Shown here piece by piece: positions 1-64,000 of a stretch of 64,000 nucleotides of DNA; the stretch's first letter is position 1, and every line of letters begins with the position of its first letter. The DNA lies in assembly GCA_023515725.1 (NCBI GenBank), contig JALDTO010000164.1, positions 1-64,000 on the forward strand, written 5' to 3'. The notes beneath the pieces are model-generated. The model searched no databases, was not told where the DNA came from, and saw nothing but the letters and a program-made list of their open reading frames with translations. Both the position numbers and the translations under genes were made by a program. This stretch comes from Amoeboaphelidium protococcarum X5 (taxonomy: Eukaryota > Fungi > Aphelidiomycota).

Positions 1-569
1 CCTACAGCCATAGGTATGACAATGGTTGAGAATGCTTCGTTTGGTGAAGCGGAAAACAATGCCAACAGCAACAATTCATTAGCAATCTAATCCACAATCT
101 GTGCAGCAGCGTCAGTGGTAACACTCTTTGGCGGTTCAGCAGAAGAGTAACTTTGAACGCGCCGAACCAACTCATCAGTCATCTATAGCTTATACATATC
201 AATTCCAGTGGAAGTGGTAAAGTACATTGTGTGCTTCCTCAACTTGCCATACTCACTCTTGGTAACTGATATTAGACTATAGGAAGGGAAAATAGCAAAA
301 TCAACCTCCATACCCAGTCCGCGAGCAACTTTGGCCATATTGATCTCAATGATATGAGTAGGACAGCCATAGAGCTAGTAGCAAACGCTAAGATTAATTA
401 AAAATTGCTCAATCTACTCGCTAAGTTCCTGCGTCTACACATTGTTTGAGTGAACAGACACGGCATGATCAATTTACACCGAGATATGATCCCTGTTCAC
501 CTGTTGATCCCTCATGAAAATATCCAACAACTAGTGCATAACCTCAACATGTTCTCCCCTTGTTGCCAT
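1..569 (-). CDS. ThrE/DUF1212 (PRM10-like) threonine/serine exporter family membrane protein, 5' part; runs off window start
   Basis: With TAR=Gln: MATRGEH...EQFLINLSVCYQLYGCPTHIIEINMAKVARGLGMEVDFAIFPSYSLIS...GIDMYKLQ, matching the ThrE/PRM10 N-terminal YGxPxHxxE motif. Confidence 0.7.
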
Positions 570-823
570 TTTCAACTGCACCCTTAAGAATGTAAATATT
601 ATACTATAACTAGCATTATTGAATTAAAGTTGAAAATGCTTTCAAGATCTTATAATAACTCGTTCATTGCTATGGAGACATAATCACGCTCATATACTGT
701 ACGTAACACGTATCAAAAATTGCTTACCATGATATAAAGGTATTAGATGAGCATGCTTTATTAAAGAAGCAGTTTAAAATTAAAACTTAAACGACGATAA
801 ATCAAATTAATTCAAATATTCAT

Positions 824-2434
824 TCATGATAGTAAAATTCCTCTGATACTTCTTTCTAGGCCAGCCCAGAGATGCGGATTAATCTAACCTTTAAGAGTCA
901 CCTGAGCAGAGCCGTCCATTGAAACATCAGCCGGCACTGTAAGTCTTATCTCTGACATGACCAATTGACCTGCACCGATACCAATTCTAAAAGAACCATA
1001 GAGCACGTACTAGACAGCACCAGCGTCACTTGGAACTTGTCTGGAGGCGACTTGATACACTCTGTTGATGGCAAGCTTATGCTCAACGACCGACTAGATG
1101 AACATGCTCTTATTCGCAGATTGCAAATGCTTAAAGTGACTGCACCATCTCACATATGGAATCTTATCCACAGAAAACGCGTGTGAAGATGAAGGAGAGG
1201 ACAACGATTACCATGAGGATAGGAAGGCGGATTAAGTCATTCTCGGGCCATCATCACTAGTGCTCAGAGTGGTCAAATCTTCGACACCATTGTTTCTACC
1301 ATCATTTACAGGCTAGCGCTGAGGATGGTCCAAATAGAATATATGCAGCGGCACCAAAGTCTCCACATTAAAATGCAATCTGCGCTATTTCGACTGATTT
1401 CTCACATCAACAATAGTATACTCAATCTGGACAGGGAGCTTAAGAAGATTCTGCGGGTCATCTACATACTGATTCTCAGTCGAAACGTCCAATTTTAAAA
1501 CAGCACCAAAAGTCTCACCACTTTGCACCACACCACTCTCAGGCATCATCTCAAGGTAGTTAGACTACACCGTAAGTCCAAAGCAATTCTTACCAAACGA
1601 CATTATGAAATCAGTAACGTTCACAGCGAATCTGGGATCATTCTTCATTCTGAGACTCAACAACATCGTACCATTCCTCTTACCCCAAATACCTTGTAGA
1701 TCAATAGCGGATGGAATACCCTCTTCAGATATTGACGGTTCTTGGCCATCCTTCAGAGTCGAGGTGTGCAAAAACACTTCTTACAAGAGCATTGAGCCAT
1801 CAACATGAGACAGCAGATTAGTCATTGGGCCAGAGCTACTGGATCTTCTGCTACCATTATTATTGTTATAATTAGTCTATGGATAATTGTTCACCATCGT
1901 TTAAGGCGTTTCAACGCGTGGAGAATACACTGCTGGGCTAGGCTATGGCTGATCTTCAACTTGGATCAGCAGTCTACCAGGTGCATTGTGAGGAGGAGTG
2001 TTCGCGCTCAATCGAGGATACTGTTAACCATACGAGGAGTACTAGTGGGAAGATTAATTACTAAAGCTCTGACTCTAAACTCGACCGGCTCCTCCTTATT
2101 GATGGCCATAAAACTACTGATGATTAAAGGACTCGCTTGACTACTGATGATAATGATTCACGTTGCCGCCAACAGCTCCACCATTGCCACCAAAATACTA
2201 CTACTTGCTCTAAGATTGTGAGTGACTGCGAAATTCCTATTACTGCAGCAGAGTCGCTCCAGGTGGCAATTGATGAGGTTAAACATTGCCAAAGTTTTAC
2301 ATATTCTCTTAAAATCGAGGTTGCATCTGCATCTACCCATACCCAAACTCAGACTATTAAGGGCGCTAAGCAAGCGGATCAAGCTCATCCAAAGATTACT
2401 TCTTGTTCAAGAGATTGTTCATAAAAGGGTCCAT
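824..2434 (-). CDS. Stand-alone beta-adaptin appendage (ear) protein with Q/N/P-rich disordered N-terminus, 536 aa
   Basis: Uninterrupted frame ATG 2434 to TGA 824. C-terminal half (DLQGIWGKRNGTMLLSLRMKN..VTDFIMSFGKNCFGL..LVPLHIFY..MTQSAFLSSWQSL..HKLAINRVYQVASRQV..LVMSEIRL..VTLKG) follows the AP-1/AP-2 beta appendage sandwich and platform subdomains. Confidence 0.75.
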
Positions 2435-2614
2435 TATGGTTATATATGATTCTTCTTCGAAAGGAAGTGTATTACGATGATATAATTCAGTTATAAATAC
2501 GATGATGACTCGATTGTCTGTCGCGTCGTTTCAGATTTAAAAATTCTAAAGGAGACAAAGAGAGGCGCTCGCGCTTTAATCTCTTCACTTTCGATTTTTA
2601 CTATTGATCACCCT

Positions 2615-3184
2615 ATGATCAGAGATACTAAAAATAGCGCAAAATTTCCCAAAATGGTAACACTGGTGGAAGAAGTACATTCCGAGTCTGATATCAACGA
2701 AACCAAGATAGAGATAGATGATAATACAGGTGAAAGCGATCTGTCAAGTGTAAATCAGCCTTTACATATTGCAGACAATGGTGATGATTAAAAGTTATCG
2801 ATGCGAAAGAGGAAATTAGTGTTTGATATGCTGAGGGATGAAAAGGAATTGCGTATCTTGCCTGTTGATGCATCCTCACTTGAATAATAGTCGGACTTGA
2901 TATCTAGATTGTAATAATTTCTACCACAAATTGAGTAAGCTAACAAGAGATTAAACGCGTCAAACATAAGCGATATTGTGGATTCTTAACTGGAGTTGGT
3001 TGGTGATAGTGATGAGACTCCTGATCACAATGATGAAGCCTCCGACACTGAAGATGGCGATCACGAAACAGCGTCAGAATCTGGATCTGAATAATCTGAT
3101 AGCAGCTCCGGATCTGTAGCAATTGATGTAAATATTGGTATGAGTATACTGGATATGTTATTAGAACAAGTTAGAGATTAGTGA
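2615..3184 (+). CDS. NOPCHAP1/C12orf45 (DUF4598)-like acidic protein; start may be 2654
   Basis: SDLISRLQQFLPQIEQANKRL followed by an acidic tract and IDVNIGM; open to TGA 3182-3184. Confidence 0.6.
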
Positions 3185-3370
3185 TCTTTAGTGTTACCCA
3201 AAATAGATTATCTTGCTTTTAATAGCACCCTCTGATACTATAAATACTTATCTGGATTCACTATAAAAGCAGCATTTTACAACCACTCCATCTCTTCCTC
3301 TCAACAGAATATCTCTTACATTAATATATCTAAATAAACTAATAGTCCTCAAAGTAATAATAATAATAAA

Positions 3371-3880
3371 ATGAAGTTCATCATTGTTTCAAGTTTGATC
3401 GCTATTACTTACGCGTATGATCTGTCTACTGCTGTCAATGAAGGTGAAAAGAGCTAGCTGTGTCTCTCCAACCAGTATGCCTGCTCCAACTTTTGTAGTG
3501 GAAGTGCCTCTACTAATACCTGTGACAGCTTCTCTATGAAGTGGAACTGTTTGTGTTCATCTACTGGCAAATTCCCAACAGTGTAGCCAGTGAATGCATT
3601 CCCCGTCGAGATTGCTCAGTGTAACGGTGCCGTGTTGGAATGTATTGACCAGTGTTTGGCAAGTAATCCTAGTGGTGCAAGTAGCTGTAGTGCTCAGTGT
3701 AAAAGGGGATTCTGTGGCAGTGTTCAGGCTCTGCAGAGTAAGTCATTCGTTGAGATTCCTGCTCCACCACCTTCTAATGCTGACAAGGACAAGAGCTCTG
3801 ACGCGTCCGAATCAATTGCTCTGAGCGCTCTGGGTGTCTTCAGTGTGCTCTCTTGCACCATTGCTCTGTCACTGTTGTGA
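3371..3880 (+). CDS. Secreted Cys-rich, probably GPI-anchored cell-surface protein, 169 aa
   Basis: Signal peptide MKFIIVSSLIAITYA, about 12 spaced Cys, S/P linker and hydrophobic C-terminal tail. Confidence 0.75.
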
Positions 3881-4081
3881 TTATGACCTCCAACATTTTA
3901 CTCCACAATAGACTACATAGATTTTAATATTATAATATTTCACCAATTTATTTGATATAGACATTAAAAAGGCGCTTTCAAAGCACATGATCACAGTTTA
4001 TTATTTTCACTTTTCAGCATTGAACAGTGACGTCTCCTACTTATTTTCTTCACTTTACTACTCGAGTACAGATAACGAACA

Positions 4082-4501
4082 ATGTCAAGATCTGCTAATT
4101 TGCCTAAATATTGCGCGCAGAATTTGCATAATATCGTGGAAGAGACCCTTCTATCGGGAAGTCTGATAAAGAAGCCGCTATGGCTGGATGTGATGAAAAA
4201 GTATCCGCCAATGCAGGCACCGATGCGACTGGTTCAGAGAGATCCGACGCGTTTTTAGCCCCAGAGTGGAGCGGAATATAATTTCAAGATTAATGAATAG
4301 TATTGCCGGGGATTGAAAACTAGAAAGTGGTATTTCACATAGAAATATGGTACTAGATCTGAATGGCGCAAGGCTGTTAATGATGCTTCTAAAATATACG
4401 CGTTTCCAGCAGAGATTAAGCTTGCTGAAGACCAGGAGAGAGTGAAGTAATTGTTATCATAGCCGCTTAAAAGATTCTAGACGATATCACTGCGATAGTG
4501 A
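4082..4501 (+). CDS. Mitochondrial small-subunit ribosomal protein mS23/Rsm25-like, short (139 aa)
   Basis: LLSGSLIKKPLWLDVMKKYPP...FPAEIKLAEDQER resembles Rsm25 (PxWxxVxxxxPP...PxxIxxxEDxxR). Confidence 0.6.
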
Positions 4502-4735
4502 TCATGAATTACTGGGATTGGTAAGAGTTACTTTCTAAACTCTGACATGGTTGCAGTTTGACTTTGCTTCTATAAATAGACTTTGTGTTGCCAATAATAC
4601 ATCAAACATTTCTCTTGTGTAGTCTTTCAGAGGTGGTTTGTTTCCCTCTTGCTTTATCTTTTACAAAGCATTAATATAGTCACTCTTTATTATATTTAAT
4701 TTTTTTATTGTATATCTACAATCCAGCTCAATCAT

Positions 4736-5716
4736 ATGGGAAAGAAGGCTGTACGTTTGCAGGCAAGTGAGGCGATCAATAACGACGAGAGGTAATACGT
4801 ACCTCGCAAAGAGAGAAAGGCAATGAATGTTGCTGGCATGAGTTAAAGTCAGTAGAAGCTTAGATATACCCCGGCCAAGATGAGAATGTCCTCCGATAGT
4901 CTCCATAGTGGCCGCCTTTAGAGTGTTGCATCTCCTGCTGATTCGGAAGCGTAATCATTGTATGGAGATGGTAAAGGTGCCGGTGCTGGTGGAGTTGCGA
5001 GATAGATGCTCAAGTCAGCAATGAGCAGAGGCTGGAAATTTTGGGTGCTTACAAGTCTGTGTCTACTTCTATTTCTGCTTGGATTGATTGCGTTGATTGT
5101 GTATCTAGTGCTTTGGGTTGGAATGCCCACAGTTGATGTGAAGAGCGCCAAGGCTCTGGAAAGCCAAAATGGTTCAATCAGAAATGCGCTCATGTTTGAT
5201 CTGGGCCAAGATGGCAAACGTGCTCCATCGTTCAACTTATCAGTGATCGTCTCTGCCGTTATAAACAATCCCAATCGTATGGACTTGGCGTTTGAAGATG
5301 TCGTGATCACTGCAGCTGATGCTGTTTTACCATCACAAATTTTAGCTACATCCCGGCTCTCCAGTTACACCTTGCCCAAGTAGAAGCTGTCTCCTCTCGA
5401 TTTGCCAATGAATCTGTTTTTCGATTTTGGTATGGACAAGTCGGGCGTCTTGCCTAAAGATATCATTGCATCTTGCTCCATACCTCCTAATTCTAACAAA
5501 CCTGTAAAGCAGTTTTAGATTTATGTTCGCGTCGATGCCGTGTTGAAGGTGACCGATGTGATCAAGATTAGGATTCCTACAATTCAGCACACCGCTGGGT
5601 TCGACTGTCCAATGCCTTTCTCTCAGACAATCTCCATCGGTGGTCAGCAGGTTGATCTGACTAAAGTTGATTGGACTTAGGCCGCTGCAGGACAGATGGG
5701 TCTTTTATTGAATTGA
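4736..5716 (+). CDS. Single-pass membrane protein with LEA_2/WHy-like lumenal domain, 326 aa
   Basis: TM helix (WVLTSLCLLLFLLGLIALIVYLVLW), then MPTVDV...VINNPNRMDLAF and a terminal CP. Confidence 0.65.
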
Positions 5717-5798
5717 AAGTAATATACCGGTAAATAAATAGATAAATAGAAATTGATTGATTTTAATTCAGACTCTCTACCTCATTTATTCTTCATTC

Positions 5799-9008
<3,210 letters not shown>

Positions 9009-9350
9009 GTTCAATAGTTTAAAAATTCAAAATATTACTATAACAGTTGTAGAATCAGCCGAGAGAAGAACAAAGAACGAAGGCGCGCAGGGAGAAATGA
9101 CAATTGTAAGTAAGCATTCAGACACGTTAGATTCCTATATACAGTACATCACAGGTGAATATTTAGTTAAACACATACCATGGCTTTTTAAATGAACCAA
9201 AATAAAGTCATTATGGTGAACTTAAATAATAGATTAATTTTCGCGCACCTTGACTCTTTCTAAGCCAATTTTTAGCTTATCTTTCTGTTTCATCAACGTC
9301 TATCAACTCTTTCCATTCATATTCAATCTGTCACTACTGTCCACCAAAGT

Positions 9351-11127
9351 ATGGCAGAACTTAGTAATACCATAGTCATTGAGAGTGATACTTCTGCCAA
9401 TGAGTTTAACGAGTAAATGTCTTTATTACTATTTATTGACTAAGCACTGTTTAATTACCGTACATACGATCAAAAGGTGTAGATAAAATCTTGAAGATCT
9501 GAATGCCGTCAAGTTACCAAGTGTATTGCAAAATAAGGAAAATTTGGATGGACAAGGTGGCAATCAATGTAATAATAATGGATAAATGAATAATAATGGT
9601 GATGATGATGACGAAGATGGCAGAACTTGTCCTATTTGTATGGAAGTTTGGACAAGTAATGGTTAGCATAGAATTGTTTCACTGTCTTGCGGGCATCTCT
9701 TCGGGTACAAATGCATTCTGCAGTGGATCAATAGCTCCATCCAACAAAGATCGCGCGCCAAATGCCCCTAATGCAATAAACCGGCGCGACGGAATGACAT
9801 TCGATAGCTGTTTTTGAGTAAGCTCACAGTGATTGATAATAGCGAATTGGCTGATGCACAACAGAAACTCGCGTCAGAGTCGCGTAAACGTTTGAAACTG
9901 GAGACGGAGCTCGGTCAATTGCAGTTGGCGTTTCAGATGTGCAGACAGGAACGCGATGATTACCGGCAGCAAATGATGCATTGGTAACAATTATGCGATT
10001 AAATTAAGTAGGGTAGTTCTATTTAATAATTGCCTGTCATCGGTGATTAGTCTGAAGCTAATTAATTGTCAATATAACCAGTAGAATTGCTTTCACTGTC
10101 GTCTGAAAGTAATAATAGCAATGTAGTTTACAATAATATGCTGATTGATACGCGGTAACGGTTGATCGTTCTCTCTGTGTGGGATGGTGTCGCATCAAGT
10201 GTAATGATTGTCAATCTGAATGCTACCACAATGCTTTTGCGAGTAGATAATTTGCATAAGCGTCCAATCAAATGTTTGGCAGTGTCCAACTCTGGTTATT
10301 TGGCATCCGTTTCATTAGATAAAGTTGCATAAATTGTAAAATCTGACAAAGGAGTAGTCGTTCATACATTGCAACTTCCATGTGCTGCATGGTCGTGTTG
10401 CTTTGATGAATCTGATAGACTATATGTTGGAACAGCTATAAATTCTATTATTGTCTATGATTTAAAGTCATAGTCTTTAGATTCGATACAATTGAAATTT
10501 CCAGAAATTATGGGCTCTTCAATGCGATCGATTTAGTCCCTCTATTGGATTTAGAATGATGAGTATCAACGTTTACTATGTCATAATAACTCTGGCGTAT
10601 ACCATATCAACTTGCCATCAAAGGATACAGAAGATATTAGCTGTTAGAAACTAGAACTCGACATAGGTGACAAGTCAATATTAAGAGCAGGTGCCGTTGA
10701 ATAGAGCGAAAGCTTATTTATGACTGTTTTCAGTAGTGATAGATCTGCCTTAAATCAACTAGATGTTCTAGACATAAGTCCTGATCATACTAACATTTAA
10801 GAAGACCAAAAGTGCGATTGTAAGTCTTTGCATACTCAGTAGATGCTTTACTCATCGAACCAAGTTGGCTGTGAGACTGTGGTAAAATGGCACAATGGCC
10901 AAGTTGCACTATTCATGTATGATTCCTCTTCCAACAGTATTTAGGTTCTTCCTTTAAAATCTTCTGGCTCTCCTAATTGTAAGCAATAACTCCCTTAAAG
11001 ACTTCTTTTGCCTCAAAACTGTACTGCTCAAGTAATTACTTCTGTCTCTATCGATCATCAACATTTCTAGATAATTGCCCTTTGCTCTGATAGAATCCTT
11101 TCATTTAACATCAAAGCCTCCGAATGA
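9351..11127 (+). CDS. RFWD3: RFWD3-like RING / coiled-coil / WD40 E3 ubiquitin ligase; intron 9413-9482
   Basis: [33 protein letters not shown]...KCPQCNK RING, coiled coil, WD40 with AWSCCFD. Confidence 0.85.
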
Positions 11128-11184
11128 TATATAAATTGAATTTATTATTAAACTAATATTGTCTCTATTTTCAGTTCAACTTTT

Positions 11185-13041
11185 TCACAGATATTCGTCA
11201 TTACGTGCACTACCTGTCAGAATTTGAGATGGATCGTTATAGTCACCATCGGCCATGCTATCGCTGGCCCATAAACGATGACTATCCTCCGATCCTTCGA
11301 TGCCTTCATTCCTGTCTTCTTGAACATTCTGTAACGGCTGCGCGTCATCTTGCTCCACCAAATCATGATTTTCACCACCTTCAGCGCCATCTTGGGGCTA
11401 CTTTGAGAAGCGCCTGAATTACGACTCGCCCGCCCGGAACATAAATGTGGTATGAGCAGCAGTTCCCAATTTGCGGAATGTGACAGTGTCCTTCTTCATA
11501 AGTGGAAATATGCCATAATCTAGCGGGAAGATGTAGTTATCGTACTTTTCATGTCCAAACTGTGCTATATCCATCCAATTGTAATTATATAATGGCGTTT
11601 ACAACTGAGTTAATCCAGAAAGCACAGGAACCTACCACGAGAACTCAAGTAATTGATGATATGATTATGATGCAGCAAAGCACATGGCTTACGCCATAGA
11701 TACCAAGGTCTTGAAAAATGTTTAATCCTAAATCTTAAACAGGTCTGGCTTTAGTCCAAAACCGCGAGCAAAACCAAAAGTTCTGCCATGAGACAGAGAA
11801 CCATAAACCATATTGTACAGAGCACTTTCTAACGTTACACTGAGAGACATTTATACATCGTGTACGACTGCAAAGAGGACGCCGCGAAGTATGTGCCAGT
11901 GGACAACTTCTTGATTATTCTACGTACTACCGCGCCTACTTCCCTGGTTGGACTGCTCATAAAATTCATCGAGATCATTCGACAAGTCCTTTAAAACCTG
12001 TTCATAAACATTTTATGACTTGCCAAGCTATGTGAGTTTAGCGAATTATCGACCGCTTTGAGTGATCGCATTGTCCGACTTGACCCATTCGCTGAGAGAT
12101 TGCAGGATAGTTTTACCAACGGCAAACATTATGAATGGGGCAAAGAGACCACACTGAGGACTATAAACCTTTTTCATACTTTATATGAGGTCCTTTTGCA
12201 CGTCAACAATTCCCTGCATTTCATCAAAGCGGAAAGGATGGTTCAGATTGGTTGGTAAGGCCAACTGACCCAATTCAAAGAAGCTAAATATCCATCGCTG
12301 GGGGTTCAGACATTGACCATCGTATCGTCGGTGTCCAGTGAGATGTCGCTTAATTTTTACGCTAGCCCGCAACTTTTTGCCACCTTCATACGGCTGTAAA
12401 TATTCAAGCACTTGATGATTCGACCGTTCGACCAGTCCCCACAGAGCTTTGTACAAATGATATTTGGCCACACTGAATGGCTGACTATTGCCATCTTCTT
12501 CCTGTTACGCGTCAGTGCTATATGGTGTGTGCAGATACTTATAGAGCATGCTCTCAACTTCCAAATTAGATTACGCGCCATCGATAAACTACTCTGATTA
12601 CTCTGATTAATGATCAAAATCAAATAGCTTTTACAGCCCATCATATCCTTCCCATCCGAATCGAGCAGCACATTTACGTGGAAACAATTCACATCCAGAA
12701 GCGAATGAATTTTACAGATTCTATATAACGCGTCGTTGGTGACTGCTCTATCTATCTTCAGTAGGCGTGGTATCATCGTCAGCCAAGTCCATAAGATTAT
12801 CAAATTCAGCCTGATAATTACACGTTAACGCATTATTTAATGTAGTCGCATCCTAAAGCTGAGATTCCTCTGTTGCCATAAAGAAAACATCACCAGAATC
12901 GCCATTTGAAATGGGTAGTACGTTCATGGTATCTGGATAATCTTGATCAGACACCCCATCTATTTATGCCACAGCTGATCGAGCTGCAAGCAGTACGATA
13001 GCTGCTAAACTGGCTTTTAAGTTTAAACTTAAATTCCTCAT
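11185..13041 (-). pseudogene. Putative secreted protein of about 600 aa, unknown family, with a frame discontinuity near 12180-12270 (frameshift or atypical intron)
   Basis: Signal peptide MRNLSLNLKASLAAIVLLAARSAVAQ. The 5' frame looks coding to about 12200; a second frame is TGA-free from about 12195 to TGA 11185. Confidence 0.5.
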
Positions 13042-13262
13042 TGTGATACGACAATAAAAATGGTTAAATATGACAGCAAATAAAAAAAGGCTTTAATCCT
13101 AAATAGAAATAGCACGCAAGCTGATGGAATGTGCCCCCTTTGCACTGTAGCCTTACATATAATGACCCTTAAATCACACCTATCGAAGATAACAATCAAC
13201 TACAGTATAACGTCAAATAGGAAGACTTTTCTAATTAAATATAATCAAAAATATCACATAGA

Positions 13263-13973
13263 TCAATTTTATTATACTTATTGTTTGGAAAGAGGCAACT
13301 ATTTGTTGGATAAGGTGCTCTGTTAGACGGTAGAGTACTGATCAGACGGTATCCCAAGTTGAGAGGTCAAATGGTCAACGACGCGTTCACACTTCTTCGT
13401 AAACCCGGTAGAGTTATCGATGATTTCATAGTGTGGATGCTACTTCCAGGCAGCCTGGCACAACTTGTCCAACTTTCGCGCAAGGTCAATTCCCTCGGAG
13501 CGGACATTATTATTGGAGACATTGTAATACTGCTCGGCACCATCAGCTGCAGACACGAGATGAACGACGTGATCGTATCGACCGTCGCGAAGATTCAGCT
13601 CATCCTCGCCCAACTCAGCGACCATTTTCAGCCACGATTCGCGATCAATGTACGCTGAACAGTCCATGGCACCTCTATCACAGACGACCAGACACTTTTG
13701 ACCACACGCAGCCAGACTGCTCGCCAGATTGAAGTATGTCTGCTCAATGCACAGCATCACTTTGAGTAGATCCTTCTGGAAATGATAAGCCTGGTCCTGG
13801 TTCAAGTCAGAAAACAGTACACCGCCACTAAGCATGACGGTAGCAGCCTCAGGCACTCGATACACTTTCCAGCCCATACCTTCAAATAGCTCAGCGAGTA
13901 ATTTTTACGCAATGGATTTTCCACCGCACGGACCACCAGTCAATACTACACGAATAACACAACCTTATGCCAT
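13263..13973 (-). CDS. TTD14/NadR-like (AAA_28) P-loop NTPase domain protein, 236 aa
   Basis: RVVLTGGPCGGKS, KVYRVPEAAT, VVCDRGAMDCSAY, RYDHVVHLVSAADGAEQYY..NNNVRSEG, HPHYEIIDNS. Confidence 0.85.
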
Positions 13974-14228
13974 TGCTATTCCCAAAGATGAATATAATTA
14001 AATTATGGTGTGATGTGTGAGAGTCTATGGGTGTTGATATCGATACAAAATCTGTGGGCCAGTCCGTGGCTTTCGGTCACAAATTTTGCGCGTTTTGTGA
14101 TAAGGCCGAATGGGAAAAAACACGGAGGAGGTTGCTTCTGTTGATGGCTTTATCATTCTCAATACATTAATTCTCTATTTAAATTGAAAAATAGGCACTA
14201 AATAGACTTATATAGTATACAAGCATTA

Positions 14229-14639
14229 TCATTTCAAGTCAGACATTTTAAAGAATTGACCGTGCTCCAGACTTTGGATATCATCATCATCAGCCAGAGT
14301 GTCGAAGCCTTCGTTGAACTTGTCGCTGTGAGGCGATGCTCCCAATCGTGTCCACCCACCTTCACGCATAGTCTTCTTGAAGTCAAACCCCCTCATTTGA
14401 GCCATGTTGCCAACGTATCGGTAAATGTAAATTGCCACGTACACTAATATTGCCATTATAAGTGCCACGAGTAATAATGTCGAGAAGCTAGGTTGATCTA
14501 TGCTGATTTCTGTCGTCGTGTTGTTACTCAACAGAGTGGGCGTCACTGATGATGATTATGAAACAACTGACAGGGACGATACGCTTTACTCTACCAATAC
14601 CTATGTCGCCAGTGTAGGCGTCTCAGTATGTATGTCCAT
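14229..14639 (-). CDS. Small single-pass membrane protein with S/T-rich N-terminus, 136 aa
   Basis: ATG 14639 open to TGA 14229; one strong TM helix LLLVALIMAILVYVAIYIY. Confidence 0.6.
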
Positions 14640-14869
14640 TTGTTGCGTTAATGTATATGTAAACGTGGTAAAATTTAAGCTTTGTCGAAATAAGAACAAC
14701 AGATAGTATTTTATACCAGCCATGTTCAAAAAATCAGGTTGATATTAATAGATTGCCGGTCAACGATGGCTGATTGTTTGATCAGTCTGATCTTTGAGAG
14801 TTCTATTACATTGCGAATTTCTTGGCATCATTTGCGAACTAAGTTTTCATCATAAATAAGCTACTTAAA

Positions 14870-16060
14870 ATGATTAAATTGGTAAATTAACTTAGATGGA
14901 AGAGCTGTGGTAGAGTTGTATATGATTTCAGGAGCGATACTGTTACAAAGCCAACCTAGAGAATGTTACAGCGAATGATGTAAAGTTCCATGGGAGACGA
15001 TGTGTATGAGGAAGATTAATCAACCCAAAAACTGGAGTAGTACATGGCTAAATTGACTGGGCATGAAGCGGCATTGTTTTGTGTTACGGGAACAATGACT
15101 AATCAGCTTGCATTTCGCTCTTGGTTGACGGGGGCTTTGCAATCTGTCTTGTTAGATTCCCGGTCGCATGTATGGAAGTATGAGAACCACGGCATTGCAT
15201 ATCATTGCTAGGCTGGCACTTTGCCGGTGGCGCCAGATAGCAAAACTGGTCATCTTACAGTGGAGCGGATTGCGGCGAATGTTCTTGGAGAGGATGTTCA
15301 TCAGGCCAAGACTAGATTAGTCAGTTTAGAGAATACTTTATCTGGTTCCATATTCCCATTTGATGAGATCTAACGGATCCGCGAATATTGCACGGAACAC
15401 AATCTTATTTTACATTGTGATGGAGCTAGACTATGGAATGCTTCAGCAGCCACCGGAATATCTATAGAATAGTATTGCACACAATTTGACAGTGTCTCTC
15501 TATGTTTGAGCAAAGGGATTGGAGCCCCGATTGGATCGATTCTTGTTGGGAATGCTTAATTGATTGCACAAGCTAGGCATTATCGCAAACTATTCGGAGG
15601 TGGATGGAGATAATCTGGTCCGTTGGCCGAGGCTGCTCATTGTGCAATACAAGAGGTATTTGTGGATAGGGATGCAGATGGACATTCTTTGATGATGAAA
15701 GATCACTTGAATGCACTCTGGTTATCCTAAAATTTACTCAAAGCCGTACCAAGTCTTCGCATTATGAACAAGGTGGAGACTAATATGGTATTTCTGAATG
15801 TGAGAGACATAGTTCCAGGCCGCAGCACTTCTGTCAAGGGATTTGTGGACGCAATTGACAATTGCAATAAAGACACGTCCAATGCCAATAAGCCATGCAT
15901 AAAACTGGCTAATTTTGGATACAGCTATGATCAACTCGGAACAGGACGTACAAAAGATGAAGATTACGTGCTGAGGCTTGTTCTACATCATTAAACGCCA
16001 AGGGAGGCATGTGAACTTCTTGTCGATCATGTTAAATCATGTAGAAAACACCTAAAATGA
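14870..16060 (+). CDS. GLY1: Low-specificity L-threonine aldolase
   Basis: YDFRSDTVTKPT, GDDVYEED, GTMTNQL, SLENT, HCDGARLWNA, SVSLCLSKGIGAPIGS, RKLFGGGWRQ. Confidence 0.95.
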
Positions 16061-16107
16061 ACACCATAATATAGAATAGTAATCTATGATTTATTATTGC
16101 TTACGGT

Positions 16108-17622
16108 TCAAAATGTCTCATCAATCTAGGGACATTCTGAAGTATGATGTTGAGTGCTTTAACAGATATCACACCAATCTTCAACGTCAGATAGAATGGC
16201 ATTGGCAGTCAGCATAGAGTCTGCGCATTAATCAGCCAAATGACCGATTTCACCGCAAAGAGAACATACAGTCTCCATACTCTCTGAGAATGTAATATCT
16301 TGCTACTATTAGTCTACTTAACTGATATCGATGTCGCGTTCATAGTAATGATCTTCAACGTCTACTTGGGTATCTGCAACAATCATAGATTCCACTTCCT
16401 CTTTGAATCTTTTCAATTCTTGTAGTTCATCATTAAGTCGCTATATTTACTCATTCCATTGCAACCTCTCTTGATCAAAATTCTAACGCAGATTCTCTTC
16501 CATATCCTAACAACTTATTTCCTAATTCTAAAACTTTACCTACTCATCTTTTAAAATTTGCTAACACTTTTCTACTTACTATGAAGTTACTTCCAAGTCT
16601 TGCTCCAACTTTTACACGTCTTATAATAACCTACTATTGAGGTTCTCCATTGAAGCCAACTTATCTTGCAATTTCTCAACTTCAGAATCTTTAGACTAAA
16701 TTTAAGATTGCAAAAGATCGTTCTCACTTTATAGATTCTTGTTCACAACTTTCTACGCCTCAATAGCTTTCTATTAATCAAGTATTTAAGCATTAAGCTT
16801 ATTAATTAAGTCACTCTGATCTACGAGCAAATCGCATTAAACACCAATACTAACACCCATAGACTGCTTCAGTTCATAATTATAAGACGACAGAGATACA
16901 TTATTATCATTAACCTTCGCTTTAGTTTAATCAGATTATTATTGAGATATTTACTTTGGAGGAACATGCTATAAAGACTGATTACTAACCGGAGTTGAAT
17001 GAGATATCGGAGGTTATTACTTATTAGGAGATGGAGTAGATCTACCAGCTTAAGAATTTGTATAAGAAGCAGCAGCTTATGCAGAGTTCCTGGCCAAATT
17101 AGCGTCGGATAACTTATTCTGAGACAATGATCTTATTTATGGCTACCTGATAGCACGCTAAGCTAATTTATCACTATTCAAGCCAGGAGAAGATTTACCA
17201 TTAACGAGAGAGCCAGGCTGAGGTATAAGTGTCTATTGCTGAGAATTCAGTCTAGAAAATAGTGATGTGGATTGTGATACTGAACCAGCACGGGTGGACA
17301 GAGAGGACGATGAAGATGAAGATCGCGGAATAGAAGCTCTCACTGCAGGCCCGGGAGAGTACGGCATGTCCAGAGATGATGGAATGTTGAGCACTTGTTG
17401 AGCATTTAAATCCAGAATCCTTTCATATGCGACGAATAGCCCATGACCATCAGTACAATTAAAGTATCTGACACCTTATACGGATCCGTCGTTTTTACCA
17501 CTGGCAGATTCTAATTCTATTCCCACCCAGACACCAGCCTTAAATTAAGTTTTCCCAATATATCTGATAATACCATATGCATCACTGGGTACCTTCACTC
17601 TCTACCCGACCTAAAGAGACAT
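16108..17622 (-). CDS. CLIP-170/Bik1/Tip1 family microtubule plus-end tracking protein, 504 aa
   Basis: CAP-Gly (WVGIELESASGKNDGSVQGVRYF..GLFV), Ser-rich linker, coiled coil, two CCHC knuckles, C-terminus DETF. Confidence 0.9.
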
Positions 17623-17947
17623 TACAAAAGTTACTTAAGTGTGTATCAACTTAAAATTATGCCAAATACCGTTCAAATTCAACACGCGTCCACGCTGTAT
17701 TTCATTGGAAAAGGAAAGAACCCATAAGGAACGAATTTTCAACGAGATCGAGAATAATATGATAAAGTAATCCCTCTCTATATCTCTCGCTTTACTCTTG
17801 ATAGTTAATAACAAAGGAAATATAAACTCAATCTTTTGGATAAATTACACACTAAGAACGCGCCAAAGCAACAATGGTAAGGTTCTCAACTAGATATCAA
17901 GTGGTTGCAAAATATCAAAGTCTATATTCAATCTACAATCACCGTAT

Positions 17948-19501
17948 TCATTTACTCTTCTTGTGAGCTTTGGAGATGGGCTTGTAAATGAACAGATACC
18001 CACATGCCATGATCATTAAGCATACAGAGAGAATAACAATGAACGGCACAAAGCTATCATCAAAGCCCACCATGCCGGGCAGGCGCACGTTCATGCCCCA
18101 CATTGAAGTGATCAAATTGAGTGGAATAAGAATTCCGGCGAGTGCAGTCAGTCGCGCCATTATATCATTGCTTGTATTACTAGCCTTCGTAATGTCAATG
18201 TTGATCTGAGCCAAGTAGTTTGCATGACTCCTATTCACAGTGGTATCCAAATGTACCAGCAGATCGCACAGAGCAATTACGTGATCTTATACATCTCCCA
18301 AGTACAAATTAACATCTTTCCAATGCCTGTCCGATGTAACCCTCTTCATCAGTCCACGAAGCATATCATTCTTTGGCTACAGTAGCCGCTGCATATTCAT
18401 CACCTACTTCCTTCCGAGGGCGATTCTCCTCAACATATCACTCTGATCACATGCGTTCCGCACCACAAGCACCAAATCATCAATAGCATCAACTTCCAAT
18501 TCAATATCTCGAATGATGGGAATGAACTAATCTGTAATCTGATCAATTATAGCGTACGCGATCCATCGACTATTAACATTCATGAAACTGTTCAACCCAC
18601 CCAGTCTCTTGACTACTTTTTACCTAACAATATCCACATTGATATCCTCGCAGAAATGAACCGAGATTATGAACGCATCATACACCAATACATACATCAT
18701 AACCACTTGATTCCCCACCAGCATCGAGTACGAGAGGAAAATGTAATTCTTATAATACTCCACCTTCTCACGAGCATCCTACTATATAATGTCCTCAGTC
18801 GTGAGTGGATGAACATTAAACAGACTGCCAACCACTTTGAGTTGATCATCATCGACATTACTTAAATCGAGCCAGAAATCTTTCTATGCCAGCAGTTCAA
18901 CGAGGGGAGCTTTCGTGTTGAGTTCAATCAACGATTTCGCCTGGTACTGAATCCCTTGATGCACCGCATAATAATAAATTTGAGATTAACTGATGGCTAG
19001 TTATGGCTTATTATACACGGATGATGTATTGCTGTAGCTGTTACTGTTATTGCGATAATTATCATCTTCAGAGGTGGCAGAGGACAGAAGCTTTTCAGTT
19101 GATGCCACAGCGGCCCCCTCCATGAACTCTTCAAGCTTCTTAAAGTTTATAGAAGATCGTCGCCTCAAAGGAGAAGCAAATATCTTTTATCCAAATTGAT
19201 CTGATATTGTCGAAGTTTAAGCTTTATTATTATCAGCAGCCATAGTTGTTGATGCTGGATACGTATCCTTCTATTAAAAGTAATCCTGCGACACGGTAGA
19301 CTATTAAACTGACTAACTGTCCACTTCATCTTCAAGATAATGTATGCCCATAGGAGTGACCACCTCTTCAAATGGATTACTGCTGATATTATTATTTTTC
19401 GGAGGAGAACTTGAGGTTATGACAATATGCACATGCTAATTAGGATCCTCAGTATTCATCTTATCCTTACTTCCACCAAAAACGACATTTTCATCATTCA
19501 T
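17948..19501 (-). CDS. CorA-family Mg2+ transporter (ALR1/MNR2-like); start may be 19459
   Basis: FWLD..FNVHPLTTEDI, WIAYAIIDQITD, LYLGDVQDH, RSHANYLAQINI, ITSMWGMNV (GMN motif) plus 2 TM helices. Confidence 0.92.
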
Positions 19502-19912
19502 TTCTACCAAGTATTCTTTTTAAACTCTTATTTATTATCAATACTTTTAATAAGAATAATGTTTATATAATATCTTTCTGAGTAATTAATGACAAGTGCC
19601 TCTGTATAATAAAAGTTCCAATGGTCAAATTTGGCTTTTGAAGAACAGAAAGAAAGGAAAGAGTAACGGTAATTCTTTTCTCCCTTTCCTCTCTCTCTCT
19701 ATCTCGCTCTCTTGTTCGTTCTATCTCGGATTTTCTATTCCTCTACTGCTCCATCCATCAGTCTGGTTGTGTCATCAGAAGGGAATCATTTATCATTCAT
19801 TATTAAAGTAACTTAAAGTTATTTACGCGAACTTTGCTTATTGTTTCTTGTCTAGTATTGAACTTATAGTTCCCTCCTACCATACAATAAAAGATAACTC
19901 TGATAGAAGAAT

Positions 19913-21631
19913 ATGTCGCATTTACCTCAACCTTTGAATGGATAGTTTACGAATGGACGTAGGCCGCCTGGTGGTGGATATGCCAAGTTTGATTATCTTG
20001 ATCGAACCTAGGATGGGAATAGTAACAATAATAATGACGGTGATAATGGTGATAGCAGCAGGAAGAAGAGTGCTCAGTAGCGAAGGACTGTAGATTATAA
20101 TTGTCTTATTGCTCGATGGATTCAGGATAGAAGTGTGCTGAGTAATGTTCATGGAGGTCATAGAGGCTATTTCAGGTAACCGCATTCTCATTATATCATC
20201 AACTTTCATCATCCTCATGCAGAGGGTGCGCGTTCTGCTCAGACGAGAGCTGAGTATATGAATACTAAATATATCCATACATCGATTAACAAGATTCGTA
20301 CACCGATCAATGTGGTCCGGTGGACTCTGGATGGGCGTCGGATAGTTAGTGGATGTGTGAGTGGAGAAATTACTCTGTGGAATGGCTCGCAATTCAATTT
20401 TGAGTCTATCATTTAAGGCCATGATGCGGCGATCCGGAGCATGGAATGGGTAAAGACCAACAGTTCCATTAGTACAGACTTTGACATGTTTATAGCTTGT
20501 GACCAGACTGGTATTATAAAGTACTGGCAGTCGAACTTGAATTGTGTAAAGAGTATTACGGGTATAGTGAATGAACCCATCAGAGGATTGTCTGTGGCGC
20601 CGTCTGATTTAAAATTCTGTATCGGCAGTGATGATTCCACGGTGCGTATATTCGACTTGTTCACTGCCCAGGAGGAGAAGGTTTGGATTAAACACGGCTG
20701 GGATGTTAAAGTTGTAAATTGGCATCCGCGTAAGGCTCTTATTGCCTCTGGTAGTAAAGATAATATGATTAAATTGTGGGATCCTCGGCAAGATGATGAG
20801 CTGACAACCATACACGGGCATAAGAACACTGTGCTGGGCCTAGAGTTTTGTCCACACGATGATAATCTCCTACTGGCCGGCAGTAGAGATGGCATGATAC
20901 GTGTGTATGACTTGCGTACCATGAAACCTCTCCACTCGATTGATTTTAATAAGGTTTATAATGGATTCGACACGTCAGAGTCTGCTGTTGGGGATAGCTA
21001 CAAACTAGCGCCCCACTCTACACTTACACAGAATAGAGAGATAACAGCTGTGCGATGGCATAACGCTATACCTGGAATATTCACTGTGGGTACATCACTG
21101 GGATCGATTCATCATTTTGATCTCAATATTGGACAGTTTCCAAATACGAATGAGAATGGATTCTACTCCAATGGACAGATGGGGTCAATTGAGATTGCTC
21201 ATGAATCTTGTGTATGGTCTCTAGACTATCATCCTCTTGGACACATCCTCGCCAGTGGAGGTAACGATTGTTATGTGCGGTTCTGGTCTAGAGCTAAACT
21301 GGGAACTGTCTATGGCGTCGGCGATGGTTATGTGGGCGATGAAGAGGTACTGACCGTGGGAATGTTTGGTGGCAAAGGTTAGTATCAAGGATTTGATTAG
21401 TAGAATCAGGCTGGTAAGAAGGCACAGGCTAATTAACGATATCAAGGACCCAACTCTGTGTAATAGCCTTACAGAAGTTAGAATTACGGCCAGTCTTATT
21501 AGCGACCACAAGGCGGTCATCAATAATAGCAGAACTAAAATCAAAGAGGATATCAGTTCTCTTAATAATCTTAGAATAGATTTAACAACAATCCACAGCA
21601 AAAGTTCTAACAATAACGAAGATAATACTGA
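19913..21631 (+). CDS. PFS2: Polyadenylation factor subunit 2 / WDR33 (WD40) with Q/N/Y/G-rich tail
   Basis: RRTVDY, NTKYIHTSINK, GEITLWNGSQFNFESIIQGHD, HGWDVKVVNWHP..LIASGSKDN, VWSLDYHPLGHILASGGND..RFWSR. Confidence 0.95.
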
Positions 21632-21762
21632 TTCTTGATGATTAAAATATGATTTTTAATCTCAAATGTCGTTTTAAATATTTTCAAGTATAATCTTATA
21701 ACACTATAGTATTTATTGCACAAAGTATATCAGTCAACTCACTTGATCATCAAATTAATCAG

Positions 21763-22305
21763 TCAGTCATCAGGTAATTGAGAAAAGTCAAAGCCAGGCA
21801 CCTTCTTCCAGGCGAGATACGCTATACGAGTGTAATAAAATCCAGGTATAAATAAAAGAGCACCTATTATTAGCGATGTAATTCTCATCTGAGCCAGAGT
21901 ACTTGATGAATCAGATTCTAAGGAGCCTATTATGCCCAGAAGCAGAAACACAATTCCGCCAATGAACAGAGCCACCGCTTATATGATGGTCTTCTTTGGC
22001 AAAGGACTGTCCCTACTAGCTGTGCGCCACGGCATATTTCGGTTCACTCCATATTGTGGTTACATTGCCGAGCTTGCTACGCCAATAGAACTGAATTTAT
22101 TACTCTCATACATTTGATCGTTTGATCGCTTCTCCTTCAGAACATCTCCATATGATCCTTAGTACTAAGACTACTGCTATTGAACCATTGGGGCAGATTA
22201 TCTAGATAAAGAATTCTATCTCTATGCGGACAGGTGCAGAGGGAAGTCTTATTGTTTCAAGTTGAAGCTTTTCCCACTTTTATCGCTTCCGCTCGCCGGC
22301 GTCAT
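21763..22305 (-). CDS. TMEM230/TMEM134 (DUF872)-like two-TM protein; start uncertain
   Basis: PKKTIIQAVALFIGG..IIGALLFIPGFYYTRIAYLAWKKVPGFDFSQLPDD. Confidence 0.8.
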
Positions 22306-22497
22306 TTCTCCCCGTTCGGATAGTCGTTGTTGTTTTCAAGGAGAAAGAGTGGAACGGTGTTGTTGTCGCTGTAACGTATCTGCACTGAATGTGTCGCCAA
22401 GATAATTAGGACATATCAAGTCACCATTTATAATAGGAAAAATCAATTCAACTTGTTAAATGATAAATTCTATTAAATTGATTATAGCAGGTGGTAT

Positions 22498-23781
22498 TCA
22501 ACTTTACTGCTACTGCGGAACTTTAGCGGGATTACTTTCAAAGTTTCGAAGAGCGTCCACCATCTTTTTGATATCGACGCACTTTTAGTGAAGAATCTTT
22601 GCCGCGTCAATTACAATATCATACGGCTCATCATAGACACCAGTGCTTTCGACATTGAAGATGAAATAATCAGTCTTACGGCCGAGCTTGACTTTATCTG
22701 CCAGGTTGGCGTGTCGAAATACCTCTCTCGTAACAGTATCATCTCTGGCATTGGCAACGTAGGCGCGATCTCTTTCCACGCCATCAACTTTGACGCGTTC
22801 AATCTCAATAACACCGCGTGGGAAACACTTTTACAACTGATGAGCGTCCTCGTCATAGACATCCTATACTATTTCCACGGTAGGTAGTAGGCGATACGAG
22901 GCAATGGACACTGGACTAAACTTGGCGTGATCCAAACCGATACCCTTCATAGCATACAGATCGATCGAGATAGACTAGTTGGCACCCAGTTTATCCAGTA
23001 CAACATCTGGGAATACTGGTCTGACTGCATATTTAATGTGAGGCGGGAGCTCGTCATACTCTGCCAGAGAATCGGAAATGGCTTTATGCTCAGGCTTATT
23101 GTTCGCCTATTCAACGTATGCGACAAACTCTTCAGCCTTCTTCTTCCAATAGTCAGCAAATAGACCAACACCACGCTATTCTTCCAGCTCCTACTAAGCC
23201 TGTTAAAAGTAAGATACCTAATCAGCATACGGAATCCATCTCATTTGAACCGCAGTGACATTCTCACTCTGGTAAAATCTGAGCTACTTCTTACTTCTAA
23301 CATTGGCCACACTGGAAGCTGGGCCTCCAGCAGTGGTGTTGCCTAGATGAGGAGGTGCAGCGATATATCTCAACTTGAACACCAGCGTGTTTCTATCAGT
23401 ATTAGGCTCATCGGGATTAGTCTCTGGATCAGATTCTCGGTATGGATCACGGATGAATTAGAAGAGGTGTGGATTATGCTTGATCGGAGTAAGTCCAATT
23501 CTATGCGCCAGGAGTTCATCAGCCATCACACCAGTGTTATCAGTGAAAAAGCATTTCTCAATACACATCGTCGGCACTTCACCAATCATAATACGTCTGA
23601 TAGCGTTGGCAAATGACGCGTCAACACCGACTAGATCAAATTAAAATGCTTCCGGAGAGCAAAACTTGTAAGTGAGCTAAACTCTATCCTTAAATCTATC
23701 CGAGAATGGTGCATCACTTTGAGCGGTGGTGCATTTCTCGGTAGATATATGATCCGCATGTAGATTGACTTTATTGGTCAT
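22498..23781 (-). CDS. RPC40: RNA polymerase I/III subunit AC40
   Basis: [82 protein letters not shown]. Confidence 0.95.
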
Positions 23782-24093
23782 TTTTTAGAATTTTTTCTCG
23801 ATTTCACAGTCAAAGATTGTTCAAGCGAAAAGCCTCTCAATCTCTCCTCACTCTCTCTGTCTCTCTCAGCAAAAAAATGTTAAACGGAAAGAGTAAAGCG
23901 ACGCCAACGAAATCAAGGGGTTCTTCTCTCTCAAGGAATTTCATCGGCTCAAATCAGGGGGGTTTATCCGCATCTCTTTACTCAATTCAGACTTTTTTGT
24001 CAACCAACTTCTTTATTGTTGTGTGGGCTTTTTCTTACCTCTAGTATTTATTGACCATTTCATCCTTTAAAATTTCTGGTAATCTAATAAAGT

Positions 24094-24762
24094 ATGCAAA
24101 AGAAGTACGACTCTGTGGTGGCTAAATTGTTTTTGCTGATCTTGAACGTTTTCACTGCCCTCATCGGTGCTGGTATTTTGGCTGTCTCGATTTATGCATT
24201 GATTGCTCCTGCCGATGCAGTGCTGTCCAAAGCGACTATTCCTGAGTCTTATAGCATTGGCGGTATAGTCATTGGTGGTTTTATGCTGCTGACTGCTTTC
24301 GTTGGATGCTTTGGCTCCAGATCTAGAGGTGTGCTTTTGCTGTATGTGTTTCTTCTCTTGATTTTGATTGCTGGCCAAGTTGCGTTGGGTGTGCTGATTG
24401 CTCGTGGAAATATTAATATCCGCGATGCTGCTTCTGAATTCTGGGGTAACTGGAGTACTGAGCAGCGTGCTAATTTCCAGAATGCTAGGGATTGTTGTGG
24501 CTTTGAATCTGTTATTGACCGTCAGGCGGTAACTGAGCAGTGCCCAGCGATCGGCATTACCACAAGACCTGCTTGTTTCCCACTTCTTGAGCAGCAGTAC
24601 CAGGATTCTCGTAAAACTATCTACATTGTCCTTTTTGCACTAGGTGGTTTCGAAGTGTTGGCTCTTTTTGGATGCTTGTTGATGCTGTGTGGATGTTGCG
24701 GCTAGACAACTTATCGCAAGGAATTGGAGGCTGCTCACAGTTTGAACAGGAACTATTAGTGA
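24094..24762 (+). CDS. Tetraspanin, 222 aa
   Basis: Four TM helices; EC2 loop with DCCGF...QCP...PACFP. Confidence 0.9.
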
Positions 24763-25013
24763 ATATTAGTGGGTGAATAATGAATCGAGTTTTGAAATTC
24801 AGTTTTCAGTTATATTTTGATGAATCTAAAAAAGATCTTTACATGTTACAAGTAACGCGTGATCTCAAGAGCTAACATCTTGATTGGCTTGGCGAGTGGA
24901 AAGTACGACGCTATCAGATTATTAGTGACGAAAGTGACTTATTCTTTTATAATTGTTTCTATTGTCCAGTATATTCATTACTAGCATTAAAATTTATTCT
25001 TAATTATATACTT

Positions 25014-25667
25014 ATGGCGCTAGAAATGTCTGTTAAATTACTGCAAAACAGGGATAATAAACTGATTGCCGCTTTGTTGTTTCAAACGCTCGTCTCGGCT
25101 CAAGATTTATCATTGTTCAACAACAACACTGTGTTAGACCCTTTGCTGGCATGGCCACCTATTCTTCTCGATAAACCAATGCCCACTGGCGAAGGCTTCG
25201 GTGATTAATGTGGCATTTACAAGAATTGCCCATCTGGTCAATGCTGCTCTTCATGAAATTACTGCGGCTCTTCGGAGCTGCATTGTTACGCGCCATTATG
25301 TGTCTCTGGCTCATGCTCCCAGATTACGTTCAGTGCTGCTAGGCCGGCACTGTTCAGTGGTGCTGAGTGTGGAGTACAGGCAAATGGCAAGAAATGCTCC
25401 AAGGGCTGCTGTTCAATAAATGGATTCTGTGGTGTCACAGAGGACTACTGCGGAGTAGGCAGATGCTAAGGTGGAGGATGTAATGATCCTCTGAATGATC
25501 CGCCATATCTCAAAAATACTTCAACCGCGATTGAGTTGATTCCCAAACCTGAAAACAATTCCACCTCGAGTTCTAATGCTGAATCACGACAATCTTAATT
25601 TACATAGACATTATACTTATAGACTTTAATGTGGATCCTTATACTAACGTATTATACAGTTCGATGA
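25014..25667 (+). pseudogene. Two-domain hevein/CBM18 chitin-binding, GPI-type surface protein with one in-frame TGA at 25254-25256
   Basis: QCGIYKNCPSGQCCSS*NYCGSSELHC and ECGVQANGKKCSKGCCSINGFCGVTEDYCG, plus signal-like N-terminus and hydrophobic C-terminus. Confidence 0.75.
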
Positions 25668-26106
25668 TGATTAGCAAATGAATGATGAATATATTGAGTA
25701 CTTTGAATGGAACAGATTTTCTGCGTTCTTTAGATAACGCTTCTCTTTTAGATCCGCGATCATCAATAGTGTTTTACTGTACTTTTGCGTTTAATGGGAG
25801 GAATTTAACTGATCACAGATTTTAGATTTGAGTATGCTGCTTTTGAGTATCATCAATAGCTATCAGAATGATTTCTAATGCATCGATCTTTTACCGCGAT
25901 ACTATTCGCAACTAAATTTGTGTAACGTTAAATCACAAGGTGACGTGTAACATAGTGACTGCTCGTGTAACGTTACAGCTGCATTGGCGTATGACCGTTA
26001 TTAAGTTCACCGCGGTTTACAATCTCTTCTTTTCCTCTTTGTTATACAAATCTAATCGATTGAATAAAGTATATATAAAGTATAATAGAATCTAATAAAC
26101 TAAGCA

Positions 26107-26715
26107 ATGATGAAATCTGTAATTGTGTCAATCTTGATCGCTGCCTTGTCGCGCGCTGTTCCTGTTTACTAGCCTTTGGATCAGCAGCCTGGCGATAATC
26201 CTACTCTTTTGGGCCATTCTCCAGGCATTGGTGTGGAGCTGACCACGCAAACTATTGCTCCATAGTTTTCGCTGTTGCAAATCTTCCGCACTGATGGTGT
26301 ATCAGTTGATCATGAAGGCAATCTGATCCACTATCCGAAGAAGTATGCTAATATGCCGATGACCTGTGATGGCATAGCCACTGCTGGTACTATCTGGCAG
26401 GAGCGATCTGAGGTCACTAATGTTTATGCTGAGTTCAAGGACATGGCGTATAAAATTGGATTCTCTGCCAACGCGTCTGAGCCATTCACTCTGACCAGAT
26501 ATGACCGTATGGTGGTCATGCCAGAGTAGCTGGAGAAAATTCAGAATGCTCTAAACAAAGCCAGTGAATCCATCAACTCTTCCGCTCCTGCGCCTGCCAC
26601 TACGGAATAGGAAGTTTGTGAGGTTCGCCTTGATGAAAACTGGGCAACTCTCGTGAACAAGGTTGGCTGTGCATTTGCCAACAATGAAGTTGATACTTAT
26701 CGCAAATCCGACTGA
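26107..26715 (+). CDS. Secreted protein of unknown function, 202 aa
   Basis: Signal peptide MMKSVIVSILIAALSRAVP; open to TGA 26713-26715; coding-like codon usage. Confidence 0.75.
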
Positions 26716-26868
26716 TTGATGATGAGAATAATATTTTTGACTAATGAAAATAATAATATGAATGAATAACAATTTGTTTCAGAGGCGCCATACTTTTAAT
26801 TCAGTTTTTTTTATTCTCTTATCAGGCAGGCATCAATTAGCCTTCCTTTAAACAAAGATTGTCCTTAA

Positions 26869-27996
26869 ATGTTCTTATCCGATCGAGCGAGGCTCATTAA
26901 AGACACGATTGTTCTTGAAGACGTTTGTAAGAACGCGAAATAGCAAATGACGACTGAATTCAAGAGTAAGATTGTAGTGAGAAGGCTTCCGCCTAATTTA
27001 CCCGAGTCTGCATTTAAACCAACCATATAATAATGGATGTCTAGAGTAAATTATTTCCGTTATTGTCCTGGCTCATTGGTGAGTGAAGGTGTCAATTAGC
27101 ATAGCAGGGCATACTTGAATTTTGTTGATTCCCAATCTGTGATAGAGTTCTCGCGTGTTTTCAATGGCTGGCAGTTTAGAAATAAATAAGGTTAAGTTCA
27201 CGTTGCTGTAGTTGAATATGCGCCGTGTTAAGATGTTCCACTGGGTGATCAAGTCGTAGATGATGCTTATAAGATCATGTCTGCAGGCGAGTTTGAAAAG
27301 CATGCCTCTGAATCTATGCCGGATTATATGAAATTCATTCTTAATCTCAAAGATCTCAGTTAAGGTATCTCCCCTCTGTATGCTGGTATATCTACAGAAA
27401 TTGCCGACAAGAAGACTGAACCTGTTAATGAAGAGAAATCACCCGTAAAGACGCCCCTACTGCAGTTTATCACTTAGAGAATATCGTCAAAGTAATCTAA
27501 GAAGAGTAGGAAGAAGGATAAGAAGAAGAAATCTGGTGCTACCAAGGATGGTATTATTTAGCAGAAGAGTGTAAAGTAAGGATCTTAGAATTCCAAGTAG
27601 ACTAAAGATACGTAGAATCAGTCTCAGAGTGGAGGTAACTAATAATCGTCTTCAGTTACATCGGCCTCTCAACCGGCAAGAGGATCGGTTTTGAAGATTC
27701 CGAGTGAGAAACGTTAAAACCGCGGTCGTGGCAAAGGACGTGTTGGCGCTAATGTTGGCGGTAATATGGATGGTGTTTAATCAATACCAAACTCTTTAGA
27801 AAATACTCTGAAATAATAGCAGCAACAGTAGCAGAAATAGTAGAAACGACAAGACACTAGTAATAATAAAAGTTAGGAAACTTCAGACACGTAGCATAAC
27901 CATCCACGTAATAAGTCTTAAAGAGGGAGGGGTAGAGGCAGAGGAAGAGGAAGAGGCGGTGGGCCAAAGTCTGGCGGTCCAAGTGAATAGACATGA
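26869..27996 (+). CDS. UPF3: Nonsense-mediated decay factor Upf3
   Basis: SKIVVRRLPPNLPE, HSRAYLNF, FNGWQFRNKQG..AVVEYAPCQ, KTPLLQFI, K/Q/RG-rich tail. Confidence 0.92.
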
Positions 27997-28196
27997 TTCT
28001 CCGAGTAAATCTTCTACCGTGTATGAATTTATCATCTTTAGTATCTCTTTTCACAATGTGATCTTATCGTTCTCGATCACCGCTCCAAAATTGTTTCGTC
28101 TTTCTTGATTTGGAGTGTTTCATCGCCTGCAACTTTCCGTTTTCTTATCGAGTTTTGTGAAACCGTTTCTGCATTACATCTTCAAAAATTGAAACA

Positions 28197-31100
28197 ATGG
28201 ATGTATCAACGTTGTAAGGTGGCTCTAGAAGTTCTCTTACAGCTATAAAGAGTAATGATAATTTGGTGGGGCCAGATTAAGAGCAAGAAGGCGTCGAGTT
28301 TGGTCAGTCAGAATTGGTATTCAAGACACAGCCTCTCAATAACAGTAACTACATCTTGGATCATCATCAGTAGGATTTGCCAATGGAGGTTGATTTGAAC
28401 ACCTTAACCATAAGTTCCAACATTTTGCAGTATCTTATATCTAAAGATTATCTTCTGAGTGCACTTGAGTTCTTTACTGAGCTCTCAGAAGATGGTGTCC
28501 ATATCAGATAGTATAAGGAGTATTTTGCTAATCATCGCAATTTTGAGGTTGGTTCAATGGGACGTTATCGCGGCCATCCTAGAAATGCTAGTGATATGTC
28601 TGCTAGATCTGTTGGCCATGGACGTTTTGCGAGTGATATCACCGGTAATGATGTCGACACCTTATCTTCGCTGGAGGATAGCAAGTCTAAATAGAGTGAA
28701 AGTGTTTCAATGTCTGAACTCCCGCCGTTCAATAATGATTATGTGGCATCACTGGAGTCTGATCTTGCGTCTCTGAGGACTGAGAATGATAATTTAAGAA
28801 AGAAGTTGGAAGCTTTATAACAATCTGTGTAGTCTGTGTAATCATCTTCAGGGAAAGATGTCAATCTGATCAAGTAGGATATTGCAGGGTTGAACAGTTA
28901 AACTTAATATGTTGCATCTGCGCCATCGGCATCTGCATCTCAAACTCCACAGAGATAGCCAATTCTCAGTTCTAGATTGTAAAAAAGATTACTGAATTAC
29001 ATGGTCAATCAATTTCTGGTAAAGAATGGCTGGAAAATGACATCTGCAACGTTCCTTGAGGAAATTGAAGACTTTGGACCTGGTCATTACGATGATTCTT
29101 TGTATAAAGCCTTTGAGTAAATTCCGTCGTTGAATGAAGTTTTTAACGCTTGGCTCAACTCTTTGGCAAAGTCATCAACTCCCATAGCTCTGTCTGCATA
29201 TGGCGGTAATGAAGAGCACTTCTCCAGTAGCTTCGCTGGTACAATCCCCGATTCCTCAACACCAGTGAATCTTGCTAGAAGTCGAGTTCGGTCCGATAGT
29301 AAATCGTCTGTTGTTTCAATCTCTGAGACTATTAGAAGAGATTTGGCTGATGTGCAAATTTATGGTCAAATCAGCTAACCTGCGTAATTTAGTAGGAGAT
29401 TGGATAATAGAGCTCCGTCGACTGATGCATAGTCTCTGATAGCTCGTGATAACAAACTAGCGTTATCTTTGCCTGTACAAATTGTTAGCAGCAAAGAAGA
29501 CTAGGTGAATAAATCTACGTACAGCTAATTGTTGCATCGATTTTATGAGTTGCACACTTAATCTGCAGCTACTAATTAGGCCACTACAGTTTTTGGTTCA
29601 AGATCTTTGGTGCATGCGCTCACTGACAACTTGGGTGAGATCGTAGCTAATACTCTACTGACTAAGAGAGAATAGTTGATGGAATTATTGTTTCTGGTAC
29701 TTTCTGTTTGTTCTAATGAGTAGGATCAAGATAAGCTTATTAAAACGCTATTGACTTTGATTAGAAAGCCGGATGAGCGGTAAAGAACCGTGGTGTGTCA
29801 AGGATTTGTTAAATTGACCCATATTCTTGGCTCATCTGGACATGCTATGGCTGACAAGGTGGTACAGAATTGTGTGATTGAACTTGCAGGTACCAAGTTT
29901 ATTGAGCGCAAAGTGCTGGCGACTGAGATATGTGGCGCGTTGGCTCCCTATTTAGAGCGTAAAGACAGTCTCATTGATTCTGCTCGATTTCTCTGTGCTT
30001 GTATGGATGAGTAAGACAGTTCTCTTCTTCAGTTTCATGCTGTTAAAAGTTTGGCGGCAGTTTTGGATGGTGCGATGCGTGATGAAGTGTCCTCGCATGA
30101 TTGCAATCCTATAGTATCTCTGCTTTATCCATTTTTGGAAAAGGCTCTGGACAGTGTCAGCTTGGATGTTGTCAGTATCACTAACGAGGTGTTCTGTGGT
30201 GTGCTTTTTGAATTTTTAAGTCACTGCCAATTGCTTAAATAACATGGCGGATAGCAGCTTTTTGATTGTGTTTAGCAGATATCATAGTCTATAGAGGTGT
30301 ATTTTGGTGAGAATATTGATGCAGTGTTTGATCCTGCTTCCTAATATAAGATTTCTCGCTACGCCAAATTGCTGTAAAAAGCAATTCCAGATATGCACAG
30401 AACAATGCTTGCGTCATCTCCTTGGGCTGAAGATGGCGTCAAGTTAAAAGATACAGACGCTGATGATGGTATAGGCCAGGACATTGATTTAAAAGCTCTC
30501 TCTGTCAAATTTAATACAAGTCTTGTAAATGCTGAAGGTATTGTTTGGCCTGCGATGGTGTTTTGTACTCAATCATTTGTCACTCTGTTGATATAGTTGT
30601 TGAGCAAGTGCAATCCTAATAATGTCGTTGCGGCTAGTGAATTGTCGCGAGTCTTGTTGCGGTTTTGTTCTGAATTTGGACATGTTGTCACAGATTACTA
30701 CGTGAAGACTTACTTTGTAGATATTGTGGACGTGAAGTTGGTGACATTTCGCACAGAGAATCGTATCATCCCGTTGTTTTGTGGATATATTCCAGCATTG
30801 AGGTAGCCAGTTAAGATCTATGCCGAGTAGCTGGAAAGATTGCTATGTCTCTGGTCCAGTTCATAGGCTCTTTAGACTTCTAAACTTTGTCTTTTACGGC
30901 AAGCCGTATCTAACCTTTTGCAGTCTGACAAATCATTCGTAGAGCCTTCTCTTGATGTTTGCTCGAAGCTTGCGGATACTGATAATACTGACGTCAAATT
31001 GTAGATAAGCCCCCTTCTCTCCACAATAGTTCCTCATTTATCACAGGAGTTGCTTTTGAGTAAGCTGGTACCTGTGCTGTTACAGTTGATCAATGATGCC

Positions 31101-32582
31101 GACCGAAAAGTTCGAATTTCAGCCATATCCACCATCACCACCTTGTTGGAAATTGCTGGTAGGAATACAGAGCTGTTGGAGAGACTCGAGATTCAGATCG
31201 CTAATTTCTTATTTGACTCTGTGCCACTCATTTAGCTTGAGACGCTGAAGGCAATTGCACTCACTGTTTTGTACGTGGATGAATCCTTCAGAGACAACTT
31301 TATACTTCCAGCAATGGCGCGATGGTGCGCGAATGAACTCAAGTAAAGAAAGACCTCAACTGCTGAGGATAGAGATTGGACATTGAAGTTGATTTAGTCT
31401 ATCTTATAGATTTATCAAGGATTGACTAATGTATAAGCAAGAGAATAGTAGATTTAGACTTACATTTTGCCGTCATTGAGTGCAATTATGCAGCATCTTC
31501 AAGTTGTTATGGGTGAAGAAAAGCCTAACGCTATGCAATAACAGTCTTAGGTTTAGGATGAGTCTTCCAGAGGTGCTGATATAAATCTGTTAATTTGGGT
31601 TTAAAAGTTAATCTCTGAGTTTTCGCGAATGGTGACACCAAGTCAAGAGTCGCCTGTAGATAATCTCAATTTAAGCATTGCGGGGAAAGATAAAGCTAAA
31701 GCTGTGCTGAAACCTTCATAAAGCCTGTTGGCCAATCTTTTGCGTCTCGATACTGTAGAGACGCCAACTTCTAAGGCTGTAACTGGAGTAAACTTTTAAA
31801 CTCTACTGTCTGCATCCACACCAAAGGGTGTCTCTCCTAGTACAGCAAAATAAACTGCTGGAAATGCAGAGTCGGATAGTGTCAGCCGCAAGTTGGGCGC
31901 AGCTTTCTTCACTAGTAAGTTGTTCTCTAAGTTTTCTGACAAGCTGACAGTAACAGCTGCTGCTCCTCCATCAATCCCAGTTGCACCTCCGCAGTAGTAG
32001 TAATATTTATAGCAAGTAGATCAGAAATCTAATGGAAACAATCAAAGCAAGTAATTGCCTGAGTTGCCGCTTGATAGTGGGTCTACTCCTCAGTAAGCTC
32101 ATTAAACGTCTGGATCTGTGTAAAATACTCAGGCTTAAGTTGAAGATATATTGACATAAATTGCTGAGAACGTACGTGTTTTGGATTCTTAGGAAGTAAA
32201 GGATTAGCCCCATGTTGCTTTCAAAGAGCCTCTACCTTTGGCACAGGTTCAACAATAGCTAAACTCTGATAACTCTGATGCAGTCATTAAGCCAAAAGAG
32301 CCTTCCAACAAAGATTCGCTGATACCAGTTATCAATCGAAATAGATCCAAGACCAAGAATTTGTTTGATATTGATGAGGCAGATTTGATGAATATGTCAA
32401 CTTCTGCGCATATATCAAGTCCACTTTTGCAAGCTGCAGCAGAGCTTAGTCGAATGCGCGCCGATTCAGAAATGTCGAAGGAGCACGTTGTAGAAGCTCC
32501 TCCCAGAGTGCCCAGCGTGGTATCTGAAGTACAAGGCGACAATGAGTCGAAAGCGTTAAGTCTGCAGTCTTTAAATAAATGA
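28197..32582 (+). CDS. RELCH: RELCH/KIAA1468 (LisH, coiled-coil, HEAT) Rab11-binding protein, about 1461 aa
   Basis: YLISKDYLLSALEFFTELSEDG..KEYFANHRNFE, LisH LLNYMVNQFLVKNGWKMTSATFLEE, LIRKPDERQR, HEAT repeats, FRDNFILP. Confidence 0.85.
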
Positions 32583-32859
32583 TGACGCTGATGCTTTTAT
32601 ATCACATTTTTGTTTGATGCGTCATACATGTTGTGTGCATCTTCTCTCATAAATCGTTTCCGCAAACATTTGTGTTGTTTCAGACGCGTCGCCATGGCAT
32701 TGTCAAGCGGAATAAGCACTCGATTGTTTACCATCACTACATAACTGCAAGCAAGGTACCTACCTATTTTGCATATATCTATCTTATCCCTCAATTTGTT
32801 GAACAAAGTTTATATTTCCCCGATTAAATCCCTTGTATAAACTTTAAATACTGCAAAAT

Positions 32860-33438
32860 ATGGGCGCTGGAGGAGAAGGTAAATCAAGTTGGCAACGAAC
32901 TGTCTGCCTATCTGTGTGTTGTTTATTCGTGCTGCTTATCATCGGCATTGGTATCGCTGCGGCTATCATTGGAACCAGATTCTAAATGCCATCCACCACT
33001 ATCCAATCTATGGACTCTACTAATAATGCTTCCGTGTCTGGCACACAGTTCTAAGCACAGTACAAGATTACTACGCAGATTGTTAACAATAACATGTTTG
33101 ATATTCTGATCAGCGAGGCTGTCGTTAATACTTACTTGAATCAGACTTACTTTTTCGGTAAAGGAGTAAATAATGACTTTAATATGCCGCGCGATGGAGT
33201 GGCAGTTAATCTGACTACTGTTATCAATGGCGAATGGGACAGCAGCACTGACAATGGCAAGAGTGTCAGCAGCTATATCAAGCAAGAGTGTGGCCTTCTT
33301 GGTAGTGGTAAGCTCAATGTTTATTACACCATTGATGTGTCAGTCAAAGCGTTCATGATCGGTCCTTTCAAGATTAACTAGATAACCGGTAACACTCAAG
33401 CACCATGTCCTTTTAACGTGATTAGCATAATACTATGA
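32860..33438 (+). CDS. Single-pass membrane LEA_2/WHy-like protein, 192 aa
   Basis: Cys-flanked TM helix, MPST, IVNNNMFDI, conserved Cys pair with terminal CP; same architecture as 4736-5716. Confidence 0.65.
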
Positions 33439-33627
33439 TAACTGCGATGATGGAGAGATGATAATATTAAGACTTTGAAACTTGTATGATGTTTAATTGA
33501 TAAATTTTTTCAAATGACTATACACTTTGCTTTCCCTACTAATGCATTACTTATTCACACTGATTTCAGTAATTATTACAGTACAATCAATTTCCAATCA
33601 ACCACATAAGTCAATATTACACGAATC

Positions 33628-35082
33628 TCAAGCTTCCTAATCAGCAGTTTCCACCTACTATTACAATGCAGATACAGCAGAACTATCAACACTCTTTGCA
33701 GAATCATCCACAGACTTCTACTCAACAACATCAGCATTACTTACATTCTTCTCAGCCTCTTCCTCAGAATGCTTTGACTCTTCTCTGGTGCTAACGGCTT
33801 CATCTTGAGGACCTTCCGCGGACCGCATAGACTCATTCCCTACAACATTCTACACTTCATTATCTTTACATTCTGCTGCAACTTCCGGAGGCGCAGGAGT
33901 AGATTCGGGCACTTTATCCACAGCGTCTTCCCTGATCGGAGTCTGATTATCAGCCATGAGCATTGACTTCCACTTATCCATCAGAGCATTCGATCTCGCC
34001 AAGACATTATGCGGCTCCTCAGATTAAGATGTAAACTAAAGGGTGGAGATTCTCTTCAACACCTTGCCAATCTTGCTCTCTTTCAGCATATCAAAGGTCA
34101 GATCAAAACTCTCAAGTTCAGTAAGCAGAGAGTCAACGCGATGGAATTCATTCACCAGCGGACCTTCTGGTGAGAGAAAGATCTTTTACAAGCGATGACG
34201 AAGTGCCAGCAGTCTCTCAGCAGGATTTCGCTTGACAATAGGCTCCACACTTATACGTTCACCTTATACCTTTCCACTACCATTTGCTATGGTGTGCCTC
34301 TTATTGCGTTTGTTCTATTTAATAGCGGTGTCATCCTAGTCATCATCCACAATCTTTCGCTTTCGCTTAGTGGTAGATTTAGTCTAAGTAGCATCAGCTT
34401 CACTCTACCTTCTCTTTGTCTTCTTACTCTTGACAACTTCCTACTTCCCATCCACGTTGCTATCATCTTCGTCATCCTAATCTTGATCCAAAATCTCTTC
34501 TTCTTCTTCTTCTTCAATAACCGGTGCAGATGAGTAATCAAAATCCAACAACTCTGGCGTCATGGCCTCCGCAATGGCAAGAGCCAACTATTTATGACCT
34601 TTACCAGCGGTGGCCTTCTTACTAAACTGCTCATAATTCTTGCCTAGATATGGTACAATGATATCCTACTTTTATGCAAACGCGACTTCTCTAGTACCAT
34701 AAAATATGACAGGATAAGAGTTGGCAGCAATCTTGGCTTTAGGAATCAGCCTTAGCTGAGGTGGTAGATTATCGTGACTAAGAATCAACGCTGGCCAATG
34801 CGGAAATCCGCGCATCTTGAACCAGCACACAGTTCCCTGCTTTATTTCATCACTCTCGGCACTTATTTACAGTTTGGATTAGTGCCCAATTGTCTCAATT
34901 TTCTCTTTATCAACTTCTTGACTATCATCGACAGTGTCAACTTACTATTCGTCGAGTTCCTCTTCCTAAATCTGTTCATTTTAATTTCCATTATACTATT
35001 ACAACTACTTTTCACTGACATCTTCCTCCCTATCAACAACCATCTAATCGCTTGTGATCAATTACTCAGACTCAATATTCAT
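33628..35082 (-). CDS. PWWP-domain chromatin protein with TFIIS-N/IBD-like helical domain
   Basis: VCWFKMRGFPHWPA..YPVIFYGTREVAF; later LRHRLQKIFL..LTFDMLKESKIGKVLKRI..LMDKWK. Confidence 0.85.
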
Positions 35083-35538
35083 CTTTTTAATGGTATTTTT
35101 TACTACTACTGTATATTACTACAAAATTCAGTGAAATTAATAACGACCTATTTTAAGCGACAATATGAAGGAAGCTAACGTACAGTAAAGAGTTCTGCTT
35201 CAACGCCAAACGCGTTCGTCTTTTCTTTGGTTTTGTCAATCTCGCGAAGATCCTTTCTCGCCTCTTCTTTCTCTTACATCTGCGAGCATAGAAGTATCAG
35301 AAACCCAGTTATGGTTCTCTCGATCTTTTTCACTGTGTCTTTTCTCGCTATGATCCTATTGAGCCAATCACTGCGTGACAGAAGACGCGTCTTTTCTGAT
35401 TTTCGTCGCCTGAACCTTAGATCAACCGAAATAGCAAAATCACTTTCCGCTTTCCTACGCTGAAATCCACCCTATATTATTACTACTCACAATCTTAATT
35501 CGGATTACTAAAGAGGAGTTAAAAAATATTGAAATAAA

Positions 35539-35916
35539 ATGGTTGCATAGAAAAAAGTAAAGAAGAATTCAGAGGGCATCAACAGTCGCCTTGCTCTAGT
35601 GATGAAGAGTGGTAAATTCTCCATTGGATACAAGTCTACATTAAAGACTCTTCGCCAGGGTAAGGCGCGTCTGATTTTGATCAGCTCCAACTGTCCTGCT
35701 CTGCGTAAATCAGAATTGGAGTACTACGCCATGTTGTCCAAGACTGGTGTGCATCATTATGGAGGAAACAATATTGATCTGGGAACTGCTTGTGGTAGAT
35801 TTTATCGCGTCAGCACTCTGTCCATCATTGACGGTGGTGACTCTGACCTTTTGAAGAGCCAGGGCGGCGAAGAGGGAGAGAAGCCACAGACTGTCGCTCC
35901 ACCAAAGGGATTATGA
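35539..35916 (+). CDS. RPL30: 60S ribosomal protein eL30
   Basis: [53 protein letters not shown]. Confidence 0.98.
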
Positions 35917-36044
35917 TTTATTTCTGTCTGAAAATACATATATTATAATCTTTATTCAAGTTAGTTTGGTTAGACTGATTCAGTTGATTTGAAATGCAGG
36001 CATATAGCGCGCATACTTCTTTAATAACGTTTTATTTTGTATAT

Positions 36045-36452
36045 TCACAATTTCACTTATTCTAGAGACACCAACTTGTAATGGAGATACAGCTGCATGA
36101 TGTTATAAAAGATGCACGCGGCTACTTGCAAATACTCGAATATCGATCTGGAGTCGTCGCGTCCCAGAGCACCTCCAATTACAACTTCCCTATGCTTCAA
36201 TTTTACATTCTTACTCTTGGGGAAGGTGTACGTGAAGTTGGCTAGCGAAAGCAGACATAATACCAGAGAGAAGTAGTACATCGGAACAATTTTCATGTAA
36301 CTTGCTGCAAATGACAGACTCATTGCAACGATGCTCAAATCCGCTTGAGATGCCAAGGCCTCTTCATTGACTCTATACGGATACAAACCTTGCAGCATTT
36401 ATATTCTTCTTTCTCTATCTGCCGGCAATCTTAGCTGTGTTTATTGCGCCAT
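36045..36452 (-). CDS. Small multi-TM protein, Asterix/PAT10 (UPF0139)-like
   Basis: Three hydrophobic segments with ..MSLSFAASYMK..LCLLSLAN..DDSRSIF, similar in layout to Asterix. Confidence 0.45.
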
Positions 36453-36631
36453 ATTTTATAAAGTTCCAAGCATTTGTATTTCAGAATGTAGTATGAACAA
36501 TAGCTTTCTCTCTACAGTTGATGTAAATCGCTAGCGGCTGATGAAGCGAAAGGATTTTCGAGAGCGAAAACAACGAGAGATCAAAACTTTGTATATATTT
36601 TATCCATTTTTAAAGTACTATTACAAGCAAA

Positions 36632-37534
36632 ATGCTGCGATTATAGTAAAATGTTAGGCGATTCTCTGTGAAGAATCCATGTATATTTAGCGAGAGTCTG
36701 AGAATGAATAAAGCTCAGTTATCGCTGCTGGAAGAGAGAATCATCAATGACTTTCCATCTCTGCACAAGTACAATCCTTACGCGTCATAGAACGTTGCAC
36801 TGAATGATCAACCTCCTCAACCATTCAGATTTAGTAGATTTGGGCAGATATATCCAGGATCTGACTGTTTGAAAAACGCGCATATATTCTAGAAAGATAA
36901 GCTGGACAATGGTGTGTTGAACAATGGCTCAGTAGCTGTGGACTCTAATAAAAATCTTGCAGGTCGATCGTTCGCTATGGACAATAGGTGCGCAGTTGAA
37001 ATGGACCTTCAGGATGTGGTTGATGCATTCTTTTTCGAAAAAGCGCAGCTTATGAATAGTGATGGTAAGTCCATTGCTGTGTAAAAGATTGAAGAGTCTT
37101 AACGCGTCAGGGCGATGAATGTGCTGCGTAGTCTTTTACCTGTTGATACGATATACGCGTCATTGGATCATAGTGATCCATTGAGATTCGATGTCAACCG
37201 CATGGATGGCACTTTATATCCTTTGCACAACTAAAAGCCGTCAGATAAGACATAATTTGAGCTGGAATAGAGCATGATTGCTGTATATGATGATAAGTAG
37301 AAAACTGTGCGCCTGGAATGCTCCAAATTTGACGAATATGCTCTGAATAAATCATTCCTGGTAGATTCTTTATGCGATTGGATAATTGCGGCTAGTAAAC
37401 TAATTGGAGACGAAGAATATAAGGTTGATATCAGAGAATCTAGTTCTCCATCGTAATCTCGTGCTAAAAAGTCTATCGTTGACGAGATTCCAGAGTCGTG
37501 GAAGAGTAAAGAGTTTGCATAATAATTATAGTGA
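36632..37534 (+). CDS. Mitochondrial ribosomal protein mS35/Rsm24-like
   Basis: MTS-like MLRLQQNVRRFS; YDDKQKTVRLECSKFDEYALNKSFLVDSL and IPESWK resemble the Rsm24 C-terminal half. Confidence 0.65.
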
Positions 37535-37580
37535 TATCTGGCACTTTTCAACGATTGCAATAGATTAAAGTATACTTGAC

Positions 37581-38481
37581 TCATGTTGACGGTTTTCTAA
37601 ATAAACCACTCACTATCCTCCTCTTCTTCTGTTATTGAGCCCCAAATTTACCTGCCAGTAACGCGGTGATACCATCAGAACTTTTACGCGCGAGAATCTT
37701 TGGTCGCGGAGGAGGACCTGTAGGGATCTATAATGGCTTCATTGGCTGTGGATTCGGTAATTTACCGCTTATAGACTTGCTTTGCGTTGTTGAGCTCTTA
37801 GTATCAAGCTTACTCACAGCACTTGCAGTCTTAACTGGCTCTTTAGCCCTTTTAACTTGAGCAGCTTTCTTTGTCGCAACATTTTTTGATGTTGCTGATT
37901 TCAACGCGGCTTTCTAAGAGGAGGCAGATGAATCACTGAAATCACTTTCATCGCCAGAATCAACGTTACTTTCTTCAAATTCAGACTCTTCTCCTGCAGA
38001 ATCTTACTTAAATTATACTTTCTTTTTGGTCAAAGATTTTACATTTGATTATGGTTATTTCTCTGCAGTATTCTCTTTGTCTCGCGGAGGTGATTTTTAG
38101 TTCCTTTGAGATGTTTCAACCGTTTCAAGAACTACAGTCTCGGCATCAGACACCTCACCTTCAGCTTTGTGATAAGACAAATTACTTGAATTTTATGGCA
38201 ATTCTACATCTTCTGGTTTATTCTAACCAGCATTCTTTTTAACTATTTTCTTCTTTTATTAAGACGACAGTGATTATGATGATAACTTTCGTTCTTGCCC
38301 ACTCTGCTTTTAGCGTTTAGAACCATCTTCAATACCTTTCACAGGTTGAGAACTGTCTTGAAAGTCGGAATCGTCATCTTCAACATCAAGCCCAGCATAC
38401 GATACGCCTCTACAACAAAAACATAAATATTAAATGCTCCATAAATTCGATGAATACTTACTTGGATGCTCTCCTGCTCAT
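37581..38481 (-). CDS. Low-complexity basic/acidic nuclear protein, weakly RAD51AP1/NUCKS-like; intron 38410-38461
   Basis: MSRRASK|GVSYAGLDVEDDDSDF, K/S-rich body, C-terminal RRIVSGLFRK; GTAAGT..TGTAG intron. Confidence 0.5.
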
Positions 38482-38650
38482 ATGTTATTAAAATGCGTAC
38501 TATATCTAAAAGTCACCAATATTATCAGGATGTTTCAAGATGAAAAGTTGAAACGAAAGGAGTTTACTATTTCAGAAACTAATGGTGATTACAAACACCC
38601 ATATATAGTATCTCAACAGTAAATAGATAAAATTACTTAGAATTTAAATA

Positions 38651-39710
38651 TCACTTTTTACGCTAGCGAGGAGTCTCTTGAGCAAAAGAATCCGCAGCAA
38701 TTTACTACTTCTTACTTAGTGATCTACCTCGGGAACGACTTCTACCACGCGACTTTGCAGTAGATTTGGAAGTCGCGTCTGCCTTCAACTGTGGTATTTG
38801 CGCCGTAATGTCAGCCTCCACTATATCTCCCTCATTAATTTACAATGTGATGTCGACAGGGACTTTAATAGAGGGATGAGCATCGATGGCGGTCAGTGTT
38901 CCGCAAGAAATCAGTAACTGTATGCCATTAATAAAGTGTTTCAACGTGCACCAGGGCAGGCAGACAAACATTACCCAAATCCAGACATTATGAGTCTTAT
39001 CCATTAAAGTAACTACATTAAAATGACAAGACTTGAATAATTGGAAATGTATAGAGTAAAGTAAACATCTAACCTTTGTGGTACATTTCAGGAAATGCAG
39101 CCAGGTACATGGCGATGAAAAATAATTCATTTGCAGCGCATAGACCAAACAGAACTGCTCTGTTCTCATAGTATAAACGCAGTAGCCAGAAACTGTTGGC
39201 CTAACTCTTTTTATGGTCGTCATTACCTGCCTGCAAAGTGCTCACCATGTGCATATAATGGGACGTGAAGTCTAGAGCAATCAGTCCTTGAAATAATGTG
39301 GCATAATGAGGATGAGTTACAGCAAGGTATACCATCAATGAAGCTGTCGTGCTTCTGTCGATAACCATGTCTAGAACGGCTCCAAATTTAGACTCTACAA
39401 TGACCGTCGAACATTAGCATTATTTAATTAATTTAATGATACTTGAAATCAACTAGAGTCTTACTCTAATTCAGAGTCCGTGCAAGGTAGCCATCAAGTG
39501 CATCGAACAGACAAGAGGCCACGTAAGCAGCTGCCGTGATAGATGGGTCCTTATCCATCGTATAACATGCTACCACGGCCAATAGTATTCTGACATATCC
39601 TACACACAAAACTTGAATTCACTCCAACAATTTATCATTACACAAAGCAGAAAATAAACATTACCAACCACGTTTGGCCAATAAAGATATATTTATAACT
39701 ATGATGGCAT
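38651..39710 (-). CDS. PIS1: CDP-DAG:inositol phosphatidyltransferase, 3 introns
   Basis: YWPNVVGYVRI, FDALDGYLARTLNQ.SKFGAVLDMVIDR, LDFTSHYMH, LCAANELFF, KHFINGIQL. Confidence 0.93.
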
Positions 39711-39923
39711 ATTGAATTGTTAACTTCACGATTTACTATCCACTTTTATGAAATTGCGTTTCACTTTGTTTTAAACAACTGAAGAGAAGCGCGCACGGGA
39801 TAGAGTAGACGCGCATCACTTTACATTCGCATATGAAACGCGCGTATTGGTTGAGATCAAAAATTGATAGAGTGATAGAGATATCAAATTAACTGAAAAT
39901 CAACGATTTATTGTCACTGAAAA

Positions 39924-42900
39924 TCAACTGTATTGTCTCAAGTCAAATTCAATTTCCTGTGCCAATTGCCTATCAGATGCCAGAATGTCTTCCATTTCAA
40001 CGCGAAAGTCGGAGACTACTTCTCTCAGATAGATCATCAGGTGCTTCAGCAGCGGAGATCTGATCGACTCCAGCTTGTGTTTCATTTTGATAACAATTGG
40101 TATGATATTCTCAACAGCAATTTTACGAGAGATCTAGCTGTGAATCTTGTTACTGATAGCATTCAACTTCTTCTCGGCAGCTTCAGACAATTCCTCTTCC
40201 TCATCAGCCTTGATAGGTTTCAAATTACTTTTGATATCTTTACAAGCGAGAACATGCAAAGTGTCGATCAGGACAGACTTATCACACTCTTCCACGAGTC
40301 CGATCGCATCATCGACGTAAGCCTTGAGGATATCGGTGCAAAGCTTTTTGGTTAACAGGAATCTGTGTTCATCGCTCATGTGCTACAAGGCAAAAGAATA
40401 AACCTCCATGCGCTTCTACTGCATCATTTCATCGACACCTGCTAGGGAGAACTTGTTCCGTCCAGACTCTGCGGCACTAAGAAGAAATGCAGCTCTACCT
40501 TGCATGGCATCATTAAAAAAGAAGATGGAGTCGACAAAACTTGAGAATATCACCTGGCTATTCTTACCCAAGATTTGCAACATGCACGTCTTTGCCATAT
40601 TCGACACAGATGGGACATCAACGACAGCATACAAAAATTTGAATATTAAGGCTCCTTTCCATTTTATATAATCTTCTTAGAGCAGATTAGTCAACAATGA
40701 CACTGCCTGCAGGCGTATGTTAGCATTTGAGTCAGCCAAACAATTCGATATGGTTGGAATATACGGATCAACCACTCTGGTGTATCTCTTACACAAATCA
40801 ACAAGAGTCATCATTGCATTATTTCTCACAACAACGTCTTTAGAACTCTCCAGCTCTCGCGCAAACACAGGCACGTACTGTTTGGCTAATTTATCATACA
40901 CTAGAGCAATTTTACCCAAAGCAATGTAAACGTGTCCTTGAATCACACTAGAGTGGATGACATGATTAGAAGTGGCTGCAGCTATCAACATCAGCAGTTT
41001 ATCACAGATAGACTCTTTGACCAACTGCGGATTGATGAGTGCCATTTCACCATACGAGAATATGATTTTTGAAACTTGGTCCTACTTCAAACGTAAGCCT
41101 CTATCGACAACCTCAATAATCTTGATTTCCAGCATTAACATCAGATCCACCTACCACAAAGTATCTGAATTCAATTTACAGATAGACTAGATGGCTGCAA
41201 ATATGTAAGATAGCAATGCTGTTGGCGCACTGAATGCTCGAACATATTCCAATAATTCACCTAATATCATGCTGTTACAAGCTTCAGAGAGCAGAGAGGC
41301 CTGACAGCTAATTAGCTTGAGCACATACGGGCAAAATGGCTACGTCAAATCCATCTTGAGTAGATCCCAGCCAAATAGCAAATCTCCTTCGCTGATACCA
41401 GATTTACTCCAGCAAGAGATAGTCGATAAGAACATCCAATAACCGGCATCAACCTTTCTATTCCTCGTCTCAACAACCAAGTGTTTTATAAATTCTTCCT
41501 GCAACGGCTCCTTACGTATGTACATCTCGATCATCAGTGATAGAAGGGAATGATACGTGTAATTGGACGAGTAAATACACTTGCAAAACTGATCTAGAAA
41601 TATACCACGTTAGTCATCATCCACCTTCAAAACCAAATCTTGGAAGCAATTCACCGCCTCTTCTTGTACAGGCACCTCAGTGTCTTTCAAAGAGTTAAAG
41701 CAGCATTGAATCCAATAATTCCACATTGTCTCCATCTCGGGGAACAAAGTCACAAGCTCAGTCAAGCACCTCACAGTTGACTTGCGAATGGTCATCACAT
41801 GATCCTTGTATCTTTCAGCGAGCTGCTTTAGCAAAAATTCCACATGTTCAATGTTGAGTTATTCCATGTAGTGAGCCATAATGATAAATTTGACAACACC
41901 CACAGTGGGGCGACGAACCGTAGACTTTTCATCATTCAATCGGCGGACTATGGTACTCAAGAAACTAGGGAAGTGACTCTGTACATGTTGCAAAAAGTAT
42001 CGCTTATCCTTGTTCTCCATTGCACACTCAAGAACTTGACCAGTACAGGTAATAGCTCTGGCCCTCACAGTCGGAATCTTATCCGCACAACCGTTTAGCA
42101 GCACTTCAATAATAGACGCTACTGATTTTTCATCGATGTTGATGCTTTAATGCATGAGTATCGATGACTGCAGGTCAAAAGCAAATGCTCTCAGAGTATT
42201 CTTTGCATTAAACGATAACTTGCCTAGCCAGTCGATATACTTCATTTGCAGAGACTCATCCAACAATGGCAAAACTCCCAGAATTACTCCATTGACAAAA
42301 GCACGAAACTCAGCCTTATCGACAACGGTAAAAGCAAGCTATTAGATCAACACATATCCTTGAAATTACACCGATCGATCCTTAGGTAGATCATCTTAAT
42401 TGCGATTGTTGGATAAAATCAATTTCACAAATCTTACAGCGTGATCTGCTTCAGAAATTAGTTGCCTATTCAATCCGGACTGTTCAAAAGAGACCTAAAG
42501 GGTGATCAGTGGGAGCAATTCCAGGAACATTTACGCACATATTTTACCGCAAGCACCATGCTTCTCGTCAATGATGAGTGACAACGCTTCCTGCGACTCT
42601 TGGCGCAATTACGGCAACAACTTTGCATGCTTTAAATTCTAATTCTTGATCTGCATTCCCACTTAAGACACATTAACTAGAACAGATATCAAATGATACA
42701 GCAATTCACCGTAGCTCTTTAAGGACACTTGATGACAGAAAGTGCAAAATTCAGAAATCAAGTCAATCGTAGCCTGGTAAATATCTTTCAACTCCAATTC
42801 AGTCAGTGCATCTTGTTCGGCCTCATTATCGTTATCTTTTTACTACTCAAACAGACTCAAGGACGATATAGGGGACCTGATAAGAGAGGCAACATTATGT

Positions 42901-43623
42901 AGAACAATGTTAGAAAAGATATGATAATAGGCATTGGCTCCTACAATACAAAGTATGTTTGCATATGAAATACCAATTATACAGTACTAAAATCATACCT
43001 GGAAGTTGTAACAAATTCAAATAGGCCTACCCAGCTTTTATGCCAACCTCAATATTGTTCTGGTCAAGAGCGCGTTAAATCAGTCGGTCGAGAATTGCAA
43101 CGAGACATTTGCTCGAGACATCCATTTCACCTTGAGAGACTGACATTCTTATGGATGACCTGCGTCCCTTCTTGGATCGATTCTTAGTGGAAGACTTCTG
43201 ACGGTCCTTGTCATTCTGAATAGCCATCTCAGACAGACGCTGGCTAAAATCACCATTCGATAACTTGGCGATGAGGTTCAAGTGCCGCCAGAAATCATCC
43301 TTACCCGATCTTTTCCATTGCTTGCACAGAGCAATGAGCTCCTCCAATGCCTCCACGCCAATTCCATCCAAGAATAGACCCTCTTCGAATTCAATCTCTT
43401 ACCGTCTCAACTTCTACATCCTTTATTAATCACTATCCACAGCCATATCATCATTATCAGAGTCACCATCATTCTCTTTATCACTATTGCTTGAATTATC
43501 ATCGAGTCCAGTGGGAGTGCTTGAGCCTTGATGAAACAACTTGTCCAGAAAGCTAGTCGGAGCCTCAGAGATCACAATCTTTTCAGCAAACAGTGCATCA
43601 GTCTAATCCACTAACTTGTCCAT
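39924..43623 (-). CDS. NCAPD3: Condensin II HEAT subunit CAP-D3, about 1213 aa; intron 42941-42998
   Basis: CADKIPTVRARA, RRLNDEKSTVRR, IQGHVYIALGKI..LAKQYVPVFARELE..VVRNNAMMTLVDLCKRYT, YIKWKG, ENIIPIVI..LMIYLREVVSDFR..DRQLAQEIEFDL. Confidence 0.9.
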
Positions 43624-43847
43624 AATAAGTTACTTTAATTTTTAGATATATGCTACTCAATACTAAAAATAAAAATAAATTTACTAATGGTTGTTGCAAA
43701 TAAGAGAAGAAGGTTGCTGCATGTTGAAATTAAAACGAGAGAAAAACACAGCGCTGAAACGAAACGGAAAGTGAACGCGTTTCTGTGAAACGAAACAGAG
43801 AGACAGATGATCAAAGGTATTTTATTGCACAAAAACATACTTACTTT

Positions 43848-45281
43848 TCATGAATGCTGCGAGGGCTCATCTGCAGTTGGAGATATCTATATTGAAGGCG
43901 TAGACTACTCAGACTACTATTGAGGGCTTTCCACAATCTTAAAAAGAGGCAAATTATCGTCCTCATCCGACAGCGAAGCATTCTAATCCTGTTGCTAGCC
44001 AGCCTTTTATTCTTATGCAGAATTTTATTGCTATTCAGAACTGTCCTCTTGATGCTATTACGAGAGCTACTACTATTATTATTACTAAGAAGACGAATGG
44101 GCGAGGCGCGCTTCTGAGGCTTCACGTTCCAAATGCCGTTACCGCTCCTCTTCTTCAAGCATGGACTGACGGATAGCCTCATTCAACATTAAATCTTCAA
44201 TCTCGGAGGAGATGTCCAACATTCCGGGAAAGAATGTATAATTCGGGCTAGTGAGGACAATTTCGCTATCATGTGGCTGCCTACGCCGTCTATGTCGGTG
44301 CTGGTGGCGCATCCTACGCATGGCTCTCTCAGATTCTTCAGCGGCTCTGGCAGCTAACCGTTATCGTTCCTTGATCTTGGCCACCACCTCTGGTCTGACA
44401 TCATCAGACAGCACAATATAATCCTTATCGACAAATGCTGCACTCTACGATTTCGTCAAAGTGCCAGTATCATTATGCCTTTGAGTGGTCAGCGGAGATG
44501 TCAATCTAGCCTCCAATACCTCAGACTGAGAACGCATCATTTAAGCAGCTTTGGCATCAGCTCTACTCATAGTCTTTGATGTCTTGCGTCCCTACTCCAT
44601 TGAATTTCTAAAATTATAAGTAACACCAAACTCAAATTCAACACAATACGGACATGTGGCACTGCGACCATCTTCTGAGCGCTTAATCTGAAGGAAACAC
44701 TCGGTACAAATAGGCTAATTACAGCATCTAGTATAATTGATGTTGGCAGGGTAATATAGAAAGCAAATCGGACATTCAACTGGATTTTCCAGAGCTTGAA
44801 TAAACTAGGAATTAATCTGCAGATGCTCCAACACATTAGAATCTGCAGTCGATATATTCATAGTATTCCTCCTAGAATTACTTAGATTTTAATTACTACC
44901 TGACTAAATATTAACACTAATCTGATCTGAAGATGAAGACTATAATCTATGAGATGAAGGCAGGCGACCAAATAAACCAAGCATTGGACTCTTTTTACTC
45001 TTTATCTACTGCTCATTGGCTAAATTGATTCTATTAGTCTCAATTTGTTACTATTAATTTCTATAAAATTATCTCAATTCATCCTCATCTCCAAAGCCTT
45101 GATAAAATGGAGCCAATTTTTTATGGATAATCAATCGTTTAACAATTCTGACATCGTAATCAATTGACTCTTTGGAGTAAAGTCCTTACGGCACCACCTG
45201 ACCACCATCGATATTGGTAATCTTATCCAGCTCGTCATAACTACCACTATCCTAATCAAAAGCTGAAGCAAATTAACCCAT
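43848..45281 (-). CDS. SIP5: Sip5-like RING protein with UIM and N-terminal MG
   Basis: DGGQVVPQGLY..DYDVRIVKRLIIHKKLAPFYQG, VECPICFLYYP.NINYTRCCNQPICTECFLQIKR, CPYC, IEDLMLNEAIRQSMLEEE. Confidence 0.88.
44067..44087 (-). repeat. PolyQ tract encoded by seven consecutive TAR codons (TAG TAA TAA TAA TAG TAG TAG)
   Basis: In frame within the SIP5 tail. Confidence 0.75.
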
Positions 45282-45540
45282 TATATAGTGTAAATTTTAT
45301 AAATGTAGCCCTGAATGATGATGATGCTTTTGGCAACAAAAAAAACCAGAATCTGAATGAAAGAAGGAAAACAACGAAATGATCGTCGGATGTTCTCCTT
45401 TCGGCATGTTTCACAGATAAGCTTTTTACCATGATCCTCCCAATTGTTGTGCATCAAACTTTAAACTTTGGATATCAAAAGCATTTAATTATTAAATTCA
45501 ATAGAGATAATAAATTGTAAGAATGGATTCAACAGAGAAT

Positions 45541-46702
45541 TCATTTCCCATTGACGCGTTCTTTCTGATCATCTTGTCTATCTTGCTGCTTACCTCCTTC
45601 TTCAACCTGGCTGAACAGATCATGCAACGATCCGGGAGCCTGATTATCAAAAGGCTTCAGATGTTTTTGCTTACGTTCAAATCGTCGAGCATAACGCTCC
45701 TTAGACTCAATCATACCATTACCCATATCAAATCCAATTAAAGATTGCACACCCTCTCTCATATCACTCCAGTTCTTTCGCTTATGCGTGGGATCATGCA
45801 GATTCTTAGTGATCAACTACTAAAACTACGCAATATCCATTTACTATCGTTCCATCTCAAGATTGGACATTTCAATAGATTTAATCTCTAAATGAAAAGG
45901 CCCAGGAAGATTGTCCGCTAGAAGTAATCCAAAACTTTAGATATTCTCCATATTCGGTGGATGTTGTCTCATGTACTCAACACCGCAATTTGTTCTATGA
46001 AAATAATCGATAGGTAGCTACATTATTTGTTATTTATGACAGCCTTACATTATAAAATAATATTGTTATCTCGATAATAATCTTACAATGACGCGTTCCC
46101 ATTCGTATGGAGTGCTAAACTTAAATTTGCACATGTACAAGTCTCCAGAAAATGATCGAGTAGTCTTGAAATTGAATGAGTATGTCCGATGATCACCCTT
46201 CATATTCAGAACAATATAATTCCACTAAGAGCAATCATATGTACGTCTATCAAATAAGTGCTGACGCTTGCGCAACTACATATAGTGATGGTGATACATT
46301 ATAATGAAAATCAGGTTGAACGGTCGAGATTCAATTTCTTACGCGTGATCGCAGGGCAACATAACCAGAGTATATGGCATCAGATGAAGGCTTCAAAGCA
46401 AGAGACAAAGTTCCATTGAATTTCAAAGCACCATCATCTGAGAATCCAATCCTAGCCTGACTGTATCCACCAATATCTTAATCGCATCCATATCCCCATG
46501 ATTTTACAGATTCTGGCGTATCAAACTGAAATAGAACTTTCTCTCGATCCAATGTAGCGGCTTACTTTAAGAACAAAGCTACCTTATAAAAGCAAAATAT
46601 ATTGGATATGATATAGAATATCTAGATATGTAGTAGTTTACCTTCTTTGGACACGCTTTTAATATAAGCAAACGTATTTCTAACAAACGAGGTCGCGGTC
46701 AT
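45541..46702 (-). CDS. NDUFAF1: Complex I assembly factor CIA30/NDUFAF1, 3 introns
   Basis: WGYGCDQDIGGYS, FNGTLS, SGYVALRS, KGDHRTY, WERVILP, FGLLLADNLPGPFHLEIKSI. Confidence 0.88.
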
Positions 46703-46881
46703 AATTATAACTAAAGTGTGTTTGCTTTTGATCAGAGAAATCAAGTGAAAGAGACTTACAGCAAAACGAGAACCAATGGACAATTGAGCTTTGTAACTCT
46801 GTACGCGTTGAATTGCTATCAAAACGAATTAGAAAATAGACGCACAGAATGAAGAACTGAACCATATGTTGAATAAGATAC

Positions 46882-47461
46882 TCAGATTAATTCAACTTGC
46901 TTCATAAAATTTTCGCACGACCGGAGGCACTGTTAGAAATTCACTTCAAAATCTGACATGTCGCCATAGTAGGGATCGACTATGATCTTTTGACCTTGCG
47001 GATCATACGATCCCAATAGCTAAATTTAGGCTTTACTGTTAGCAACATTGGAAGCATGCTACTTTACGTTAGAGAGATTAGAGTCATCCATACACAGTAT
47101 ATAGTCGAATCGCTAAAAGTCTTCATCCACAAGTTGACGCGCGCGATGTTCCACTTTTACGCCATTGCTCTTACACACTTTTATAGTTCTACATTACCTA
47201 AATGGCATATTCACATCAATATAAAAACATTATGATATACCTGTGATCGGGAGAAGATCCAATGTGATATGAACTAGTGCCAGCACTGTCAACTTCCACC
47301 TCAGACTATGAGCCGTTCTTATCGACCAGGTGTTTCATGACAGCCTCTGCCATAGGACTACAAACTATGAATTGCTCATTTCATACATTAATGTGCTATC
47401 TCTACAGTGTACTACTGTACCTTCTACATATATTCCCTAAACATACAAACAAAATCTTCAT
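46882..47461 (-). CDS. LTP1: Low-molecular-weight protein tyrosine phosphatase, 2 introns
   Basis: ILFVCLGNICRSPMAE, VDSAGT..YHIG..PD, HRARQL..DF..FDYILCMD..N, DPYYG. Confidence 0.95.
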
Positions 47462-47633
47462 AATTATATTGTCTGAATTTTGACGAGTCCAAATAGAATT
47501 CTTCTTCAGGAGGTATAAGTATCGAGATTTGAGATCGGCTCTACAAAATAGAGATAAAAGCCGCTTACTTCGAGTTATCGTTGTATCATCAAAAAGTAGT
47601 TGGAAAATCAGACAAAAATTCACACACAATATT

Positions 47634-49741
47634 ATGGGTAAAAAGACGCGTCAAATCACATAGGCAAAGGTATGCAATTGTATCACCAGTATTGTATAAG
47701 TATTAAGTTATTAATGTCTATGTAGATTAAGTTATTGAATAAGCCATTGAAAGGGTAAGTGGTTGCTCAGTACTCTGATGAAGATGAAGATCTGGAATTG
47801 AACAAGGAAGATGTGGAGTTTTTCTAATCAAGCCATGTCGATATGGATAGCCTCGATATGTAATCGGATGATGACTACAATGAAGAATTTAATTTTGAGG
47901 ATGGCCATAAAGCGAAATCTTTTGATAGCAAATTTCTCAATAGAGATCAAGGCTTAATGATAAAGACATCTGACGGTAAATGGATCACCAATGATCGCCG
48001 TCTAAATGACGCGAAGTAAGTCGATTCGGAGGACCCTATAGGAACTGATTAAACATGTGATAGTAACAATGCTCAAGTTGTTGATCAATAGAAAGGTAGT
48101 ACCGATATATCGAGCGGTAGAAAGGTACTCTCTTTTGCCGATAAAAAGATCGAGATTGGCTCTACCGCGGCTCTGATATTACAGAATAACGAGGAAAACA
48201 TTGGTAAATTGAAGGTTATCCGCGCGCATTTAAAAGATGGTGATAAGCGCGTAGTCAAGTTGGCAATGCTCAGTCTGTGTGCAATCTTTGCAGATATTGT
48301 GCCTTCGTATAGAGTCCGAGAGTTGACGGAGAAGGAGCGCGCTGAGAAAGTGTCGAAGGAGGTGCGCAAAGTTCGTGACTATGAAGAAGCTCTGGTCAGT
48401 AATTATAAATAATACGTGGATCAGTTGGATTAACTGGCCAGTAGAAATACATTTTCTGGAAAAGAAAACTCTGCGAAATCTAGTAGCTAGGATTATTCTA
48501 TTTTGTACACTGCGGTGAAATGTCTCTGCGAGTTGGCAGTCTCCCTGTCTCATTTTAACCATAGCTCTCGCGTTATATCTGGCGTTGTGAAGCGGATGAA
48601 TTTATACTTTAATGATAAGGAGCGAGCAGCCGTACATGGATACACTGTTGATGCTGTATCGTCTCTCTGTTGTGATAGTGTAAAGAAAATCATCACGAAC
48701 GATGCGGATGGAAGGACTAGCCTTGAAATTGTGAAGCTAATTGCAGACTTGGTGAAAGTGAAAGGAGCAAAGATTCGAGCATGCGTGCTTTAGCCTTTGC
48801 TTCTCCTTGAGCTCACCACTGATCTCAAGTAGAATGATAGGAATGGTGGTAAGAATAATAAAAGAAAGATGGGTGCACAGGATAAGAAGGCACATATGTC
48901 CAAGAAGTAGAAGAAGCAGTTGAAAGTTCAGAAGGAAGTCGAGCTTGAGTTGAAGGAAGCTGATGCTGTAGTTGGTGTTGAGGAACGCGTCAAGTACCAG
49001 GCTGAAATTTTAAAGCATCTCTTCTCCATTTATGTTCGCGTGCTAAAGTTTAACAATAATAGTCATTTGCTCCAAGTTACGCTGAAGGGCCTTTCAAAAT
49101 TTGCGCGTCTGATCAATGTAGAGTTCTTTCAGGAGCTGGTGATATTTTTGCGCAAAGTCATCGCCAATGATGATGAACTATCGCCTCTTGATGTCATGTT
49201 GTGCGTGTAAACTGGTATGAAGTTGCTCTGTAGCTTTTAAGCTGTCATTATCAATGTTGAGTATAATGACTTTAAGGTTGCTGCATACAGGGCTCTCAGA
49301 TTGGCGATTCCGTACATGCAGTAGAATTAGAATTCGTATGAATGTGAAATGGAAATCACGCAAGCTGTAGAGGAGATGATGAGCAACATGTTCCTGGGCC
49401 GGGGAACGTCGGAATTGAGTGCAAATTCAATGGCGGCCTTCATCAAGCGTATCGCTATCTTAACCACTGCTTTGACATGGCATCAGTCGTAGCTTTCAAT
49501 GATATCGCTGATACATCGAATGCTTTTGAAATCTCCGCAGAAAGTGCTCAATATGATCCAAGAAGAGGAAGATGACGCGTCAGTGTTTCATCAATATAAT
49601 GCTGAGACTGACGATGTCGACAAATGCTTTGCCTTGGAATCGAAACTGTACGAGCTGAGCGTATTGTCTAAGATTCCGAATGCTCTTATTAAAAAAGCAG
49701 TACACAACATTGGATAGTTGACATAGAACGGAATAAATTGA
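47634..49741 (+). CDS. NOC3: Nucleolar complex protein 3; intron 47670-47725
   Basis: KLAMLSLCAIFADIVPSYRVRELTE..KVSKEVRKVRDYEEALVSNYK, LSHFNH, LKGLSKFARLINVEFF, AAFIKRI. Confidence 0.93.
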
Positions 49742-49992
49742 ATTGATACTTTATTATTGAGATTAGTTTTTTTCAATTTTTTTTGTTAACATCTTCAATA
49801 TTTCATATAGAAATTGGCAAAGTCGTGTATGACGCCGGCCTTATGATATGAGAGTTGTAACGTTGTCGATGGATCTACATTGCTACTGTGAATCAGGAGA
49901 CTATTTTTAAATTTCCTCCATTTATTATCTTTTCAACATGTGCTTTACTTTAAAATTTGGACAGTAATAACAGTAAATCTTTGAGAAGAGAT

Positions 49993-51033
49993 ATGTTGCC
50001 GGATACTATTTGGGTCAAAATCGGAATGGGCGCACCTGTAAAGATTGCGATATCTTCATGCATTGATGTTGCTGATGTGATTCGCGCCACCAAAGAGTAA
50101 CTAGAGTTACAAGATCGCTTAGATTAGCTTTATTTCTTAGTACAAGAGGGCCACAAATGGAAATTGCAAAGACCTGGCATGGCCCTTATTAATTTGTGTC
50201 AGAAATATCCTCAAGCTGGATAATCAGATTCAAATTGCATCATTATTAGGAAAATCACAACCGCTTCAAATCACAGAGAAGAACATTATGATTTTCACGG
50301 TGATACTTTTGACCGCGAATTAGAGTAGGAGCGCGATGATACTGATTTATTGATTGAATCCTGGAATTATGCTGTAGAAGTAGCTTCGAAATTTCTGTAT
50401 GGGATTTTTGGAGTCTTTCGCCGTGTCACAGTCGATCTACATTGGTCCACTATTGCATATGTGGTTGTACATCTTGATGACTTGAGGAAATTCAATTTAT
50501 ACTCTTAAACGGGACTCTGCATTGCGCTGCTATTTAGTCTTCATTGTTGGCTTGACTCAAAGCCAGCAGATTTCGCGCTTAGACACTTCACCTCTTCTCA
50601 AAGCAATATGGAACGCGGTAGGTACATGACTCTCCTCACATCATCGTTTGCGCACGTTGATTTTAATCACTTGATATGCAACGTGATATCTCTAGTATTA
50701 TTGGGGCCTGATTTTGATAAGCTGTTTAAAGTTGAAGGCTATGTTTCATTTGTGGTTTTAAGTGGCATATTCTCCAGCTGGGTTAGCGTCAAGACACACG
50801 GCAAACCGTCCATGGGGTTTAGCGGTGTCTTATGCGCTATGGAAGGATATCTACTCATGGCGCACCGTGAAGACGTCCGCCATATATTTGCAAACTATAT
50901 CATTTATTGTATCGCTCGCTGGGATGACCAAATCGATCATGTCGCGCATTGTGCAGGTTTCGCATTTGGACTGGGTTGGTTCAAACTGTTGTAGAGAAGC
51001 TTTAGTAGACGAAAATACATTCGTGGATACTGA
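49993..51033 (+). CDS. Fusion of a Crinkler-type ubiquitin-like header and a rhomboid intramembrane serine protease, 346 aa
   Basis: N-terminus IWVKIGMGAPVKIAISSCIDVADVIRATKEQL..RPG..GQSDSNCIII; C-terminus RYMTLLTSSFAHVDFNHLICN, SMGFSG, IDHVAHCAG in one TGA-free frame. Confidence 0.8.
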
Positions 51034-51331
51034 CCGGAAGGTTGTTAACTAATTAGCAATGAATCGAAAAAGGCTTTATGTTTTATTGGCAGTTTTAAAG
51101 TACTAGTTTCCCCCTTTTAGTCAAGACGGACCTACAGTATGTAGATCAAATGCTCTCTTTCGACTTTGATCACACCGTAGCGCAAGATTTATCGTTCTTA
51201 AAGCTTTTACAGTTTCTTCTGGCCGTACCTAGCTCGCTTATCTTCTTTAGCTTTCACATCTCTCAGAGCTTCGTAGTGAAATTTTCAACCAAATAGAATT
51301 GAAAATTTTCCGTTTATTAAATAGATACGCA

Positions 51332-54226
<2,895 letters not shown>

Positions 54227-54305
54227 TCATCATAATAAGATAACATAGTAAGTATAAAGCTAATAACATTTTTAATAGCTGCAATATATTGTCAAGAGTA
54301 TTTTC

Positions 54306-55307
54306 TCATTGTCTAAAAACTTCGTCTACAATGTCCATCTCAGTCTTTGGGATATGAGCCTCAGATGCTTTGAGAGCCTTGTGCTGATTAGCCTTCATTC
54401 TCTGCACGTACTTCTAACTACCGGCAGCCTTCTGCATAGATCTGATTGTGTTTGGTGACACATAGTCAGGATTCTCATACATCACCTGTCCACAGAAGCT
54501 ACCATCGAACACCTTAATAGGATTCAACACAAATCGAGGCCCAATCTCGACCAACGATGGAGGATCCTTCTTCTCTTTAGCAGAGTTGGCACTAACAGCT
54601 GCAGGCACAATCTAAAAATTACGGAACCAGACGCGTCCATCAACAATGCTGAAAGTGAACACATGGTCATGGAACGGCTTACTCTTCCTATGGCCACGAG
54701 GAGTACCGAAATTGTGAATGAGAAGCTGTTTTATCACGGATAAGTGAGCACATTCATCAAACTGAGCATCAAACGACAGAAGCGGGCGCGATCCTTTAAG
54801 ACAGTTTCCAGTCATCTTCAACTCATCCATCGTGTGCAGATTCTACACTAAAAATTTGCATGATGGTCCATTAGGCGTCTTACTGAGCCACATGTACAAA
54901 TCTTGTCCTTTGCGAATCTCAAGATAGAGTGTGTTGTTGCAATTATTCAACTCTGCCAGCTCATTCAACATCTTGATATCACCCTTCGCGTCAAACTTGG
55001 AGTCCTTCTTTGCATGCGGCAACAGAGCCTCCAAATCCTTCAGAAAATGCCTCTATCTCTGATTAATACCACGGGAAGATAATAGCATGACGCGTTATTT
55101 ATTCTTAAAAAATGTACTTGCTGTTGCTGCTTATTATGCATCGTCACCATCCGCCAATGATTTCTTTTTATCGGATTTTTTCACTGAGGTGGTAGTAGAC
55201 TAGCCACCGGTTGCCAGGAGTGCCTTCTTACCAGTCAGCACAACTTCCTCTGAAGCATCAGAAAACTCACTCTCATCAAACTCGTCACTATACTACGCCT
55301 GATCCAT
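54306..55307 (-). CDS. BRX1: Ribosome biogenesis protein Brx1
   Basis: NKQRVMLLSSRGI, LNELAELNNCNN, KTPNGPS, HTMDELKMTGNCLKGSRP, EIGPRF. Confidence 0.96.
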
Positions 55308-55673
55308 TATTAAGTCTATCTTTACCTTTAGATTAAATCAATTGATTAATGATATACTCTTCCTCGAAGTCTATAAATGAAAAATGATGAAAGTTGTGAT
55401 ATTTTCCACTTTTTCTCTTCTCTTCGCGCGTTTCTTCTACAAACGTTGAATTGTCTGTCCTCATTTGCCTTCGCCGCGTAGCGTTGATGAAGCTTCGCTG
55501 TTCTGTTCTGTTCCCTCTCTTCGCCGTGCTAAGATCTTTTCGAAACGATCGCCGCTCGTCTTTCTCTCTTCCCGTTTCGGCTAACGTTTCTCTGTATAAA
55601 CTGTTTCTTTGTATCTTATCATATTGTTTAACTTGAGCCAGATATACTGTATATTTCGCTGTATAATAATAAT

Positions 55674-58199
55674 ATGGATTTAGGGGTGGAAGAAAAGACT
55701 GTTGTGCATCGCCTCAAGTCTCCGGTGAGAGATGTAGATTTCGATATGCCTGTTCCGAGTGGTGAGAAGCAGTAGCCGGGTAATAGTCAAGATATGGATG
55801 TGGAGGGTAACAATGAAGCTGAAGATGCGGCTGCTGCTACTTCTGATTTCAGTTAGGCAGAGGATACTGAATAGGAAGAAGATTATGAGAATTCTGAAGA
55901 TGAAGAAGATGATGCTGAATAAGATGAAAGTGATAATGGCGAGTCTACAGAAGACGAAGGGGGGGAGGAGGATGATTACAGCGAAGATTAAATGGCATAA
56001 AAGTCGATTTAAAAGTCTAAATAGTCTCGAAGTGTCAGCGGTAATAATAAAAAGAAGCGAAAAGTTGAGAGTGACAATGACAGCGAAGGCAATGAAGGAG
56101 ATGAGTCCGCCATGTAAGATATCAAGCCTAATGGCAATGGCAAAGTATCTAAATCTAGCTCATAAAAATAGGACAAGAAGGTAAATTAGAATAATAAGGT
56201 AAGCAAGTCCAACAAGAAATTGAAGACTTAGAGTGACGCTGAAGAGTCCACTTAATCTCCATCTAAGAAACGAAAGTAGAAAGATGAAGATCAGTAAGAG
56301 GTTTATAAGTGGTGGGAAGAGCAGGATCACGATAATGAGATTAAATGGACTACGTTGGAGCATAAAGGACCTCAGTTTCCACCTGATTATGTTCCTCATG
56401 GTGTCTTAATGCGCTATGATGGTCAACCGGTGAAGTTGAGTCCACCATCTGAGGAAATTGCTGGATTCTTTGCATAATTGCTTGGCACTCAGTACGTGGA
56501 GAATGAGACCTTTTGTAAGAACTTCTTTACCGATTTTCTAGAGTGTCTGAAGGAGAATGATCCTAAATGTCCTATCATGGAGTTTGAGCTGTGCGATTTT
56601 ACGCCTATGAAGGAGCATTTCGACCGACTTAAAGAGGAGAAGAAGCTTATGACTAAAGAGCAGAAAAATGAGATCAAGTTGCAGAAGAAGGCTATCGATG
56701 ATGAGTATGGATTTGCATTTCTGGATGGCAGAAAGGAGAAGGTTGGCAATTTTCGAATTGAACCTCCTGGGCTATTCAGAGGTAGAGGTGAGCATCCTAA
56801 AACTGGTATGGTGAAGAAGAGAGTCATGCCGGAGTAGATTACTATCAATATCGGTAAAGATGCCAAGGTTCCTGATCCTCCTGCCGGGCATCAGTGGGGA
56901 GCCATTGTTCATGATAACACTGTTGCGTGGTTGGCTAATTGGACAGAGAATATCACTGGCGGAATCAAGTATGTCAGATTTTCGGATTAGTCATCTCTCA
57001 AGGGTATCAGTGATTTTAAGAAGTTTGAGAAGGCTCGCCAGCTCAAGGATCGTATCGATGAAATTCGTAAAGAGTACACAGAACAGTTGCGTGACAAGTT
57101 GATGGTGACGAGATAACGCGCCACAGTGATTTGGCTCATTGACAAGCTGGCTCTTCGTGCCGGTAATGAGAAGGGAGAAGATGAAGCGGATACTGTTGGT
57201 TGCTGTTCCCTCAGATTTGAGCATATCGCCTTGGAAGAGGATGAAGAGATGATACCTGATCCGGAGCGGCCTGGTGAGATGAAGAAGCACGTGAAAAAGA
57301 TGGTTGTATTTGACTTTCTTGGTAAAGACTCTGTACGTTATTACAACAGAGTTGAAGTTGATCCTATTATTTGGAAGAATCTGAAGATTTTCAAGCGTCC
57401 TCCAAAGCGTGAGGGAGATCCTATATTTGATCGCTTGTCTACATCTCTGGTCAATGCTCATCTAAGTAAGCTCATGCCTGGACTCACAGCGAAGGTTTTT
57501 CGTACGTATAATGCCTCTCATACGTTCCAGATAGAGTTAGAAGACACTCCTGAGGATGCTACGGTTGCCGAGAAGATTCTTGCCTATAACAGAGCCAATC
57601 GCCAGGTGGCTATTTTGTGTAATCACCAGCGAGCTGTCAGTAAGAATCACTCTACCCAGATGGAGAAGTTGCGTGAGAAATTGCTTATGCTAAAGTACTA
57701 GCGACTTAATTGTAAGTAGTAAATGATTGAGATGAACGCCAAATTGAAAAAGAGTCGACCGGAACTAACCGAGCCTGAATCTGATCTGGATGAGGAGACT
57801 TATGCGAGGAAAGAGAAGGAGGCTGCAGAGCTTGAATAATAGAAATTGGAGAAGAAGTATGAGTCGCTTTGTGAAAAGGCTAAAGCAGCCGGTGAAGATC
57901 CGCCTGCTAAAGAAGATGTGATGTCATCTGCAAGTCAGAAGAAGGATCCCACCATGGATCGCCTAGAAAAGCAGTACAAGTCGCTCTCAAATAAAATACT
58001 GACTCTCAAGTCTCAATTGATTGACAGAGATGAGAACAAGACTACCGCACTGGGAACTTCGAAAATCAATTATATTGATCCGCGTATTACCGCAGCTTGG
58101 GCAAAGAAACACGACGTGCCTATTGAGAAGATGTTCACCAAGACTTTGCGTCAAAAGTTCACCTGGGCCATGGATGTTGATGCAGACTGGGAGTTCTGA
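55674..58199 (+). CDS. TOP1: DNA topoisomerase IB, 841 aa
   Basis: [65 protein letters not shown] (catalytic Tyr), ends DWEF-TGA. Confidence 0.98.
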
Positions 58200-58974
58200 T
58201 TGATTGATTGATCAATATTCGTGATACCCGGCAGTGATGTATGATTGTACTATCTAAATATTTCTGAGGCTAGTTTTATACAAGTTTTGCTTTTAGTCTC
58301 GATATGTCAATTTCATTACATTCATATAGACAGACACCACTTTTCTTTTTAAAAAGTACATTTGTTCACGCGCTAATTTAGTTTCCTGTGCTAATCTGAT
58401 GCTAAAAGTACAGTTCTAGTATATGTTCGATATGGAGGGCAGTTGGTTTCAACTCTCGCTCGAAACTTGGACAATTTTCCCACATCGCGTCTGGCAAACT
58501 GGGACATTAGTCCCACATACGTGAAATGAGTTTTTACTTATCATGTCGGCTTTGTGTGACTGCATCAGGTAAGTTACAGCGAAGTATAATGTTGATAACT
58601 AAGCCAGTTAGAAAAAGAATGTTCGTACGTAAAATATTCAGCTAAAATTGTAATATCCCAGTCATTTGAGTACCAATGAAATTTTTTGGCACTGTAACAC
58701 TTGTGCAGACATATAGACGACCGAGTGAGTGAGGATTTTCCACAGTCTTAATCATTAGTCTTTGTTGTTTCAGCTCGGGGGAATCTTTTCTAGCTCTGGG
58801 CTCTGGGTGAAACAAAACTGCCCGTTATTTCTTATTGTTCTTGTTCTTGTTGTTGTTATTTGTCCAGTCAATTGAAGTGTACTAATAGTAATAATAGTTA
58901 GAGTGAGTGTATTGTGAGTTATCACAGTTTTGATTTTGAATTATACACTTAGATATATATACATTGCTCGAATT

Positions 58975-61211
58975 ATGACAGAAGTTTATCCTGGAACTCG
59001 TGGTTTGAATAAGGCTGATGGCGGTGCTGCAAAGCGTCGAGACAAACTCACAAAAAATGACGCTGACCTCCCACCGGTACCCAAGTATAATCAGAAATAG
59101 AGCTGTCCTTCACCTCCATCTGTTCTGAAAGACAAAAAGTCTACAGTGTAGTTTACAAAGGGGAAGCTGCTTGGAGAGGTATGATGTTTCTGATTATGAC
59201 GGTTTAATTTGAGTCATTTAAAACTGTGTAAGAGCGAGTGTAGGGTGGATTTGCCAAGTGTTATGAAGTATGGGATTAGAATGGCACAAGATTCGCAGCT
59301 AAAGTAGTTCCCAAAGTGTCGCTTAAGTCTGAAAAGTCCAAGCAGAAGTTGTTTACAGAGATCAAGATCCACTAGAACTTGAAACATCCTAATATTGTCA
59401 GGTTTAAGCAAGTTTTTGAGGACTCTAGTAATGTGTACATGATTCTGGAGCTGTGTGAGAATAAGACTTTTGTTGAGATGATAAAGAAGCGCAGAAAGTT
59501 GTTAGAAGCTGAAGCTCGGTATTATATGAAGCAGTTGTTGGATGCTTTGACGTATTTACATTAGAAGCGGGTTATTCATCGTGATCTAAAGCTTGGCAAT
59601 CTATTCTTGTCTGGTTCCATGGATATTAAAGTGGGCGATTTTGGTCTGGCTACTATTGTAAAGTATGATGGTGAGCGAAAGAAGACGATATGTGGTACTC
59701 CAAATTATATTGCACCCGAGATATTGTTTGACAGGGAGCATGGACATAGTTTTGAAGTAGATCTATGGTCTATCGGTGTAATTCTGTATACTTTTCTAGT
59801 GGGAAAGCCGCCATTTTAGACTAAAGACGTCAAGGAGATTTACCGAAATATTCGCGAAAATAATTACGTCTATCCAGAAGGCTGTGGAATATCTGCAATG
59901 TCTAAAGATTTGATATCGTCCCTACTCAGCTCTAAGCCTTCTGACAGGCCAACTATACAGGAGATTTTTGACCATCCATGGTTTTAGCTGAATATTCCTA
60001 AACATATTCCAGCGTCTGCTCTTTTGACAGTTCCTGAGCTGTTTGCGACGAATTAAATGGCAATGTTTAACAAGTTGCAAATCTAGAATATGGAGACTCC
60101 TTCCGCTGCCGTAAGTAAGAGGATGCAAGTCATGTCGATACAGAGAGAAGCTGCTGTTCGCCGTACGCCTTTGTCTGATTTGAAGAATAAGTAAAGTCCT
60201 TTAGTTGTGGCTGTGCGTGATGTTTAAGTGACGGCGACTAAACCAGTAACATCACAATCTCCGCTCTGGAATGTGTAAAAGATGTAGAAGGAGAATGTTG
60301 TCGTTGCACCAAAGGAAAGTGTCACTCCAGTGCACAACATTACCGGGACTCCTGCTTCTTCGCTTGCAAGAATGAGTATAAAGAGCGGTACTCCTTCTAC
60401 ACCAGTTACTTACGCGAATAATTCTGACAAAGCTGTGTCGAAGTTGCATATAAGTCCTCAACAGGCTCCTGCTGGTGGTAGAAAGTCTATGCTTGAGTCT
60501 ATGCTGTATCACATTAGTGAAGCTTTGGCGTGCTCAAAATCTGGTAAGCCATTCAAGTTTGGTGTCCCATCATCATCCTCCATCACGGCTCCTAAAGTAT
60601 TTATCAGTAAGTGGATTGATTACTCGAACAAGTACGGACTTGGATACTAGTTAACTAACGGATCTATTGGTGTCCATTTTAATGACTCTTCCAGTATAAT
60701 ATTGGCGGCTAATGAATAGAATTTTGAGTATCTGGAATATGCAAAAGGAACCGAGAGATCTGTGATGAACAGACATGCTTACATTCTTGGTGATTATCCT
60801 CAGTCGTTGAACAAGAAAGTGACACTGCTGAAGCACTTTACCGGTTATATGAACGAGAACTTGTACAAGGCTGAATACGCTTTTCAAGATGTGGACAAGA
60901 CGCAGAATCTGGATTTCCTTGTAAAGTATATGAGAACAAAGCACGCTGTGATGTTTCGTCTCACTAACAGAATAGTGCAAATCAACTTTTTTGATCACAG
61001 CAAGTTGATTCTATCACAAGATGGACTTGTCGTCACATTTATTAATCGCGATAGACAGCTCAAGACGTATTCCCTGGCATAGATTGTATCTACTGAGAAG
61101 GGCGACATTCTGAGTAGACTCAAGTATGCATGTGACATTCTTGATAATCTGACAAAGCCCAAGAGTTCCCAGAAAGAGGCTGGCTCTGCTGAAAAATAAA
61201 ACAAATTTTGA
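58975..61211 (+). CDS. Polo-like kinase (Cdc5/Plo1); intron 59179-59243
   Basis: LGE|[39 protein letters not shown]-box-like RTPLSDLKN, polo boxes [15 protein letters not shown] and [10 protein letters not shown]. Confidence 0.96.
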
Positions 61212-61831
61212 AAAAATTAAAATGACTAACTATTGATGAATGTTGATGATGTAATGGTTGATGAAAGTATAAAAATGATGATGATAATGATGATGAAGAT
61301 GAAAATAAACTGGATTATTGTTAGTTGATCTACCTTAAACTATACGAGCTTTTCAATTCAAAAACAACTGCTAGCAGCAACTTGACATCCTGCACAATCA
61401 TCTCCGTGATGAACAATGATCAAAGCATCATCATAACAATTCAAAAAATGCGTGAGATAAAAGTCTTAACTTCTTACTGCATCAAAGCTAATCTGAACTT
61501 TACACTAAATCTAACACAACAGGCCAATAGATGGATCATTTCAAGCCACACATTCTGTTTCAAGATTGGAAGATGGCGTTTTTCCTTGCCTTGACATCGC
61601 CGCTAGGAGTCGTTGTCGTCAATGTTGGTTGTTTGAACGACAAAAGCGCTCGAAACGCTTTCCTCTGTCGCTCGCTCGCTTATTGTTGAATTTGTTTAGG
61701 TGAACGACGCTCAACTCACACGCACTCACTCACTCACCGTTTCTCCCTCCCTCTTTATTCTTTGGTGTTGTTTAGTATAAGTGTTGTCGTAGTAATCGTC
61801 TCAATAACTTACGTTTAAATCTATCGAAAAT

Positions 61832-63384
61832 AGTAAGTTGTTCATATACAATATCTTTTATTAGATTATTTATGTACTTCATACATTTATAAGTGTAGTG
61901 TCCAAGTTTGTTCGTGCATCCAAGTACCGTAAGTTTATTCATTCCTTATGAAGACAACAGCTAAAACATCCAATAAGTACTATGGTGATTGTGTAGGTCA
62001 CGTTTTTGGTACCGCTAATAAGAGAGAGTAGTGTTATGAGAATCTGAGAGTGTCCCGTAATGCTTGGGACACTAACTTGTGTAAAGCCAATGCTCGTTTC
62101 ATCTCTGTGAACTTGGAAGCTGGCGGTGGTGGTCAGTTTGCTGTGATTCCACTGGATCAAGTGGGCAAGTTGGCTAACGACCTTCCAGTGTTCAGTGGCC
62201 ATACCGGTGCTGTTCTGGATACTGACTTCAACCCGTTCAATGATTACGTGGTTGCCAGTGGATCTGAGGATTGCAAAGTTTGCGTCTGGTCCATTCCAGA
62301 GGGTGGTTTGAAGGAGAACTGCAATGCTCCTGCTTTGTCTTTTGATAAGCACACTCGTAAAGTTGGACATGTCCTCTTCCACCCGACTGCTGAGAATGTG
62401 TTGTTGAGTTCCGGTGCTGACTTGTTGATCAAGTTGTACGACATCAAGAAGGGAGCGGAGAAGCAGGATGTCACTGGCCACCCAGATATTGTTAACTCTA
62501 TCGTTTACAACTATGACGGATCCATGCTGGCAACCACCTGTAAGGACAAGAAGATCCGTTTGGTTGATCCACGTGGCAACAAGATTGTGGCCGAGACTAA
62601 TGGTCATCAAGGTGTGAAGGGAACTCGTGTCTGCTGGTTGGGCGACTCTCAGTACATCATCTCTACCGGTTTCTCCAAGACCAGTGATCGTCAGTATGGT
62701 CTATGGGACTCTAGAAACATGAACGAGGCAATCAAGATTGAGAACTTGGACACCATGTCTGGTGGTCTGATGCCGTTCTATGACCAGGACACTCGCATGA
62801 TTTACCTTGCTGGTAAGGGTGATGGTAACATCCGTTACTTTGAGTTCGAGGTGGCTGAAGATGGACCTCACATGTACTACTTGACTGAGTACAAGTCTGC
62901 CGACCCTCAACGTGGTATTGCCTTCTTGCCAAAGCGTGCTCTGAACATCAACGAGTGTGAGATCTCTCGTGTGTACAAGGTGCATCCTGACCGTGTTGAG
63001 CCAATCTCTTTCAAGGTGCCTCGTAAGTCTGATCAATTCCAGGCTGACATCTTCCCTCCAACTGCTAGCGACAAGCCAACTCTATCTGCCGATGAGTGGT
63101 TCAGTGGTAAGAACGGTAAGCCTACTCTGGTCAGCCTGGAGAAGGGTTTCGTGCCTAGTGCAAAGAAGGAGTTTGTCACTGAAGGTGTCTCCCCAGCTCA
63201 GGCTGTTAATGATCCTCTGAAGAATCCTCAGAGTGAGAAGGAGTACCAGGATGGTTTCCACGTTCTGCGCAAGGAAAATGATGCTCTGAAGAATGAAGTT
63301 GCCCAAAAGGATGTCAGAATTCGTCAGCTGGAGTTGCAGTTGGAGAACCTGATGGCCAACGGTGGTGGCAACAAGGGAAAGTGA
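61832..63384 (+). CDS. CRN1: Coronin; introns 61833-61898 (splits the ATG) and 61929-61996
   Basis: MSKFVRASKYR|HVFG, GHTGAVLDTDFNPFND, YLAGKGDGNIRYFE, VPRKSDQFQADIFP, C-terminal coiled coil. Confidence 0.97.
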
Positions 63385-63577
63385 TTGAAATAGTCTGATG
63401 ACTAGGAGGAGGATTCAGCTGACTGAATACTTTAAAATAGTTTTGTGCGTAAAAGGTGAAGAAAATATGGATGAAAATGGAAATTTTGAGTTGAATTTCA
63501 TCTTTATAATCTTGCTCGGTTTCCTTAAAATTAGCAAATATTAAATCTAATTACAATAGTATAAATCTATTATTAAA

Positions 63578-64000
63578 TCAGTTCAAAATACTCTTCAGTG
63601 CGGACATTGTGATAATAATCGCTTCTTCGGATCTAATCGTTCTACTGCCTTGATCTGGACAGGTGTTGAGCCAGAAATCAAACAAGTCTCGACTATCCTC
63701 CGGGTTGATAGACGTGGACTCCATCAGATCCTGATCGCCTTCTACGCATACTTCAATACCTAGAAGTCCTCCAAATACAATCAGTACGTGTTTAGCATCT
63801 GCATACTTTGATTAAAGAGCATCACGCACAGTCTAATTGGATAGCATATCATCACCTCGCTCTGACGTTCCAATAGTCATATCGTAGCCTCCAACATAAG
63901 GACACGATTTAAAAACATCCGAGAAACTACCAGCCTACCTCACCTCATATCCCCAATAACTACCCGCTTAAGTGGGTGTGCGAGGAGACACTATGGATAC
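63578..64000 (-). CDS. SPOUT1: SPOUT1/C9orf114-family RNA methyltransferase, 3' part
   Basis: YWGYEVR, GGYDMTIGTSERG, LIVFGG, FDFWLNTCPDQGSRTIRSEEA. Confidence 0.92.

Follow-up and report, generated by a model that had tools for sequence, protein, structure and literature searches.

A rhomboid-family gene with a predicted ubiquitin-fold head of probable Crinkler ancestry in an aphelid, a chytrid and a blastoclad

In the part of a review of the CR/Crinkler (CRN) proteins available to us, the C-termini listed behind the CR head are nucleases, kinases, NTPases, GTPases and soluble peptidases of the trypsin, zincin and Ulp1 types, with no rhomboid among them (PMC5289972); a similar list is given in the accessible part of a second source (PMC12957317). 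(Where a PMC number stands for a source here and below, the portion accessible to us is meant.) LxL is reported as the only fully conserved part of the CRN head motif LxLFLAK, and the motif HVLxxP is known from oomycete and Rhizophagus CRNs (PMC6131194). Fungal rhomboid proteases, for their part, have been sorted into Pcp1/Rbd1, Rbd2 and ROM-1-like groups (PMC5567314), and the accessible parts of three accounts of rhomboids describe groups without a fusion to a head of this kind (PMC5567314, PMC8778642, PMC7065720); neither crinkler nor rhomboid is mentioned in the searched part of PMC8657485, its supplement text included. Here we describe a gene of the aphelid Amoeboaphelidium protococcarum that joins a ubiquitin-like (Ubl) head to a rhomboid. 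Each domain is well known; of their combination we found no description in the literature searched, nor did the first-pass annotation know of one, and the primary CR survey (Zhang et al., 2016) with its supplements lies outside that literature and could list one.

The gene occupies 49993..51033 on the forward strand of the 64,000-nucleotide stretch of DNA that was analysed (the window), as a single frame of 346 amino acids under NCBI genetic code table 6. Under the standard code this interval contains six TAA or TAG stops, and it is open only if TAA and TAG are read as Gln; the flanking genes for NOC3 and alanyl-tRNA synthetase (AlaRS) are likewise whole only under code 6, and a Lys-to-TAA variant at 50728, within the rhomboid, that is present in the RNA contigs of three runs is consistent with TAA being read as Gln. 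The encoded protein differs at one residue from KAI3645803.1 of A. protococcarum, and two further proteins of this species are 95% and 87% identical to it. In one A. protococcarum assembly, two copies (P0002 and P0004) lie on separate large contigs and are 95% and >99% identical to the query, respectively. Elsewhere in the window, a gene at 61948-63384, which we take to be coronin-like, has TAA or TAG at one of its 17 Gln codons, compared with half or more in the NOC3, AlaRS, Top1-like and Plk-like genes, possibly through avoidance of the reassigned codons where expression is high.

Parts of the window were present in six runs (X1-X6). Four of these, X3-X6, all from one study, skip eight GT-AG or CT-AC introns of neighbouring genes and are therefore RNA, and none of the four has an intron-like joint within the gene. 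In each of the four, a single contig bridges the head and the rhomboid: the contig from X3 (49943..51085, forward strand) covers the gene from end to end plus about 50 nt on each side, contig ends that do not fix the true ends of the transcript, and those from the other three runs cover 50046-50727, 49901-50727 and 50013-50727. In X1, a freshwater metatranscriptome, head and rhomboid were found only in separate pieces, and X2 is likewise piecewise. The contig from run X5 carries a one-base insertion at 50035, in the head, which would shift the frame and which is absent from the full-length X3 contig; it is either an allele or an assembly error. The variants pooled over the RNA contigs of X1-X4 (14 synonymous at 226 sites and 14 replacement at 812 sites; ratio of about 0.28) give a purifying signal over the gene, only three of them falling in the head, too few for it to be judged separately. 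The contigs of the gene in X3-X6 have a depth of 28-34, and those of its neighbours differ several-fold; depth of this kind is unsuited to ranking expression. Two of the spliced introns, 47667-47724 and 59176-59242, overlap the first ATG of the NOC3 and kinase frames, respectively, so that the true starts of both frames lie further upstream.

The head (49993..50262, forward strand; residues 1-90) is confidently predicted to be a beta-grasp domain. Modelled by AlphaFold2 on a 26-row alignment (pLDDT 89, pTM 0.79), it has a strand-strand-helix-strand-strand-helix-strand topology, with predicted strands at residues 5-10, 16-19, 46-52, 55-59 and 83-87 and predicted helices at 26-37 and 65-71. The best VIA-align match to the model is the Ubl lobe of a FERM domain (Z 10.6; 82 residues at an rmsd of 2.4), with many others scoring almost as well, and the top entries have the beta-grasp fold: FERM lobes, ISG15, Ras-association domains and ubiquitin. 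Foldseek agrees on a beta-grasp fold with every row at E >= 0.001, a viral fold search returned generic ubiquitin-like rows only, and the head profile found nothing among PDB sequences (best E 0.79). The head has no C-terminal Gly-Gly, which argues that it is not a conjugated modifier.

The head is probably of CR/Crinkler ancestry, as the first-pass annotation had proposed in calling it a CR header, and the evidence for that assignment is mixed. On one side, Crinkler-bearing clusters occupy ranks 2-3 of its Atlas matches, with 169-170 shared features and a score of 0.88 that has the standing of a lead, Crinkler being annotated on 48% and 18% of the members of the two clusters; in addition, an LxL triad is found on predicted strand 3 (residues 46-52) in 18 of the 26 aligned heads. 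On the other side, the query itself has LYF at the triad, its head is not matched by the Pfam Crinkler model (PF20147), and this model reaches only two of the 26 relatives, at E 0.038 and 0.054 (about 15 bits, under the cut-off of 24.6), and one of ten trimmed heads, at E 0.14. The full LxLFLAK motif is absent from the heads of the 26-row alignment, as is a closing HVLxxP, the last strand being xPLLIRK-like in the relatives and NCIIIRK in the query. We infer a single old capture of a CR head, kept thereafter. We discarded a weak match of the head profile near positions 1046-1114 of the window (E 0.01), which is antisense to a real gene, and no second copy of the head was found within the window.

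Between head and rhomboid lies a variable linker (50263..50433, forward strand; residues 91-147), whose aphelid version, by alignment and charge count, exceeds those of the relatives in length and acidity. It is followed by a conserved, moderately hydrophobic helix (50434..50496, forward strand; residues ~148-168, with T153 invariant), whose family mean hydropathy of about 1.0 is comparable to that of the weaker core helices and which is possibly an extra membrane or amphipathic helix. The rhomboid core (50506..50988, forward strand; residues ~172-332), placed by Pfam, by alignment with GlpG over residues 213-330 and by conservation, comprises the first membrane helix (172-188), the HxDxxHxxCN motif (221-230), GFSG (275-278) and His319; the Pfam Rhomboid model (PF01694) matches residues 209-330 (E 3.5e-17, 63.4 bits against a cut-off of 22.6). 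H221, H226 and N230 of the HxxxxHxxxN motif are kept, and the codons of the catalytic residues lie, on the forward strand, at 50821..50823 for Ser277 of GFSG, which is Ser in all 14 aligned members, and at 50947..50949 for His319, which is His in 13 of them. Ser and His are 42 residues apart here and 39-48 in the family, mostly 42, which is below the 53 of GlpG and thus indicates a shorter gate helix region. A full-length model built on three near-identical rows has a pLDDT of 36, too low to be usable. Judging from the retained residues, the rhomboid would be proteolytically active. The first 30 residues of the protein contain no Arg, have a net charge of -1 and in the fold model belong to the folded head, and by composition a mitochondrial presequence is not evident. 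The first-pass annotation had read head and rhomboid as one frame without such a presequence, with the HxxxxHxxxN motif, the catalytic Ser codon at 50821 and the His codon at 50947; all of this holds, the positions exactly, and the contiguous cDNA and, in the model, the beta-grasp fold that it called for are also found.

The Ubl-rhomboid fusion is a small family across three phyla, the aphelids, chytrids and blastoclads. Its three named carriers are A. protococcarum, the chytrid Gorgonomyces haynaldii and the blastoclad Paraphysoderma sedebokerense, with one or two copies seen per named assembly, and the other members come from metagenome or Logan assemblies; standard-code organisms are among those with the fusion. 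The genes of the family appear intronless. Two of the three named carriers are parasites of algae and G. haynaldii is a saprotroph (10.1101/2023.06.28.546836, PMC11210171). In the P. sedebokerense protein (P0012, KAI9141357.1) Asn replaces the catalytic His, and this member, whose head is intact, is likely to be a pseudo-protease. Over 12 members (P0024 and P0032, with incomplete heads, left aside) the identity is 50.0% for the head and 49.6% for the rhomboid (rho 0.89), and over eight distinct members, the same 12 minus four near-duplicates, it is 47.4% and 47.2% (Mantel rho 0.85, p 0.0002). Such equal and correlated divergence fits a single old fusion inherited as a unit; it is expected of two domains that share their descent and is no evidence on their function. 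The head and rhomboid trees, both unrooted, agree in close pairs and are weak at depth.

A search with the head over 1.84 billion representatives gave 14 matches. Five are full-length and all five have a Pfam Rhomboid domain. Two more extend as far as the rhomboid region, and another six are copies of this gene that are frameshifted or cut short (in five of them the tail matches other frames of a fusion locus); the last, P0016, is ambiguous. A profile search gave 14 matches among 7995 scored candidates, 11 with Rhomboid, three fragments and none with another domain. The first-pass annotation would take a header that is not shared with other effector-like genes as telling against its reading; neither search found the head on any other C-terminal domain, at a recall that is limited (the profile search missed P0006 and P0009 from its own query), so that heads on other C-termini may exist unseen. 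P0016 is the most distant head (~25-29% identity), with a short non-rhomboid tail on an 11.6 kb contig, and is the sole hint of the head on another gene. A metagenome copy, L001:227-1279, has a frameshift in the head, and several short proteins in the databases are parts of similar copies read out of frame. This suggests that copies are born and lost within a single uncultured eukaryote, or else that the assemblies are in error. On the same contig a short frame (L001:3-139, reverse strand), with a coiled-coil-like acidic start and no clear Pfam match, diverges from the fusion gene. At L002:1251-1496, COG6 lies just downstream of another metagenome member, which marks that locus as eukaryotic; its gene order is unlike that of the aphelid. 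Word-based searches with the single protein returned aphelid copies only, and pattern scans, which are insensitive, found no relatives in viral contigs, GTDB genomes or the first metagenome scan. Two further leads were set aside: a tblastn search of plasmids gave only bacterial rhomboids at 23-33%, and no bacterial donor is claimed; the Atlas matches of the whole protein at 0.80, a giant-virus rhomboid cluster among them, are at chance level.

At its locus the gene is separated from NOC3 and AlaRS by 251 and 298 bp (the median of 25 gaps in the window is 192 bp), whereas the CRN-like genes of Bd have a mean gap of 1.4 kb (PMC5364385). The locus is gene-dense, with housekeeping neighbours, and is not the gene-sparse, repeat-rich setting typical of CRN genes. 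No linked sensor or substrate gene was found near the gene here or at L002.

The reading that we prefer, and to which we give an even chance of being correct, is that the CR-type-headed rhomboid is a regulated protease that would cut secretory or surface membrane proteins of the organism itself, with a docking or regulatory head. The absence of a signal peptide or presequence, together with the multi-pass core, suggests that the protein would be inserted in a membrane of the organism itself, either secretory or at the surface; there the rhomboid would cut membrane-anchored proteins of its own cell, and the cytosolic head may dock a partner or regulate the protease, docking being the role that we infer for it. 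Most CRN-like proteins of R. irregularis and chytrids lack signal peptides and may act within the fungus (PMC6131194, PMC5364385). The aphelid lives within the algal cell (PMC3975115), so that a protein at its surface could still reach the host interface without CRN-style delivery. Counted against such action in the organism's own membranes are the algal parasitism of two of the three named carriers, the insertion in the head in run X5 and the finding that oomycete CRN heads are sufficient for translocation (PMC5289972). The patchy spread over three named species, the intronless look and the frameshifted copies in one uncultured lineage are conflict-like more than housekeeping, and the patchy distribution and frameshifted copies leave room for a conflict role.

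The first-pass annotation went further and suggested that this could be a host-delivered effector; the head would then route the rhomboid to the host side, there to cut algal membrane proteins. This we consider unlikely. The predicted beta-grasp head speaks for it, with the LxL triad that most relatives have on the third strand and the Atlas Crinkler lead, as do the soluble peptidases among known CR C-termini (PMC5289972), the parasitism of algae by two of the three named carriers, and the patchiness and broken copies of the family. It has to contend with a head that was found on this rhomboid only, in searches of limited recall, with an old and co-inherited fusion, the missing HVLxxP, low copy number and gene-dense housekeeping surroundings; moreover, the saprotroph G. 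haynaldii carries the fusion and the algal parasite Paraphysoderma has lost the catalytic His. We also know of no CRN route for a multi-pass cargo without a signal peptide. The boldest form of the proposal is equally doubtful. In it, the family would be the first case of a Crinkler-type effector whose cargo is an intramembrane protease; it would have been handed between parasites living in water and zoosporic fungi that penetrate walls, and would cut algal membrane proteins at or in host membranes, with a pseudo-enzyme version in Paraphysoderma. On present evidence we would not class the gene with the Crinkler effectors.

The same patchy distribution, pseudo-enzyme copy and many broken copies would also suit a module for self-defence or cell death. 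Its head would sense, or dock on, an immune signal or one derived from an invader, and its rhomboid would free an effector tethered to a membrane within the cell of the organism itself. Crinkler domains are annotated at the N-termini of fungal NLRs (PMC9815663) and free-living eukaryotes also have CR proteins, but neither the aphelid locus nor L002, where COG6 is the neighbour, has a linked sensor or substrate gene, and the purifying signal and the steady conservation of the head point elsewhere; we hold this to be quite unlikely. A divergent mitochondrial paralogue or orthologue of PARL/Pcp1, with the head gained in place of the presequence, is more doubtful again: fungal S54 proteases are mostly mitochondrial (PMC5567314), and the conserved hydrophobic helix ahead of the core is what a 1+6 layout requires, but the N-terminus is not presequence-like in composition, the Ser-His spacing of 39-48 is below GlpG's 53, and the family is too patchy for an essential Pcp1 orthologue. 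In favour of a PARL/Pcp1 relationship there is also the HFTxSxxNxxxGR-type loop, which we take to be similar to that of PARL-like rhomboids. Finally, two genes merged through an unusual genetic code or a mis-assembly might be suspected from the six in-frame TAA/TAG codons and the frameshifted head of one RNA contig; code 6 is valid window-wide, single RNA contigs bridge the domains and the same fusion is found in standard-code organisms, and an artefact can be practically dismissed.

The Ubl-headed rhomboid of aphelids, chytrids and blastoclads would add a fungal rhomboid group to the three described (PMC5567314). It offers a way to ask what Crinkler-type heads do, deliver a protein to a host or dock it within the cell, and because a multi-pass cargo is ill-suited to the soluble route that is assumed, the location of the protein decides between the two. 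The family is also a sign that an aphelid may have Crinkler-like heads, in contrast to the Paraphelidium transcriptome, which seems to be without crinklers in the account available to us (PMC6299283). Parasites of mass algal cultures are among the carriers of the family.

Three known systems invite comparison. Beta-grasp docking domains, namely the F0 and F1 lobes of FERM domains, Ras-association domains, ISG15 and ubiquitin variants, are the best structural matches to the predicted head (Z 9-10.6, rmsd 2.2-2.8), but at 6-17% identity and with near-tied scores, and a shared fold implies no function. The family resembles the CR/Crinkler proteins (CRN, PF20147) in placing an enzyme behind an N-terminal head with a predicted beta-grasp fold, in the LxL triad that most relatives have on the third strand, in the absence of a signal peptide, in its patchy occurrence in zoosporic fungi and in the broken copies of one lineage; it differs from them in that its cargo is a multi-pass membrane protease, in that its heads are without LxLFLAK or HVLxxP and score below the Pfam cut-off, and in that the head was found fixed to one C-terminus in the searches made, at low copy number in the named genomes. 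With the rhomboids (MEROPS S54, PF01694), of which the GlpG proteins of E. coli and H. influenzae are the reference, it shares the HxxxxHxxxN motif, GxSG and the His helix, in that order, but where those have a presequence or the GlpG N-domain, the protein described here has a head predicted to be a folded Ubl domain.
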